64,000 nucleotides of DNA from Capsulimonadaceae bacterium (GTDB lineage: Bacteria; Armatimonadota; Armatimonadia; Armatimonadales; Capsulimonadaceae), in contig OZ244065.1 in NCBI GenBank assembly GCA_965215505.1, forward strand, positions 4,928,001-4,992,000, in the 5' to 3' direction. This document shows, piece by piece, positions 1 through 64,000 of this stretch. The notes below the pieces were generated by a model that saw only the letters and a program-made list of their open reading frames with translations, searched no databases and was not told the origin of the DNA. Both the position numbers and the translations under genes were made by a program. The first letter of the stretch is position 1. Each line of letters begins with the position of its first letter.

Positions 1-1
1 G

Positions 2-604
2 GTGGTCTGGCAGTCCCTGAGCTACACCCTCCAGCTCCGGTACATCGGCATCTGGACGCTGCCACTGACTCTGGTCGGCGGCGTCCTGCTGCTGTACGGG
101 CCGGCGATGCTGCCCCTGGTCCGGTTCGCCATCCTCTTTTCTTTTCTGGCGTACCCGCTGCCGCACTCCCTCCTTAACGGCCTGACGGTCAAGATACAGT
201 CCGCCAGCACGGACGGAGCGACCACCCTGATGACCACGCTGGGATACCCGCTGATCAAGCAGGGGAATGTCATCCAGGTCCCAGGTGCCTCGCTGGAGGT
301 CGCCGAGGCGTGCAGCGGCTTTCACAAGCTGCTCAGTTTGACGGCGTTCACGTTGCTCTACAGCTACCTGTTCACGACCAGCCAGTGGAGACGGGCGATC
401 CTGATCGCCGCCGTCCTGCCGCTGGCGCTGCTGGTAAACGTCCTGCGGATTTCCGGCCTGATCGCCTTCGCGGCGGCCGGCGGGCTGCCCGCGCTCCACG
501 CGGCGCATGACGGCGCGGAATACTGCGCCATCGCCCTGGCGTTCGGGCTGCTGATATTGTTAGGAAGGATTCTCGGATGCCGAACAATGCGCTTCTCCCT
601 CTGA
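2..604 (+). CDS. Exosortase (EpsH/XrtA family), 5'-partial
   Basis: Multi-TM protein with VAEACSG (catalytic Cys), NVLR (Arg) and AAHD (His); followed by EpsI-like and PEP-CTERM genes. Confidence 0.9.
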   Translation: MVWQSLSYTLQLRYIGIWTLPLTLVGGVLLLYGPAMLPLVRFAILFSFLAYPLPHSLLNGLTVKIQSASTDGATTLMTTLGYPLIKQGNVIQVPGASLEVAEACSGFHKLLSLTAFTLLYSYLFTTSQWRRAILIAAVLPLALLVNVLRISGLIAFAAAGGLPALHAAHDGAEYCAIALAFGLLILLGRILGCRTMRFSL

Positions 605-1215
605 TGGGCTGCGCCCTGATTCTGTCGGCCGTCGCCGCCGACTACGGCCTGGGACAGCTTGACGTGCCGAAGCCCCACCGCCTGCCCATCGAGGGCTTCC
701 CCGCAGTGGTCGGTGACTGGAAGGCGGGGCCGGTCCAGGAAGTAGACGCGGACATCCAGAAGCGGCTGCCGACGGCGAAGATCGTGGAGCGCGTTTACAC
801 CAACCCGTCCGGGCAGACGATGGACCTGATGCTGCTGACGGCCACCGAGGACGAGGACATGCACAGCCCCAAGGCCTGCTTCCCCTCGCAGGGCTGGACC
901 CTCAGCAATGTGAAGGAAACCCAGGTGGACGGTCAGCCGATGACCCAGATGACCGCCGACATGGACGGGCGGGGGAAACTGGCCGTCCTGTACTGGCTGA
1001 CCGGGTACTATGCGCCCGCCCCGCCCCGGAACGCCCTGCTGCAAAAAGCGTCCGTCTGGCGGACCCACCTGATGGGAGCGCACAACAGCATGTCCCTGTT
1101 CGTGCGGATCACCGCCCCCGATACGCCGCTAAACGATCGGGCGATGACCGATTTCACGTCCGCGCTTCACGACCCGCTGAAAGCGCTGGTGCAGTCGGGC
1201 GCGAGTCCCTCATAG
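577..1215 (+). CDS. EpsI-family exosortase-associated protein (DUF3485-like)
   Basis: N-terminal TM segment, RVY..G, HSPKACFPSQGW motif, YW and final VR motif; overlaps the exosortase stop. Confidence 0.8.
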   Translation: MPNNALLPLMGCALILSAVAADYGLGQLDVPKPHRLPIEGFPAVVGDWKAGPVQEVDADIQKRLPTAKIVERVYTNPSGQTMDLMLLTATEDEDMHSPKACFPSQGWTLSNVKETQVDGQPMTQMTADMDGRGKLAVLYWLTGYYAPAPPRNALLQKASVWRTHLMGAHNSMSLFVRITAPDTPLNDRAMTDFTSALHDPLKALVQSGASPS

Positions 1216-1309
1216 GCACCCCGCCCGCATGCCGCCCCGTCCCGCTTTGACTGAACGCGCCGTCTCACGATCAATCTTCACAATCCATTGTCTTAAAGGT
1301 AGTACCACC

Positions 1310-2356
1310 ATGTCAATCCCGCCCACGCCGGTCCCGCCCGTCCTGCGCCCGAAGAACGAGAAAAACGTCATCGCCAGCCGGGAAACGTCCCCGCCGCTCA
1401 TGGCCTTGCAGTCGCGCTGGCCGACCCTGCTGCCCTGGGGCGCCGCCGCCCTCGGCCTGCTGATCGGCTTCCTCGGCGGCTACCTGATCATGCGCCACCG
1501 CCACGAGGGCCAGAAAGTCGTCGCCGCCGTCAACGGCGTCCAGATCACACAGGACCAACTGTTCATACGGCTGCAGGAGGCCGCAGGGCAGCAGGCCGTC
1601 CACAAAATGGTGGAGGAAGAGCTTCAACTGCAATTCGCGGCCAAGGAGGGCGTCGCCCCCACGGACGCCCAGGTGGATGCGCGGTACAAGGCCATCCAGA
1701 AGGACCCGCGCTTCCTGCCCGCCCTGCGCGCCAGCGGTATGTCCCTGGAAGACTACAAGCACAGCCTGCGCGTCCGGCTGGCCCAGGCCAACGTGGTGAC
1801 CCAGAAGGTCACGGTCACGGACGCCGAGGTGCAGGACTTCTACAAAACGCAGAGCGACCCGAACAACCCGCAGGCGCAGTTCTACAAGCCCGCCACCATG
1901 ACCTTCCGTGTGATCGCCACGGCGAGTCAGGCGACGGCGCAGCGCGCCCTTTCGGACCTCAACGTCAGCAACACCCCGTTTGAGCTGGTCGCCTCCACAT
2001 ACAGCATTGACCCGAGCAAGAGTGTTGGCGGCCTGATCGCACCTTTGCAGCGCGGGCGGTCGCCCCTCTCCCAGAACCCGGCCCTGGAGGCCAGCCTCTT
2101 CAACCTGAAGGTCGGGCAGGTGTTCGGGCCGGTGAGCTTCAACAAGGGGTGGTGGATCTTCCGGTGCGAAGACAAATCTTTGGGGCAGGCGCTCCCCTTC
2201 GACAGCATCAAGGAGGAGGCGGTCCTCGGCGCGGAGATCGTGAAGGGGACGAAGATCAACGGGCCTGCCGTTGAAGCGAGATTCCAGGACTTCGAGCGCA
2301 CCTCCACCCTCCAGCCGTTCTGGACACAGTACGAACACGCGGTGACTGGGCGTTAG
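1310..2356 (+). CDS. SurA/PrsA-like parvulin peptidyl-prolyl isomerase (EpsD-like foldase)
   Basis: TM anchor, VVAAVNGVQIT SurA-N motif, FELVASTYSIDPSKSVGG rotamase motif; start placed at ATG 1310. Confidence 0.8.
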   Translation: MSIPPTPVPPVLRPKNEKNVIASRETSPPLMALQSRWPTLLPWGAAALGLLIGFLGGYLIMRHRHEGQKVVAAVNGVQITQDQLFIRLQEAAGQQAVHKMVEEELQLQFAAKEGVAPTDAQVDARYKAIQKDPRFLPALRASGMSLEDYKHSLRVRLAQANVVTQKVTVTDAEVQDFYKTQSDPNNPQAQFYKPATMTFRVIATASQATAQRALSDLNVSNTPFELVASTYSIDPSKSVGGLIAPLQRGRSPLSQNPALEASLFNLKVGQVFGPVSFNKGWWIFRCEDKSLGQALPFDSIKEEAVLGAEIVKGTKINGPAVEARFQDFERTSTLQPFWTQYEHAVTGR

Positions 2357-2633
2357 CCGGTGCCTTGACTGGGCGGATACGGAAGGGGATGCGCTTTGAC
2401 GGCGGCCTTTTCCGTGTCCGCCTTCTTTTTGTCTTTTTCGGCGAATGGTTGTCCGGCTGACAGCAATATCTTCCCGCCGGTGTTATAATGACCCAAGACG
2501 GCCTCGGATTTGCGCCCTGTACGGATGTTCATCCGGAATAGTTGCAGGGACAAATGGTTGTGGCTAATGTTTTGGCAGTTCCTGTCGGCAAATAACTTAG
2601 CTTTTTTGCTGATAATGCCGCAAAAACGCAGAG

Positions 2634-2650
2634 TTGGCACGGAATTTGCA
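2634..2650 (+). promoter_or_regulatory. Sigma-54 (-24/-12) promoter of PEP-CTERM gene 1
   Basis: TTGGCACGGAATTTGCA matches TGGCACG-N4-TTGCW. Confidence 0.85.
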
Positions 2651-2660
2651 GTAAGAAGAC

Positions 2661-2914
2661 TGGTACAAGTCTCAGCTAAGTTTTACAGGGAAGGCAGCTC
2701 AAGGACGAGGGGATCGAGTGGAGACATTTCAGTACCGACTTGCGGACTGTAGTGTACGGCCTGTACCCAGCCTCAGCGCGGTAAGCCCGCCACCCGAAAG
2801 GAGACTGTGCCACCAAGTCAATCACTCATTCGCGGCGGCGGTGACGACTCGCGGGACCAGACCGCACTCTAACAGCAATCCTGATCGCATCAAGAAGACA
2901 CAGAGAAAACAAAC
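2661..2914 (+). ncRNA. Candidate structured 5' leader RNA (copy 1)
   Basis: Shares blocks and pairing potential with 3662-3962 (GTCTC/GAGAC stem; block ending CCGAAAGGAGACTGTGCCACCA); function unknown. Confidence 0.45.
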
Positions 2915-3406
2915 ATGAACAAGATCACTTCCACTCTCACCGGCCTCGCCCTCGTGGCGGCCGCGAGCGTTGCCCCCGCCTTCGCGCAGGCCGGCAACCT
3001 CTTCACCCCCGTGGGCGGCAGCCCGTTCACCGTCGTCGGCGTCGGGACGGCCAACTTCACCGCCACCGGCACGGCGATGTTCAACGCGGCTGGCAGCACC
3101 TCGGTCACCTCAGTGCCGTTCACCATCACCGGTTCGGACACGAACGGTGCGCTTTACACGATTAAGACGTACACGCTGAACGGCGTATTGGATACGACCG
3201 CGCCCGGTGCGTTCTTCATCGTGGCGACCCTGCCCTCGGGCGCCACCTCGGTCGCCAGCGTCGGCTCGTTGCCGAGCGGCAACACCTTCAACCTGGTCAA
3301 CGCCCCGGTCCCCGAGGCCAGCACGGTCGTCTCCTTCGGCGCCCTACTCGCCCTCGGCGGCATGGCCGTCGTCCTGCGCCGCAAGGGCGTCAAGAACGCC
3401 GCCTAG
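2915..3406 (+). CDS. PEP-CTERM sorting-domain protein (VPEA variant)
   Basis: Signal peptide ending AFA-Q, Thr/Ser/Gly-rich body, C-terminal VPEASTVVSFGALLALGGMAVVLRRK. Confidence 0.9.
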   Translation: MNKITSTLTGLALVAAASVAPAFAQAGNLFTPVGGSPFTVVGVGTANFTATGTAMFNAAGSTSVTSVPFTITGSDTNGALYTIKTYTLNGVLDTTAPGAFFIVATLPSGATSVASVGSLPSGNTFNLVNAPVPEASTVVSFGALLALGGMAVVLRRKGVKNAA

Positions 3407-3452
3407 GGGCCGCCGCCCGCGCGCCTCGGTGCCGGGCTCGGCTACCCATTCC

Positions 3453-3482
3453 AGCCGCCCCCCTTTCGGGGGCGGCTTTTTA
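3453..3482 (+). terminator. Rho-independent terminator
   Basis: AGCCGCCCCC..GGGGGCGGCT hairpin followed by T-tract. Confidence 0.85.
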
Positions 3483-3634
3483 TTCAAGCAGGAACCGGTT
3501 CAGGGCGGCGATTTTCGCGGCGATTTTCAAGGTTAGCCGTTGCCCCTTTGGGTACAACAGTAAGGAAAACCTGGCCACCCGGAAACACTCCTTGAGACTC
3601 CCTTGTTAGCGTCTATTTACCAAAAACACGCAGG

Positions 3635-3651
3635 TTGGCATGAAATTTGCA
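3635..3651 (+). promoter_or_regulatory. Sigma-54 promoter of PEP-CTERM gene 2
   Basis: TTGGCATGAAATTTGCA. Confidence 0.85.
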
Positions 3652-3661
3652 GTGTGATCAA

Positions 3662-3962
3662 TGGTAGTCGTCTCGGCTGAACCGTCTCACGGGACGGTAA
3701 GGCCGAACGGAGACGCTCCAGTGTCTGACAAAGACATCGCGGCAACACCACGCGACTTTCCGTGTGGGGCCTGTGCCCGGACTCAGTACGGCGTATTCGC
3801 CATCCGAAAGGAGACTGTGCCACCACCAAAAACACAACACTCGGCCGCAGCAATGACTCCAAGGTACGGCCGCAATTGGGCGTCCTTCTCAGTCGCGGTT
3901 CTTGCAGCATCTACTGCACAAGAGCATCTCGATCGCATCGAAAAGACACAGAGAAAACAAGC
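3662..3962 (+). ncRNA. Candidate structured 5' leader RNA (copy 2)
   Basis: CGTCTC/GAGACG stem enclosing ACCGTCTCACGGGACGGT hairpin; block 3762-3825 homologous to 2752-2815. Confidence 0.45.
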
Positions 3963-4460
3963 ATGAACAAGATCACTTCCACTCTCACCGGCCTCGCCCT
4001 CGTGGCGGCCGCGAGCGTTGCCCCCGCCTTCGCCCAGGGTAACCTCTTCACCCCGGTCGGCGGCGCGCCGTTCAGCATCACGACCTCCGGCTCGTCCTTC
4101 GTGGCCAGCGGCATCGCGAACTACAACCCGCTCGGCACCACCACGTCGTCCACGGCGACGTTCATCCTGTCGGGCACGGGCACCGGCCCGCTCTTCACGG
4201 TCACCTCGTTCGGGTTCACCCCTGCGGGTGGTTCGTTCGTCCCGGAGCCGTCCGGCAGCCTCTTCACCGTGGTTGGCCTGCCCACCGGAGCCACGTCTGT
4301 CTCCAGCGTCGGCTCGCTGCCTGACGGCACGACCTTCAACTTCGTCACCGCCCCGCCGGCGGTCCCCGAGGCCAGCACGGTCGTCTCCTTCGGTGCCCTG
4401 CTCGCCCTGGGCGGCATGGCCATCGTCCTGCGCCGCAAGGGCGTCAAGAACGCCGCCTAG
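3963..4460 (+). CDS. PEP-CTERM sorting-domain protein (VPEA variant), paralog of 2915-3406
   Basis: Identical signal peptide MNKITSTLTGLALVAAASVAPAFAQ and near-identical C-terminal sorting signal. Confidence 0.9.
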   Translation: MNKITSTLTGLALVAAASVAPAFAQGNLFTPVGGAPFSITTSGSSFVASGIANYNPLGTTTSSTATFILSGTGTGPLFTVTSFGFTPAGGSFVPEPSGSLFTVVGLPTGATSVSSVGSLPDGTTFNFVTAPPAVPEASTVVSFGALLALGGMAIVLRRKGVKNAA

Positions 4461-4516
4461 GGACCGCCCGCGCGCTCCGGCGCCCGGATGGCATCCCTAC
4501 ACGGGTTCCCGCCCCC

Positions 4517-4546
4517 GCCGCCCCCCTTACGGGGGGCGGCTTTTTT
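4517..4546 (+). terminator. Rho-independent terminator
   Basis: GCCGCCCCCC-TTAC-GGGGGGCGGC followed by TTTTTT. Confidence 0.85.
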
Positions 4547-4574
4547 ATTTGAGAGCGTGGCGGTTTCCGGGCGT

Positions 4575-4591
4575 TTGGCATGATTCTTGCA
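4575..4591 (+). promoter_or_regulatory. Sigma-54 promoter of the polysaccharide gene cluster
   Basis: TTGGCATGATTCTTGCA, ~160 nt upstream of the GT4 start. Confidence 0.8.
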
Positions 4592-4753
4592 AGAATGGAG
4601 AGTGGTGCTGCCGCAGGCTCCGCCGTGTTTTGCCGAGTATGGAGCTGGAAGTGGAGCTGGAATGCGTAGACCGTGCCGCCCCTTTTCGGGTAAACTGTCG
4701 GAAGTTACTTCGCTCCCTATCCAGCCACCGCTCCGCCGTGTCTTCGTCTTGCC

Positions 4754-5977
4754 ATGCCAATCAAAACGCCGCGTGTCCGTTCGCCTTACCGGGTCGCCTA
4801 CCTCGTCTCGCACCCGATCCAGTATCAGGCACCGCTGCTGAGATACATCGTCGCGAACACCGAGATCGAGCTGACCGCATTCTTCCTGAGCGACTTCTCC
4901 GTCAGGAGCTACAAAGACGAGGGTTTCGGGACCGAGGTGCAGTGGGACGTGCCGCTGCTGGAAGGCTACCCCTCCCAAGTCCTGCCCGCCCTGGGGGACA
5001 ACCAGCGCCTGACGCCCCTGCGCCCGTTCGTCTACGGCCTGTCCCGGTATCTCAAAGCGGGCCGCTTCGACGCCCTCTGGCTCCACGGCTACGCCCACCA
5101 GGCGAACTTGAGGGCGCTGCTGGTCGCGAAGTCGCTGGGGATGAAGGTGTTCCTGCGGACCGACTCGCAGCTCGCCAGCAGCACGACCCACCCGCTCAAG
5201 GGTTGGCTCAAGGCGCGTCTGCTCCGGCGGCTGTTCCGGCGCGTGGACGGCTTCCTGGTCGCCGGGGAACTGAACCGGGAGTATTTCCGTCACTACGGTG
5301 TGCCGGACTCCAAAATATTTTTGTTGCCGTTCGCGGTGGATAATGACTTCTTCCAGCGCAAGGCCGCCCTCGCCCGGTCCGGGCGGGAGGAACTGAGGGC
5401 TTCCCTCGGACTGACGCCGGGTCGCCCCGTCATCCTTTTTGCCTCCAAGTTCCTGCGGCGCAAGCGGGCGGGGGAACTCTTGGAAGCCTACAGTCGGCTC
5501 TCACCGGACGGCACATCGGAGCCGCACCCTTACCTGCTGTTCGTCGGCGACGGCGAGCAGAAGGCGGAGGTGGAGGCGCAGGCGCAGCATCTGGGCTGGT
5601 CCGGCGTGCGGTTCCTCGGTTTCAAGAACCAGACGGAGCTGCCCCCCCTCCTCGACCTCTGCGACGTGTTCGTACTCCCCGCCGACAGCGAGCCGTGGGG
5701 CCTGATCGTGAACGAGGTCATGAACGCCGCAAAGCCCGTCATCGTCACCGACGAGGTCGGGGCGGCCCCCGATCTGGTCCATGAAGGCGAGAACGGCTAT
5801 GTCGTGCCGGTCGGCGACATCGCGGCACTGGCGAGTCGGCTCCGGGATGTCACCGCAGACCTCGGCAGAGCGCGTCGGATGGGGGAGCGCAGCCTGGAGA
5901 TCATCCAGGGCTGGGGCTTCAAAGAGAACGTCGTCGGCCTGAGGCAAGCTTTGGAAGCGACGGTCGGAACGGTCTGA
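4754..5977 (+). CDS. Glycosyltransferase family 4 (GT-B)
   Basis: SHPIQY N-terminal motif; DVFVLP..EPWGLIVNEVM (EX7E) motif. Confidence 0.9.
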   Translation: MPIKTPRVRSPYRVAYLVSHPIQYQAPLLRYIVANTEIELTAFFLSDFSVRSYKDEGFGTEVQWDVPLLEGYPSQVLPALGDNQRLTPLRPFVYGLSRYLKAGRFDALWLHGYAHQANLRALLVAKSLGMKVFLRTDSQLASSTTHPLKGWLKARLLRRLFRRVDGFLVAGELNREYFRHYGVPDSKIFLLPFAVDNDFFQRKAALARSGREELRASLGLTPGRPVILFASKFLRRKRAGELLEAYSRLSPDGTSEPHPYLLFVGDGEQKAEVEAQAQHLGWSGVRFLGFKNQTELPPLLDLCDVFVLPADSEPWGLIVNEVMNAAKPVIVTDEVGAAPDLVHEGENGYVVPVGDIAALASRLRDVTADLGRARRMGERSLEIIQGWGFKENVVGLRQALEATVGTV

Positions 5978-6133
5978 CCCTCGTGTGGGAGCCGCAGATG
6001 ACCATAATCACCTTGAAAGAGATGCAGATGACCGATGTGTTCCGGGAACCGCCTGTCAAACGGGACGGCGGTGTCTCAGCCGAACGAAAGTGTGACGTAT
6101 TTCTCGACCGGGTCACGATGCTGGGGAGGCTCC

Positions 6134-7504
6134 ATGTCACAAGCCGTCCGTGAGCGCCTGATGAGGGGCTTCGCTGCGATGGGGTTTTCGTCCGCGATCT
6201 ATCTGCTCATCCAGGTCGGCACCATCCCACTCTTCATCCACTTCTGGGGCAAGACGCTCTATGGCGAGTGGCTGGTTCTTAGCACAGTCCCCTCGTACTT
6301 CGCGCTCTCCGACTTGGGCTTCGCGAACGCGGCCGGCACGGAAATGACTATGAGAGTCGCTCGTGGGGACCGCGAAGGCGCGCTCAAGGTGTTCCAATCC
6401 GCCTGGCTGTTGGTCACAGGCGTTTCCCTGCTCGTGACGCTGGCGACGTTGAGCGTCATCCACTGGCTCCCCTTGGAGCGGTGGCTGAACCTCCCGACGC
6501 TCGCTCACGCCGAGGTCGTGATCATCATTTCCATCCTGGTCTTCCAAGTCTTCTTCGACCTGCAGACCGGCCTGATCAGCGCCGCCTACCGGTGCGACGG
6601 CCATTTCCCGGCCGGGACCATGATCTACAACATCCAGCGCCTGGCCGAGTTTATCGTCGCCGCCGTCGTACTCTGCTGCGGCATCCACCTCGTCGGGCTC
6701 GCCCTGGCGGTCATGGTGACGCGCTTGGTCGGGAACTCCCTGTCCATGCTTTACATGCGGTCCATCAGTCCCTGGCTGACCTTCGGTTGGCAGCAAGCAG
6801 ACCTGGCGACCTTGAAACAGATCACCTCGCCGGCCCTGACATTTATGGGCTTTCCAATCGGCTTTGCCTTGAGTCTCCAGGGGACGGTCATGGTCGTAGG
6901 AATCGTTCTCGGCCCTGGGGCGGTCACCCTCTTCACCGCCTCACGGACGCTGACCAGGTTCGTCTGGCAGATATTGAACGCGATCACGAACACGATATGG
7001 GTCGAACTGTCTACCGCCTTTGGTTCAAACGATATTGCCCTGGCACGCAGCCTGCACCGGCGGGCTTGCCAAGCCGCCCTATGGATCGCGGTGGCCTCCA
7101 GCATCGCCCTGTTTTTCATCGGGCCGACCATCTTCCGGCTGTGGACGCAGGGTAAAGTGCCTTTTGACTCGACACTGTTCAGCTTGCTGCTTATCGTGGT
7201 CGTCGTGAGCAGTTTCTGGTCTGTAAGCTATGCGGTACAGCTCTCCGTCAACCGCCACCAGAAGCTGGCGGCGATCTTCGTCGGTGCCACCACCCTCTCA
7301 CTCGGTCTCGCCCTCGTGCTGACGCGCCTGATGGGTCTGCACGGGACCGCGCTCTCCCTGCTCGTGATCGACCTCTTCATGAGTGCCTATGTTGTGCGGC
7401 AGTCCCTCGTGCTGGTGCAGGACACGCTGCCGGCTTTCATCAAGTTCATCCTGACGCCGCCGTTTCTCAAGCCGCCGCCACGCCCCATGGCGGAAGCTGC
7501 GTGA
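6134..7504 (+). CDS. Polysaccharide flippase (Wzx/MOP family)
   Basis: About 12 TM segments, YGEW...SDLG motif; GGAGG RBS before ATG 6134. Confidence 0.8.
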   Translation: MSQAVRERLMRGFAAMGFSSAIYLLIQVGTIPLFIHFWGKTLYGEWLVLSTVPSYFALSDLGFANAAGTEMTMRVARGDREGALKVFQSAWLLVTGVSLLVTLATLSVIHWLPLERWLNLPTLAHAEVVIIISILVFQVFFDLQTGLISAAYRCDGHFPAGTMIYNIQRLAEFIVAAVVLCCGIHLVGLALAVMVTRLVGNSLSMLYMRSISPWLTFGWQQADLATLKQITSPALTFMGFPIGFALSLQGTVMVVGIVLGPGAVTLFTASRTLTRFVWQILNAITNTIWVELSTAFGSNDIALARSLHRRACQAALWIAVASSIALFFIGPTIFRLWTQGKVPFDSTLFSLLLIVVVVSSFWSVSYAVQLSVNRHQKLAAIFVGATTLSLGLALVLTRLMGLHGTALSLLVIDLFMSAYVVRQSLVLVQDTLPAFIKFILTPPFLKPPPRPMAEAA

Positions 7505-7622
7505 GCAACGCCGCTGTCGGACCCCGGCGTGAGAGGGGCGTGGGTATGCCGCGAGGCGACGTTCAGAGTAGAATGCCGGGAGCCACCGGAAACTTGAGAC
7601 ACAAGACAAGACGCAAGATAAA

Positions 7623-8840
7623 ATGAGAATCGTGTTATCAGGGACCAGCAAGTTCCACACCTTTGACCTTGCCCGGCAGCTCGAGCGGCGCGGCGTCCTT
7701 GAGCGCATCTTCTCCGGCTATCCGCGCTGGAAACTCCGCGCCGAACGTCTGCCGCAAAGCAAGATTTGGGCGCTGCCTTGGATCTATCTAACCTATAACA
7801 TCATCTTCCAGCTCACGGCGAACCGCCGTCTGCGCTGGGGAGTTTCCTGGTTAGGCAACCAGGCGCTCGATGCCTTCACGGCGGCGTTCCTGCCCCCATG
7901 CGACGTGTTCATGGCGATTGCCGCCAATGGGCTGCACACCGGACGCAAGGCGCAGAGGCGCGGCGGCACCTACATCTGCGATCGGCCCTGCTCACACATC
8001 CGCTACCAGGACCGGATCTTGCGCGAAGAGTACGAGCGACAGGGCCTGCACTTTGAGGGGATAGATCCGCGCGTCATCGCCAAGGAGGAAGCCGAATACG
8101 CTCAGGCGGACCTAGTCGTTGTCGGGTCCAGTTTCGCCGAGAGGTCGTTCCGAGAAATGGGATTCCCGCCGGAGAAGGTGCGCCGCGTTTCCTACGGCGT
8201 GGATCTCTCCCAATTTTACCCCGTCGCCGAGCCTGACCCTGATGAGTTCAGTGTTCTCTTCGTCGGTGCGGTCGTGATCCGGAAGGGGTTCAGCTATCTG
8301 CTCGAAGCCTTCGCCGATCTGGACCACCCGCGCAAGCGGCTGACGTTCGTCGGCAATGTTTCCCCGGAGGCGAAGGCGGTGATCGCCCGTGCCGCCGAAA
8401 CCCTGCCGGTCACCTGCCTGGGGCACGTCCCACAGCCGCGGCTCAAGGAGATCATGAGCCGCAGCCATGTCATGGTACTCCCGAGCGTCGAGGAGGGCCT
8501 CGCGCTCGTTCAGGCGCAGGCGATGGCCTGCGGCTGCCCGGTCATCGCCAGCACCAACACCGGCTCCGAAGACCTGTTCGATGATGGAGTGCAGGGCTTC
8601 ATCGTCCCGATCCGGGACCCGGCGGCCATCACGCAGCGGATGCAGCGGCTCGCCGACGACCCCGGCCTGCGCGGGCGGATGTCGGCGGCCTGCATCGAGC
8701 GCGTCAAGGCGCTCGGCGGCTGGGACCGCTACGGCGACACCATGGTCGCGATCATGGAAGAACTGGTAGAGGCAAAACGGAGTGCCGTGACTGCTGCCTC
8801 GCCGCTCGGCACCGGCTACGCCGCCTCCGCCCGGCACTGA
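7623..8840 (+). CDS. Glycosyltransferase family 4
   Basis: LFVG..RKG and VLPSVEEGLALVQAQAMACGCPVI motifs. Confidence 0.9.
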   Translation: MRIVLSGTSKFHTFDLARQLERRGVLERIFSGYPRWKLRAERLPQSKIWALPWIYLTYNIIFQLTANRRLRWGVSWLGNQALDAFTAAFLPPCDVFMAIAANGLHTGRKAQRRGGTYICDRPCSHIRYQDRILREEYERQGLHFEGIDPRVIAKEEAEYAQADLVVVGSSFAERSFREMGFPPEKVRRVSYGVDLSQFYPVAEPDPDEFSVLFVGAVVIRKGFSYLLEAFADLDHPRKRLTFVGNVSPEAKAVIARAAETLPVTCLGHVPQPRLKEIMSRSHVMVLPSVEEGLALVQAQAMACGCPVIASTNTGSEDLFDDGVQGFIVPIRDPAAITQRMQRLADDPGLRGRMSAACIERVKALGGWDRYGDTMVAIMEELVEAKRSAVTAASPLGTGYAASARH

Positions 8841-8891
8841 CCCTGCCCGGCACTGACTCCGCATCGAACGCCAACTTAACAGGTACACGCA

Positions 8892-10112
8892 TTGAGCATC
8901 GTGACAAACAACGACCCGCACACAAAAGACGTCGCGGAGGACGACGGGGCCAGCCAGCCGAAGCTTGCCTCGGCCCCGTTGCCCGCCCCGAGGGTTCATC
9001 TGGCTTATCTGGACGGCCTGCGGGCACTGGCCGCGCTGTATGTCGTCCTGCACCACGCCTCCCGCTATGCCTTTGACAATCTGGCTCCAGATCGGATGAC
9101 GCCGATACAGAAACAGCTCGCCTTCGTGTTTCTCGGAGGGAGTCTGGCGGTCGTGTTGTTCATCGTGCTGTCCGGTTTCTGCCTCATGCTGCCCGTAGTC
9201 CGCGGCGATGGGACGCTGCGGGGTGGGGCGCTTCATTTTCTGGGGAAGCGGGTGCGACGGATACTGCCGCCCTACTACTTTGCCATCGGGCTTTCCCTGT
9301 TGCTGATCTGCCTCTTGATCGGGACAAGAACAGGAACGGTCTGGGACGAGTGTACAGACATCACCGTGTCCACGCTCGTGACTCACCTGCTTCTGATACA
9401 GAATTTGTCCGTGTCTACGGCCAGCGGCATCAATTATCCTCTGTGGACTGTCGCCATCGAGTGGCAGATATATTTTCTGTTCCCACTCCTGGTTTGGGGC
9501 TGGGGACGCCTCGGCCCCATTCTGACGGTGGCCATGACGCTGGGACTGTCGGTGATCGCCAATGAGGACCTGAAGAACACGCCGTTCCTGGGCGCTAACC
9601 CGGTGTTCCTGGGGGCCTTCGCTCTTGGAATGCTGGGGGCAGGGATCGCCTACGGCGACCATGCGCTGCTGACCGCCTGGCGGCAGCGTGTCCCCTGGCT
9701 TTGGCTCACACTTGCGCTCGCGCTTGCTTTCTACCTGCCGATGATGATCCTCCGTAAAGTTCCCCTGGGTGCAACCCCGGCTGAGGTGGTGTTCGCGATG
9801 CTGTCTGTTTCTCTAATCATCCTGGCCTCACGGCCGGGCGCGAACCCCCTAAACCGGGTACTCTCCTGGAAGCCGCTGGTGACCGTCGGCGTGTTCTCTT
9901 ATAGTCTCTACCTGATCCATGCACCGGTCCTACAGTTGATCTGGCAGTATGGTCTGCTCGCCCGGCATTTGGAGCCGGTGCCTTTGTTTTTGGTACTGGC
10001 CTTCATCGGCGTACCTCTGATCGTGGCTGCCTCCTATGTTTTCAGCCTGGGGTGTGAGCGTCCCTTCCTCAGCCCGCACGCCAAAAAAGTGGCGAAGCAG
10101 GTGGAGGCTTGA
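8892..10112 (+). CDS. Acyltransferase family 3 (OafA-like O-acyltransferase)
   Basis: YLDGLRALA, FIVLSGF, RRILPPYY, WTVAIEWQIY, SYSLYLIH, ERPF motifs; start uncertain (8892 or 8901). Confidence 0.9.
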   Translation: MSIVTNNDPHTKDVAEDDGASQPKLASAPLPAPRVHLAYLDGLRALAALYVVLHHASRYAFDNLAPDRMTPIQKQLAFVFLGGSLAVVLFIVLSGFCLMLPVVRGDGTLRGGALHFLGKRVRRILPPYYFAIGLSLLLICLLIGTRTGTVWDECTDITVSTLVTHLLLIQNLSVSTASGINYPLWTVAIEWQIYFLFPLLVWGWGRLGPILTVAMTLGLSVIANEDLKNTPFLGANPVFLGAFALGMLGAGIAYGDHALLTAWRQRVPWLWLTLALALAFYLPMMILRKVPLGATPAEVVFAMLSVSLIILASRPGANPLNRVLSWKPLVTVGVFSYSLYLIHAPVLQLIWQYGLLARHLEPVPLFLVLAFIGVPLIVAASYVFSLGCERPFLSPHAKKVAKQVEA

Positions 10113-10364
10113 CCACGTCCTGTCGCGCCGGCGATCATGCACCTCCCGCCGGTGTTCTGCGGCACCATGACGCGAGAAGAACGTCACTCGCTCTTTCGGG
10201 CGTACAGGACTCCGGGCGCACCTCCTCCGAGCCGGAGCCGTGCGGGTGATCGTGGTGGCCTTGATTGTGGCGGCCTTGCCTGAATGCCGCCGAGGCGTGG
10301 GAACTAGTGAGATGGAATGTTTTCCGAGGAACTCCGTGCGAGAGCGCGCTGCTGAGGCACTATC

Positions 10365-11999
10365 ATGATAAACCGCGCTGCGTTGAACCCGGCTTTTGCT
10401 TCCCCCGTCCCGCGTGTCAGCCGGGCGCTGTGTCTGCTGGGGGCGGCACTGCTCTTCATGGTACTCCAGATAGCAAGCGGCACCGGCGGCGTCTACGCCC
10501 TGCTGGTGTTCACGCTCCTGATCATTTCATACTATGCCGCGACTTGGGCTGGCGGCCTGGAGACGCTGTTCGGGCTTGCCATCGTGTATCTCTTGCTTCA
10601 GCACGTCTTGATCTCCCAGGTCGCCAAAGTCTTTTTCTGGGAGTCCGCAGACGCGCCGCTCAGGCGCCCACTGGAAACGATAGGCGTCTACAATGTCGGC
10701 ATGGCGAGCTTCGCCCTCGGTATTCTGGTAGCGAACAAATTTCGCCGCCGGAAGGCGCCGCTGTTCATCGCGGAGACGAAGCCCAGTCGCCTGCTCTGGA
10801 TGAGCATCCTCTGCACCCTCTTCGCCACCGCCGTGCAACTGGCGACCCACACCGTCGGCATTGATGCCCGGACAGGAGGATCACTCCAGGGCGGGGTACT
10901 CGGGCCTCTCAAGCAGCTCGGCTTTTTGGGTCCGCTCGCGGTCGCCAGCGGAACGGCTTACATGATCAAATCATCCGGCAGGCGCCGCAGCCTCGGCCTG
11001 GTGAACCTGATTCCCATGCTCTCCCAGATCGCTTTCGCGATCCTTACCGCTCTGCGCGAGGCTACCGTCATCCCGATCATCGTCTACGGCCTGACCTGCA
11101 TCGCATTCCGCTATCGTTTCCGGCTAAAACATTACGCAGTGCTGCTCGTAGGTGCCTACGTCGCGAACTTCATCATCTTCCCGTATGCGCTGGTCGGGCG
11201 CAACGTCGTCCGCACCGGCTCTTTCGAGGAGAACGTGAGTCGGTCCACCAGCATGCTACTGGAGATCGCCCAGAACCCGTATAAATACCGTGACCTTGTT
11301 GATCACCAGAATGCAAAAAGGTCAAAGGAGCAGAGGCAGTTCGACTACTTCAACAACCCGTCACCGACTCTGACGCGCTACTCGCTCATCGTGGTTTCGG
11401 ACGGCCTTGTGGATGCGGCCATTAACCAGGGGTTTACGGGATGGGAGACAATCACGCCGGGCTTCGAGGCGTCGCTGCCGCGCTTCCTCAATCCCGACAA
11501 GCCGTTCGTGCAGATCGGCAATTTCCTGACTCATCGCGTACCGGGATTGAGTGTCGGCAGAAAAGACCACACAACCGGGATTTCGATCGGCCTTTTTTCC
11601 GATGCCTTCACCTGCTTCGGGTGGCTGGGAATCGCTGTCATTCCTTTCCTGATCATGTTCTGGCTCATGATGATATACCGTGCCTTGATTGATGACCGCC
11701 TCTGGGGCAACGTCCTGGTCTTGTCTCTCCTGCCGGGCTTCTCGTTCTTGGTTCTGTCCGAAAGCTCTACCGCAGACCTGATCGTCGTAAGTACGGCGGG
11801 CACTCTCGGCATCGCCACGGGCCTCGTGTGCCTTTATATGCTTGTACACATCCTGGATGAGACGACAGCCCGTGTGGGCCGGGCGGTGACGGCAAACATG
11901 CACATGCGTCGGCATGCATTGCAGAGAATCATGGTAGCTACTCACCATACAGGCAAACTCATAGGCGTCGAGCGGGCCGGTTCGGTTGAAGATGTCTGA
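10365..11999 (+). CDS. Polytopic membrane protein, putative Wzy-like polysaccharide polymerase
   Basis: About 11-12 TM segments with one large loop, inside an EPS cluster that has a flippase. Confidence 0.55.
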   Translation: MINRAALNPAFASPVPRVSRALCLLGAALLFMVLQIASGTGGVYALLVFTLLIISYYAATWAGGLETLFGLAIVYLLLQHVLISQVAKVFFWESADAPLRRPLETIGVYNVGMASFALGILVANKFRRRKAPLFIAETKPSRLLWMSILCTLFATAVQLATHTVGIDARTGGSLQGGVLGPLKQLGFLGPLAVASGTAYMIKSSGRRRSLGLVNLIPMLSQIAFAILTALREATVIPIIVYGLTCIAFRYRFRLKHYAVLLVGAYVANFIIFPYALVGRNVVRTGSFEENVSRSTSMLLEIAQNPYKYRDLVDHQNAKRSKEQRQFDYFNNPSPTLTRYSLIVVSDGLVDAAINQGFTGWETITPGFEASLPRFLNPDKPFVQIGNFLTHRVPGLSVGRKDHTTGISIGLFSDAFTCFGWLGIAVIPFLIMFWLMMIYRALIDDRLWGNVLVLSLLPGFSFLVLSESSTADLIVVSTAGTLGIATGLVCLYMLVHILDETTARVGRAVTANMHMRRHALQRIMVATHHTGKLIGVERAGSVEDV

Positions 12000-12085
12000 T
12001 CACCGGTCCCGCCAGTGGGTTTCGCTTTGCTGCTGTCTTACCTCTATTAAGTAGTTGTGCAGAAATAGGCTATAATTAGGTCACG

Positions 12086-13142
12086 ATGAGCCGACTGATT
12101 ATTCTTAACCTGACTGACGAGGAGCGCACCGCCCTAGAGAAAGGCTCCCGCCACGGCACCAGCCATGCCTTCCGCACCCGCTGCCGCATGATCCTGCTCA
12201 AAGCCGACCGCCTGCCCTCGGCCCAGGTCGCCGAGCAGATCGGTTGCTGCATGATCGCCGTCAACGGCTGGGTCAAACGCTATCAAGCCGACGGCCTCGG
12301 CGGCCTGAAGACCAAACACGGGCGTGGCCGAAGAGCCATCCTCGATGACGGGGCCGATCTGGCGCAGGTGCAGGCCGCCGTGCAGAGCCACCGCCAGAAG
12401 ATCAGCCTCGCCAGGGCCGAACTCGAAGCGAGCCTGGGCAAAGAGTTCAGCACGACCACGCTCAAGCGTTTTCTCAGCTCAAGCGTTTTCTCAAAAACAT
12501 CGCTGCCGCTACAAGCGACTGAGGAAGCGGCCCAAAGGCCAGCCCAACCCTGATGTGTACGCGCTGCGGGCCGCGTGCCTGGCCGAACTCGAACGACTCT
12601 CCGAGCAAGGTCGCCTTGATCTTTTCTCTGGTGACGAGAGTGGCGTCTCGCTGGAGCCGTGCGTCCCGTATGCCTGGCAGTTCCCCGGCGAGCGGGTGTC
12701 CATGCCTGCGGCCAAAGGCGGCGGCCTCAACTGCTTCGCCCTGCTCGCGCGCGACAACCGCTGCCTGGCGCAGACCACAACGGGAGCGATCACGGGTGCC
12801 TTCGTGGCCGAGCAGCTTGACCGCCTCTCGCTGAGCCTGCCCAAGCCGACGATGGTCGTGCTGGACAATGCGCCGATCCACCACGGGCGGGCGATCCGTC
12901 AGCGGCGGGACGCCTGGCAGGAGCGGGGCCTGTTCGTGTTCTATCTGCCGACGTATTCGCCGCACCTCAACATCGCCGAGGTATTGTGGCGCAAGCTCAA
13001 GCACGAGTGGCTGCGGGCCGAGGACTATGCGGACGCCCCGACGCTGCATTATCAGGTCTGGCTGGCCCTGAAGGCGGTCGGCACGTCGCTGAGGATCAAC
13101 TTCTCGCCCTTCCGGCAGAGCGGGGGTCTAAGTCAAACCTAA
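12086..13142 (+). pseudogene. IS630 transposase split over two frames (HTH 12086-12553; DDE to 13142), probably inactivated
   Basis: GDES, VVLDNAPIH, YLPTYSPHLNIAE motifs; 17-bp tandem duplication at the frame junction. Confidence 0.7.
12460..12493 (+). repeat. 17-bp perfect tandem duplication GCTCAAGCGTTTTCTCA x2
   Basis: Read directly at 12460-12476 and 12477-12493. Confidence 0.95.
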
Positions 13143-13400
13143 TTCTGGACGGGTACTTACCTCCTGGTAGAGAAGCCCTCGCATCAGCTGGCGCGACGCA
13201 TGAAGGCGGTCGGCGGGCACAAGGTTTCCCCCCGAAGCTGGAGAGCGGACTGAAAAGGGTGGCAGGGGAACAAGCGCTGGCAGACCGAGAAACGACGAGG
13301 CGAGTTTCTGTTGGAGCCGCCGACTTTGATTCTCGTGGGGAAGCAGGGCGAGGGTAGTTATCGATGACAGAGGACCACATGTATCGGTGAGGAGAGTACG

Positions 13401-14198
13401 ATGAAATTCGCAAACAAAATCCATGGGATCAAATCCCTTATGCTGTTCGACAACAAATTACAACTTTTGTTGTCCCGGACGCTGTTCCACAGCAACCCTG
13501 TGGTGATTTACTGCCTTCGCGGCAAGCACATCCTCGTGGATCACAGTGCTGACGACGAGAACGGCACGAGAGCCGCAATTACTTCGCCGATGTATCAGCA
13601 GTTCCTTTCACAGATGAAACTGCGCGACCGTGTCAATGTCCTCGATTTGGGCGCGAACGGCGGCGGCTTCCCGCTCATGCTGGAGCTGAACGACATCCGC
13701 ATCCGGAAGCTTGCCTGCGTTGAGTTCAACCCGAATACCTACACGCGCCTGCGCTTCAATATTGAGCGTAACATCCCGGCTGAGTTCATCGGCCTCAATG
13801 TGGCGGTGTGTGGGGAGAAGCAGGAATTTGAGGTCGCCCTCGGCGCTGGGGGAACGGACGACAATCTCTACAAAGAGCGGGATGACAGCGGTGCGCGCCG
13901 CTTCAAAATTCAAGGACTGACTTTCGATGACATCTACACTTCCACGTTCGGCGATGAGTGGGTGGATGTCTGCAAAATAGATGTCGAGAGGGCGGAGTAT
14001 GATATACTCGCGACGCCGTCCCATGAGTGTCTGCGTCGCTGTACCTATCTGGTCATGGAAATCCATCCGCACCCGACCATAGAGAAAAAGACGGTCGTTG
14101 ACGAACTCGCGCGCCTCGGCTTCGAGGAAGCCGCACGCGACGCGGAGACGGATCAGGATGTTTACTTGTTCCGGAATACGAACGCGTCGATCGCATGA
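13401..14198 (+). CDS. FkbM-family SAM methyltransferase
   Basis: VLDLGANGG, EFNP, KIDVERAE motifs. Confidence 0.85.
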   Translation: MKFANKIHGIKSLMLFDNKLQLLLSRTLFHSNPVVIYCLRGKHILVDHSADDENGTRAAITSPMYQQFLSQMKLRDRVNVLDLGANGGGFPLMLELNDIRIRKLACVEFNPNTYTRLRFNIERNIPAEFIGLNVAVCGEKQEFEVALGAGGTDDNLYKERDDSGARRFKIQGLTFDDIYTSTFGDEWVDVCKIDVERAEYDILATPSHECLRRCTYLVMEIHPHPTIEKKTVVDELARLGFEEAARDAETDQDVYLFRNTNASIA

Positions 14199-14284
14199 CC
14201 CCCGCCGGGTGAACACTCGAGTTAGAACACATGGAGTGATTTGGGAACCAGAATGGCGATCTATTTTCTTGCGAAGGGTTCAGC

Positions 14285-15502
14285 GTGAACATTTTACAAG
14301 TCATCTCCTCCACGGATCTCGCCCATGGTGGCGTGATGGAGGGGACGCGGCAGACGAGCGAAGCGCTGACGCAGATGGGGCACCACGTCGAGGTTGCCTC
14401 TGCGGATGACCCCGCCGCGCCGTGGCTGCGCGACCTGGGCTTTACGGTTCACGCACTCGGTCCGGGCAGATCGGGCTACTGTTATGCGCTGGGCATGATC
14501 CCCTGGCTGCGCGGGAACGCGCCCCGCTTTGACGCCGTCATCGTCAACGGCCTCTGGCAGCATCCCGGCTTTGCCGTCCGGCGCGCTCTGCGGGGCACAC
14601 GGACGCCTTACTTCGTCTACACGCACGGGATGCTGGACCCGTGGTTCAAGCGGACCTACCCCATGAAGCACCTGAAGAAGAGCCTGTACTGGTCGTGGGG
14701 CGAGTACCGTGTTCTCCGGGACGCGCAGGCCGTACTGTTCACCTGTGAGGAGGAGAAACTGCTGGCCCGTCAGTCGTTCCGCCTCTACCGCGCGAACGAG
14801 GTCGTGGTCAGCTACGGCACTGTGGGGCCGACTGGCGACGCGGCGACGCAGAAGGCGGCGTTTCTGACGCGCCATCCGGAGCTTCAAGGTAAGCGCCTGC
14901 TCCTGTTCCTAAGCCGCATCCATGTCAAGAAGGGCTGTGACCTGTTGATTGACGCGTTCGCCCGAGTCGCACAATCCGACCCGTCGCTGCGCCTCGTCAT
15001 GGCGGGTCCGGACCAGACCGGCTGGCGACCCGAGCTGGAGCGGCAGGCGACGTCCCTGGGCATCGCGGACCGAGTCGCCTGGCCGGGGATGCTGACGGGC
15101 GACGTGAAGTGGGGCGCGTTCCGGGCGGCGGAAGCGTTCGTGCTGCCGTCGCACCAGGAGAACTTCGGGATCGCCGTCGCCGAGGCGCTGGCCTGCGGCT
15201 TGCCCGCCCTGATCTCGAACAAGGTGAACATCTGGCGCGAGATCGATCAGGATGGCGCGGGCCTCGTGGCGGAAGACACCCAGGAAGGCGCGCGGCGCCT
15301 GCTGCAAGAATGGCTCGCCCTCCCCGCCGAGGCACGGGAGGGCATGGCCCGCCGCGCCCGCGCGTGCTTCCAGGCCCGGTTCGACATCCGCATCGCGGCC
15401 GAAAATCTGCTGGAGGCGCTTCGCGCTCCCGCCGGCGGGAGCCGCGCCGACAGTGTAGAAAAGGAAGGAGCCAGTCATGTCCGCCATTCTCCGGGAGGTT
15501 AA
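14285..15502 (+). CDS. Glycosyltransferase family 4
   Basis: HGMLDPW, FLSRIHVKKG, PSHQENFGIAVAEA motifs. Confidence 0.9.
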   Translation: MNILQVISSTDLAHGGVMEGTRQTSEALTQMGHHVEVASADDPAAPWLRDLGFTVHALGPGRSGYCYALGMIPWLRGNAPRFDAVIVNGLWQHPGFAVRRALRGTRTPYFVYTHGMLDPWFKRTYPMKHLKKSLYWSWGEYRVLRDAQAVLFTCEEEKLLARQSFRLYRANEVVVSYGTVGPTGDAATQKAAFLTRHPELQGKRLLLFLSRIHVKKGCDLLIDAFARVAQSDPSLRLVMAGPDQTGWRPELERQATSLGIADRVAWPGMLTGDVKWGAFRAAEAFVLPSHQENFGIAVAEALACGLPALISNKVNIWREIDQDGAGLVAEDTQEGARRLLQEWLALPAEAREGMARRARACFQARFDIRIAAENLLEALRAPAGGSRADSVEKEGASHVRHSPGG

Positions 15503-16031
15503 TCCGCACACCCAGCCGAGCTTCTCGCTCTCCAACCGTCTGCGGCGCCTGAGCTGGGAAATCGTCTACACTATCCTGTTCCGGCCCTCACCCCGCCCCT
15601 GCCATGCCTGGCGCGCGTTCCTCCTGCGCTGCTACGGGGCACGCCTGGGGAAGCACTGCCATGTCTACCCACGGGTGACGATCTGGGCACCCTGGAACCT
15701 GATCCTGGACGACTATGCCGGCATGGCGGATGGGGTGATCTGCTACTCCGTGGCGACGGTCACGCTCGGCAAAAAGGTCGTCGTTTCGCAGGGAACGCAC
15801 CTCTGCACGGGTACTCACGACTACGAGGACCCTTCGTTCCAGCTATACGCCCTGCCGATCCATGTGGGTGACAATGCCTGGCTGTGTGCCGAGAGCTTCA
15901 TCGCGCCGGGCGTGACGATCGGCGAGGGGGCCGTCATCGGCGCGCGCGCGGTTGTAACAAAAGACATGCCCCCCTGGACGGTCTGCGCCGGCAGCCCTTG
16001 TAAGCCTCTCAAGCCGCGCGTACTGCGGTGA
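15477..16031 (+). CDS. wcaF: WcaF-like hexapeptide-repeat acetyltransferase
   Basis: WRAFLLR..GA, IWAPWNL, LCTGTHDY, hexapeptide repeats. Confidence 0.8.
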   Translation: MSAILREVNPHTQPSFSLSNRLRRLSWEIVYTILFRPSPRPCHAWRAFLLRCYGARLGKHCHVYPRVTIWAPWNLILDDYAGMADGVICYSVATVTLGKKVVVSQGTHLCTGTHDYEDPSFQLYALPIHVGDNAWLCAESFIAPGVTIGEGAVIGARAVVTKDMPPWTVCAGSPCKPLKPRVLR

Positions 16032-16091
16032 CCATCCTGACTGGCGGCGGACGCATCAAATCTTCGCTCAAATTTTCAATCAGGTGTTCAA

Positions 16092-16967
16092 ATGACAATC
16101 CCTGTTTCAGTGCTGGTCCTGACAAAGAACGAGCAGGACGACCTCCCAGGATGTTTGGATTCGGTTTCCTGGTCTGACGACATCCATGTCCTGGACTCTT
16201 ACTCAGACGACGACACTGTCTCCATCGCGCAGTCATACGGCGCGACGGTGGCTTACCGCAAGTTTGATTACTTCTCGGCACACCAGAACTGGGCCTTGCA
16301 GAACATCCCCTTCCGGCACCCCTGGGTCTTTTATATCGATGCGGACGAGCGCGTCACGGCGGAACTCGCGCAGGCGGTGGAACGCGCTGTCGCCGCCCCA
16401 GGCGATCAGGTGGCGTTCCGCATCCAGCGCCGCGATTTTTTTCTGGGCCGCTGGCTGAAGCATGTGCAAGCGTCACCGTTCTACTTGCGTTTGTTCCTGG
16501 CCGGGAAGATGCGCTACGAGCGGATGGGACACCCGCTGTCTGTGCCTGACGGACCGGTCGGGCAGATCCGGGGCTATCTGGACCACTTCCCGTTCAGCAA
16601 GGGCATGGCGCACTGGATCATCCGCCACGACAAATACAGCACGGAAGAAGCGCAGCAGATCATCAACAATCGCCTCAACAACGCCCGATTCAGCCCCCAC
16701 CTCGCGTTCTTCGGGAAAGGTTTCCATGCGCGGAGGTTTCACCAGAAGGAACTGTTCTACCGGCTTCCAGGCCGCCCTCTCGTCAAGTTCTTCCTGCTGT
16801 ATGGAATCAAGCGAGGGTTCCTCGATGGCACCCCTGGCTTGACCTACGCCATCCTCCAATCCATCTATGAGTACATGATCGTCCTCAAGACGCGTGAACT
16901 GGAGCGCAGTCTCCCCAAAGGCGGGGCCAGGGAAATCACACCCCCGGATGCTTTAGCAGCAGAGTAG
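16092..16967 (+). CDS. Glycosyltransferase family 2 (beta-glucosyltransferase-like)
   Basis: LTKNE, DSYSDD, IDADER, GFLDG motifs. Confidence 0.9.
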   Translation: MTIPVSVLVLTKNEQDDLPGCLDSVSWSDDIHVLDSYSDDDTVSIAQSYGATVAYRKFDYFSAHQNWALQNIPFRHPWVFYIDADERVTAELAQAVERAVAAPGDQVAFRIQRRDFFLGRWLKHVQASPFYLRLFLAGKMRYERMGHPLSVPDGPVGQIRGYLDHFPFSKGMAHWIIRHDKYSTEEAQQIINNRLNNARFSPHLAFFGKGFHARRFHQKELFYRLPGRPLVKFFLLYGIKRGFLDGTPGLTYAILQSIYEYMIVLKTRELERSLPKGGAREITPPDALAAE

Positions 16968-17003
16968 GTCTTCCAGAAGTGGCCTCCAAGAGGAGGGCAG
17001 GCG

Positions 17004-17043
17004 CATGGGGCGGCCCTTCGGAAGTCTGAAGGGCCGCCCCATG
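17004..17043. terminator. Strong GC hairpin after the GT2 gene (no U-tract)
   Basis: CATGGGGCGGCCCTTC...GAAGGGCCGCCCCATG inverted repeat. Confidence 0.5.
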
Positions 17044-17455
17044 GTGTGATAGTGAGCAATGGCAACAAAAAATCTAGCATAATAACGCTTCTCTGTCCCG
17101 TTATCGCCCGAGTCCGTGTTACAATGGACTGGACAATGGGTTTGAGGAGTGGCCCCTCTGTCGCCCCGCACATGCGCCACCCGCGTGAAACCCCGCATCA
17201 GCAACAGTGATGCGTTACCAGGATCTTCCGATAATTGGAACTGTTACCCCGCCTGGATGGATGAGGATCGTCGCTCCCAACTCCAGCGAGCAGATGTGTG
17301 GCAAAAACTTCACCACGGAAACTGGGTTTCATTCGGCTTCCTAGGACGAACACAGCCCGCTACGGGGATGGACGGTTCCCGCTGGACATCATCGTGGTGT
17401 CCCTGCAGCTCACCCCCACGCCTCACAGAGTCCACACGAAAGATCTACCAAAATC

Positions 17456-19840
17456 ATGTTGCAAAGCAATCAGCAAAGCAAACACCACAAACTTCTCCCA
17501 GCCCTGGCGCTGGTCATTCTTCAGCTCGCGGCGGCGCAGTGCGCTCGGGCCTCTGCCGATCCGGTGCTGCCGGTCCTCAACTGGCAGCAGCGCTCCGACT
17601 GGATCAACGTCAAAACGGGTGTGCAGCCGGCGGCCGTCGGCGACGGAGTCCATGACGATACGACCGCCATCCAGGCGGCACTGAACCGGCTGGACGACAA
17701 CTACGTCAGCCACACGAAGACCGTCTACTTCCCGCCGGGGACATACCGCATCACGAAGACGCTCACCCTCACGAAGGTCCAAGGCGCGATGCTCGTGGGC
17801 AGCGGCCAGACGACACGCATCGTCTGGGGCGGCCCATTAAACCAGACGATGTTCTGGTCCAACGGCGTGACCTACTCGCGCTACATCGGCCTCACCTGGG
17901 ACGGTGCCAACAAGGCCGCGGTCGGCGTGGATCATGCCTCTAAGTCGTACTACGAAACCCGCATCCGCCACCAAGACGAGGCTTTTCTCAACTTCCGTAC
18001 CGCCGGCATCCGCACCGGCTACAACCAGGTGGCGCCGACGGCGGAGGTGATGTTCCGGAATTGCCTCTTCCAAAAGTGCTACAATGGTGTCGCCTGCCTA
18101 CAATGGAATGACTATGATAACGATTTCGAGGGGTGCGACTTCCGAAATTGCGGCATCTCCATCAACTGCCAGGCCGGCGAGGTCTATGTCCGCGATAGTC
18201 ATTTCGAGCGGAGCAGTACCGTAGACATCTACTTGAACTCTCACGTCCACTCGGTCCGGCGCTGTACCTCCGTCGGGTCAAACCAGTTCCTCACTGTCCC
18301 GCTCGCTCAGAACTCCGACATCATCACGGTCCAGGACTGCCATGTGGACGGGTGGACGGGGGCGCAGGGCGCGATTTCACTGGGCATGCGCGGACCGACG
18401 ACCATCTTCGACTGCTCCTTTACCCACGCACCGGACGCAGGCCCCGCGATTCGTCTGACTAATTGGCGTACCGTGTCGCAGTCAGTGATCCTCTCGAACA
18501 ATATGGCACCCGGCTCCAGCACTCTGATAGATCCCGGCCTCAACTCTCAGATCGCGCAGATACCCGCTGGGGCGCGGGGGCCGAGCCTCAGTGACCCCAC
18601 GCAAAGCCTGTTCACAAGCAACGAAACTGTGCCTTCCACCGTTCTGGATGTCAAAACCGGGTTCGGGGCGACGGGCAATGGCATCACCGACGATACACAG
18701 GCGATCCTGAGTGCGATTCGGGCGGCGTCGGCTCTAGGCGGGCATCCGCTCGTTTACCTCCCGCCGGGCGTATACATCGTGTCCGCGACCCTTCCCCTGA
18801 CGGGCGGTTACGGCATCGGCGGGTCGGGATTCAAGACGATCGTTCACTGGAGCGGCAGCCCCTCGGCGGGTCCTGTGTTCTCCGTGCGTGACCCGCAGAA
18901 CGCTCTACTGGAGCAGATGCAGATTGATGCCCCCGATCCCGTCGCCTGCGTCCAGCAGACGAGCGCCAGCACAGCCCCCTCGGACATGACCTACGACGGC
19001 GTCTATGTGGGTGGCTCCTTTCTGGGCCTGGTACCGCCAGGCGGGTACGGTGTGGGCGGCACTCCGCGTGTCAACCGCGGCCTGGAATGTATCGCCCTGT
19101 CCGGCTCTGCGACGGTTCATCTGACGCATTGGGACGGTTCAGCCCACTTCACCAACTGCTCACGCGCCACCATCCTCCAAGACTTCGGCTCGGACGGCGT
19201 CCTTCAGGTGGATGGGTCGCAGTCGGAAAAGAGTGGATTTCTTGGAATACTGATGAAGGCCAACTCCGGAAACCCGTGCGACATCGTCGTCCGGGACAAC
19301 CAGGACCTAGTGGCCGCCGACATGTATACTGAGTCCACAACGTCCTTCCTGTCCGTCTCCGGTGACGGCGGTTACCCAGGACACCCAGGGCATGTGACTG
19401 TTCAGGGAACCGAGTGTAACACTAGTAGCCCTCAGGCAGTGACTGTCAACGATTATGAGGGGCGGGTGACGCTGACGGGGATGCAGTTTACACACACCTT
19501 CCAGGCAGGCCACATATTCGCGCGGGTTGGTACGCGCCCGGCCGACCTCGTGCTGCTGGGAGACATGTTCTGGATAGATGATCCCAGTGTCACTGTCGCA
19601 GCCGGTTTCAGCCTCTTGGCCGCACAGAATATCGTCGTCAACGATCCGAACAACAGCCCGACTCATGTCGTCCCCAACCAGATCACCGGCTTCAGCTCTG
19701 CAGCGACAGCAACACTGCTGCAAGGGGGATTGACGGCGGCGGCCGTACCAGGTTCGGGAGGGGCGCTGGCCGATGCCGCCGCCGCCCTGGATGATTTCCG
19801 CCAGCTGGGAGAGGTGGACTTGGCAATCAACCATCCGTAG
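17456..19840 (+). CDS. Secreted right-handed beta-helix protein with two pectate-lyase-3/GH55-like modules
   Basis: Signal peptide; AVGDGVHDDTTAIQAA..YFPPGTY and ATGNGITDDTQAI..YLPPGVY repeats. Confidence 0.75.
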   Translation: MLQSNQQSKHHKLLPALALVILQLAAAQCARASADPVLPVLNWQQRSDWINVKTGVQPAAVGDGVHDDTTAIQAALNRLDDNYVSHTKTVYFPPGTYRITKTLTLTKVQGAMLVGSGQTTRIVWGGPLNQTMFWSNGVTYSRYIGLTWDGANKAAVGVDHASKSYYETRIRHQDEAFLNFRTAGIRTGYNQVAPTAEVMFRNCLFQKCYNGVACLQWNDYDNDFEGCDFRNCGISINCQAGEVYVRDSHFERSSTVDIYLNSHVHSVRRCTSVGSNQFLTVPLAQNSDIITVQDCHVDGWTGAQGAISLGMRGPTTIFDCSFTHAPDAGPAIRLTNWRTVSQSVILSNNMAPGSSTLIDPGLNSQIAQIPAGARGPSLSDPTQSLFTSNETVPSTVLDVKTGFGATGNGITDDTQAILSAIRAASALGGHPLVYLPPGVYIVSATLPLTGGYGIGGSGFKTIVHWSGSPSAGPVFSVRDPQNALLEQMQIDAPDPVACVQQTSASTAPSDMTYDGVYVGGSFLGLVPPGGYGVGGTPRVNRGLECIALSGSATVHLTHWDGSAHFTNCSRATILQDFGSDGVLQVDGSQSEKSGFLGILMKANSGNPCDIVVRDNQDLVAADMYTESTTSFLSVSGDGGYPGHPGHVTVQGTECNTSSPQAVTVNDYEGRVTLTGMQFTHTFQAGHIFARVGTRPADLVLLGDMFWIDDPSVTVAAGFSLLAAQNIVVNDPNNSPTHVVPNQITGFSSAATATLLQGGLTAAAVPGSGGALADAAAALDDFRQLGEVDLAINHP

Positions 19841-19943
19841 AAGATCATGCAAAATATCTTCGCGGTGCGATCTCCTCGACACCCCAGCCTTGCGGCTGGG
19901 GTGCTTCTTTGCCGGCCCTTTCCCCTTACCGGCGTTGGCGACG

Positions 19944-21155
19944 TCACCGCTTGACCTGAGAAGTCCCTCTCGCCATGTTCGCCCGAAGCCGCAGGAACGG
20001 CCGTTCAAAAAGAAGGTAGAAGAGGAAACTCACGCCGCAGATCACCGGGACGCCGATCGTCAACAGAAGAAGCGTGAGATGGTTGGCATTAAGGCGGTGA
20101 TGCGCCAGTGCGATCATAATGGCAAGCATCGGCCCGTGTATGAGGTAGAGGCTGTAGGAAAACATCCCGATCCCTACTAGAAGGCGTGATTCGAGCAGGC
20201 GCAGGATCAGGGGAACTGATTTGACATCCTGCTGTGTACGGAACAGAGTACAATAGACCAACACGACGGAGGTCAGCAGACCCATCAGCAGGTCGATCGG
20301 CCAGGGCCGGTCGTCGATTACATGTTTGGTGTCAAAGGCCAAAAAGCCTAACAGAGCGAGGGCGAGTCCGAGCGAGACGATGCCCCACGGGAAACGCCGT
20401 AGCCATGCCTGCGGCCGGCGCGGGAAATTGATGCCGGCAGCAACCATCCCTAACGCGAAGAGGCCGAGGAGCCATGTACGTGCGCTCTCTGCCATCTCGA
20501 AGTGAAGGAACCATGGAAGCAGGCCGATGGCCCACGCACATGCAAGCAACGGCGCAGGCCCCCATCGCTTCCAGAGGGGGAGTAGAAGCGGTGGCAGGAA
20601 GAAGTATATCTGCCATTCGGTGGCGACGCTCCACATGGAAGCGTCGAGCCTGTACGTCCATGAGGGGCTGAGGTTATGAACCAGAATCAGGTGGGAGATG
20701 ATTGATCCAGGCGTCAAGTCAGACGCTTTGGACGTGGACATCATGCCCCCATGGCCGCCGATATGTTGAGAAGCCCAGAGCATTGCCACGGAAATCCCGA
20801 GGGCGGCGTAGTAGGGGGGCAGTATCCTCCAGGCACGGCGTCTGAGGAAGGTCCTGGCTCCGCCAGAAAGTTCAACGTCGGCAGACCGCACGATCGGCAA
20901 CATCAAGCAGTAACCGGAGAGTACGATGAAGACATCCACGGCGAGTTCGCCGAACGCAAACAGGTAAAAGCCGACCGGGAATGTGCCGGTGTCGATCAGC
21001 ACTTTCGTGCCGAGGTGAAAAAGTAGCACATATAACGCCGCCATCCCCCGCAGCCCGTCCAGATAGCTGAGATGCAGCCGAGGCTTAGACATGGGGCGGC
21101 TCCCTGTAGCGCCTGGCGACGGCACGGCGGTATCGGCCTCCGGGGTTGTTTTCAT
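19944..21155 (-). CDS. Acyltransferase family 3
   Basis: YLDGLRG, FIVLSGY, RILPPYY, WSVATEWQIY, SYSLYLIH motifs; start after GGAG RBS and downstream of the sigma-54 site. Confidence 0.9.
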   Translation of the reverse strand: MKTTPEADTAVPSPGATGSRPMSKPRLHLSYLDGLRGMAALYVLLFHLGTKVLIDTGTFPVGFYLFAFGELAVDVFIVLSGYCLMLPIVRSADVELSGGARTFLRRRAWRILPPYYAALGISVAMLWASQHIGGHGGMMSTSKASDLTPGSIISHLILVHNLSPSWTYRLDASMWSVATEWQIYFFLPPLLLPLWKRWGPAPLLACAWAIGLLPWFLHFEMAESARTWLLGLFALGMVAAGINFPRRPQAWLRRFPWGIVSLGLALALLGFLAFDTKHVIDDRPWPIDLLMGLLTSVVLVYCTLFRTQQDVKSVPLILRLLESRLLVGIGMFSYSLYLIHGPMLAIMIALAHHRLNANHLTLLLLTIGVPVICGVSFLFYLLFERPFLRLRANMARGTSQVKR

Positions 21156-21214
21156 CGTGAGACATTCTCCGTTCAAAGGGAAGAGCTTTCCTGATCCCGT
21201 CTGCCAGTTCACTC

Positions 21215-21230
21215 TGCAAAATCCATGCCA
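21215..21230 (-). promoter_or_regulatory. Sigma-54 promoter of the acyltransferase
   Basis: Minus strand reads TGGCATGGATTTTGCA. Confidence 0.75.
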
Positions 21231-21268
21231 TGTCGTGCTTCTTCAGAAGGATTCATATAATATCACAA

Positions 21269-22544
21269 TTCAGTACCGTACACTTTTCGCATGAGTCTTA
21301 CTGACGGCGGCTGAGGTTGCCGCCTGGGGTATTCTTTGTTCCTACCACAGACCAAAGAAAGGCTCCCCATGAGCGACAACCTCAAGCGCTATTGTGCCAC
21401 ACTCCGTCACCTAAAGCAACTGTATCCGGAGGAGCCGACGGGCAATCTGGCCCGCCACCTCTGTACCCTGGCCGCCCTGGTCAGCGGCATCGTCGGCAGC
21501 AGGAGTTGCCACCTGCCGCAGATCGCCAGGAAGGTGCCCGACGGCAGCAAACACGAGAGCCGCAGCAAGCGCTTCGCCCGGTTCCTGCAAAACAAGAGCG
21601 TCACGCCGGAGACGTTCTTCCTGCCTTACGCCCAGGTACTCGCCGAGAGCCTGCCGCCTGGTCCGCTCGTGCTCATCATGGACGGCAGCCAGGTCGGGCG
21701 CGGGTGCATGGCCTTGATGCTCAGTGTGCTATACGAACACAGAGGCCCGCAAGGCGACCGGAAGCGGGGCTTCGAGAAGATGCGGGCCTTGCCCCTGTGC
21801 TGGCTGGTCGTCCGGGCCAGGAAAGGCCACTTCTCGCAGGAGCGCCATCAAGAACTGCTGGCCCAGGCCAAGCAGATCCTTCCGCCACACCGGGCGGTGA
21901 TCTTCCTGGGCGACGGCGAGTTCGACGGGCCGAGCCTGCTGGCGGATGTCTCGGCAGCCGGGTGGCGCTACGTCTGCCGCACGGCCAGGAACGTGCTCCT
22001 CTCGGAAGCCGACTGGCCCGACGAGACGTTCACGCTCTCGCAGATGATGGCCGACGGCGGCCTCAGACCCGGCGACTGCGTAGAGTTGACCGATCTTCTG
22101 TTCAGCGCTCAGGGCCTGGGGCCGGTCTTAATGGGCGCGGTGTGGGAGCCGGATCAGGACGAGCCGCTGCTGCTGGTGACCAACCTTGAGTTCCTGCATG
22201 AAGCCCGCTTCTGGTACAAGAAGCGCTTCGGCATCGAGACGCTGTTCTCCGATCTGAAGAGCCGGGGCTTCCACCTGGGCCACAGCCATCTGAGTGATCC
22301 GCCGCGCCTCTGCCGGCTGCTGATCGCTACTTGTTTGGCCTACTACTGGATGGTCTGTCTGGGCGTCGAGGTCCTGCGGCGCGGCTGGCAGAAGATCACT
22401 CACCGCGCCGACCGGTGCGACCTGAGCCTGTTCCAGATCGGCTTGACTTGGCTAGAACACTGCCTGGATGAAGGGCGTACTGTTCCCGTCAGGCTACAAG
22501 TGCGGGCAGCAAGTGAGACTTGAAGAAAGATGTACGGTAGTGAA
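21269..22544 (+). mobile_element. IS4-like insertion sequence with 9-bp target duplication
   Basis: IRs TTCAGTACCGTACA / TGTACGGTAGTGAA (13/14); direct repeat ATATCACAA at 21260-21268 and 22545-22553. Confidence 0.9.
21369..22523 (+). CDS. IS4-like DDE transposase
   Basis: LIMDG, GDGEF, YKKRFGIETLFSDLKS (YREK motif). Confidence 0.85.
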   Translation: MSDNLKRYCATLRHLKQLYPEEPTGNLARHLCTLAALVSGIVGSRSCHLPQIARKVPDGSKHESRSKRFARFLQNKSVTPETFFLPYAQVLAESLPPGPLVLIMDGSQVGRGCMALMLSVLYEHRGPQGDRKRGFEKMRALPLCWLVVRARKGHFSQERHQELLAQAKQILPPHRAVIFLGDGEFDGPSLLADVSAAGWRYVCRTARNVLLSEADWPDETFTLSQMMADGGLRPGDCVELTDLLFSAQGLGPVLMGAVWEPDQDEPLLLVTNLEFLHEARFWYKKRFGIETLFSDLKSRGFHLGHSHLSDPPRLCRLLIATCLAYYWMVCLGVEVLRRGWQKITHRADRCDLSLFQIGLTWLEHCLDEGRTVPVRLQVRAASET

Positions 22545-22674
22545 ATATCACAAAAACTGGAAAACCTGAATGCCTCGTAGGGTGGCAATGAGGCTCCGTG
22601 AACCATGCAGCACACGCGCTGCTTTAGAAGAGTTTTATGTCATATTCAACACACGCCTTCTGGAGAACCCCCCC

Positions 22675-23433
22675 ATGATCCTCAAAGACGACGAGACTAT
22701 AGACCTGCCCACGCCGAGCGGCCCGATGCGGACCCATGTGTTCCGCCCGGCCGCGCCGGGGCGCTACCCCGGCTTGGTCCTGTTCTCGGAGATCTTCCAG
22801 GTGACCGGGCCGATCCGCCGGACCGCCGTCCAGCTCGCGGGCGGCGGGTATGTCGTCGCCGTCCCCGAGATCTATCACGACCTGGAACCCGCCGGGACCG
22901 TCCTGCCCTACGACGCGGCGGGCGCGGACCGGGGCAACGCGCACAAGACCACCAAAAAACTGGCCGGCTATGACGCCGACGCCCGCGCTGCCCTGGACTC
23001 CCTGAAGGCCGATCCGCACTGCACCGGCGGCCTGGGCGTCATGGGCATCTGCATCGGCGGGCATCTGGCCTTGCGGGCGGCCCTGAACCCGGACGTCCGC
23101 GCCGCCGCCTGCTTCTATGCGACGGACATCCACACGCGCAGCCTGGGCTTTGGCATGCGCGACGACACGCTGGACCGCATGGCCGAGGCGAAGGGCGAGA
23201 TGCTGATGGTCTGGGGCCGGCAGGACCCCCACGTCCCGCGCGAGGGGCGGCGGCTGATCTATGACGCCATGGACGACGCCGGCCTCCTCTTGCAGTGGCA
23301 CGAGTTCAACGCCGCCCATGCGTTCCTCCGCGACGAAGGCCCGCGCTATGACCCCGCCGTCGCGCGCCTCTGCTACGGAATGGCGTTGGAACTGTTCGGA
23401 CGCCGGCTAGGGGAGGGCGAAGCGCCGCAATAA
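22675..23433 (+). CDS. Dienelactone hydrolase family
   Basis: SEIFQVT, GICIGG nucleophile elbow, HAF motif. Confidence 0.9.
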   Translation: MILKDDETIDLPTPSGPMRTHVFRPAAPGRYPGLVLFSEIFQVTGPIRRTAVQLAGGGYVVAVPEIYHDLEPAGTVLPYDAAGADRGNAHKTTKKLAGYDADARAALDSLKADPHCTGGLGVMGICIGGHLALRAALNPDVRAAACFYATDIHTRSLGFGMRDDTLDRMAEAKGEMLMVWGRQDPHVPREGRRLIYDAMDDAGLLLQWHEFNAAHAFLRDEGPRYDPAVARLCYGMALELFGRRLGEGEAPQ

Positions 23434-23501
23434 GGACGTCCGGCAATGGGGTGTTTTCGGGTATACTACGGCCTGGTACACTTTGAACGAGATACAAACA
23501 C

Positions 23502-23717
23502 ATGCTCGACCCGAAATGGACTCTGATGCTGGGCCTGCCGATCATCGCCGCCCTGCTGGTGCTGGCCGGGCGGCGGACGCGCGCCCTGGTCCTCCGCATC
23601 CGCGAGGTGCGCGAGGAGATGGCGCGCAGCCCGCAGGACCCGTACCGGGCGCTGGCGATGCTGATGGACGAGAAGGCGACGGACAAGAAGGCGAAGAAGC
23701 ACGCAGGGAGGCCCTGA
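23502..23717 (+). CDS. Small single-TM hypothetical protein
   Basis: Hydrophobic N-terminus; TGA overlaps the lexA ATG. Confidence 0.65.
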   Translation: MLDPKWTLMLGLPIIAALLVLAGRRTRALVLRIREVREEMARSPQDPYRALAMLMDEKATDKKAKKHAGRP

Positions 23718-24373
23718 TGGCCAAAGGACTGACGGACAGACAGCAGGAAGTCTTCAACTTCATCGTCTCCTACATCGAGGAGAAGGGCTACCCGCCGACG
23801 ATCCGCGAGATGCAGCTCGGCCTGACGATCGGCTCTCTGCGCGGCGTCACGATCCACCTGGACGCCCTGCAAAAGAAGGGCTACATCGAGCGTCAGTCCT
23901 CCAAAGACGGCCCGCGACACGCGCGGGGCATCCAGATCCTCGCCCACCTGGAGCCGCGCTCGCTCGACGAGATCGCCGGTCTGCGCCGCCTGCCGCTCAT
24001 CGGCACCATCGCGGCGGGGACGCCGCTGCTGGCGAACCAGAACATTGAGGACTTCGTCGCCGTCCCCAACCAGCTCCTCCGCACCAACGCCCCCGACTGC
24101 TTCCTGCTCCGCGTCCAGGGCGAGAGCATGACCGGCGCCCACATCCTCCCCGGCGACCTGGTCATCATCCAGCCCCAGGCGACGGCGGAGAACGGCGACA
24201 TCGTCGCCGTGCGCCTGGGCGAGGAGGCGACGGTCAAAAAGTTCGCGCGCCACGGCAACCGGATCGAGCTGCAAGCGCAGAACCCAAACTACGCCCCCAT
24301 CCCCCTGCGGAAAGCCGACAACGCCGCCATCATCGGCAAGGTGATCGGCCTCCTGCGCGGGTACTCCGGGTAG
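23717..24373 (+). CDS. lexA: SOS repressor LexA
   Basis: LTDRQ..GYPPTIRE HTH, IAAG cleavage site, GESM catalytic Ser, ATVKK Lys. Confidence 0.95.
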   Translation: MAKGLTDRQQEVFNFIVSYIEEKGYPPTIREMQLGLTIGSLRGVTIHLDALQKKGYIERQSSKDGPRHARGIQILAHLEPRSLDEIAGLRRLPLIGTIAAGTPLLANQNIEDFVAVPNQLLRTNAPDCFLLRVQGESMTGAHILPGDLVIIQPQATAENGDIVAVRLGEEATVKKFARHGNRIELQAQNPNYAPIPLRKADNAAIIGKVIGLLRGYSG

Positions 24374-24375
24374 CC

Positions 24376-24771
24376 ATGCGGCGAACCGTCATTCCCCTGG
24401 CGCTGGCCGCCCTGCTCGTCGGCTGCTCTCGCACGGCCCCACCCCTGCTCCCGCCGCGTCAGACGGCCGGCGACACGATAATCATGCTGACCTCCGGTGC
24501 ATCCGCCCACACGGGCGACAACACGCTGGGCGTGAACTTAGCCGACGCCGCGACGGGGGCACCGGTCGGGAACGCCAACATCACCGCCACGCCGGAGATG
24601 CTCTCGCCCCGCCTGCCGGGGTCCAGCACGACGGGGCGGGCGCAGGGCAATGGGTTCTACACCATCCCCGTCCGGCTGGGGGTGGCGTCCAAATACAGCA
24701 TCACCCTGAAGATCGAGCGGCCCGGCAAGGCGACGGTGGAAGCCGCGTTCCAAGTCGAGGCATCACAATAA
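24376..24771 (+). CDS. Lipoprotein, YtkA/FixH-like Ig fold
   Basis: Lipobox LLVGC; beta-rich body with GNGFY. Confidence 0.6.
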   Translation: MRRTVIPLALAALLVGCSRTAPPLLPPRQTAGDTIIMLTSGASAHTGDNTLGVNLADAATGAPVGNANITATPEMLSPRLPGSSTTGRAQGNGFYTIPVRLGVASKYSITLKIERPGKATVEAAFQVEASQ

Positions 24772-24789
24772 ACGACGGGAGAATACAAA

Positions 24790-25194
24790 ATGGTCGAGAT
24801 CGAGACGCGGTATGACGGCGGCAAGAAGTGTTCGCTGCGGCATCAGGAGGGCGCGACACTCCAGACGGACGCCCCCAAGGACATCGGCGGCGATGCCTCC
24901 GCCTTCAGCCCGACCGACCTGGTCGCGGCGGCCCTCGCCGCGTGCGTGCTGACCACGGTCGCGATGTTCGCCGAGCGTCACGCGCTGGACCTGACCGGGA
25001 TAACAGCGCACGTCGGCAAGGAGATGACGGCCGCCCCGCGCCGCATCGGCCACCTCCCGCTGACGGTGCATCTGCCCGCGTCGGTCGCCGCAGAGATGCG
25101 CCCGATTTTGGAGCGTGTTGCTCATACCTGCCCGGTCCATGCCAGCCTGCACCCGGACGTGGACGCGCCCATCGAGTTCCTTTACGACCTCTGA
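24790..25194 (+). CDS. OsmC/YhfA-family protein
   Basis: TDAP..GG..FSPTDL..C and CPVHASL motifs. Confidence 0.9.
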   Translation: MVEIETRYDGGKKCSLRHQEGATLQTDAPKDIGGDASAFSPTDLVAAALAACVLTTVAMFAERHALDLTGITAHVGKEMTAAPRRIGHLPLTVHLPASVAAEMRPILERVAHTCPVHASLHPDVDAPIEFLYDL

Positions 25195-25231
25195 CGCCAG
25201 TGGCCTCGCCAAATGGCGAGGCCGCTGACGT

Positions 25232-25588
25232 CTACCCCAGGGCGCGCGTTACCTGCACCTGCTTTTTGTCCAAGACCTTCAGGTCATCGTAGCCGACCAG
25301 GACGTGCCGGTTGCCGATGCCGAGGACGTGATCCCCGAGTGACAGCACAGCGAAATGAGGCAGGCGGGTGTGCGGGTCTACATAGAGGTCCTCCACCTTC
25401 CCCACGCTGTTCCCCGTGGCGTTCACCACGCTGAAGCCGCGCGGGTCGCCCATGCCCGCCCCGGCAACGCTGCCCGACTGCACCTTGCCCTTGCTCTCCT
25501 TGTCCCGCTTCTCCATCTCACTCAGCAGTTCCAGGATCGCCGGCCCGTTCAGCCGCGCCTGCTCGTTGTATGTCTCACCCGTCGCCAT
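25232..25588 (-). CDS. PRC-barrel domain protein
   Basis: GFSVVNATGNSVGKVEDLYVD motif; GAGGAG RBS. Confidence 0.8.
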   Translation of the reverse strand: MATGETYNEQARLNGPAILELLSEMEKRDKESKGKVQSGSVAGAGMGDPRGFSVVNATGNSVGKVEDLYVDPHTRLPHFAVLSLGDHVLGIGNRHVLVGYDDLKVLDKKQVQVTRALG

Positions 25589-25737
25589 TGGCGTTTTCTC
25601 CTCTTCAGCCTCGCTCTGCTTGCTTCCCCTCTTATTCCCCGATGAAAAAGCGGCGCAAACGCAGGAATCCCCGCCGCCCTCCTTGAACAAGCCGGAAGCA
25701 TCACCGAGAGATCGCCACCGAGAAGAGGATTTGCACA

Positions 25738-26493
25738 ATGGCTACGCCGCTTTCCATCCAGCTTTACACCCTGCGCGATGAAGTGCAGGGCGACTTCGCC
25801 GCCGTCCTGCGGCGGGTCGCCGAGATCGGCTACAAGGGGGTCGAGTTCGCCGGGCTGCACGGGCACTCGCCCCAGGAGCTCGCCGGCATCGTGGGCGCCC
25901 TGGGGCTGCAAGTCAGCAGCAGCCACGTCAGCCTGCCGACCGCCGAGACGATCCGCCAGATCGCCGACACCGAGAAGACGCTGGGCAACACGCGCCTTGT
26001 CGCGGGGCTGGGGCCGAACGACTTCCAGACGCTCGACGACTGCAAGCGCGTCGCCGAGCGGTTCCAGACGGCGGCGGAGCTTGCCCACGCGGAGGGCCTG
26101 ACCTTCGGCATGCACAACCACTGGTGGGAATTCGAGACGCGGGACGGCGTGCTGGTCTACGACCTCCTGCTGGACAGCGCCCCGGACATGTTCAGCGAGC
26201 TGGACATCTACTGGGCCGCCTATGCCGGCGTCTCCCCGGCTTCCGTGGTCGCGAAGCACGGCGTGCGCCTGCCCCTGCTGCACATCAAAGACGGCAGCCT
26301 GGAAAAAGACAGCGCCATGACGGCCGTCGGTGATGGCAAGGTGGACATCGCCGGGACGATCGGCGCGGCGGACCCGGACGTCCTGCAATGGCTGATCGTG
26401 GAGCTTGACCGCTGCGACACGGACATGTGGGAGGCGGTACGCCAGAGCTACGCCTACCTGACCAAGAAGGGCCTGGCGGCGGGCAGCAAGTGA
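25738..26493 (+). CDS. Sugar phosphate isomerase/epimerase (xylose isomerase-like TIM barrel)
   Basis: QLYTLR, GVEFAG, HNH, ELD.YW, HIKD motifs. Confidence 0.9.
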   Translation: MATPLSIQLYTLRDEVQGDFAAVLRRVAEIGYKGVEFAGLHGHSPQELAGIVGALGLQVSSSHVSLPTAETIRQIADTEKTLGNTRLVAGLGPNDFQTLDDCKRVAERFQTAAELAHAEGLTFGMHNHWWEFETRDGVLVYDLLLDSAPDMFSELDIYWAAYAGVSPASVVAKHGVRLPLLHIKDGSLEKDSAMTAVGDGKVDIAGTIGAADPDVLQWLIVELDRCDTDMWEAVRQSYAYLTKKGLAAGSK

Positions 26494-26548
26494 TAGCCGC
26501 GTTCCCAGCCCCATCCCCGCCCCCAAGAGGTGCTAGAAAAGAGACGAC

Positions 26549-27397
26549 GTGAATCAAGACGTCAGTAATCAAGATGCCGGCGCGGAGTTCGTCCGCGCCT
26601 ACCCGCCCGCAGAGCCCGGCCCCGGCCCCGCCCTCTGGCTGCCGTTCTTCAAGGGGGAACTGCTCGCCCGCAGTGAGGGCGGACATGTCCGCCTGCATCA
26701 AGGCGACCGGGAGAGCGTGGAAAGGCTCGGCCTGACTGACCCGCTGTACCTCGGCACCCTGGGCGGCCTCCCCTGCCTGGCAGCGGAAGCCGGCCCGGAC
26801 ATCGCCATCCCCGAAGGCTGGGCCGCGACCAGCCTGCGCGCCCTGTTCGGGTCGGTGAGCGACCCGGAGTACCTGCTGACGGGGTACGCCTCCCAAATGC
26901 TCTACTGGCGGCGCACCAGCGGCTTCTGCCCCGTCTGCGGGCACCGCACCGAGGCGCGCGACGGGGATTGGGGGCGGCGCTGCCCGAACTGCGGCCATGC
27001 GGCCTATCCGCACATCTCGCCCGCCACGCTGATTCTCATCCACGATGGCCCGCGAATCCTCCTGGCCCAGAAGCCGGGGTGGGGGACGCGCTACAGCATC
27101 CTGGCCGGCTTCGTCGAGCCGAACGAGTCTCTGGAAGACTGCGCCCGGCGCGAGACGCGCGAGGAGGCGGGCCTTGCGATCACCGACCTCGCCTACGCGG
27201 GCAGCCAGCCCTGGCCCTTCCCGCACCAGCTCATGGTCGGCTTCACGGCCCGCTATGCCGGGGGCGAGATCGTGATTGACACGGCCGAACTGGAGCGGGC
27301 GGCCTGGTTCGATGTCGGCGCGCTGCCGGACCTGCCGCCGCCGGTCAGCCTGTCCCGCCAGATGATCGACGCCTGGGTGGCGAGTCAGAAATCTTGA
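26549..27397 (+). CDS. nudC: NAD(+) diphosphatase NudC
   Basis: CPVCG/CPNC zinc ribbon, Nudix box GFVE..ES....RETREE.G, SQPWPFP. Confidence 0.95.
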   Translation: MNQDVSNQDAGAEFVRAYPPAEPGPGPALWLPFFKGELLARSEGGHVRLHQGDRESVERLGLTDPLYLGTLGGLPCLAAEAGPDIAIPEGWAATSLRALFGSVSDPEYLLTGYASQMLYWRRTSGFCPVCGHRTEARDGDWGRRCPNCGHAAYPHISPATLILIHDGPRILLAQKPGWGTRYSILAGFVEPNESLEDCARRETREEAGLAITDLAYAGSQPWPFPHQLMVGFTARYAGGEIVIDTAELERAAWFDVGALPDLPPPVSLSRQMIDAWVASQKS

Positions 27398-27496
27398 CGG
27401 CCGGAACTTCGCTCCGCACGGAAGCGTATGGGTGGTAATAGAAGCAAGCGGACTGCTGTACCCCCGCCTTTCGGGCTTCTTCCTGGAGGCGAACCC

Positions 27497-28135
27497 ATGT
27501 CACGGAAAGGCTTCACGCTTATCGAGCTGCTGGTCGCCCTCGCGGTCCTCGCCGTTTTGGCCGCTATAACCCTCAGCGTCTTCCGCTCCGTCCAGGAGCG
27601 GGGCCGGCAGACGGTCTGCCTGAGCAACCTCCGGCAACTCGGGATGGCTATAAGCGCCTACGCCCAGGAAAACGACCGCCTGCTGCCGCCCTACAACTCA
27701 GTGGGGATAGAGACGGGCACCGGCCGGGCGATCCCGGGACAGGGCGCTCAGTTGGTGTCCTGCCTAACCCCTTATACGCGCGACCGCGACATCTGGTTCT
27801 GCCCGACGGACATCTACGCCCGGACCTTCACTGCCGCGCGGGTGGACCAGCCTGACGTTCACGGGCATGTTAACCATCTCTACACAAGCTACGGCAATAC
27901 CCTCGACTGGTACTCCCCTGGGTTTATACTCGGCAAGCAGACGATTGACTGGGCAGGCTCAAGTTCGGAGCAGGCCGCACCGGTGCAGGGCCCGCCGCTG
28001 CTCACGGACGACCTGTGGTATTTTCAGTCGCATACCATAGATGGGACTCCAGATCTGCCTCCGCCGTACTCACACAACGGCCGCTTCAACTTCCTGATGT
28101 TTGACGGTCACGTTAAGAGCCTCAGTTGGTACTAG
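27497..28135 (+). CDS. Prepilin-type N-terminal cleavage / H-X9-DG (DUF1559-like) protein
   Basis: GFTLIELL, CLSNLRQLG, FCP, HNGRFNFLMFDGHVK. Confidence 0.85.
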   Translation: MSRKGFTLIELLVALAVLAVLAAITLSVFRSVQERGRQTVCLSNLRQLGMAISAYAQENDRLLPPYNSVGIETGTGRAIPGQGAQLVSCLTPYTRDRDIWFCPTDIYARTFTAARVDQPDVHGHVNHLYTSYGNTLDWYSPGFILGKQTIDWAGSSSEQAAPVQGPPLLTDDLWYFQSHTIDGTPDLPPPYSHNGRFNFLMFDGHVKSLSWY

Positions 28136-28213
28136 TAGCGGGTTTTAGAACGTCCGGCATGGTCCATAGGTTTGCCGTGCCGCTATCTCAAGCGTGTCAC
28201 GAGGGGGAGTCAG

Positions 28214-29047
28214 ATGGACAGTATCAAACCCGGCCGCGAGCGGGGCGGTTTCACGCTTATCGAGCTATTAATTGCTGTCGCAATCATCGCGATAGTCGCC
28301 GCCATCCTGTTCCCCGCCTTCTTCTTTGTCCGCGAGAACGGGCGGCGGACGATGTGCCTTTCCAACGAGCGGCAGCTTGGCATGGCCGTGCTGGCATATG
28401 TGGGCGACAATGACGACGCTTTCCCACTCGGAAACGGCTCCGGCGTTGCGGGCTGGGCGGCGCAGTGTTATCCTTATACGAAGACCGCCCGCCTTTACAA
28501 GTGTCCTGATGACCAGACCTCGGTGGACGGGTTTCCCGGTGCGCTTGTGGATTCCTACGGCTACAACTCAAACCTGACAGCTTTCCAGACGTTCCGGCGT
28601 CAGAGTGTGCATCTCGCGCGGGTTTCTGCGACAGCCAAGACCGTGCTGCTGTTCGAGGTCAGGGAGTGCGTCATCGGACTTCCGCCGGCACCTTTGGCCG
28701 TCGGGTCATTCTCCGCCCAGGGTGTGGGGGAAGGGCCGTGTGGAAAAGAACCAAATCAGCCCGTTCAGTGCGAGACGGCCCCCCAAGATGGCTTTGGAGG
28801 TCTTGGTGCCGAGTACGCGACTGGCAACATGGGCGGGAAAGTCTTGAACAATGGAGCGGGAAGCCTTGCGCGCCACCGAGGCGGGGCCGATTTTGTAGCC
28901 TGCGACGGCCACGCCGTCTGGCTCAGGTCTGAGGATGTCTCCTGCGGCGTGGCCGTATCAATTCGCGGTACGGACGCGGACCAAGCTTATGGCATTGCGG
29001 CAGGCGCGAGCAACCCAAAATACCAGATGAGCTTTGCCACGCGGTAG
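28214..29047 (+). CDS. Prepilin-type N-terminal cleavage / H-X9-DG (DUF1559-like) protein
   Basis: GFTLIELL, CLSNERQLG, CPDD, RHRGGADFVACDGH. Confidence 0.85.
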   Translation: MDSIKPGRERGGFTLIELLIAVAIIAIVAAILFPAFFFVRENGRRTMCLSNERQLGMAVLAYVGDNDDAFPLGNGSGVAGWAAQCYPYTKTARLYKCPDDQTSVDGFPGALVDSYGYNSNLTAFQTFRRQSVHLARVSATAKTVLLFEVRECVIGLPPAPLAVGSFSAQGVGEGPCGKEPNQPVQCETAPQDGFGGLGAEYATGNMGGKVLNNGAGSLARHRGGADFVACDGHAVWLRSEDVSCGVAVSIRGTDADQAYGIAAGASNPKYQMSFATR

Positions 29048-29079
29048 CCGCCTGACGCCTACTGCGAGTGGGGCCGACG

Positions 29080-30174
29080 TCACTTCGCCGCCTCTTCCGA
29101 CAGACGCCGACTCAGCAGGGCCATGACGGCTGCCTCCTCGGGCCGCAGGGAGTGGAGCGAGTCCACGAGTTCCTGCTCGGCCCGCTGCTCCAAAGCGTGC
29201 AGCATTGTCCCGTCCAAATACATGTCCAGTACGCCGGGGTGGACGTAGCACTTGCGGCAGATGGCGGGCGTGTTGCCCAGCCTCTGGGCGACGGCCTTGA
29301 TCGCCGCCGTGACGTTTCTCTTGGCCTGCGTCGCCGAGTCGAACGCCTCAAACTCCTGCAAGGCGAGCGAAGCCAAGACGGTCCCGGCCCAGGTGCGGAA
29401 GTCCTTGGCGGTGAAATGCTCACCGGTGATCTCGTGCAGATACTCGTTCACGTCCGACGAGTCAATCGTGTGCCGCGTGCCGTCGTCATCGGTGTACTGG
29501 AAGACCTCCTGCCCCGGCAGGTCACGCAGGCGCTGGACGACGCGGGCCAGCCGCCGGTCCTTGACGTCAATCGTGTGTTCCTTGCCGCTCTTGCCCACGA
29601 AATGGAAGTGCAGCGTCGCGCCCTCCACCTCCACATGCTCGTTCTGCATCGTGGTCAGGCCGTAGTGGTGGTTCTCCTCGGCATATTCCTTGTTCCCCAC
29701 CCGGATCAAGGTCGTCTCCAGCAGGCGCACGACCGTCGCCAGAACCTTCGCGCGCGTCAGCCCGTGCTGGCCCAGGTCGCGCTCGACCCGCGCACGGATG
29801 CCGGGCAGGGCTTCCCCGAAGGCCATCATGCGCTCGTACTTGGTTTCATCCCGCGTCTCGCGCCAGCGCGGGTGGTAGCGGTACTGCTTGCGGCCCTTGG
29901 CGTCGTGCCCCGTCGCCTGCAAGTAGCCGTTCTCCGACCGGCAGATCCAGACGTCGGTGTAGGCGGGCGGGATGCCGAGCGACTTGACGCGCGCCAGCGT
30001 CTTCTCATCCTCGATGACATGGCCGTCCGGCGCGACGTACCGGAAGCCCTCGCCGTCCGGCTCGCGCCGGATGCCTGGTTGCTTGTCGGTGACATAGCGA
30101 AGCCCGGCGGCCTTGACTTCTTCGGGGGCGGAACCCGCCGTGGCTGTGGAGATCAGAGTAGGTGGTGTGTTCAT
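29080..30174 (-). CDS. Bacterial DNA topoisomerase IB
   Basis: IPPAYTDVWIC, GRKQYRYH, RVGN, KDFRTW, LGNTPAICRKCYVHP (catalytic Tyr). Confidence 0.95.
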   Translation of the reverse strand: MNTPPTLISTATAGSAPEEVKAAGLRYVTDKQPGIRREPDGEGFRYVAPDGHVIEDEKTLARVKSLGIPPAYTDVWICRSENGYLQATGHDAKGRKQYRYHPRWRETRDETKYERMMAFGEALPGIRARVERDLGQHGLTRAKVLATVVRLLETTLIRVGNKEYAEENHHYGLTTMQNEHVEVEGATLHFHFVGKSGKEHTIDVKDRRLARVVQRLRDLPGQEVFQYTDDDGTRHTIDSSDVNEYLHEITGEHFTAKDFRTWAGTVLASLALQEFEAFDSATQAKRNVTAAIKAVAQRLGNTPAICRKCYVHPGVLDMYLDGTMLHALEQRAEQELVDSLHSLRPEEAAVMALLSRRLSEEAAK

Positions 30175-30217
30175 GGGAATGACTGTGGTGTACCCAAAAA
30201 CCGGGAACTTTTCTAGG

Positions 30218-30246
30218 TTGACAGACATTGTGAATAATGGTACAAT
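30218..30246 (+). promoter_or_regulatory. Sigma-70 promoter
   Basis: TTGACA-N17-TACAAT. Confidence 0.75.
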
Positions 30247-30274
30247 CTAGTTTGTGAAAAGAGGCACAAAGTCA

Positions 30275-30400
30275 ATGATGCTCCTGCGTCCCCAAATGTC
30301 CGCGTCCGGTTTCTTCCTCGGCGCTTTCCTTGCCGCCACCGCCGCCGCCGTGAAGATCATCTTCCTGAACGAGATCGAAGAGCGGCGCGAATACCGGTAA
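30275..30400 (+). CDS. 41-aa small membrane protein (below ORF-track cutoff)
   Basis: MMLLRPQMSASGFFLGAFLAATAAAVKIIFLNEIEERREYR; AAGAGG RBS; directly behind a sigma-70 promoter. Confidence 0.55.
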   Translation: MMLLRPQMSASGFFLGAFLAATAAAVKIIFLNEIEERREYR

Positions 30401-30424
30401 ACTCGCCACTTCGGAGGCCGCCCA

Positions 30425-31378
30425 ATGACGCATCCGCTTTCCGGCTATGAAGCCCTGCACCGGCCCGATGGCCTTGCCATCTGGGACCGCACGCCGCGTG
30501 GCCTTTTGGAACTGCGTGGGTCGGACCGCCACACGTTCTTGCAGGGCATGGTTTCCAATGACGTGTTCGGCATCTCGCCGGGCACAAGCCGTCACGCCGC
30601 CCTGCTGGATAGTACCGGACATATTCTGGCAGATCTGCACGTCTATGCCTTCCCCGACGCGCTCCTCATTGAGACCGATCCCCCCTGTCTTGCGATCCTG
30701 CACGGGACTTTGGACAAGCTGCTCATCATGGAAGACGTCACGCTGACTGATGTTTCCGATGCGTGGGCCATCCTGTCCGTGCTGGGCGAGGGCGCACGGT
30801 CACTGACCGATCTGCCCGGCGAGAAGTCTTCCCTCGCCGTCCCCCTTGCTCCCGGCTTTGACCTCTGGCTCCCAGTCGCCGAGCGCGAGTCCGTCTGGGA
30901 GGCGCTGACTGCTGCCGGCGCGCTCTCCCTGGACCATGCCTCCGCCGAGGCGCTGCGCGTCGAGGCCGGCATCCCCGCCTGGGGACACGAGCTTTCCCCG
31001 TCTGTCCTCCTGCCCGAAGCCGACATGGATGATGCCGTCTCCTACACCAAGGGCTGCTATGTCGGCCAGGAGATCGTCGCCCGACTGCATGCACGAGGTC
31101 ACACTAACCGTTCCCTGTGCCGGATTCTGTTGGCCGAAGACGCCCCCGTGCCGCCGGTCGGCGCGACGGTTCATGTCCCCGAAGACGGCCCCGAGCCGGG
31201 CCGCGAGATTGGGCGCATCACCAGTGCCGTCGCCTCCCCCAAGCATGGCGGCCAGTCCCTTGCCCTGGCCTACGTCCGCAAGGAGTATCTCGCGGATGGG
31301 ACGTCCGTCTCCATCCAGATCGAGCAGCCCGGCGGCCTGATGTTCGCGTATGGCGGGACCGTCCTCTCCCCGGCATGA
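30425..31378 (+). CDS. YgfZ/GcvT-family folate-binding protein
   Basis: FLQGMVSND, KGCYVGQE signature. Confidence 0.9.
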   Translation: MTHPLSGYEALHRPDGLAIWDRTPRGLLELRGSDRHTFLQGMVSNDVFGISPGTSRHAALLDSTGHILADLHVYAFPDALLIETDPPCLAILHGTLDKLLIMEDVTLTDVSDAWAILSVLGEGARSLTDLPGEKSSLAVPLAPGFDLWLPVAERESVWEALTAAGALSLDHASAEALRVEAGIPAWGHELSPSVLLPEADMDDAVSYTKGCYVGQEIVARLHARGHTNRSLCRILLAEDAPVPPVGATVHVPEDGPEPGREIGRITSAVASPKHGGQSLALAYVRKEYLADGTSVSIQIEQPGGLMFAYGGTVLSPA

Positions 31379-31433
31379 GCGCCGGGCGGAGGGGCAGGAG
31401 GAATTTTACCCTCCTGCCCCGAACCTGCCCCGC

Positions 31434-32375
31434 ATGGCAACTCCAACACTCGAAACCACGCAATTTGAAGGCTGGGACAGCGTCCGCCTCAGCAACGGTG
31501 ACGCCGAGATCGTCGTCACCACAGCCATCGGGCCACGCATCATCCGCTACGGGCTTGTCGGCGGGCCGAACGCCTTCCAGGTCATCCCCGAAACACGCGG
31601 GCAGACCGGCGGGGCTGAATGGACCCCCTACGGCGGGCACCGGCTCTGGCACGCGCCGGAAGTCAAGCCGCGCTCCTACCACCCGGACAACGAACCCTAT
31701 CCCGTCCCGACCCTGGATGGCGGCAAACTCCGCATCGCCTACGGCACGGAAAGCACGACGGGGATTGCCAAGGAGATGAACGTGACGCTCGCGCCGTCTG
31801 GACCCGCGGCCCGCATCGAGCATGTCCTGACCAACCACAACGTCTGGCCCATCACACTCGCGCCGTGGGCGCTCAGCATCGTCGCGGGCGGCGGGCGGGT
31901 CGTGCTGCCGCAGGAGCCGTTCGTCTCGCACGACGACGAACTGGCCCCCGCCCGGCCCCTGGTCCTCTGGAAATTCACCGATATGGCCGACCCGCGCTGG
32001 CGCTGGGGGACGAAATACCTGTCACTGCGGCAGGCGGACGAAGTCGCCCACGCCCAGAAGGTCGGGCTTTACAACGCGCAGGGGTGGGGGGCACACCTCA
32101 CCGACGAGCAGGCGTTCATCATCCAGATCGCGCCCGCCCCAGGCGGCCCTGACGTGCTGACGGACATGGGCAGCAACTTCGAGACGTTCACCAAGGCCGC
32201 CTTCCAGGAACTGGAAACGCTCGGCCCGCTTACGCTCCTGGAGCCGGGCCGGTCCGTGACGCACACGGAACACTGGTTCCTGGCGAAGACCGGGCCGGTC
32301 CCGGACACCGATGAGGCGCTGGATGCCTCCCTCCTGCCGATCGTGCGGGACGCCCAGGCGCAGGCAGTCAGCTAA
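31434..32375 (+). CDS. Galactose-mutarotase-like hypothetical protein (DUF4380-like)
   Basis: GPRII, YGGHRLWHAPE, ELETLGPL, HTEHW motifs. Confidence 0.6.
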   Translation: MATPTLETTQFEGWDSVRLSNGDAEIVVTTAIGPRIIRYGLVGGPNAFQVIPETRGQTGGAEWTPYGGHRLWHAPEVKPRSYHPDNEPYPVPTLDGGKLRIAYGTESTTGIAKEMNVTLAPSGPAARIEHVLTNHNVWPITLAPWALSIVAGGGRVVLPQEPFVSHDDELAPARPLVLWKFTDMADPRWRWGTKYLSLRQADEVAHAQKVGLYNAQGWGAHLTDEQAFIIQIAPAPGGPDVLTDMGSNFETFTKAAFQELETLGPLTLLEPGRSVTHTEHWFLAKTGPVPDTDEALDASLLPIVRDAQAQAVS

Positions 32376-32384
32376 GGCGCACCG

Positions 32385-32422
32385 AAAAGGCCCCCCGATT
32401 TTGGAAACCGGGGGGCCTTTTT
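32385..32422. terminator. Bidirectional intrinsic terminator
   Basis: AAAAGGCCCCCCG...CGGGGGGCCTTTTT between convergent genes. Confidence 0.85.
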
Positions 32423-32439
32423 GCTGACTTCCGAAGAGA

Positions 32440-32715
32440 CTACTGGCCGCCGCCCGCTCCGGCGGGCGCGGGAGCCGTCGGGGGCGTACTCATGCTGCTG
32501 GCTCCCGCCGGGCTGCCGGGAGAAGCCAGGGGCGGTGCGCTCGGGGCGGGTGCCGAGGCAGGCGCAGTGAGCGTGATCGGCGTCGCCGGCTTCTGATGGT
32601 CGCTGTACAGGGCGACGCCGATGAAGACCGCCACGAATGCCAGCACGACGAGGATCACAAGTGTCCCCCAATTGGCATTTTCGGTGCTGGTGTCGGTGTT
32701 TGCGTTGACGCTCAT
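32440..32715 (-). CDS. Small single-TM protein with Pro/Ala-rich tail
   Basis: AGGAGG RBS, TM helix, low-complexity C-terminus. Confidence 0.7.
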   Translation of the reverse strand: MSVNANTDTSTENANWGTLVILVVLAFVAVFIGVALYSDHQKPATPITLTAPASAPAPSAPPLASPGSPAGASSMSTPPTAPAPAGAGGGQ

Positions 32716-32795
32716 GGGGCGCCTCCTGACGGGTTGGATTGAGTGCGATTATACCCCATCCGGGCGTACCGATGTCATCCCCGCCCTGCGCTCTT

Positions 32796-33326
32796 TTAGC
32801 GGAAGAAGGTGGAGAAGCCCAGGATCAGGTTGGACGTGCCCGAAGAGTGGCGCGCGGCGCGGTAGTCTGCCTCCAGGTTCAGGGCGATGTTCGGGTTGAA
32901 AAAGTACTTCACGCCGCCTTGCCCGCCGACCGAGGCGCTGCTGTCGTTGACGTGCGAATAGCCCACGAACACGCCGAGGTAGGGCAGGAGCGGGTTAGTC
33001 GCCCCGCCGGAGAAGTAGTAGTTCGCGAACCCACCCACGGACGACGCCGTGGTGGAATGCCTGGCCCCCGAGACCTCAGCGACGCCGCCGAACTCCACGG
33101 TGGGGGAGGTGAAGTAGCCGTAGCTGCCCTGCACGGCATAGGGCTTGTTGCCGTTGAAGGAGTAGTTGGCGGCGACGCCAATCTCTTTCGTCCCCGATGT
33201 CGGCAGCAGCAGGGTGTCAGGCGGCGTCAGCGTCGCCTGCGCCCGCGCCGCCGGGGCGAGGGACAGGAATGCAGCGGCCAGGACCGCCCCCAGGGCGCAA
33301 ACGCCCGGCGTCTTGGAAAATGGCAT
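32796..33326 (-). CDS. Outer-membrane beta-barrel protein (OmpA/OmpW-like)
   Basis: Signal peptide, PYLG and GGVKYFF strands, aromatic C-terminus; AAGGAG RBS. Confidence 0.75.
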   Translation of the reverse strand: MPFSKTPGVCALGAVLAAAFLSLAPAARAQATLTPPDTLLLPTSGTKEIGVAANYSFNGNKPYAVQGSYGYFTSPTVEFGGVAEVSGARHSTTASSVGGFANYYFSGGATNPLLPYLGVFVGYSHVNDSSASVGGQGGVKYFFNPNIALNLEADYRAARHSSGTSNLILGFSTFFR

Positions 33327-33538
33327 GGTGGTCGTCTCCTTCGGTGGGTCGTGGTTCCCCGGAGGGGGGTAGTGCGGGGAAGCTCCGGGAATAGTCAACA
33401 GCTACTTACCCAAATCTCGCCGGCTCAAACATGACGCGGGACGCGCACACAGGCCACTCGCGGCGCTTTGGGGTCCGTTTGAAGTATAATCGTCCCTGAG
33501 ACTTCGGCAGCCACAGTGCCGACGACAAAGGAACCCTC

Positions 33539-34501
33539 ATGCCTAGAACGCGCCGCCTCAGAATGCCCCGCCTCAGAATGCCCCGCCTCCCCCTCGTGGG
33601 GATATCACTGTTCCTGCTGGTCCTGCTGGCCGTAGCCGCACAGGCCGCCCCCAGGCGCGTCCCGGCCCGGCCCGCCGTGGCCGCCGAGCGGTTCACCTTC
33701 GTCGCCTATGGCGACACGCGCACCGACCCCGCCGCCCACGCGCGCGTCATCCAGGAGATCGTCGGACTGCACCCCGAGTTCGTCCTGCAAAGCGGCGACC
33801 TCGTTTCCAACGGGACCAACCCCAAGCAGTGGGACCTGTTCAACCAGATCACGCAGCCGCTCCGCGCCGCCCACATCGCCTACTATCCGGCGCGCGGCAA
33901 CCACGATTTGGGCACCTTCTATCCTCATTATGTCCCCGGCACGTTTGACTCGGGCGACAAGGTCAACCGCCTGTATTACGCCTTCACCCGCCACAACAAC
34001 CGTTTCATCATCGTGGACAGCATGGAGCCTTACGATCCGGGCAGCGTCCAGTACGTCTGGCTCGAACGCGAGCTGGCCCGCTCGAAGGCCTTCGTCAGCA
34101 CCTTCGTCATGTTCCACGAGGGCCCGTTCTCGGTCGGCCCGCACGGGCCGACGCTGGACGCGCAGAAGTACCTGCACCCGCTGTTCGTCAAGTACCACCC
34201 CCGCGCCGTTTTCTGCGGCCACGATCACCTCTACTACCGGACCAAGCGCGATGGAGTCACCTACATCGTCACCGGCGGCGGCGGTGCCCCGCCCTACCGG
34301 CCCGAGAACGCCCAGATCGCCATCCCCGGCGACGTATTCCAGCGCGACGTGGACAGCGTAGGCCGCCCCCTGAGTGACGTCCAATACGACGCCCTGATCT
34401 ATCACGCCATCCGCTGCGAGGTGGACGGCCCGCGCGTCACGGCGACCGTCATCCGGCTCGATGGCAGCATTATCGACAAATTCACACTGGGATCCAAGTA
34501 G
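33539..34501 (+). CDS. Secreted metallophosphoesterase (purple acid phosphatase-like)
   Basis: GDT, GDLV, GNHD, H, GHDH motifs; signal peptide. Confidence 0.9.
   Translation: MPRTRRLRMPRLRMPRLPLVGISLFLLVLLAVAAQAAPRRVPARPAVAAERFTFVAYGDTRTDPAAHARVIQEIVGLHPEFVLQSGDLVSNGTNPKQWDLFNQITQPLRAAHIAYYPARGNHDLGTFYPHYVPGTFDSGDKVNRLYYAFTRHNNRFIIVDSMEPYDPGSVQYVWLERELARSKAFVSTFVMFHEGPFSVGPHGPTLDAQKYLHPLFVKYHPRAVFCGHDHLYYRTKRDGVTYIVTGGGGAPPYRPENAQIAIPGDVFQRDVDSVGRPLSDVQYDALIYHAIRCEVDGPRVTATVIRLDGSIIDKFTLGSK
33553..33589 (+). repeat. 15-bp tandem repeat CCGCCTCAGAATGCC x~2.5
   Basis: Read directly; encodes RLRMP repeats in the signal n-region. Confidence 0.9.
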
Positions 34502-34634
34502 AAGGGCAGACACATCCCTAAGTTTTACTGACAAATCATGTGGGAACAGTACGTTAGCGGAACAAAAACGTCTCTTACTCAGTCATTCGTGTAAGCTGGA
34601 CAAGACAAAAACCCGCTATAAGGAGCGCCCACCG

Positions 34635-35222
34635 ATGTCAGTAGCACAAGCACCCGCCCGAAACCCTTATCACAAACCTAGAACCGTGGACGAGCTGACC
34701 GAGCGCAACGTGGAGCTTGTCGCACAACTCGACGAAACCGCCCGGTCCAAGCGGACGCCCACGGACCGCGTCGTGGACACCATCACGGGCTTCTGCGGCA
34801 AGATCGCATTCATCTGGGTGCATGTGCTTTGGTTCAGCGCCTGGATGGTTTACAACTTCCTGCCGCACCTGCCTAAAGGGTGGCGGTTTGATCCCTACCC
34901 GTGGCCGCTCCTGCTGATGATCGTGAATCTGGAGGCGATCTTCCTGTCAACGTTCATCCTGATCAGCCAGAACCGCCAGAACCGGCTAGCAGAGCGCCGT
35001 TCGCATCTGGATTTGCAGATAAATTTGCTATCTGAGCAGGAAAACACCAAAATGCTGACGATGCTGGAGGCTATCGTCCACCACTTCGACATCCCCGACG
35101 GCGACCCGGAGGTCTCGGTCCTGGCCGCGTCCACCGAGCCAGAGCGGCTGGTGAGGCAGATCGAGAAGGTGATCGACAAGGAAGCGCAGTCGAAGAGGTC
35201 GGACGACGGCAACGAGCCGTAA
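34635..35222 (+). CDS. DUF1003 membrane protein
   Basis: FDPYPW.LL..VNLEAIFLSTFILISQNRQ motif. Confidence 0.85.
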   Translation: MSVAQAPARNPYHKPRTVDELTERNVELVAQLDETARSKRTPTDRVVDTITGFCGKIAFIWVHVLWFSAWMVYNFLPHLPKGWRFDPYPWPLLLMIVNLEAIFLSTFILISQNRQNRLAERRSHLDLQINLLSEQENTKMLTMLEAIVHHFDIPDGDPEVSVLAASTEPERLVRQIEKVIDKEAQSKRSDDGNEP

Positions 35223-35237
35223 CAGAAGGACGAAACC

Positions 35238-35798
35238 TTGACCGTACCCGCCGAAGCCCTGCCGGAACACGTCAGCCAGCATGTAGACACGGTCGCCGCG
35301 CTCCACGCGCGGGCCGAAAGCGGCGTCAGTATCCATCAGCGGGTGGTGGAGGCCGTCACCTCGAACCTGGGCCGGCCCCTGTTCCTGAACCTCACTTTGG
35401 CCGCTCTCGCCCTCTGGATGCTGGTCAACGTCTTTCCCAGGCGCTTCGGCATCGCCGCGTTCGACCCGTTCCCGTTCCCCCTGCTGGCCGGGGCCGTCAG
35501 CACCGGCGGGCTGCTGCTGGCGATCGTCATCCTGATCACGCAGAACCGGCAGGCGCGGGCCGCCGAGCGGCGGGCGCAGCTCGACCTTCAGGTCAGCCTC
35601 CTGACCGAGCAGAAGATCGCCAAGCTGATCGCGCTCGTGGAGGAGCTTCGCCGCGACATGCCCACGGTCCGGGACCGTCTGGACCCCGTCGCCGCCGCCA
35701 TGTCCGAGGCGACCGACCCCCACGCCATCCTGGACGCCCTGGAAGAGAAGCTGGACGAGGCGGTGGAGCTGGTAGAAGAGGCACAGGGGCAGGTGTGA
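35238..35798 (+). CDS. DUF1003 membrane protein
   Basis: FDPFPF.LL...ILITQNRQ..DLQVSLLTEQK motif; TTG start. Confidence 0.8.
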   Translation: MTVPAEALPEHVSQHVDTVAALHARAESGVSIHQRVVEAVTSNLGRPLFLNLTLAALALWMLVNVFPRRFGIAAFDPFPFPLLAGAVSTGGLLLAIVILITQNRQARAAERRAQLDLQVSLLTEQKIAKLIALVEELRRDMPTVRDRLDPVAAAMSEATDPHAILDALEEKLDEAVELVEEAQGQV

Positions 35799-35896
35799 GG
35801 GAAGGGAGCGCGTCCTTACGGAGCGCCGTGTTCTCGTTCGCAGAACGCTTTTCCTAGCGAGTGGTTTTCAACCACTCGTCCTTGCCGCCGTGCTGC

Positions 35897-38587
35897 TCAC
35901 CGCGCCCCCGCCTTGGTCTCCCGCGCCGCCGCGTCAACAAGCCCCGCCAGCGGATGCTCGCCGCGCGTGGCCTCCGCGTCCGCGAAGTCCAGGACGAAGC
36001 CGCCCCAGGCGCTTTTGCCGCCCGCCATCTTCCCCGCGAGGTCCGTTTGGAGTGCGCGGGCCAGAGCGTCGGTGTCGGCGGAGTTGCTGACGCGCTCGCG
36101 CAGCAGAGCGGCCTTGCCCTGCTTCTGCGCTCCAACGGCGATCCGTTCGGGCTTCGGGTAAAACTCGCCGACGAACAGCGTCCGCAGGGGCGGCGGGAGT
36201 TGCCTCGGGTCGTCCCAGCTTGCCAGCCATTCGGTGCGGACGGCGCTCTGCTCCATCAGAATGGGCCGCGCGGACACGCGCGCCTGACGCATCGCGCCCA
36301 GCAGGGCGGCATTGGCCCCGGCCCGCGCCTTGTCCCACAATGCGGGCAGAGCCTTGTCCGCCGCCGCGTCGTCGAAGGCAGGTAGGCTGACGTCGGCCCT
36401 CAGAGATAACGCTGGCGTGATGTCCAGCGGGTCGGCGTGGGCGAAGCGCAGGAAGGCCAGGCGCATCGCGGGCGTGTAGCCCAAGTCGCTGCCCGCCTCG
36501 GCGTCTTCCCAGACGAACCCGGCCAGGCCGGGCCGGGCGGACAAGCCCTGCACCAGCGCCGTCAGAGTACCGCGCACCGTCTCCGCCGCCGGGCTGACCA
36601 GGACAGGGGGCGGCGCGAACACGACCGGCTTGCCCGCGTCGTCGTACTCCGCCTCCTGCATCCGGTCGCGGGCGTGTACGCCCACTTCCTGACTGTTCTC
36701 TCCCTCGATGGAGAGGTCGCGAGCGGCCTCGGGCGGCGCGTCCCCCCAGGGCAGCAGGCTCAGGTCGGCGTACATGGTGATGCCGGTGCCTGCCGTCTGC
36801 TTCAAGGCTTCCCCCAAGATGTCTGGATCTTTGCCGCCGACGTGCGAGACGCCGCCGGAGAACACGTCCAGCCACAGCTCATTCAGGCCGACCTTCCGCA
36901 TCGCCGCGACTAAGGCGTCCACAGACGCCGCCGTGCGCGGGTGTCCGATTACGGCCCGCCGGAGCCGGGAGCGCAGCAGAGGTATCAGCGCGGGGAGCGG
37001 CACTGACTTTGTCGTCTCCTGTGGGTGGAAGGCTTCGGGGTGACGTTCTGCGGCAATGGCCTCGCCAGGCCAGAACAGCATCCACATCGGCTGCTGAAGG
37101 CCCGACTCTACCAGTGTGTTTATCGTTGGTATCAGCATCTCGACCTTGTATTCCATCCTGAGATCCACCGGCCCGGTCGGGTCCGCCTCCTGGGGATCGC
37201 CTTCCGCAAGATACTGCGGCAAGGTGCTGCTCGCGCTCCGCTCCTCGTAATCGGCGGCGGTCCGGCGAGCCAAGTCCTGCTGTGCCGCCGTCAGCTTCGC
37301 ATAGGGGTAGCGGCCCTCTTCGCCGGGCAGCTCAGGGATCATGATATCTCTCTTCATGGCCGTCATTTGGCTAGGTGTGAGGGCTATAGGATCGCCGAAT
37401 GCCGGCAGGGCGCGCGCCTGATTGATGCGGCGCTTGAGCAGCGCCGCCCCGGCCCGGTCGCCCAGAGCGTGCTGGCCGTCTTGCGCCGCCTCCTCCCACT
37501 CCGCTAGTCGCTGGCGGCGCGCGCCGACGCCAGCCAAGGCGTCCGTCAGGACAAAGGCCGGGCCGACCTGCCGGTAGGTGCCCGCCACGGCGAGGGCCAG
37601 TGCGCCGAGTAGGTCGCCCGCCGGGGCGGACGGCGCGGGGCCGATCACCATCAGCGTCCGTCGCGCGTAGTGCGGGTCGGCGTAGACCTCCTTGTGTGAG
37701 AGTGCCGCAATCCGCTCGGTCATGTCTTCCACCGTCCGCAGGCCCGCCACCGGAACCGCCACCGCAAGCGCCGGGTCATCCAAGTGCAAATCGCCCGGCC
37801 GGGGCGTGTTGATGACGGTGGCCCGCAGGGCGACGTTGTGCTGGGCGGCGGGAGAGTCCAGCTTCGGCGACCAGGTGTGCAGCCGCTTCGCTTCGTCCGC
37901 CGCCTTCACAGAGAAGTAGATGGTCTGCCCCGCACGGTCATGAACATAGAGGTGCGTAGTCTGCCCCAACCGGATGCGGACGCCGTCGATCTGGTCTGAA
38001 ACGTCGCGCGTGTCCGTGCGCTGGTCGTCGGGCAGCTTCGCCATCTCCGGGTCCTGCGAGGCGACCCACAACCGCCCTCGAGGGAACAAGGCGTGGAACA
38101 AGGCCTGCTGCGTCCTGTCCGGCAGGTCTGTCAGGCCCAGGCCGCGCTCCGAGGTTAATGCCGCCCACTGCGAGTCGTCCAGGCTGGCCGCCAGCATTCT
38201 GAAAGCCGGACGGGGGCTGAGATCTGCCGTCACGTCCGGCGGCGCGGGGTCCTCGTTCAGCACGACGCGCGTTGCCGGGGCGACGGCGGTAACAGTCCCG
38301 AACGGTTGCGCCTGTTCGCCGAACGCCGCCGCGACAGTGCCGAGGTCTACGCCGCCCGTCGGCGGTGCTTCTGCCCCGGCGGACAGCTTCACCTTGTCTG
38401 CCCCGACCGCCAGCAGGACGCCTTGCGTCGGCGGCGGCATGGACGCCAGCGCCCCGGCCAGCGTCAGGCCGGGCGGCGTGGGCGGCTTCGTCTGCGCCCC
38501 GGCAGGCCCCAGCAGCAGCAAGGACGGCAGGAGTGCCAGGAACGCGCGGGAGCCGCCTCGCCCGCTTGCATGGCCTTTGCTCCGCAT
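35897..38587 (-). CDS. Large secreted hypothetical protein (paralog of 43291-45918)
   Basis: Signal peptide ending AGA-Q; extensive collinear similarity to 43291-45918; possible C-terminal GHL10-like barrel. Confidence 0.8.
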   Translation of the reverse strand: MRSKGHASGRGGSRAFLALLPSLLLLGPAGAQTKPPTPPGLTLAGALASMPPPTQGVLLAVGADKVKLSAGAEAPPTGGVDLGTVAAAFGEQAQPFGTVTAVAPATRVVLNEDPAPPDVTADLSPRPAFRMLAASLDDSQWAALTSERGLGLTDLPDRTQQALFHALFPRGRLWVASQDPEMAKLPDDQRTDTRDVSDQIDGVRIRLGQTTHLYVHDRAGQTIYFSVKAADEAKRLHTWSPKLDSPAAQHNVALRATVINTPRPGDLHLDDPALAVAVPVAGLRTVEDMTERIAALSHKEVYADPHYARRTLMVIGPAPSAPAGDLLGALALAVAGTYRQVGPAFVLTDALAGVGARRQRLAEWEEAAQDGQHALGDRAGAALLKRRINQARALPAFGDPIALTPSQMTAMKRDIMIPELPGEEGRYPYAKLTAAQQDLARRTAADYEERSASSTLPQYLAEGDPQEADPTGPVDLRMEYKVEMLIPTINTLVESGLQQPMWMLFWPGEAIAAERHPEAFHPQETTKSVPLPALIPLLRSRLRRAVIGHPRTAASVDALVAAMRKVGLNELWLDVFSGGVSHVGGKDPDILGEALKQTAGTGITMYADLSLLPWGDAPPEAARDLSIEGENSQEVGVHARDRMQEAEYDDAGKPVVFAPPPVLVSPAAETVRGTLTALVQGLSARPGLAGFVWEDAEAGSDLGYTPAMRLAFLRFAHADPLDITPALSLRADVSLPAFDDAAADKALPALWDKARAGANAALLGAMRQARVSARPILMEQSAVRTEWLASWDDPRQLPPPLRTLFVGEFYPKPERIAVGAQKQGKAALLRERVSNSADTDALARALQTDLAGKMAGGKSAWGGFVLDFADAEATRGEHPLAGLVDAAARETKAGAR

Positions 38588-38729
38588 GAAGATAGTGTAT
38601 AGCATATCCCTAATAACGGGCGGCGCACGAGAACGGTTCGCGGCTGACGTTGACAGCGGGCGGCGCGATTCGGGTACACTGAAACGCCTGACAACCAGCC
38701 AATAAGAGCGATATAAGAGAGATCAAGCC

Positions 38730-39857
38730 TTGTCCAACCCAAGCCCGAATGCTGCCCCCCCGAACATCGCCGTCGTCATCCCCGCCGGGGGCGGCGGGAC
38801 GCGCCTGTGGCCTCGCAGCCGCCGCGAGACGCCCAAGCAGTTCCTCGACATCGTCAGCGAGCGCACCATGCTCCAGGAAACCACCGATCGCGTGCAGGGG
38901 CTTGTCCCGCCCGAGCGGCTGTACGTCATCACCAACGCCCAACATGCGCCCGCCGTCCGCGCCCAGCTTGAGGGGGTCCCGCCCGGCAACGTCGTCGGCG
39001 AACCTGAAGGCCGCGATTCCGCCCCGGCCATCGGCCTGATGGCGGCCATCTTGGAAAAGACGCAGGGGCCGGAGGCGGTCATGGCGACCCTGCCCGCCGA
39101 CCACGTCATCCTGAACGAACCGCAGTTCCGGGACATCCTGCGCGCCGCCGCCGAGGTCGCCGCCGACGGCTACCTGGTCACGCTGGGCATCCCGCCGACC
39201 GGGCCGGACGTCGGCTTCGGCTACATCCAGAGCGGCGAGACGGTCCGCGAACAGACCGAGGCCGGTGTTCCCGCCTTTCTGGTCAAGCAGTTCAAGGAGA
39301 AGCCCAGCCGCGAGGTCGCCGAGCAGTACCTGCGCGACGGCGGCTACTACTGGAACGCGGGCATGTTCATCGCCTCGGTCAAGACCCTGCGCGACCTGTA
39401 CAAGACCCATCTGCCCCAGATGGAAGCGGGCTTTGCCCAAATCGTCGCCGCCCACGGGACCGACGGCTTTGAATCCACACTGGCCGCCGTCTTCCCGACA
39501 CTGGAAAAGGTTTCAGTAGACTACGGCATCGCCGAGAAGGCGGACCGCGTGGCCGTCATCCCCGCCGACATCGGCTGGAACGATGTGGGCTCCTGGGAGC
39601 GGCTGGCCGAAGTGCTGGAAACGGCGGGCAAGCACGACGCCGAAACCGGCAACGTCGTCGTCGGCCACCACATCGGCGTGGACACCCACGCCTCGCTCAT
39701 CTACAGCCCTGACCGCCTCATCGCCACCATCGGCATGGAAGACATCATCGTCATTGACACGCCCGATGCGACGCTCATCTGCCCCAAGTCGCGCTCGGAG
39801 GACGTGAAGAAGATCGTCGAGGAGTTGAAGGCGCGCGGGCGGCATCACCTTCTGTGA
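38730..39857 (+). CDS. manC: Mannose-1-phosphate guanylyltransferase
   Basis: AGGGGTRLWPRSR..PKQFL, PADH, FKEKP, WNAGMF, WNDVGSW. Confidence 0.9.
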   Translation: MSNPSPNAAPPNIAVVIPAGGGGTRLWPRSRRETPKQFLDIVSERTMLQETTDRVQGLVPPERLYVITNAQHAPAVRAQLEGVPPGNVVGEPEGRDSAPAIGLMAAILEKTQGPEAVMATLPADHVILNEPQFRDILRAAAEVAADGYLVTLGIPPTGPDVGFGYIQSGETVREQTEAGVPAFLVKQFKEKPSREVAEQYLRDGGYYWNAGMFIASVKTLRDLYKTHLPQMEAGFAQIVAAHGTDGFESTLAAVFPTLEKVSVDYGIAEKADRVAVIPADIGWNDVGSWERLAEVLETAGKHDAETGNVVVGHHIGVDTHASLIYSPDRLIATIGMEDIIVIDTPDATLICPKSRSEDVKKIVEELKARGRHHLL

Positions 39858-39891
39858 GCGGTCCCCGCCCGCGCAGGCATCGGCAAGAACC

Positions 39892-39915
39892 GTAGGGGCG
39901 CGATTCGTCGCGCCC
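39892..39915 (+). repeat. GTAG-type REP-like palindrome
   Basis: GTAG-GGGCGCGA-TTCG-TCGCGCCC in an intergenic gap. Confidence 0.65.
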
Positions 39916-39935
39916 TCCTTCCTGCCGCGCCCTCC

Positions 39936-40550
39936 TCAGCGCTTCAAGGGGTAATCAATCAGCGGAACGCCCACCGTCTGGGCAACTTGCTCGGCCAGAG
40001 ACCGCGCCGCTACCTTTGAGGCGGTGCCACTCAATACACAGCCGCTTACCAACCGGTTGGGCTTTTTTGGCACGAGCGCAACATTGTTGGTCGGTGTGAC
40101 GCACACCCCTTTGAAGTCGTCCAGGGGGCCGCTGCGCGTCTTGGGCCGCCACGGCCAACCTTCCGTTCTCTCGTAGACCCGGCGCTGCCCGTCCAGGCGG
40201 TAGTCGGCCGGCCCACCCAGATAGATAAAGAGCGCGCTCAGGCACAGAACGCTCACCGTCATCTGAGCCTTAATCAGCGTGTTTGCCAGCGTAGTCTGGT
40301 GGTTCCGGTGGCCGGCGGGTAGGCCGTAAAGTATCGGGAACAGCATCAGCATGAACACGCCAGGGACCATCAGGCTGCTCCGCCGGAGGGATCGGGGCCT
40401 GCGGAACGTCAGAACCCGCCCCTCGGCCCGCTCCAGCCAGCTCCCTTTTGACCTCGTCTCCCCTCGGACCCCGTAAACGAGCATCGTCACCGCGTAAAGC
40501 ATGAAAGTGACGAACCACCAGCCTTGCCATGAATGAAATAGTTTGGTCAT
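39936..40550 (-). CDS. Membrane hypothetical protein
   Basis: Three hydrophobic segments; extended -10 TGGTACAAT 6 nt before ATG. Confidence 0.7.
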   Translation of the reverse strand: MTKLFHSWQGWWFVTFMLYAVTMLVYGVRGETRSKGSWLERAEGRVLTFRRPRSLRRSSLMVPGVFMLMLFPILYGLPAGHRNHQTTLANTLIKAQMTVSVLCLSALFIYLGGPADYRLDGQRRVYERTEGWPWRPKTRSGPLDDFKGVCVTPTNNVALVPKKPNRLVSGCVLSGTASKVAARSLAEQVAQTVGVPLIDYPLKR

Positions 40551-40639
40551 GCCGCGATTGTACCACAGCCCAAAAGCCTGTAACAAACGCCCGTCCCGGT
40601 TGTCAATGGTCCCAAGAGAACCACTGATAAGGACGAGGA

Positions 40640-41755
40640 ATGATTGTTCCGATGGCGGACCTCCAGGCGCAGCACCGCGCGCTGAAGGACGAGTTGACGG
40701 GGGCGTTTGAGCAGGTCATGGCCGCCTGCGACTTCGGCGGGCTGGGCGAGAATACGACCAAGCTGGAGCGGGAGATCGCCCAGACGTGCGGCGCGAAGCA
40801 CGGCCTGGGCGTCAACTCGGGGACGGACGCCCTGCTGCTGTCCCTGCTGGCATTGGGCGTGGGGCCGGGCGATGAGGTCATCACCTCGCCGTTCACCTTC
40901 ATCGCCACCGGCGAGACGATCTGCCTGGCGGGCGCGACCCCGGTCTTCGCGGACATTGACCCGCACACCTTCAACCTCGACCCGGAGGCGGCCCAGGCGA
41001 AGATCACGGATCGGACCAAGGCCATCCTTCCCGTTCACCTGTTCGGCCAGATCGCCGACATGACGCGGCTGCAACAGATCGCCCGCCCGCGCGGGATCGC
41101 CCTGCTCGGGGATGCCGCCCAAGCCATCGGCGCGACCCACCAGGGGCTTCCCCTCGGGGCATGGGGGGACATCAACACCCTGTCGTTTTATCCCACCAAG
41201 AACCTCGGTGCCTGCGGCGATGGCGGCATGGTCCTGACCGACCGGGACGACCTGGCCGAGCAGATCAAACTGCTGCGCTTCCACGGGTCCGGCGGCGGCT
41301 ACTTCCACAAGCGCATCGGCTACTGCTCCCGGCTCGACGGCATGCAGGCCGCCCTGCTGCGGGTCAAGGCCCGTCGGCTGAAGGAATGGAACGAGGCCCG
41401 GCGCCATAATGCCGCCCGCTATGACACCGCCTTGTGCGGCCTGGAAGGGCCGCTTGTCCTGCCCTGCGCCGAACAGGGAAACTACCACATCTATCACCAG
41501 TACACCGTGCGCGTCCCCGAGGGACAGCGTGAGGCTCTGCAAAAGCATTTGGCATCGCGCAACGTACAGTCGGCCATCTACTACCCACTCCCGATCCACT
41601 TGCAGGAGGCTTACGCCTTTCTGGGCTACAAGTCCGGTGACCTGCCTGAAAGCGAGAGGGCGGCACGCGAAGTCCTGTCGCTGCCGGTGCATCCCGAGTT
41701 GTCCCCGGAACAGGTCGAGTACGCGGCGGAGTCGGTGCGGGCGTTTTTCGGGTAG
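40640..41755 (+). CDS. DegT/DnrJ/EryC1/StrS PLP sugar aminotransferase
   Basis: NSGTDAL, DAAQA, SFYPTKNLG motifs. Confidence 0.95.
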   Translation: MIVPMADLQAQHRALKDELTGAFEQVMAACDFGGLGENTTKLEREIAQTCGAKHGLGVNSGTDALLLSLLALGVGPGDEVITSPFTFIATGETICLAGATPVFADIDPHTFNLDPEAAQAKITDRTKAILPVHLFGQIADMTRLQQIARPRGIALLGDAAQAIGATHQGLPLGAWGDINTLSFYPTKNLGACGDGGMVLTDRDDLAEQIKLLRFHGSGGGYFHKRIGYCSRLDGMQAALLRVKARRLKEWNEARRHNAARYDTALCGLEGPLVLPCAEQGNYHIYHQYTVRVPEGQREALQKHLASRNVQSAIYYPLPIHLQEAYAFLGYKSGDLPESERAAREVLSLPVHPELSPEQVEYAAESVRAFFG

Positions 41756-41779
41756 ACTAGAGCCGAGGAGACACCCAAT

Positions 41780-42832
41780 TTGAAGGCCATGATACTTGCG
41801 GCGGGCGTCGGCTCCCGCCTGGACCCCCTGACGCGCGCGATCCCCAAGCCGATGGTGCCGGTCGTCAACCGGCCAGTCATCGAACACATCGTCCTGGACC
41901 TCAAGAAGCACGGCTTCGACGAGGTCATGGTCAACCTGCACTATCTGGGTGACGTCATCCAGCAAGGGCTGGGCGACGGCTCGCGGCTGGGCGTCCACAT
42001 CTCCTACGCGCAGGAAGACAAGCTGTGGGGCGACGCGGGCAGCGTCAAGCGCTCGCAGGCGTTCTTCGGCGACGAAACCTTCTTAGTCGTCGGCGGCGAC
42101 GACATCTCCGACATTGACCTGTCGGGCCTAATGGCCCTCCACCGGGAAAAACAGGCCGCCTCCACCATCGCCACGACCGTCGTGGACGACCCCTCGCAGT
42201 TCGGCATCGTCGTCACCGACGGGAACGGCCGCATCACGCGCTTCCTGGAAAAGCCCAAAGGCGGCGACGTGTTTTCCAACACCGCCAACACCGGCGTCTA
42301 CGTCTTCGAGCCGGACGTCTTCGAGCTGATCCCGCCGGACACCTTCTGGGGCTTCGGCAACAACGTCTTTCCCAGCCTCCTCGCCGCCGGTCGTCCCCTG
42401 TACGGCTTCGCCACGACCTCCTATTGGAAGGACGTGGGCAACCTGCAAGTCTACCGCCAGACCAACTTCGACGCCCTCGCCGGGCTGGTCCATCTGGACA
42501 TCCCCTTGCATCAGGAAGCGCCCGGCGTCTGGAAGGGCGAGAACGTCACCCTGGACCCAAGCGCCGAGATCGGCTCCCCCGTCGCCATCGGCAGCAACGT
42601 CACCATCGGGGCCGGTGCCAAGATTCTGGAAAACACCGTCATCGGCGATGGCTGCATCATTGGGGCAAACGTCACCCTCAAAGACACCATTCTGTGGGCC
42701 GGTGCGCGCGTCAGCGAAGGCACCTATCTGGAGCGCTGCGTCGTCGGCACGAACGCCCATGTCCAGTCCAATGTTGCCATCTTCGACGCCAACATCGTGG
42801 ACCCCACGCGGCGGATGACGGCGAAGACGTAA
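41780..42832 (+). CDS. NDP-sugar pyrophosphorylase (GCD1/mannose-1-P guanyltransferase family) with hexapeptide tail
   Basis: ILAAGVGSRL.PLT..PKPM, FLEKP, YWKDVG motifs. Confidence 0.9.
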   Translation: MKAMILAAGVGSRLDPLTRAIPKPMVPVVNRPVIEHIVLDLKKHGFDEVMVNLHYLGDVIQQGLGDGSRLGVHISYAQEDKLWGDAGSVKRSQAFFGDETFLVVGGDDISDIDLSGLMALHREKQAASTIATTVVDDPSQFGIVVTDGNGRITRFLEKPKGGDVFSNTANTGVYVFEPDVFELIPPDTFWGFGNNVFPSLLAAGRPLYGFATTSYWKDVGNLQVYRQTNFDALAGLVHLDIPLHQEAPGVWKGENVTLDPSAEIGSPVAIGSNVTIGAGAKILENTVIGDGCIIGANVTLKDTILWAGARVSEGTYLERCVVGTNAHVQSNVAIFDANIVDPTRRMTAKT

Positions 42833-42837
42833 GGCGG

Positions 42838-43272
42838 ATGGCTTCCACGATGAGCCAACATGATAATCAAGCAAATGATGAAGCAGATGCAGCATCATGG
42901 CCGCCCCCGCCCCAGTGTCACCCGCCTCGGCCTAGAAGAAAACCGAAGCGGAAGTTGTTGACCGGCTATGAACCTGTAGACGCTCTCGCCTGTCTTGTGG
43001 CAGGGGCGGTTCTCCCATCGCTGCTTTTCTTTGGCCTGCTGTTTCTCGGTCGTTTTGTCGTAGCCATGCCGCCACATCATCCTGCTACGGCCTTGACTGA
43101 CCTGGTTTGCTACGGGGCGTGGGGTGCCGGTGCTGCCGCAACACTTCTTGTGCCTGTGTTCTTGGTCCGCCGTTCCTGGCTGTTCGTAGTGACCTTTCTG
43201 TTCGCTGCACTACCCGTGGATGCTTGGACATTCTCGGAGGCACACTCCCTTAGTTCGGCACAGTTGATGTAG
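42838..43272 (+). CDS. Small membrane hypothetical protein (WPPPP motif, 3 TM)
   Basis: ATG 5 nt after upstream stop; hydrophobic segments. Confidence 0.6.
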   Translation: MASTMSQHDNQANDEADAASWPPPPQCHPPRPRRKPKRKLLTGYEPVDALACLVAGAVLPSLLFFGLLFLGRFVVAMPPHHPATALTDLVCYGAWGAGAAATLLVPVFLVRRSWLFVVTFLFAALPVDAWTFSEAHSLSSAQLM

Positions 43273-43290
43273 GCCAAAGGCGTAACCGTC

Positions 43291-45918
43291 ATGATACAGC
43301 ATCCCAAGCGTGTGAAGCGTGTCGCCTATTGCCTTGCTGGTGTTGTCCTCTTCTTCTGCCTCTCGCCGTCCGTGCAGGCACAAGCCGCCGCGCCGCCTAT
43401 GGGAAACACGGCTCAGGCCGCGCGGCCTGCGTACCCCCTTGCCGATGCCCTCCGCACGGCAAAACAGCCGCCCGGAAGTCTCGCGCTGGCCGTCGGCGCA
43501 CAGTCCGTCACCCTGCCGCCGGCGGCCGTCCTGGGAGCCGGGGCCACAGTGGCGGAGACTGCCGCCGCCTTCGGCCAGATCACTCAGACCTTCGGGGCTG
43601 TCGCCGCCGTCGCCCCGCCCACCGCGACCGTCCTCAACACGAAACCTGCCTTTTCCAACCTGTATGACGGGCTGGCCCCCGAGGAAGCCCTGAAGCTGCT
43701 GGCGGTGAACCTCGACGACGCCCAGTGGCAAAGCCTCGTGAGTGCCCAGGGCCTCGGCCTCGGCGACCTCTCCAATGAGGCCCAGCGCGCCCTCTTCCTG
43801 GACCTCCTGCCGCCTGAGCCGTTCCAAGTCAAGAGCATCGCGTTTGACCGGGACGAGAACGCCCCACCGCGCGCCGTCACCGGCGGCCGTGCCGATGCCC
43901 GCCTGCGCCTTGGTCAGACCGTGCAGTTCCAGCTCCCCTCGAAAGGCAACGCGGACTTTCGAGGCATCATCGTCCCCACGCCGATCCTGCCGGGGCAGCC
44001 GCCGCAGTATAGTTTCAAGGGGAACGGGGTACGGTGGTCCCCGACGCTGGACGGCATTCCCATTCGCGCCGAAGTGCCGAACGTCCTGAAAAGCGGCCAG
44101 CTCGACTACCGGCAGCCTGCGCTCCAAGTACCGGTCCCCGTGGCCGGGCTGAGGCGTGTCGGCGACTTAGTCGGCCGCGTCGGGGCGCTCGCTCACTTTG
44201 AGCTGTATGCCGACAGGCGGTACGAGGGCAGGCTCCTGACGATCACCGGCCCCGCCCTCAATGCCCCGGCGGCTGATCTGCTGCGCGCCCTCGCACTATG
44301 CCTCACAGGGACATGGCGGCGGGTCGGACAGGCGTATGTCCTGACGGACGATGTTCAAGGGGCGGGGACACGACGGCAGATCCTGGCCGACTTCCACAAA
44401 GGCGTCGAGGCTCAGCGCCGGACGCTTCTGGCCTCCGCCGGAACACGGCTCGCTTCGGCGCACGGCCTGAGTGACCTGAGCGGGTTCGGCGATCCTCTGG
44501 CCCTCAGCCCCTCCGAACGGGAGCAGGCTTCGCACACTCCCTGGGCCGCGCGCTACCATTCCTCCTTGGCGGTCGGCGTTGCGTTCGCCCGGATGACCGC
44601 CCCGCAGCAGGAGGAGGCTCGGCGCATCACCCAGGTGTTCGAGCAGGCGAACCAGGAGAACCCCAACGATGTCGCCTTCCAGTCGGACCTTGCCGGCAGC
44701 ATTCAGCTAATCGCCCGGCCCGTCCTTCAAGTCATGCTGCCCTCCCTCGATGGCCCCGTGACGCTGCCGCTCGACCTGACGGAGCTGCTTGAAGGGATCG
44801 TGCCACCCGTCATCCCCGCGCCCGCAGCGCCCGCCAAACAGGCCGCATTCGCCCTGACCCCCTGGCGGGCAGTGCTGGCCGCGCCCAAGACGACAAAAGA
44901 TGTGGACGCCCTGGTCGCGGCCATGAAGCCCCTGGGCCTGAACCAGCTCTGGCTGGCGACCTCCCCGCCATCAGACGGGCCGGACCTCGTCGCCTACGCC
45001 TTGAAGGCCACCAAGGGCACGGGCATCGGAGTCTTCCCTACGCTGGACCTGCTGACCTGGGAAACGCCCAGGGCCGCCGCTGACGCCGACCTGGACCTCC
45101 TGGACCGGACCTCCGTTCAGGACGGCGGCAAGGCCCGCACCGCCGTCAGCGCGTTCTCGCCGCGCGTCGCCTCCGACCTCGCCGCCTCGGTCCGCGCCAT
45201 GTCGGCGGAACCCGGCATCGCCGGGCTGGTCTGGCGCGAAACCGCACCCCCCGGCTACGCCCTGCCCGCCCACAGCCTGCTGCCCGACTATGACGCCCCT
45301 CCCGACCTCGGCTACACGGAACCCGCCCGCCTGGCCTTCCTGCGGCTCACCCACACTGACCCCCTGGACATCACGGACACGGACCGCCTCAACCTCGCCG
45401 AGACTGAAGACACGCGCCTGCCCGGCTTTGACGGGACGGGGGAGGACTCGGCCCTGGCGACCCAGTGGCGTCAGTTCCGGTCGGACGCCGACACGGCCCT
45501 GCTGCGCGGCCTCTACAACGTCGCAGGCACGACATCCGGCGCGGCCCGCCCGCGCATCTTCATCCACCAGCAGCGCCCCGGCCCGTCCGGGGTTGACTGG
45601 TACGGCTCCTGGGACGACCCGAAGGCCCCACTCCCGACGGCCCGCAAGTCCTGGGACGACCTCCTTCCGGGCCAGACACCCGCCCCGCCACAGGACGCCT
45701 TGACGCAGGCCCGGCGGCAGTCGCAGCTCGTCTACCTCAGCGTCCCCCTCGGCGACGCCGTGGCCGCCTCCGAGATCGCCGCCCATCTCCCAATGCCGGT
45801 GCCGGGCAAGGCATGGGACGGCGTCGTCTTCGACCTGACCGCCGCCGCGTCCGGCGTGGAACACCTGGACACGCTCAAGGCCCTCGTCGGCGTGAGCGCG
45901 GCAGATGGGAAGAAGTAA
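43291..45918 (+). CDS. Large secreted hypothetical protein (paralog of 35897-38587)
   Basis: Signal peptide ending VQA-Q; shared motifs LDD.QW..L.S..GLGL.DL, DLGYT...RLAFLR..H.DPLDIT, SWDDP. Confidence 0.8.
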   Translation: MIQHPKRVKRVAYCLAGVVLFFCLSPSVQAQAAAPPMGNTAQAARPAYPLADALRTAKQPPGSLALAVGAQSVTLPPAAVLGAGATVAETAAAFGQITQTFGAVAAVAPPTATVLNTKPAFSNLYDGLAPEEALKLLAVNLDDAQWQSLVSAQGLGLGDLSNEAQRALFLDLLPPEPFQVKSIAFDRDENAPPRAVTGGRADARLRLGQTVQFQLPSKGNADFRGIIVPTPILPGQPPQYSFKGNGVRWSPTLDGIPIRAEVPNVLKSGQLDYRQPALQVPVPVAGLRRVGDLVGRVGALAHFELYADRRYEGRLLTITGPALNAPAADLLRALALCLTGTWRRVGQAYVLTDDVQGAGTRRQILADFHKGVEAQRRTLLASAGTRLASAHGLSDLSGFGDPLALSPSEREQASHTPWAARYHSSLAVGVAFARMTAPQQEEARRITQVFEQANQENPNDVAFQSDLAGSIQLIARPVLQVMLPSLDGPVTLPLDLTELLEGIVPPVIPAPAAPAKQAAFALTPWRAVLAAPKTTKDVDALVAAMKPLGLNQLWLATSPPSDGPDLVAYALKATKGTGIGVFPTLDLLTWETPRAAADADLDLLDRTSVQDGGKARTAVSAFSPRVASDLAASVRAMSAEPGIAGLVWRETAPPGYALPAHSLLPDYDAPPDLGYTEPARLAFLRLTHTDPLDITDTDRLNLAETEDTRLPGFDGTGEDSALATQWRQFRSDADTALLRGLYNVAGTTSGAARPRIFIHQQRPGPSGVDWYGSWDDPKAPLPTARKSWDDLLPGQTPAPPQDALTQARRQSQLVYLSVPLGDAVAASEIAAHLPMPVPGKAWDGVVFDLTAAASGVEHLDTLKALVGVSAADGKK

Positions 45919-46090
45919 TAGGCAAAAGTGGTACAGATGCGGAGATTGTAGAGGCGATGGTTCTCCTCATGGACCCAGCCGGCGGCGGGAGAGCCGCGCC
46001 CGTTGCTGGGCGCGGTTGTCACTACCGGCCTCATGTACGGGTTGGGTTCGAGTCATCGGAACCGGCACAGTCATCCGGCGGCAGGAAGAT

Positions 46091-46245
46091 GCCACGGGTT
46101 GAAACCCGAGGCTGCCAAGTTCCCAGCGTCCAGGGGACGCAAGACCAGACGGTGCAAGAAAGGTTTAGAGCTTTCTGCCCTTCGGCTTCTTTCTGCCGTC
46201 CCTGGGACGGTGGGCTTTTCGGAGCCTCGGGTTTCAACCCGTGGC
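46091..46245. mobile_element. REPIN/MITE-like element with 23-bp perfect terminal inverted repeats
   Basis: GCCACGGGTTGAAACCCGAGGCT (46091-46113) and its exact complement (46223-46245); inner imperfect IR pair. Confidence 0.7.
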
Positions 46246-46260
46246 GATATGGACTGAGCC

Positions 46261-46683
46261 ATGAATCTACGCCCGATTAAAACCGAAGACGACTACAGGG
46301 CGGCACTCGCAGAGATCGAAGGCATATTTCAGGCCGGGCCGGAGACGCCCGAGGGCGACCGCCTAGATATTCTGACCCTGCTGGTGGAAGCCTACGAGGA
46401 GCAGCACTACCCGATACCGCCGCCGGACCCTCTGGGCGCTCTGGAATATCATCTGGAGAGTAGGGGCCTGACGCGGCGCGATCTTGAGCCGTACCTGGGC
46501 AGTCGGGCGCGCGTCGCCGAAGTGATGAACCGCAGGCGTGCATTGACTATAGACATGATTCGGCGGCTGCATCAAGGCTTGGGCATTTCCGCCGAGATTT
46601 TGATCCAGCCCTATCCACTCGTTAAGCCGCCGAGCAGAACGCGGCGAACGGCGGCGACAGCCGCCGCGCCAGTGGCAGGATGA
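46261..46683 (+). CDS. HigA-like HTH antitoxin / transcriptional regulator (orphan)
   Basis: IKTEDDY..AL.EI, LVEAYE..HYPI..PDP, XRE HTH RARVAEVMNRRRALT..MIRRLH. Confidence 0.9.
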   Translation: MNLRPIKTEDDYRAALAEIEGIFQAGPETPEGDRLDILTLLVEAYEEQHYPIPPPDPLGALEYHLESRGLTRRDLEPYLGSRARVAEVMNRRRALTIDMIRRLHQGLGISAEILIQPYPLVKPPSRTRRTAATAAAPVAG

Positions 46684-46766
46684 GAAACGGAACGAAAGAG
46701 CAAAGCGGCCCGGTGCAGATGCACCGGGCCGCTTCCATGTCTCCGACTACTTCCTCGCGTCGCCGA

Positions 46767-48677
46767 CTACTTCCTGACGATGTACTCGGTCTTGCTCTTG
46801 TCGAAGCCCTCCGGCTCCTTCTTGGCGTCGAAGGTCCAGCGTCCCGCGCGGGGATGGAAGGCCGAGTAACCGCTCAGGACGCTCGCCAGCAGGCGGCGCG
46901 GGGTGCGGCGGACAAAGTTCACCTCGGTCAAGAGGGTCAGGAACGAGGTGCCCTTGCGGTAGTGGTCCAGGATGCGCCGGACGATGTCGTAGGTGGAAAT
47001 CGCGGCCCCCCCTTCGACCTCATTACGGAACTCCAGCAGTTCCTCCATGCGCGGCGGCGTGACGAAGACACCGGGGTCGCTCTCGTTCTGGTCCACGAAC
47101 TTGAACTCGTCGGGCTTGTCCGTCTTCTCCAAATAGACGACCGCGCCGGACTCGGCGGCGATCTCCGCGTACAGGTCGAACAGGCCGTAGGCGAGCTGGA
47201 CATTGTGATCCACATAGACCGGGTAGCCGGTCCCCTCCGCGTCCCGCACCGTCAGCTCGACGATGTTCGGCTCGGCGGGGAAGAAGCCGGGCGGGACCTG
47301 TGCCAAGGGGAACGTTCCGATCTCCTTGTGGTAGGCCTTCAGGACAAGGCGCAGGCGCGAGGCCTCGGCCGTCGCCCCTTCCGGCCAGCGGGTCGCGCCG
47401 GCGGGTTCCTGGTCGTTGACGTCCTGGGCGACCGGGTCCAGGATTTCGTCCTGCAAGCCGTCTTCAAAGCCCTCGTCGGCCAGCATCTGGTCCAGGATCT
47501 CGCCGTCCGCCGTCTCGAAACGCGGCAGGGTGGGGAAGGTCAGGGACTCGGGCACCTGCCCGATATACAGCGGCAGCGAGTCGGGCGCGCGGAACCGGTC
47601 CGCACCGACCCACAGATACTGATCGGGGCGGGCGCGCAAATACTCGGCCAATGTCTCCGCGTCGGCGGCGAAGGTACGCGAGCCGGGCCGAATCTCGAAG
47701 ACGTGCGTGAGCAGATCGCCCACGGGGACCGTCTCTTCGCGGCCCTCGAAGTAGGAGGCAAGCTCCTCCGCGTCCTCCTCGGTGACCTCCAGCGGCTTCG
47801 CGGCGGCCTCGACGATAGGGGCGGTCTCGATGGTCGGCTCTTCCACGGGGTTCTCTGCGGCCGAGGCCGCCTGCGCCCGCCACACGGCCCGCAGAGGCTC
47901 CAAAGCCTCGCGCAGCAGCCAGCGGTGATCGGGCAGGGCCAGGAAGGTTTCCCGGTCGGTCGCCACGGCGTCATAGAGAGCCACGCCGTCGAAGTCCTCG
48001 CCCAGAGCCTTCCAGGCGAAGTACTGGATGACCCGGTTGTCCACCGGCTGGCCCTGGCTCACCGTGAGCAGGGCGAGAGTCGCTCCGGTGGGATTGTCCG
48101 CCCAGTCCAGGCCCTTGGCAGCGTTCTGGAATGGGGCCAACTTCTCCGCGCTGAGGTAGTTGTAGAACAGCAGGTCCGCTTCGCGCTCCGAGGTCATATC
48201 GAGCAGCCACGACCGCAGGCCGTAGGACAGGCCGCCCGCAATGGGGAAGAACGGGGTGCCACGAAGCAGGCGCGGGGCGACCTCGGCGTAATACTCCTTG
48301 ACGCGGCCGGTGATCTGGGCAAGTTCCCCCGCCACCTCATTGATCGGGATGGGCGCCCCATACTGGGAAATCACTTCGCTCAGGATGTGTTCCAGGGGCC
48401 GGGTCTTGTCCAGGTAGCGGCTCCTGACATCCCAGCGTCGGTCTACGGCGACGAAGCGGCGCGGGTCGGCCTCCATGCGCTGCCGGGCCAGGGCGGGCGT
48501 CACGACATCGTCGCCGACCTCGCGGGCGACTTCGCCGACGCGGGCCGGCTCGCCCAGGCGGACCAGGGCGCGGTGCAGCAGGGTCGTCAAAGTCTCCTGC
48601 GCGAGCGCCTGCGTCGGGTCCGGGCCGGGGGCGGGTTTCTTGGCGGTGGTTTTCTTGTCGGTTCGGGTGGTCGCCAT
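46767..48677 (-). CDS. Hypothetical acidic protein with repeated winged-helix (RNAP-delta/HARE-HTH-like) motifs
   Basis: AAGGAG RBS, strong codon bias; five F-x(4-6)-[WYF]-x-hydrophobic wing motifs. Confidence 0.8.
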   Translation of the reverse strand: MATTRTDKKTTAKKPAPGPDPTQALAQETLTTLLHRALVRLGEPARVGEVAREVGDDVVTPALARQRMEADPRRFVAVDRRWDVRSRYLDKTRPLEHILSEVISQYGAPIPINEVAGELAQITGRVKEYYAEVAPRLLRGTPFFPIAGGLSYGLRSWLLDMTSEREADLLFYNYLSAEKLAPFQNAAKGLDWADNPTGATLALLTVSQGQPVDNRVIQYFAWKALGEDFDGVALYDAVATDRETFLALPDHRWLLREALEPLRAVWRAQAASAAENPVEEPTIETAPIVEAAAKPLEVTEEDAEELASYFEGREETVPVGDLLTHVFEIRPGSRTFAADAETLAEYLRARPDQYLWVGADRFRAPDSLPLYIGQVPESLTFPTLPRFETADGEILDQMLADEGFEDGLQDEILDPVAQDVNDQEPAGATRWPEGATAEASRLRLVLKAYHKEIGTFPLAQVPPGFFPAEPNIVELTVRDAEGTGYPVYVDHNVQLAYGLFDLYAEIAAESGAVVYLEKTDKPDEFKFVDQNESDPGVFVTPPRMEELLEFRNEVEGGAAISTYDIVRRILDHYRKGTSFLTLLTEVNFVRRTPRRLLASVLSGYSAFHPRAGRWTFDAKKEPEGFDKSKTEYIVRK

Positions 48678-48730
48678 GCGGTCTCCTTCTGGATACGGAA
48701 ATGGAAAATGAGGGAAAAGTCTTGCGGCGG

Positions 48731-50074
48731 CTAGGCGGGGACGGCGTACAGGTCGTAAGGCTCGGCCTCCACGACGCGGGCGGCGACGAGCGTGCCCGGC
48801 GCGGCCTCGCAGCCGCGCACGACCACCGCGCCGTCTATCTCGGGGGCGTCGCGGAAGGAGCGGCCCACGGCGTCCGTCCGCCCTTCCTCGGCGCGCTGTG
48901 ATTCAACCAGCACGTCCAGGGTTCGCCCCAGCCACTTCTGGTTGTTCGCTAAACTGAGGGGCTGCTGCGCGGCCATCAGGGCATCCCGGCGGGCGCGCAT
49001 CACCTTCGGCGGGACGGCACCGGGCAGATCAAAGGCGGGCGTGTCCTCCTCGGCGGAGTAGGTGAAGACGCCCACGCGGTCAAAGCGCATCTCTTGAACA
49101 AAGCCGAGCAGGTTCTCAAACTGCGCGTCCGTCTCGCCGGGGAAGCCGACCAGGAACGTCGTCCGCAGGGCAAGGTCGGGCAGGGCCTGCCGCATCTTGC
49201 CGAAGAGCCGCTTGTACTGCTCGACCGACCCGCCGCGCTTCATGGCTTTGAGCATGACATCGTCGCCGTGCTGCAAGGGCATGTCAATGTAGGGGATCAC
49301 CTGCGGCAGATCGCGCAGGGCGTCAATCAAGGGCTGGCGGACCATCGTCGGGTAGCAGTAGAGCAGCCGCAGCCACTTGATGCCCTCCACCTCGGCCAGC
49401 GCCCGCAGCAGCTCGGGCAAGGCCAGCCGGCCGTACAGGTCCATCCCATAGGCGGTGGTGTCCTGCGCGACCAGGTTGAGTTCCGATGCGCCCGAGGCCG
49501 CGAGCTGCCGCGCCTCCTGCACCAGCCTTTCGATGGGCTTGGACCGGTGCTTGCCCCGGATGCCGGGGATCGCGCAGAACGTGCAGGTGTGGTCGCAGCC
49601 CTCGGAGATCTTGAGGTAGGCCGTCCACGGCGTCGCGGTCGCGCGCAGTCGGGTCTGGGGAATAAGAGGATACTTGTCGGCGACCTGCTCCACCAGGTTG
49701 ATCTGGCGGGGTCGCGCCCCGAAGACGACATTGCCGATAGCGGGCGCGCTCTCGATCCCCAGGAACGCATCCACTTCGGGAATCTCGCGGGCAAGGTCCG
49801 CCCCGTAGCGTTGGGCGAGGCAGCCGGTGACGATCACCTTGGACACCTGCCCGCGCCCCTTGCGCTTCACGGCGTCCAGGATGGCCGCGATGCTTTCTTC
49901 CTTCGCCGGCCCGATGAACCCGCAGGTGTTGACGATCAGCACGTCCGCGTCGTTCTTGTCCGCGACGAACTGCACCGCGCGTCCGTCCGCGCCCGCGAGC
50001 GCGCCCAGCATCTCCTCGCCGTCCACCTGGTTTTTCGCGCAGCCAAGCTGCACCAGACCTACTTTGGTCGCCAA
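48731..50074 (-). CDS. rimO: Ribosomal protein S12 methylthiotransferase RimO
   Basis: LGCAKNQVD, NTCGFI, GCLAQRY, CDHTCTFCAIP radical-SAM motif, TRAM domain APEIDG; probable TTG start. Confidence 0.95.
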   Translation of the reverse strand: MATKVGLVQLGCAKNQVDGEEMLGALAGADGRAVQFVADKNDADVLIVNTCGFIGPAKEESIAAILDAVKRKGRGQVSKVIVTGCLAQRYGADLAREIPEVDAFLGIESAPAIGNVVFGARPRQINLVEQVADKYPLIPQTRLRATATPWTAYLKISEGCDHTCTFCAIPGIRGKHRSKPIERLVQEARQLAASGASELNLVAQDTTAYGMDLYGRLALPELLRALAEVEGIKWLRLLYCYPTMVRQPLIDALRDLPQVIPYIDMPLQHGDDVMLKAMKRGGSVEQYKRLFGKMRQALPDLALRTTFLVGFPGETDAQFENLLGFVQEMRFDRVGVFTYSAEEDTPAFDLPGAVPPKVMRARRDALMAAQQPLSLANNQKWLGRTLDVLVESQRAEEGRTDAVGRSFRDAPEIDGAVVVRGCEAAPGTLVAARVVEAEPYDLYAVPA

Positions 50075-50209
50075 ATTCCCAACTTCCTCTGCACCAAACA
50101 ACGTAAAAGCACAAAAATTGCCGGTTTAGTGTACCCGAGAAAGGAGGAAATAGTCAATCGGCTGGGTGTGAACTGTCAGGCAATCGCCCAGGACGGGCAG
50201 GCACGGGGA

Positions 50210-50272
50210 GGGCAGGCACAGGGGCCTGCCCCTACGCCGGCGGTCGGTAGGGGCAACCCCCCGTGGTTGCCC
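50210..50272. repeat. Divergent doublet of GTAG-type REP-like palindromes
   Basis: GGGCAGGCACAGGGGCCTGCCCCTAC (50210-50235) and GTAGGGGCAACCCCCCGTGGTTGCCC (50247-50272). Confidence 0.7.
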
Positions 50273-50330
50273 TCTTTTCGGCTTGCGGTTGCTTGGCGGG
50301 CGCGGCTGCCCTGCCTCCCCCTGCTGTGCT

Positions 50331-50856
50331 TTAGCCTTCCACCTCGCGCCCCATGTCGTCCAGGTGCTTTGGCTTGAGCGCGTTGTAATCTTTGCCGCCC
50401 CCGATCCACTCGAAGGCAATGCCATCGTCGGATGGCAATTCGCGGTAGCCCATGCTCCACAGATCCTTTTGTTCAGGCCGCCAGTGAGTAAAGCCACGCA
50501 TCTGCGCTGCCATCCCGTCGTCGCAGACGGTCGCCGCTTCTTCAAGCATCTGAAGAACGTCCAAGCCAGCGCACAGGGCCGCGTGGTAACAGAGGCGGCC
50601 GCGCCTCAATCCGTGCCTGCGCGTCAAGACCGTCGGCGTCGTTGCCCACAAGCGGGGCGAACACGATGCGGTTGCCATCCGAATAGTCCGGGCCGGGGAT
50701 AGACCAGCCTCGCCCAAACGGCCAGCCCTCACGGATCGCGGCGCGCTGTTCGGCGTCCGCCAGCCGGTAGAACTCCTCCCGGCGCAAGAAGGCGCGCAAG
50801 GGGTTTCGCTCGTTCTGAACGATGTCCGACACGGCCGGCGGGAGGTCCACGCTCAT
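50331..50856 (-). pseudogene. Probable frameshifted hypothetical gene
   Basis: RBS and ATG at 50856; protein-like reading changes frame near 50600 into RLCYHAALCAGLD...MGYRE...W ending at 50331. Confidence 0.5.
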
Positions 50857-50860
50857 GCCT

Positions 50861-51334
50861 CTACTCCGCGCGCAGGACGGCCCATCCGCTTCCGAAGGCC
50901 AATACGTCCTCAACCGCGCCCCAAACAGGATCGGGAATGACCGTCTTCTGCCCCAGCGTCCGCCGCAGGTGGTAGAACCCGAAAGCGCCCGCGACGGCGG
51001 CGGCCACGCCGATGGCAGCCCCAACCTCGGCGCGCTTCCCATCATGCACACACAGGGTCGCCCCGGACAGCCCGCCCGACAGGATGCGCCCGAACAGCGG
51101 GCCGGGCGCGATGCGGTTCGGGGTGAAGGGCATTTTGTCCCCGACGATCTCCCCGGCCGCCAGGAACTTCGTGACGTTCGCCGCCTTCGCCGTTCCCAGC
51201 CACCGCAGCGGTGACTGCTCCAGGTCAGGCGACGGAGTGCGCGCTAGGTGGTCGCTCACCAGGGCGGGCGCTCCCATGCTCCGCATTCCAGCGATGACGC
51301 CCAGGCAGGCGGCTTGGAGGTAGGTGATAGGCAT
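50861..51334 (-). CDS. DUF4126-like membrane protein
   Basis: GMRSM, GEIVGDKMPFTPNR, GAVEDVLA motifs. Confidence 0.75.
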   Translation of the reverse strand: MPITYLQAACLGVIAGMRSMGAPALVSDHLARTPSPDLEQSPLRWLGTAKAANVTKFLAAGEIVGDKMPFTPNRIAPGPLFGRILSGGLSGATLCVHDGKRAEVGAAIGVAAAVAGAFGFYHLRRTLGQKTVIPDPVWGAVEDVLAFGSGWAVLRAE

Positions 51335-51382
51335 CAATGGTCTTTCCAGAGAAGATCAGCGAGTGACAAGTGACAGTAGATG

Positions 51383-51757
51383 TCAGGACAGGGCGAGAGA
51401 AGCCTTTATCGGCCCTTGCCGCACGGGTGTCAGCTCCCCCGCCTCCATAGCCTCGACGATGACGCCTTCTTCCGGCAGGATCACCACGCGCGCGTTGAGC
51501 GCCTGCGCGATGCGGCGCAGGGTGGGGAGGGTCGGCATCTGGCCGCGCTCGATGCGGGCGAGCATCGGTTGCTTGATGCCGGTCTTCTCGGACAACTCCC
51601 GCTGAGTCAGGTTGCGGGCCTCGCGCGTCTCGGTCAGCGCCAGACCCAGGCGCGTGCCCTCGCGTGCATGAGTCAGTTCTTCGGCGAACGTAGGACTAGC
51701 CGCGATCTGTTCGGCGACGTATTGCTGGAGTGACTTGTACGGATCTTGGGTCTGCAT
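51383..51757 (-). CDS. XRE-family HTH antitoxin
   Basis: REARNLTQRELSEKTGIKQPMLARIERG HTH, downstream of toxin. Confidence 0.85.
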   Translation of the reverse strand: MQTQDPYKSLQQYVAEQIAASPTFAEELTHAREGTRLGLALTETREARNLTQRELSEKTGIKQPMLARIERGQMPTLPTLRRIAQALNARVVILPEEGVIVEAMEAGELTPVRQGPIKASLALS

Positions 51758-52139
51758 GGTCTTTCTCTGCTTTCTCAACTGCCTCCCGCCGCTCTGCTTC
51801 TCGGCGGCGTACCTCCTCAACGCGGCTCAGAGCCAGTCGCGTATCACCCGGCTTGAGCCGCTGTGACTTCTTGCTGATGGCATGAACGATGACGATCTGT
51901 TCCTCAACATAGGTAAAGTAGAAGTAGCGGTACTCGATGCCGCCAAACTCAGGCCTCAGTTCCCACAAGTCGTCCTGAACCTTGCTGGCGTAGTTGCTAG
52001 GCAAACGGTTGCCCCGTTCTTCCAAAAGAAGCATGTAGTCAACGCACTTCGCCCGTGCCTTCTCCGAGAGGGACGCCAGGAACTCACCTACGGGGCTGTC
52101 GCCTCGCTCCGACTGGTAGAAGACGACCTCCCATGGCAT
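51696..52139 (-). CDS. RelE/HigB (Gp49-like) toxin
   Basis: WEVVFY..G.SPV.EFL, LWELR, YR.FY, HAI.KK motifs. Confidence 0.85.
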   Translation of the reverse strand: MPWEVVFYQSERGDSPVGEFLASLSEKARAKCVDYMLLLEERGNRLPSNYASKVQDDLWELRPEFGGIEYRYFYFTYVEEQIVIVHAISKKSQRLKPGDTRLALSRVEEVRRREAERREAVEKAEKDHADPRSVQVTPAIRRRTDRG

Positions 52140-52147
52140 GATGACGC

Positions 52148-52176
52148 ATTATAACTCTTGTGTTATCAGAAGTCAA
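52148..52176 (-). promoter_or_regulatory. Sigma-70 promoter of the TA operon with overlapping palindromic operator
   Basis: Minus strand TTGACT-N17-TATAAT; palindrome ATAAC-N6-GTTAT at 52151-52166. Confidence 0.8.
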
Positions 52177-52215
52177 TGCTGATCTGATCGGGTCTGCCTC
52201 AATTAGTGCGTCACC

Positions 52216-53531
52216 GATAGTGTCAAGTTGTTTCTGTAAAAGCTGGGAGCATCCTTGCGTGTCTACGGGTTCGTGATGGCCTGTTCCGCGAAGGTCAGGT
52301 AGGCTTTGTCCGCCTGCCAGTCGTCGCTGATCTCCATCAGTACCGCGCTCGCCAGCCGCAGGCACGACGCCTCGTTCGGGAAGATGCTTGCCACCCGCGT
52401 CCTGCGGCGCACTTCTCGGTTGACCCGCTCGACGCCGTTAGTCGTCCGTAGCAGGCGACGATGCGGCTCAGGGAACGCGAACACCGTCAAGCCTTCGGGC
52501 AGGTTCTCTTCCAGCCAGGCCGAGAGTCTGGGTGCCGCCGCTTCGTACTTCTGGATGGCCCGCTTCAGTAGCGCGTCGGCTTCGGCTCTGTCCTGGGCGC
52601 TGAAGACGGCCCTGATGTCTGCCGCGGCCTGTGCCTTGGCGTCCTGACGTGGCACATAGGCCGAGGCGTTCTGCTGAAGATGGAACTGGCAGCGCTGCCA
52701 CGGGATGCCGCCGAACACGGCCAGCCGCGCCGCCTTCAGCCCCTCGTGGGCGTCGCTGACGATCAGGCGCACGCCCCGCAAGCCGCGCTGGACGAGGCTT
52801 TGCAGGAACGAGCGCCAATGCACTTCTTTCTCGGACAGGGCGACGGAGACGCCCAGCACCTGCCGCTTGCCCTGCGCGTCCACGCCCACGGCGATCAGCA
52901 CGGCGGCATCCTGCACCAGTCCGCCCTGGCGCACCTTCTCGTAGCGGGCGTCCAGCAGCAGGTACGGACATCCGCCCAGTGGGCGCTGCCGCCAGGCTTC
53001 CAGAGTGGCGTCGAGTTCTTTGGCGGCCTGGCTGACCTGGCCGCTGCTGACCGAGAAGCCGCACAACTGCTCGGTGATGGCGGCCACCTTGCGGGTGGAG
53101 ACGCCCTGCATGTACATCTCGGCCAAGGCCAGCTTCAGGGCGCGCTCGGAGCGGGTGCCCCGTTCCAGGCTCTGCGGATAGAAGCCGCCCTCTCGCACCT
53201 GGGGGACGGCGACGGTGATCTGTCCCAGGCGGGTGTTGAGTGTCTTATCTTTGTAGCCGTTGGCGTGGCCCGTGCGCTGCTCGGTGCGCTCGTGCAAAGC
53301 CGCACCGAGGTGGTTCTGACGCTCGATCTGCATGGCGGCGTTGAGCAGGACGCGGAACAGATCGGGCAAAGCGTCAAGCCCGTGCGCGGCAAGCTGCTCC
53401 AAAAGAGGCGCTGGTAGTGTAGAATCTTCGTGGTAGGTCATGGGTAGTTTCCTTGTGGTGTGGTAACTCCAAGGATACTCCCTGACCTACTATTTCAGGC
53501 CATCAATTTACAGAAAACATTTTACACTAAC
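52216..53531 (-). mobile_element. IS256-family insertion sequence
   Basis: 25-bp imperfect IRs GATAGTGTCAAGTTGTTTCTGTAAA / TTTACAGAAAACATTTTACACTAAC; no target duplication seen. Confidence 0.9.
52263..53441 (-). CDS. IS256 (Mutator-like) transposase
   Basis: GVSTRKV, LDA..EK, SDAH.GL, QRCQFH, TTN..ER.N.E.RRR motifs. Confidence 0.95.
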   Translation of the reverse strand: MTYHEDSTLPAPLLEQLAAHGLDALPDLFRVLLNAAMQIERQNHLGAALHERTEQRTGHANGYKDKTLNTRLGQITVAVPQVREGGFYPQSLERGTRSERALKLALAEMYMQGVSTRKVAAITEQLCGFSVSSGQVSQAAKELDATLEAWRQRPLGGCPYLLLDARYEKVRQGGLVQDAAVLIAVGVDAQGKRQVLGVSVALSEKEVHWRSFLQSLVQRGLRGVRLIVSDAHEGLKAARLAVFGGIPWQRCQFHLQQNASAYVPRQDAKAQAAADIRAVFSAQDRAEADALLKRAIQKYEAAAPRLSAWLEENLPEGLTVFAFPEPHRRLLRTTNGVERVNREVRRRTRVASIFPNEASCLRLASAVLMEISDDWQADKAYLTFAEQAITNP

Positions 53532-53647
53532 AACCCGCGTTTACCCACGTTCAACTTGACACTGGAACCCTTTTCCACCCATACTGTTTATTCTAACGGC
53601 GATAATCATTGACTCCAAAATGACGGATTTAGAAGCGGGGCGTAGAC

Positions 53648-54664
53648 GTGAACCAAGTGGACTCAGGCGAGATTTTTGATGTGGCGATCATCGGCGGCGG
53701 GCCGGTCGGGCAGTATGCCGCCTATTATGCGGGCCTGCGCGGCATGAAGACGAAGGTTATTGACAGCCTGCCGCAGCTCGGTGGGCAGCTCGCGGCCCTG
53801 TACCCCGAGAAGTACATCTTCGACGTGGCCGGGTACGCCAAGGTCTACGCGCGGGACCTAGTGGAGAACCTGACCGAGCAGATGATGCAGTACGGGCCGA
53901 CCCTGGCCCTCGACGAGAAGGTCTCCGGCCTCACCTCGGAAGACGGCTTGGTCACCATGACGACCGAGAAGGGCCACACGCACTACGCCAAGTCCGCCAT
54001 CATCGCGGCGGGCGTCGGGGCCTTCATGCCGCGCAAGATCGCGCAGGCGGGTCTGGACGAGCTGGAAGGGCGCGGCCTGCACTACTTCGTCACCGACAAG
54101 AGCATCCTGGCCGGGAAGCGCCTCCTGGTCGTCGGCGGCGGCGACAGCGCCTTCGACTGGACTTTGAACCTGTACGACTCGGCCCAGAGCATCATGCAGA
54201 TCCACCGCTCGGACAAGTACAAGGCCCACGAGGACACCATTCAGAAGGTCATGGCCTTGCCCATCGAGTTCAAGACCTTCCATGAGGTCAAGCAGGTGCA
54301 TGGCGAGGAGCATGTCGAGGGCGTCACCATCTTCGACAACCGCACCAAAGAAGAGTTCTACTATGAGTGCGACGAGATCCTGTTTTCGCTCGGCTTCCTG
54401 ACTAACTTAGGCCCCATCAAGCAGTGGGGGTTCGACATCGTCGGCAACTCCATCGCGGTCAGCAACACGCGCATGGAGACCAACATCCCCGGCGTCTACG
54501 CGGCGGGCGACATCATCACCTATGACGGTAAGCTGAAGCTGATCGCGACCGGCTTCGGCGAGGCGGCAACCGCCGTCAACCACGCCAAAGCGCATGTGGA
54601 CCCCGCCGCCAAGGTCAATCCGGGCCACTCCTCGGAGAACGTGCCCGAGAAGAAGCCGCACTGA
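53648..54664 (+). CDS. TrxB-type ferredoxin--NADP(+) reductase (YumC-like)
   Basis: GGGPVG, GGQLAALYPEKYIFDV, GGGDSA.DW, KLIATGFGEA; no CxxC. Confidence 0.9.
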   Translation: MNQVDSGEIFDVAIIGGGPVGQYAAYYAGLRGMKTKVIDSLPQLGGQLAALYPEKYIFDVAGYAKVYARDLVENLTEQMMQYGPTLALDEKVSGLTSEDGLVTMTTEKGHTHYAKSAIIAAGVGAFMPRKIAQAGLDELEGRGLHYFVTDKSILAGKRLLVVGGGDSAFDWTLNLYDSAQSIMQIHRSDKYKAHEDTIQKVMALPIEFKTFHEVKQVHGEEHVEGVTIFDNRTKEEFYYECDEILFSLGFLTNLGPIKQWGFDIVGNSIAVSNTRMETNIPGVYAAGDIITYDGKLKLIATGFGEAATAVNHAKAHVDPAAKVNPGHSSENVPEKKPH

Positions 54665-54681
54665 GCGAATCTGGAGCCGCC

Positions 54682-55155
54682 ATGCTGACCGAGTACCCCT
54701 ATGCCCGGAACTACCTGTTCAACGCCCTGGAATCGGCCCCCGTGCTGTTCGACCACCTGCTGGATGGTCTGACCGAGGAGGAGGCCGACCGGCGGCCGGA
54801 CGCGGACCGGTTTACCATCCGCGAGGTCATGGCGCATCTGGCCGATTGGGAGCCGGTCTTTCTGGAGCGCCTGACCCGGATGCGCTCCGAAGACCATCCC
54901 ACCCTGCCCGGCTATGATGAGGGGCAGTGGGCGATTGACCACGGCTACGCCCAAACGGACTGGCGCGCGCAGAGCCGCCTGTTCGCCGCCCGGCGGCGGG
55001 AATTGACTGCCTTCCTCCGCGCCTGCGCCCCCAACGAATGGGCGCGCACTGCTGACCGTCCCGAGATCGGCGTCCTCACGATCGAGGCGCAGGCCCTGCT
55101 CATCCCCCTGCACGATGCCTACCATCTGCATCAGGTGGTCGAATGGCGCGGGTGA
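54682..55155 (+). CDS. DinB/YfiT-family protein
   Basis: TIRE..AHLAD.E, HD.YH..Q metal-binding motifs. Confidence 0.85.
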   Translation: MLTEYPYARNYLFNALESAPVLFDHLLDGLTEEEADRRPDADRFTIREVMAHLADWEPVFLERLTRMRSEDHPTLPGYDEGQWAIDHGYAQTDWRAQSRLFAARRRELTAFLRACAPNEWARTADRPEIGVLTIEAQALLIPLHDAYHLHQVVEWRG

Positions 55156-55365
55156 CGTGTGTTCAGATGGAAGCTGCGCTTTGCCTCAGGGCGATTGCAC
55201 ATCAGGCCCAGCCGTGCCATTCATGGGACGGCTGTTCAGCGAAGACGCTACAACCCCCGCTTCTGCACTGGCAGACTGCCCCAATAACTGAGACGCGGAG
55301 GGCGCGGGGCTAGGGGATGCTCATTCTGAGTGCCGCGAAGCGGTACTTCTTGGCGTTCGCGCCGC

Positions 55366-55389
55366 GTAGCCGTGCGTTGCAACGCATGG
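55366..55389 (+). repeat. GTAG-type REP-like palindrome (related hairpin at 55209-55234)
   Basis: GTAG-CCGTGCGTTGCAACGCATGG. Confidence 0.45.
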
Positions 55390-55528
55390 TCGGGTTTATG
55401 CGCGGTTGCCCCGCGCTTCGCCTCACGGAAATAGCGCGTTTCGTGCTTCTTGTGATATAATGGGTGTAAGTCGGCCTCCCATAAACTTTGTACGCCGTGA
55501 CCGACCGTTTCTCAGAAAGCCGAGAAAT

Positions 55529-56515
55529 ATGCCCACCTTCAAAATGCCCCGCAAGGCGCTCCCCGTGCGTGGCTCCCGCCAAGCCTTCACTCTGATCGAG
55601 CTGCTCGTGGTCATCGCCATCATCGCGATTCTCGCCGCCATCCTCTTCCCCGTCTTCCAGAACGTCCGCGAGAACGCCCGCCGGGCCGCCTGCGAGTCCA
55701 ACATGAAACAGCTCGGCTTGGCCTTCACGCAGTACCTACAGGACAGCGACGAACGCCTGCCGATGGGGTCGTCGGCGGGCCGGGACAACCTGGGCGCGGG
55801 TGACGGCTGGGCGGGGCGCATCTACCCTTTCGTCAAGAGCGCGGGGGCGTTCGCCTGCCCGGATGATGCCGCGTCCCCGGTGCAGAACACGTTCGGTGGG
55901 TCGGCTTATACTCTCTCCCCCGTCTCATTTGCCTATAACGCCGACTTGGCGGGCAGCGGCTCCCTCGGCATCCAGGGCGCAGCCCCCCTCCTGAATGCCC
56001 CCGCTAAGACCGTCCTGCTGTGCGAAGTGACGGCGGCGCCCTTCGCCGCCTCCGCTCAGGACGCGCAGGCCGTGGCGGACCTCTCCACGGTTGACGAGTG
56101 GGGCGGGCAGGGCGCCGGCGTGTCGCCCTGCATGGACGGCTCCCCGGCCTCCGATGGGGAATCGGCCTTCGTCCTCGCGCCCGGCGGCACCTCCTGCTCT
56201 CTGCCCCTCGCCACCGGCTTCATGGGAGTTTCCGGCCCGCGCACCATGAACTTCCAGGCGGGCGTGGGCAAGTTCTACCTCGCGCCGACGGGCCGGCACA
56301 CGGGCGGCTCCAACTTCCTCTTCTGCGACGGACACGTCAAGTGGCTGCGCGGGAATCAGGTGTCCACGGGGCCGGTCCTCGGCTCCGACTCGCCGACGAA
56401 GGGGGCCGCAGAGCAGCCGACGGACTCCCAGGACAGCAATCCCAACCTCAAGCGCGGGAACGCCGCCGGGACGCAGAGCGCCCAGCCCTGGGCCGCGACG
56501 TTCAGCCCGATCTAG
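55529..56515 (+). CDS. Prepilin-type / H-X9-DG (DUF1559-like) protein
   Basis: [51 protein letters not shown]. Confidence 0.9.
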
Positions 56516-56603
56516 TCCACCGGTCTTACTCCTCCATCGTCCGCAGGACGCCTGGCCTAGCGAGCGGTTTTCATCCGCTCACGAATTCAGGTATCATGCC
56601 CCC

Positions 56604-57146
56604 ATGACGGACGACACACTAGACGAGGTACTACTAGCCCATTATACCGGACGGCTCGCCGGGCTGCGTTACCAGGCGGTCGGCATGGTCGAGACGCTGA
56701 CGTTCTCGCCGGAGATGGACCGGCACGTCACGATGACGACACTGCAAGTGCTTCCCGAGAGTGGCGTCTGCGGCCAGTACCCCGGCAAGCAGTGGTGGCA
56801 GGGCCGCCGCATCCCCGGCCGGCAGATTTCCGCCGTCAGCGCCGACGTCCTCGATGCCCTGGACATCCCCCATGACGTGCCTGGAGACAACCTGATCATC
56901 CGGGGCATTGACCTGGGCCGGTTCGTCCCCGGCGACACCCTGCGCGTCGGCGATGCTCTGCTCTCAGTCACCCCGACCCTGCACCGGCCCTGCGCGAAGC
57001 TTGCGCGGCGGACGAGCCTGACCCGGATGAAGGCGATCAGCGCCGGCCGCCTGCGTGGCCTCCTGCTGGACGCCCGCGCGCCCGCGACGATCCGGGTCGG
57101 CGACCCGGTCGAGCTGATCCTGCTCCCCTCTGACAGCGTTGTTTAA
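56604..57146 (+). CDS. MOSC-domain protein
   Basis: RQIS, GDNL, G..LRVG, PC.K, IRVGD motifs. Confidence 0.75.
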   Translation: MTDDTLDEVLLAHYTGRLAGLRYQAVGMVETLTFSPEMDRHVTMTTLQVLPESGVCGQYPGKQWWQGRRIPGRQISAVSADVLDALDIPHDVPGDNLIIRGIDLGRFVPGDTLRVGDALLSVTPTLHRPCAKLARRTSLTRMKAISAGRLRGLLLDARAPATIRVGDPVELILLPSDSVV

Positions 57147-57193
57147 AGCGGCCTTGCTTTCCGGTATAATGACGCCGGAAAGTTTTCTCCCCC

Positions 57194-57646
57194 ATGCCAA
57201 CACGAACCACTAAGACCGGCCTCCTTCTGCTCGCCATCGCCGCCCTCGGCGCGGGATGTTCGCGGCCCCAGCCCACCGTGGATCAGGTGGGGGGTGTCAC
57301 CACGCCTCCCGACCTGCGCGTCGGTGCCAACCCCCCCGGCGGCCCGAGCGAGGCCCCCACCGGCGCGGGCGCGGGCGGCTCGGCGGCGGCGGGCTATGAG
57401 GGCGGGCGCGTCGGCTCCACGCGCGAGCAGCCAACCCTGCCGCCCCAGCCCCAGGGCATCACCCAGAGCCGCATGTCCCCCGTCGGCAGCAGCGGCTCCG
57501 GGCTGGGCGACCGGGGCAACCCGATTCCCCCGGACGTCTCCCTCACTGCCCCGCCCGATCCCGCCGCCCCCGTGCGCCTGGCCCCGGCCAGCACTGCCAT
57601 CCCCAACAGACTGCCCGAGGGGAACGCGCGGGTTCGGAAGCCCTAA
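57194..57646 (+). CDS. Pro/Gly-rich lipoprotein
   Basis: Lipobox LGAGC; low-complexity body. Confidence 0.65.
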   Translation: MPTRTTKTGLLLLAIAALGAGCSRPQPTVDQVGGVTTPPDLRVGANPPGGPSEAPTGAGAGGSAAAGYEGGRVGSTREQPTLPPQPQGITQSRMSPVGSSGSGLGDRGNPIPPDVSLTAPPDPAAPVRLAPASTAIPNRLPEGNARVRKP

Positions 57647-57782
57647 CCCGCCCCGCGGCGAGTCACTTCTCCTATGTTCCGTCTTTGATGGCATTCGGTA
57701 AGCCGGCAGGAGCATCCCAACCGCCGCCCCTCCGCCCCCGCCCGTCTCGGGAAGGGAAGCGACTCGTCGCGGGGCGGGTTCC

Positions 57783-57811
57783 TTGACTCCTCTTCCCCTT
57801 TCGACTATAAT
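57783..57811 (+). promoter_or_regulatory. Sigma-70 promoter
   Basis: TTGACT-N17-TATAAT about 50 nt upstream of the dehydrogenase. Confidence 0.8.
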
Positions 57812-57861
57812 GTACGGCAGCAGACCGGCCCATTCCGCCGCCACTTCCAGGAGACTCCCCC

Positions 57862-58974
57862 ATGCCTTACGAAGGCCAAGCCGCCGTCCTCAACGAAGAC
57901 GGGCGCGACGTTGAAGTCGAAGACATCACCATTGACGACCCCGGCCCCGGCGAGGTGCTGGTCAAGCTGGCCGCGTCTGGCGTCTGCCACACCGACCTGA
58001 CTGTCAAGAACCTCCACGGCAACGGCATGACCTTCCCCATCGTGCTGGGCCATGAGGGCGCGGGGTATGTTGAGGCCGTAGGCGAAGGAGTCAAAGGCCT
58101 GAAAAAAGGCGACCCGGTCGTCATTGCCTACCGCGCGCCCTGCGAGCAGTGCCCCGCCTGCAAGCGCGGCGACCCGCGCCACTGCTACATGGCCCTGCGG
58201 CCCGGCCCGCGCGTCCACCGCAAGCGCGACGGCGCGGTCTGCTCCCAGGTGCTGCGCTGCGGGACCTTCGCCACCCATACCGTCGTCCACTCCAAGGCCG
58301 CCATCAAGATGCCTAGGGAGATGCCGCTCGACCGGGCCTGCCTGCTCGCCTGCGGCGTCGTCACCGGCGTCGGCGCGGCCATGAACACCACGCCCGTCTT
58401 TGCCGGGTCGCGCGTCGCCGTCATCGGCTGCGGCGGCGTCGGCCTGTCCGTGATCCAGGGCGCGAAGCTCCAGAACGCCCGGCAGATCATCGCCGTGGAC
58501 GTCAGCGCCAACAAGCTCCGTCAGGCTTTGGACTTCGGCGCGACCCACACGGTCAACGCTAAAGAAGGCGACCCCGTGGTCCAGGTGCGCGCCCTGACCG
58601 AGGACGGCTGGGACGGCGGCGTCGAGTACGCTTTCGAGGCGACCGGCATCCCCGTCTGCACCGAGCAGGCCGTCAAGATGCTCTCCTACGGCGGCACGGC
58701 GACCACCATCGGCTTCCCGGCTGCTGAGGACGCCGTGACCCTGAACCTCGGCGACATGGCGACCGGCGTCTACTGGAACAAGGCGGGCCTGCGCGTCTGC
58801 CACTGCGGCGACGCCCTCCCGTCCCACGACTTCCCCCTGCTCGCCCAGCTTTATCTGACCGGCCAGCTAAAGCTCGACGAGATGGTGACCAGCCGCATCA
58901 CGATCAACGACGTGAACGAGGCCTTCGAGGCCATGCACGGCGGCGACGTCCTGCGAAGCGTCATCATGTTCTGA
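57862..58974 (+). CDS. Zn-dependent alcohol/formaldehyde dehydrogenase (class III-like)
   Basis: GVCHTD, GHEGAG, CxxCxxC..C structural Zn, LACGV.TG, GCGGVG. Confidence 0.9.
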   Translation: MPYEGQAAVLNEDGRDVEVEDITIDDPGPGEVLVKLAASGVCHTDLTVKNLHGNGMTFPIVLGHEGAGYVEAVGEGVKGLKKGDPVVIAYRAPCEQCPACKRGDPRHCYMALRPGPRVHRKRDGAVCSQVLRCGTFATHTVVHSKAAIKMPREMPLDRACLLACGVVTGVGAAMNTTPVFAGSRVAVIGCGGVGLSVIQGAKLQNARQIIAVDVSANKLRQALDFGATHTVNAKEGDPVVQVRALTEDGWDGGVEYAFEATGIPVCTEQAVKMLSYGGTATTIGFPAAEDAVTLNLGDMATGVYWNKAGLRVCHCGDALPSHDFPLLAQLYLTGQLKLDEMVTSRITINDVNEAFEAMHGGDVLRSVIMF

Positions 58975-58992
58975 GGAAGGCCGGGAACAGCT

Positions 58993-59568
58993 ATGGAAGG
59001 CGAGCTACAGCTTAACCTGCGTCAGATTGTTCAAGTGCTGGAAGACCTTCTCGGCAGGCCCTCCCGTTGGAATGGCAAGGCGTTCCTGGCAAGGAGTTTA
59101 TCATTTGCTGGGGCCGCGCATTATGACGGCAGCATCAGCGTCAGCGAACTGGTCTATTCGGAGCCGGACTTACGCTGGCGGACTATGATCCACGAGGCAC
59201 TACACACCTTTTCTCCGCCGTACACGCGCTTGGAGTACAACGCGGCTCAAGGCTGGGAAGAGGGGGCGGTCGAATAGATGCAGCGCTTGCTGCGGCCACA
59301 AGTCCTCGCTGCGCTTGGGGTCACAGTGCGGGAAGCAGTGCTGATAGATGCCGAAGCAGGCCATCAGTACAACGTCTATATTGCGTTGCTGGAGGATCTA
59401 CGCCTCCAACTGGGTGATGCGCCCCTCACTTTCTACCGGATGCTTTTGTCAACCCCGTTGCCAGAACGCGCCCTGGTATTGAGGCAAAGCGGTATTATGT
59501 TAGAGGAACAAGAGCGTCAGGCGTTCAGGATGGCATTGCTGAAAGCCGTCTTCGCTCTCAGCCGATGA
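58993..59568 (+). pseudogene. HExxH metalloprotease-like gene interrupted by an in-frame TAG at 59275-59277
   Basis: IHEALH...GWEEGAVE*MQRLL; both halves are in one frame. Confidence 0.6.
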
Positions 59569-59789
59569 ATAGGAAGCTCAGAATGGGATGGAATGAAACC
59601 GAGCGCGATGAGATCATCGCCACTGTACTGACCGCCAACACGCCGGAGAAGTACGAGCAGGCCGAAGAACTAATCATCGGCTGGATGAAGCAGCACCCGC
59701 GAGACTTCGGGATGCTGGATGCGGGCGAGCAACTGGCTATGATGAGCGGCAAATATGAGCCTGCCGCAGAGGATGCGACGACGGTTTAG
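59565..59789 (+). CDS. Small acidic hypothetical protein
   Basis: ATGA overlap with the preceding ORF; start could be 59583. Confidence 0.6.
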   Translation: MNRKLRMGWNETERDEIIATVLTANTPEKYEQAEELIIGWMKQHPRDFGMLDAGEQLAMMSGKYEPAAEDATTV

Positions 59790-59810
59790 CGAAGTTGAGG
59801 ATGATGTGTC

Positions 59811-61277
59811 ATGAAGTACGCTGTTCATCCTCAGCCGGCAGGAGAAAGCGGGCCGCTGATGACCACGACGAACGACACACATTCTGCCAAAACGAACCCC
59901 GGCATCCCGCCCCTGGCCGGGCTAGCCACCCACGCTGAGGCGTCGGTCGTCGGGCTGGGCGTGGACGAGAACGTGGAACGGATGCGGCGGCTGAACTACG
60001 TCGAGGCGCGGCTTTACGAGATTTCGGCGGCGTTTATGAACCCCACGCCGGAGTGGGAGGTCAAGGGCGCCCTCAGCCTGCACCTGTACCTCGACGGCGA
60101 GCATTCGCAGGCGCTCAGGGCGCGCGTGGCCGAGCTGCGCCGCCCGCCGCTCTACCTGGACGAAGCGCCCGACGACGCCCTGGAAGCCTTGATGAACGAG
60201 GCGATCCGGGCACGGAACACGGTCGAGCTGCTGGCGGGCGTCTTCGGCGTCATCCGTCCGGCCCTGCTGGATGCCTACCGGGGACATATGGCCGATGTCA
60301 ACCCACTCTTCGACTTCCCGACCGTTCGCCTGATGCGTCAGGCCGCCGCCGAGGAGGAGCAGATGGTGGGGTGGGGGCGGCAGGCTCTGGCCGCCGTCAC
60401 TCAGGCCGAAGAAGATCAGGCCGTCGCCGTCGCGTGGCAGGAACACCTGCGGACCTATCTCGCGGCGGCGGGCGGCATCACGGGGCAGGAAGAAGTTCCC
60501 TCAGACACGGCACTGCCCGCGCCGCGCGCCGTAGGCGAGTTCGCCCCGGACGTGGACCCTCGGCGGGACGCGCGCTCGGGCGAGATCTACAACTTCCACT
60601 ACCGGGCCAACGACGTCTACTCGGACCCCGTGGCCGGGTGGGACGAGCGCAATCTGGCCCTGATGTTCAAGCGGTTCCACGAGATGGACGTGCCCGAGAT
60701 GATGGCGAGCATCGTCGCCCAGACGAAGGGCAAGCCGTGGGAGTATTACCGCGACATGGGCCGGCAGCTATGGGACGAGGCCCGGCACTCCATGATGGGC
60801 GAGGTCTGGTTCGCCAAGTATAACGTGGACTGGAGCCGCTACCCGAACCACGTCGGCTGGTCCATGCACCTGAACCTGGACCGGACGCCCCTGGAGCGGC
60901 ACGTCATCCTGTACTACATCGAGCAGAGCCTGATGAACGGCAAGACCGGCAAGCGCCAGGAGTGGCTGATCGCCCAGCAGGCGAATGACCCGCTGGCGAC
61001 CTACTTCCAGGACTATGACTGGGCCGACGAGGTCCTGCACGCCCAAATCGGCCGCCGCTGGCTGAAGCCGGATCTCGGCACCGTCAAAGACATTCTGGAC
61101 AAGGCCGGCGAGATCATCGCCCGTTCCACGCCTTCGCTCGACGCGCGAAGCCGGGAGACGCCGCAGGAGGACTGGTGGCCCCGCTACGTCCAGGACGTGC
61201 TGGGTCGGCCCAGCACGTCGGTGGCGGGTTCGGACAACCCGGTCATCCCAAAGTTCGAAACCGTCGCGTCAGGATAG
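59811..61277 (+). CDS. Ferritin-like (DUF455-like) di-iron domain protein
   Basis: HEMD, WDEARH, IEQ, ADEVLH carboxylate/His motifs; second helical module with DGEH; start 59811 or 59859. Confidence 0.65.
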   Translation: MKYAVHPQPAGESGPLMTTTNDTHSAKTNPGIPPLAGLATHAEASVVGLGVDENVERMRRLNYVEARLYEISAAFMNPTPEWEVKGALSLHLYLDGEHSQALRARVAELRRPPLYLDEAPDDALEALMNEAIRARNTVELLAGVFGVIRPALLDAYRGHMADVNPLFDFPTVRLMRQAAAEEEQMVGWGRQALAAVTQAEEDQAVAVAWQEHLRTYLAAAGGITGQEEVPSDTALPAPRAVGEFAPDVDPRRDARSGEIYNFHYRANDVYSDPVAGWDERNLALMFKRFHEMDVPEMMASIVAQTKGKPWEYYRDMGRQLWDEARHSMMGEVWFAKYNVDWSRYPNHVGWSMHLNLDRTPLERHVILYYIEQSLMNGKTGKRQEWLIAQQANDPLATYFQDYDWADEVLHAQIGRRWLKPDLGTVKDILDKAGEIIARSTPSLDARSRETPQEDWWPRYVQDVLGRPSTSVAGSDNPVIPKFETVASG

Positions 61278-61290
61278 ACAAGGACAAGAA

Positions 61291-62118
61291 ATGCCGGAAC
61301 TGCCGGAAGTGGAGACGCTGCGGCGCGGGCTGGAGCAGCATTTGACGGGGCGGACCATCGGCGGCGTGCGCGTGTACGTCGCCAAAATGATCAAGGGAAC
61401 CTTCCCCGATCCCGACGTGTTTGGATACCGTCTGCAAGGCGCGCGAATCGAATCCGTTGGCCGCCGCGGCAAGCACTTGATTATCGCGCTACATTCGGGG
61501 TATTATCTACTGCTTCACTTGAATATGCGCGGCCAGTTGCTCGTGACGCCTTCGGACACGCCGGAGGCGAAGTATTTGGCGGCGGCCTTCGTTCTGGACG
61601 ACGGGCAGGAGCTTCGCTTCCACGACATGTGGACCTGGGGCGAGATGCGGCTGGTGTCCCGGGAAGAGCTGGCGGCACACCCCGCTCTAGCCGCGATGGG
61701 GCCGGAACCGTTCTCGGAAGAGTGGACGCCCCGGCAGTTCTCGGAGGGCCTGGCGCGGCGGCCTAAGACCGCGATAAAAACTATTTTGCTGGACCAGGGT
61801 CTTGTCGCCGGGGTTGGCAACATTTATGCAGATGAGTCACTGTACCGGTCGGGAATCCACCCGCTCCGTCCGGCGGCTTCGCTGAACGAAGCCGAAACTG
61901 AGCGGCTGCACCGCGAGATCCGGGCCGTTCTGCACGAAGCGACGGACGGCGGCGGGACGACGAGCGACAACTATGTGGACGCGGAAGGGCGAGTCGGGCG
62001 GTATGTGCCGCGCGTGTATGACCGGAATGGTCAGCCCTGCCTTTCCTGCGGACGGCCGCTCACGAAGATCCGCGTGACCGGACGCGGGACCGTCTACTGC
62101 GAGTCCTGTCAGACATAA
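61291..62118 (+). CDS. mutM: Formamidopyrimidine-DNA glycosylase
   Basis: MPELPEVE, RRGK, GVGNIYADE, C-terminal zinc finger. Confidence 0.97.
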   Translation: MPELPEVETLRRGLEQHLTGRTIGGVRVYVAKMIKGTFPDPDVFGYRLQGARIESVGRRGKHLIIALHSGYYLLLHLNMRGQLLVTPSDTPEAKYLAAAFVLDDGQELRFHDMWTWGEMRLVSREELAAHPALAAMGPEPFSEEWTPRQFSEGLARRPKTAIKTILLDQGLVAGVGNIYADESLYRSGIHPLRPAASLNEAETERLHREIRAVLHEATDGGGTTSDNYVDAEGRVGRYVPRVYDRNGQPCLSCGRPLTKIRVTGRGTVYCESCQT

Positions 62119-62190
62119 GAAATCTACGAGAACGAACACTGAACAATCCTGGGACAATCGTGTCCCTATGCTGAGGAGCACTACGAAATT

Positions 62191-63864
62191 ATGCCGGCCG
62201 TATCTGAAGATGTTGTGACGAGTGAGCAGACTGCCGCCCCGGCAGCGGGGGCAGCCCCCGAGTCCGTGGCGCAGGCGGCTTCCCCCGCCCCTGAAACTAA
62301 TGGGACGGCTCCTGCCGCCGGCCAGTCGAGCGCAAGCCCGATCAACAATGGTCAGCCCACCCCCGTGCCGGTCGCCCCTGCGCCGACCCCGCCGCCCGCC
62401 GCCCGTGAAGAGCAGCCCATGAGCCAGTCCGACTTTGAAAGCATGTTCAAAGAGCTGGCCGAGGGCGATGTCGTCATCGGGACCGTCGTCCACATAGACA
62501 AGGACGGCGTCCTGGTGGACGTCGGCAGTAAGAGTGAGGGCATCATCCGGCCCAACGAGCTTTCCCGTGAGCCTTACGACAACATCGAGGATGTCGTCAA
62601 GGTGAACGAGGAAGTCAAGGTGGTCGTCATCGGGCGGACCGACGAAGGCCAGCTCCTGCTGTCCAAGAAGCGTGCCGACTTCGAGAAGGCCTGGGACAAG
62701 GTCATCGAGGCCCTCAACAGCGGCGTCCTCCTGCACGCGATGGTCACCGAGCGCGTCAAGGGCGGCTTGGTTGTGGACCTGGGTATCCGGGGCTTTGTCC
62801 CCGCCTCTCACGTCGGCTCGGGCGACTTCAAGCACCAGAACCTGGACAAGTATGTCGGCCAGAGCATTGCCCTCAAGGTCATCGAGGTGGACCGCGACCG
62901 CCGCAAGGTCGTCCTGTCCAACCGTGAGGCGACCGAGGACGAGCGTCGGCAGCGCAAGGACGCCACGCTGGCCTCGCTCAAGGAAGGCGAGGTCCGCAAG
63001 GGCATCGTCCGCCGCGTCACCGACTACGGTGCCTTCATCGACCTGGGCGGCATTGACGGCCTGCTGCACGTCTCTGAGATGTCCTGGTCACGGGTCAAGC
63101 ACCCGAACGAGGTCCTGAAGAACGGCCAGGAACTGGACGTCATGATCCTCAAGCTCCGGCTGGATCAGGGCCGCATCAGCCTCGGCCTGCGCCAGATCCT
63201 CCCGGACCCCTGGACGCAGATCGGCGAGAAGTACAACGTCGGCGATGTCGTCAAGGTGGAAGTCTCCCGCCTTGTCCCCTTCGGCGCGTTCGTCGAGCTG
63301 GAGGAAGGCGTCGAGGCGATCATCCCGACCAGCGAGCTGGCCGAGCGCCGGATTGCCAAGCCGTCTGACGCAGTCAACCCCGGCGACATCGTCGAGGCGC
63401 GCATCATCGAGATGCGGACCGAAGAGCGCAAGATGACCCTCTCCATCCGCAGGATGGTGGAGAACGCCGTTCCCCAGCCGTATGTGCCCGAACCGGACCT
63501 CGGCGGGCGCGGCGGCGAGCGTAGCGGGCGCGGCGGCGAGCGTGGCGGACGTGACGGCCGGCCCGTCATCGGCGGCGAGCGCGAAGGCGGTCTGGCCCCT
63601 GCCCCGCCGCGCGACCGGCCCCGGCGTGAGCGCAGCGGCGGCGGTGGCGGCGGACGGAGCCGCGACATGAACTACGGCGGGGACTCGGAGGACGATTACA
63701 AGGAGTTCAAGAACTACCGCGCCAACCAGCGTGAGGAGACTTTCGGCACCAGCCTTGCCGATGTCTTCGGGAAGCTCGGGGCCGACCTCGGCGTGACCGA
63801 AGCCGAGCCGGAGGCTGACGCGGCAGCCGGGACGCCGACCGAAGGGACGTCAGAGAAAGAGTAA
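62191..63864 (+). CDS. rpsA: 30S ribosomal protein S1 (four S1 domains) with low-complexity extensions
   Basis: VDVGSKSEG, GFVPASH, YGAFIDLGGIDGLLHVSE, FGAFVEL repeats. Confidence 0.9.
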   Translation: MPAVSEDVVTSEQTAAPAAGAAPESVAQAASPAPETNGTAPAAGQSSASPINNGQPTPVPVAPAPTPPPAAREEQPMSQSDFESMFKELAEGDVVIGTVVHIDKDGVLVDVGSKSEGIIRPNELSREPYDNIEDVVKVNEEVKVVVIGRTDEGQLLLSKKRADFEKAWDKVIEALNSGVLLHAMVTERVKGGLVVDLGIRGFVPASHVGSGDFKHQNLDKYVGQSIALKVIEVDRDRRKVVLSNREATEDERRQRKDATLASLKEGEVRKGIVRRVTDYGAFIDLGGIDGLLHVSEMSWSRVKHPNEVLKNGQELDVMILKLRLDQGRISLGLRQILPDPWTQIGEKYNVGDVVKVEVSRLVPFGAFVELEEGVEAIIPTSELAERRIAKPSDAVNPGDIVEARIIEMRTEERKMTLSIRRMVENAVPQPYVPEPDLGGRGGERSGRGGERGGRDGRPVIGGEREGGLAPAPPRDRPRRERSGGGGGGRSRDMNYGGDSEDDYKEFKNYRANQREETFGTSLADVFGKLGADLGVTEAEPEADAAAGTPTEGTSEKE

Positions 63865-63876
63865 GCACCGACGCGC

Positions 63877-63903
63877 AAAGCCCCTGCATCCGCAGGGGCT
63901 TTT
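63877..63903 (+). terminator. Rho-independent terminator
   Basis: AAAGCCCCTGC-ATCC-GCAGGGGCTTTT. Confidence 0.85.
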
Positions 63904-63916
63904 CTTATGGAACCCC

Positions 63917-64000
63917 ATGCGTATATTGGGCATCACCGGCGGCATCGCTACCGGAAAAAGCACTGTCACGCGGATGCTTGGTGATCTCGGCGCACCGACG
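63917..64000 (+). CDS. coaE: Dephospho-CoA kinase, 3'-partial
   Basis: MRILGITGGIATGKSTV P-loop start. Confidence 0.85.
   Translation, partial: MRILGITGGIATGKSTVTRMLGDLGAPT

Follow-up and report, generated by a model that had tools for sequence, protein, structure and literature searches.

A single-copy protein of most Armatimonadota that combines delta-like winged-helix repeats with a predicted B3-type barrel

Most Armatimonadota genomes encode a single copy of a large protein that combines winged-helix repeats related to the RNA polymerase delta subunit with a predicted B3-type barrel. It is represented here by a 636-aa protein encoded in the window, a stretch of 64,000 nucleotides from a Capsulimonadaceae bacterium (GenBank assembly GCA_965215505.1, contig OZ244065.1, positions 4,928,001 to 4,992,000). 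The architecture of this protein, its homology to delta, its B3 fold, its charge pattern, and its distribution were established computationally. We tentatively regard it, at somewhat below an even chance, as a phylum-wide single-copy transcription factor that is docked on RNA polymerase and carries a nucleic-acid-binding head. The domain types are known, and what seems new is their combination and the status of a core gene: a literature search found no description of the protein family, its domain combination, or its core status, and no HARE-HTH fusion to a B3 barrel in print, although the original HARE-HTH survey, which lay outside that search, may list such architectures.

Gene, repeats, and C-terminal unit

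The open reading frame (ORF) at 46767-48677 on the minus strand is a real gene, and all five wing motifs and the beta-rich stretch quoted in the original prediction are located in its translation. The features of the locus are as follows (amino acid positions refer to the 636-aa protein; P values are from hhalign).

46767..48677, minus strand: the 636-aa gene, with four N-terminal winged-helix repeats, an acidic linker, a B3 barrel, a fifth winged helix, and a basic tail
48414..48608, minus strand: repeat R1, aa 24-88, HARE-HTH-like, wing poorly modeled (P 92 with R2, 57 with delta)
48192..48410, minus strand: repeat R2, aa 90-162, similar in sequence to Bacillus subtilis delta's N-terminal domain (P 74.8 with delta)
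47898..48104, minus strand: repeat R3, aa 192-260, winged helix (P 88 with R2, 90 with R4)
47802..47849, minus strand: flexible linker, aa 277-292 (pLDDT under 50)
47574..47789, minus strand: repeat R4, aa 297-368, acidic (median charge in the family, -6) and closest of the five to delta (P 97.2 and E 4e-11)
47382..47573, minus strand: acidic linker at about aa 369-432, conserved (median net charge in the family, -13) and, by prediction, ordered and packed on the C-terminal unit
47079..47366, minus strand: B3/EcoRII-N pseudobarrel, aa 438-533, from predicted fold and conservation
46818..47006, minus strand: repeat R5, aa 558-620, basic winged helix, from family charge, model, and fold matches
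46770..46817, minus strand: basic C-terminal tail (family median charge, +6 over aa 618-636; +2 in the window protein)
48731..50101, minus strand: rimO, upstream of and co-oriented with the 636-aa gene (TIGR01125, 476.8 bits; cut-off, 357)
46702..46735, minus strand: intrinsic-terminator-like hairpin with a 15-pair stem, 31 nt past the stop codon of the 636-aa gene (consensus match only)
50128..50157, minus strand: site resembling a sigma-70-type promoter, upstream of rimO (judged by consensus only, with 9 of 12 matches)

Profile-profile comparisons based on 128 sequences bear out the similarity of the five repeats, with P values of 92 for R1-R2, 89 for R1-R4, 88 for R2-R3, 94 for R2-R4, 90 for R3-R4, and 79 for R2-R5, against at most 6.2 for reversed controls. 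The weaker pairs are R1-R3 (14), R1-R5 (28), R4-R5 (11), and R3-R5 (0.4), and the low scores of the last three make R5 the most divergent repeat. In the AlphaFold2 model of the 636-aa protein (pLDDT 86.9, pTM 0.54), the expected winged-helix fold, helices with a two-strand wing, is present in R2, R3, R4, and R5, whereas the wing of R1 is modeled as helical at low confidence. R3 matches the fold of a Staphylococcus aureus RNA polymerase chain (8x6g_E; Z 7.1, rmsd 3.6, 76 residues aligned). R5 is the most conserved region of the protein (E585, N587, R590, R591, S599, L601, F607, and W614).

The separately modeled segment aa 372-636 reaches a pLDDT of 96.5 and a pTM of 0.93, with the acidic linker at pLDDT 93-98, so that linker, B3 barrel, and R5 are predicted to fold as a single rigid unit. 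The acidic linkers noted in the original prediction are present, but the predicted order of the long one had been missed; likewise, the beta-rich insert had been seen correctly but not recognized as a B3/EcoRII-N barrel. The top 13 structural (VIA) matches of the barrel are all of the B3 type, with Z from 10.1 to 5.9 (rmsd of the best, 2.5, with 94 residues aligned), and Foldseek returns B3-type matches as well, at E values no better than 1.3e-3. The matches include FUS3 (6j9b), LlaJI.R1 (6c5d), VRN1 (4i1k), BfiI-C (3zi5), and NgoAVII (4rd5); the top nine share one fold with the barrel over 91-96 residues (rmsd 2.5-3.2, Z 10.1-7.2). In contrast to these proteins, with which it has 6-14% identity, the barrel described here is part of a core gene rather than a restriction system, and its DNA binding is only putative. 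Sequence searches for B3 families gave no Pfam match, and a PDB profile search with the C-terminal unit gave no B3 chain. The barrel residues H450, G454, T455, and G511 are conserved in 94-99% of the 128 sequences.

Family median charges over the same sequences are -29 for the whole protein, -4 for the B3 barrel, +3.5 for R5, and +6 for the tail. R1 to R4 are not basic; R2 to R4, the linker, and the barrel are acidic, and the basic R5 and tail are the most conserved parts. The 13 matches among proteins 136-469 aa long resemble fragments of the same family, and none was recognized as a C-terminal unit that stands alone. The B3-R5 unit does occur outside the core gene: it sits, without R4, in a protein of 2282 aa that also has a sacsin domain and TPRs (L317:4561-11406, minus strand), and it is found in a 2175-aa frame (G413:C7:162782-163408).

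These features could also be explained by a DNA-binding organizer or global regulator independent of polymerase, in which DNA is read by B3 and R5 and the repeat array serves to oligomerize or to recruit other proteins, with roles in nucleoid shaping, chromosome anchoring, or segregation. We consider this, the main rival reading, somewhat unlikely. It is in line with the top fold matches of the barrel, all of which serve to bind DNA in plant transcription factors or restriction enzymes, with the B3-R5 unit of the sacsin-domain protein that lacks R4, with the position of ftsK upstream in 7 of 40 Armatimonadota loci, and with the coiled coil with a hydrophobic end in the Bacillota forms described below. 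R5, in addition, resembles forkhead and linker-histone winged helices, although its Z of about 5.2-5.5 is in the range of common arrangements. Typical nucleoid proteins are small and basic, in contrast to this strongly acidic protein (median charge, -29) of more than 600 aa, and an organizer would leave unexplained why R4 resembles delta more than it does other HARE-HTH domains.

Relation to the delta subunit

Assignment of the repeats to the HARE-HTH/delta kind, as originally proposed, is backed by PDB matches to delta, by PF05066 matches in relatives, by hhalign comparison with delta, and by the specificity of R4. The 636-aa protein itself has no Pfam or NCBIfam match at E <= 1. PF05066 (cut-off, 25.9 bits) is detected at E <= 0.05 in 10 of 71 relatives, 2 of which exceed the cut-off, and the matches lie in repeats 1, 2, and 4; among close relatives it appears in 1 of 76, at E 0.26. 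The five best PDB sequence matches of a diverse family profile are all B. subtilis delta, aligned with R2 (E 2.2e-5 to 2.9e-4). Against four true deltas, hhalign gives P values of 97.2 for R4, 75 for R2, 57 for R1, 53 for R5, and 37 for R3 (reversed controls, <= 3.7). With the R4 HMM, the four deltas reach 23.6-36.2 bits and four other HARE-HTH domains 1.3-4.9 bits, the latter being a small control set of three endonuclease-type domains and one sigma-fused domain. The R2 HMM, by comparison, scores the sigma-fused HARE-HTH domain (20.0 bits) above the four deltas (11.4-14.1 bits), and therefore only R4 is clearly delta-specific. No enzyme family, the kind of match that would have contradicted the original reading, is found by Pfam, NCBIfam, or fold comparison. 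A 568-aa protein on a small contig (G096; L072:6163-7866, minus strand) combines sigma-70 region 4 with HARE-HTH-like repeats and weakly matches R1-R2.

Still, the 636-aa protein does not belong to the delta family, because it falls short of delta in score, architecture, and locus. Delta (RpoE; TIGR04567; PDB 2krc, 6zca, and 7f75) shares with it a homologous winged-helix domain, a net acidic charge, and single-copy housekeeping behavior. However, delta consists of one domain and a disordered acidic tail, 173 aa in total, and is encoded at argS-pyrG, whereas the window protein, at 636 aa, comprises five repeats as well as a B3 barrel, is encoded elsewhere, and has a basic tail and an acidic linker that is predicted to be ordered. 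In its own genome, argS and pyrG each lie more than 1 Mb from the 636-aa gene and from each other. From the HARE-HTH family (PF05066), it differs in having no detected nuclease, glycosylase, or sigma domain.

TIGR04567 (cut-off, 42 bits) has no match in the window genome and reaches at best 30.6 bits across 121 Armatimonadota genomes; the weak delta-HMM matches in this phylum fall within R4 of the 636-aa gene in all three cases mappable by coordinates. Conversely, a core profile built across phyla reached small Bacillota ORFs through R4. TIGR04567 identifies the four retrieved ones as true delta, and one of them has the confirmed gene order argS-rpoE-pyrG. Canonical delta above the cut-off is absent from the 121 Armatimonadota genomes and from the 27 Chloroflexota and 15 Bacillota genomes with multi-repeat forms. 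In Bacillota overall, it is found above the cut-off in 65 of 251 genomes, and in 74 at E <= 1e-6. Fisher's test for delta in carriers (0 of 15) versus other Bacillota (74 of 236) gives a p value of 0.007, which overstates the contrast because the carriers are kin. Besides, 162 of the 251 Bacillota genomes have neither delta nor a multi-repeat form, and most bacteria lack delta anyway. Mutual exclusion of the two proteins is therefore weak and no more than hinted at.

Gene neighborhoods and phyletic distribution

A profile of 89 diverse members matches 286 of 301 Armatimonadota genomes, including 228 of the 238 high-quality ones, mostly in one copy, in agreement with the housekeeping behavior originally proposed; the window genome has a single copy. 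A word-index search returned 139 full-length homologs, of which the named ones are mostly from Armatimonadota, including Capsulimonas, and one is labeled Janthinobacterium. Atlas clusters concur on Armatimonadota, and a profile search over 1.84 billion representatives gave 251 matches at E <= 0.001. No match to the protein or to the sacsin-type module was found in a plasmid search, and the protein has no viral fold match at E <= 0.001. The exception within the phylum is one family (f20), in which the full profile finds no gene in 8 of 8 genomes (G027, G080, G113, G122, G185, G219, G227, and G278); looser settings on five of them agree, and the core profile matches none of the 5 genomes tested. 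The gene is thus dispensable in that family. Canonical delta is likewise absent from 4 of 4 f20 genomes tested, and the HARE-HTH matches there are endonuclease-like 345-aa frames. An 860-aa protein (P0258) combines Bacillota-like ends with an Armatimonadota-like core and, in a fast tree, joins the Armatimonadota sequences by a long branch; no close relative of it was found.

As originally noted, the gene is co-oriented with rimO, whose stop codon is followed by a gap of 53 nt (48678-48730). Its codon bias is above average, as the term housekeeping-like implied, but not extreme: among 5474 roughly called ORFs, its CAI of 0.70 ranks at the 83rd percentile, and rpoC at the 96th. The number of terminator-like sites is not by itself above chance, since the region has 2 and shuffled sequences are expected to have 2.5. 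In the RNA libraries of one study, contigs of relatives (mostly at <90% identity) span rimO and the 636-aa gene, and some bridge both, but they do not establish transcription because the libraries may contain DNA. An HTH_3 antitoxin-like gene (46261-46683, plus strand) converges on the 636-aa gene. Upstream of rimO lie a Gp49-like and HTH_3 pair (51383-52139, minus strand) and a Mutator-family transposase (52263-53441, minus strand). Two further ORFs of the window, 43291-45918 (plus strand, 875 aa) and 35897-38605 (minus strand, 902 aa), look similar to each other, have signal-peptide-like starts, and lack Pfam matches.

Neighbors were compared in 40 Armatimonadota loci picked to span families, one off-family locus of 41 being left out. 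The link to rimO holds in part, with rimO upstream in only 21 of the 40 loci. Downstream, gltX is found in 18 and an amidohydrolase pair follows the gene in 8, and in 7 ftsK is located further upstream. No polymerase gene is among the recurring neighbors in the examined loci. The neighborhood is a housekeeping setting that says little on function. Its translation genes, rimO and gltX, could point to an RNA- or ribosome-associated factor whose tandem winged helices bind structured RNA, as does the C-terminal domain of SelB (1lva and 2pjp), which has a similar tandem arrangement and matches R4 with Z of 6.7-6.8. We consider such a role improbable. These Z values are tied with those of many unrelated winged helices, R1 to R4 lack a basic charge, and the genes around the Chloroflexota and Bacillota forms are unrelated to the Armatimonadota neighbors; SelB also differs in giving no sequence match in PDB profile searches and in its GTPase domain, which the window protein lacks.

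The same loci bear on a possible origin in restriction or defense systems, as a reader of DNA sequence or modification that works with a nuclease or ATPase encoded elsewhere. One report (PMC11037411) presents HARE-HTH domains as proposed modification readers. B3 barrels serve as recognition domains of restriction enzymes, and the B3-R5 unit is found inside the 2282-aa sacsin-domain protein and the 2175-aa frame. However, a gene present in 228 of 238 high-quality genomes, mostly in one copy and in housekeeping contexts, is unlike defense genes; no nuclease or methylase cluster recurs among the neighbors in the 40 Armatimonadota loci, plasmids gave no match, and endonuclease-type HARE-HTH domains score poorly with R4. 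We therefore consider this origin very improbable.

The original prediction allowed for a lineage-specific component, which does not hold: the core of the protein is shared with Chloroflexota and some Bacillota and is thus not confined to one lineage. An atlas match pointed to Chloroflexota, where proteins of the Anaerolineae type, some 520-580 aa long, give P 99.8 and E 1.9e-29 when aligned with the family; a second Chloroflexota type, of 540-740 aa, includes Herpetosiphon. The order R4-linker-B3-R5 is co-linear across the Armatimonadota, Anaerolineae-type, and Herpetosiphon-type proteins, and each lineage form makes up a single branch of a fast tree. The core profile matches 68 of 251 Chloroflexota genomes, from some of which it was itself built. 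It has no match in two Ktedonobacter and two Dehalococcoidia genomes, where the positive control matched, and none in 71 genomes from the phylum of a record titled Desulfuromonadales, in a search run without a positive control. A record titled Singulisphaera (L146/G310), grouped with Chloroflexota by the genome search, carries the core.

The Anaerolineae-type homologs are followed by a conserved ORF of 140-148 aa in 32 of 36 loci (e.g., L232:2223-2654, plus strand) and in 8 of 8 of another locus set; it has no Pfam or PDB match and is a likely partner protein. The Anaerolineae form (L232:634-2223, plus strand) has an extra beta-rich segment at about aa 65-130 in its N-terminal half. This segment resembles a Tudor/SH3 (CarD-like) domain, a reading that found no support from Pfam, PDB sequences, or its own genome. 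Among 20 Herpetosiphon-type loci fetched (L298-L316 and L326), the homolog comes after a ROK-family gene in 12 and precedes genes for HEAT-repeat (15), PIG-L (13), FemAB (15), and MurE (13) proteins.

In Bacillota, sampled as the phylum of a Pelotomaculum record that was taken as Bacillota, the core profile matches 25 of 251 genomes: 11 with long forms, which have B3 and a C-terminal coiled coil, 4 with shorter multi-repeat forms without B3, and 10 with short, delta-size frames. The Bacillota-type proteins (L348-L361 and L366) consist of delta-like repeats with or without B3, then a long coiled coil, and finally a helix that is hydrophobic, a combination that suggests a scaffold.

A possible place in the transcription machinery

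From the above we infer that the 636-aa protein may bind polymerase and nucleic acids and affect transcription. As described in PMC7749165, PMC11156646, and bioRxiv 10.1101/2021.06.06.447298, delta places its folded domain between the shelf and the jaw of beta-prime, and the acidic tail of delta, which is disordered, is in competition with nucleic acid. By analogy, docking on the polymerase surface would fall to at least one of the delta-like repeats that are neutral to acidic (most likely R4, then R2), mirroring the delta N-terminal domain on the shelf and jaw. The rigid C-terminal unit of B3 barrel, basic R5, and basic tail would contact DNA or RNA, and where the small delta subunit is missing this might tune the choice of promoter, the stability of complexes, or recycling. 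Displacement of nucleic acid as by delta does not carry over simply, because the acidic linker is predicted to be ordered and the delta tail is disordered.

At the level of sequence comparison, the delta specificity of R4 and the top PDB matches to delta appear to favor this polymerase-docked arrangement, as does the charge pattern, with non-basic R1 to R4 and a conserved basic R5 and tail in an acidic protein (-29). The near-universal single copy (286 of 301) and the one branch per lineage fit a gene of the core machinery, and the absence of canonical delta from the tested carrier genomes counts as a hint. Arguing against docking are a locus other than argS-pyrG, the lack of a recurrent polymerase neighbor, the dispensability of the gene in f20, the slightly acidic B3 barrel (median, -4), and the scaffold-like coiled-coil form of Bacillota. 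A complex prediction for aa 20-372 with the shelf/jaw segment of the organism's own beta-prime (545 aa) scored 0.00 in two runs against a mark of 0.32 and is uninformative either way. The Armatimonadota beta-prime (rpoC; L097, G000) has an insert of roughly 60-70 aa, at about aa 1050-1120 of the L097 frame, in all ten sequences examined; it comes directly after a putative trigger-loop motif.

A broader and rather unlikely scenario is that a large counterpart of delta is a stoichiometric polymerase component of Armatimonadota, Anaerolineae, Chloroflexia-type Chloroflexota, and some Bacillota, with a delta-like repeat that docks and a head of B3 and winged helix that reads DNA. The small Firmicute delta and the large protein would then be alternative descendants of an ancient polymerase-docking module, and B3 would have a housekeeping role in transcription. 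Delta is described as Firmicutes-specific in PMC11156646. Finding a relative of it among the core proteins of two further phyla would enlarge the known repertoire of accessory factors for polymerase. The B3 barrel, which in the fold matches is limited to plant transcription factors and restriction enzymes, would enter a bacterial housekeeping protein. The gene is usable as a single-copy marker for most Armatimonadota. Its role is directly testable because cultured strains, of Capsulimonas, Longilinea, Leptolinea, and Herpetosiphon, carry homologs, and the protein may be an undescribed part of the transcription machinery.
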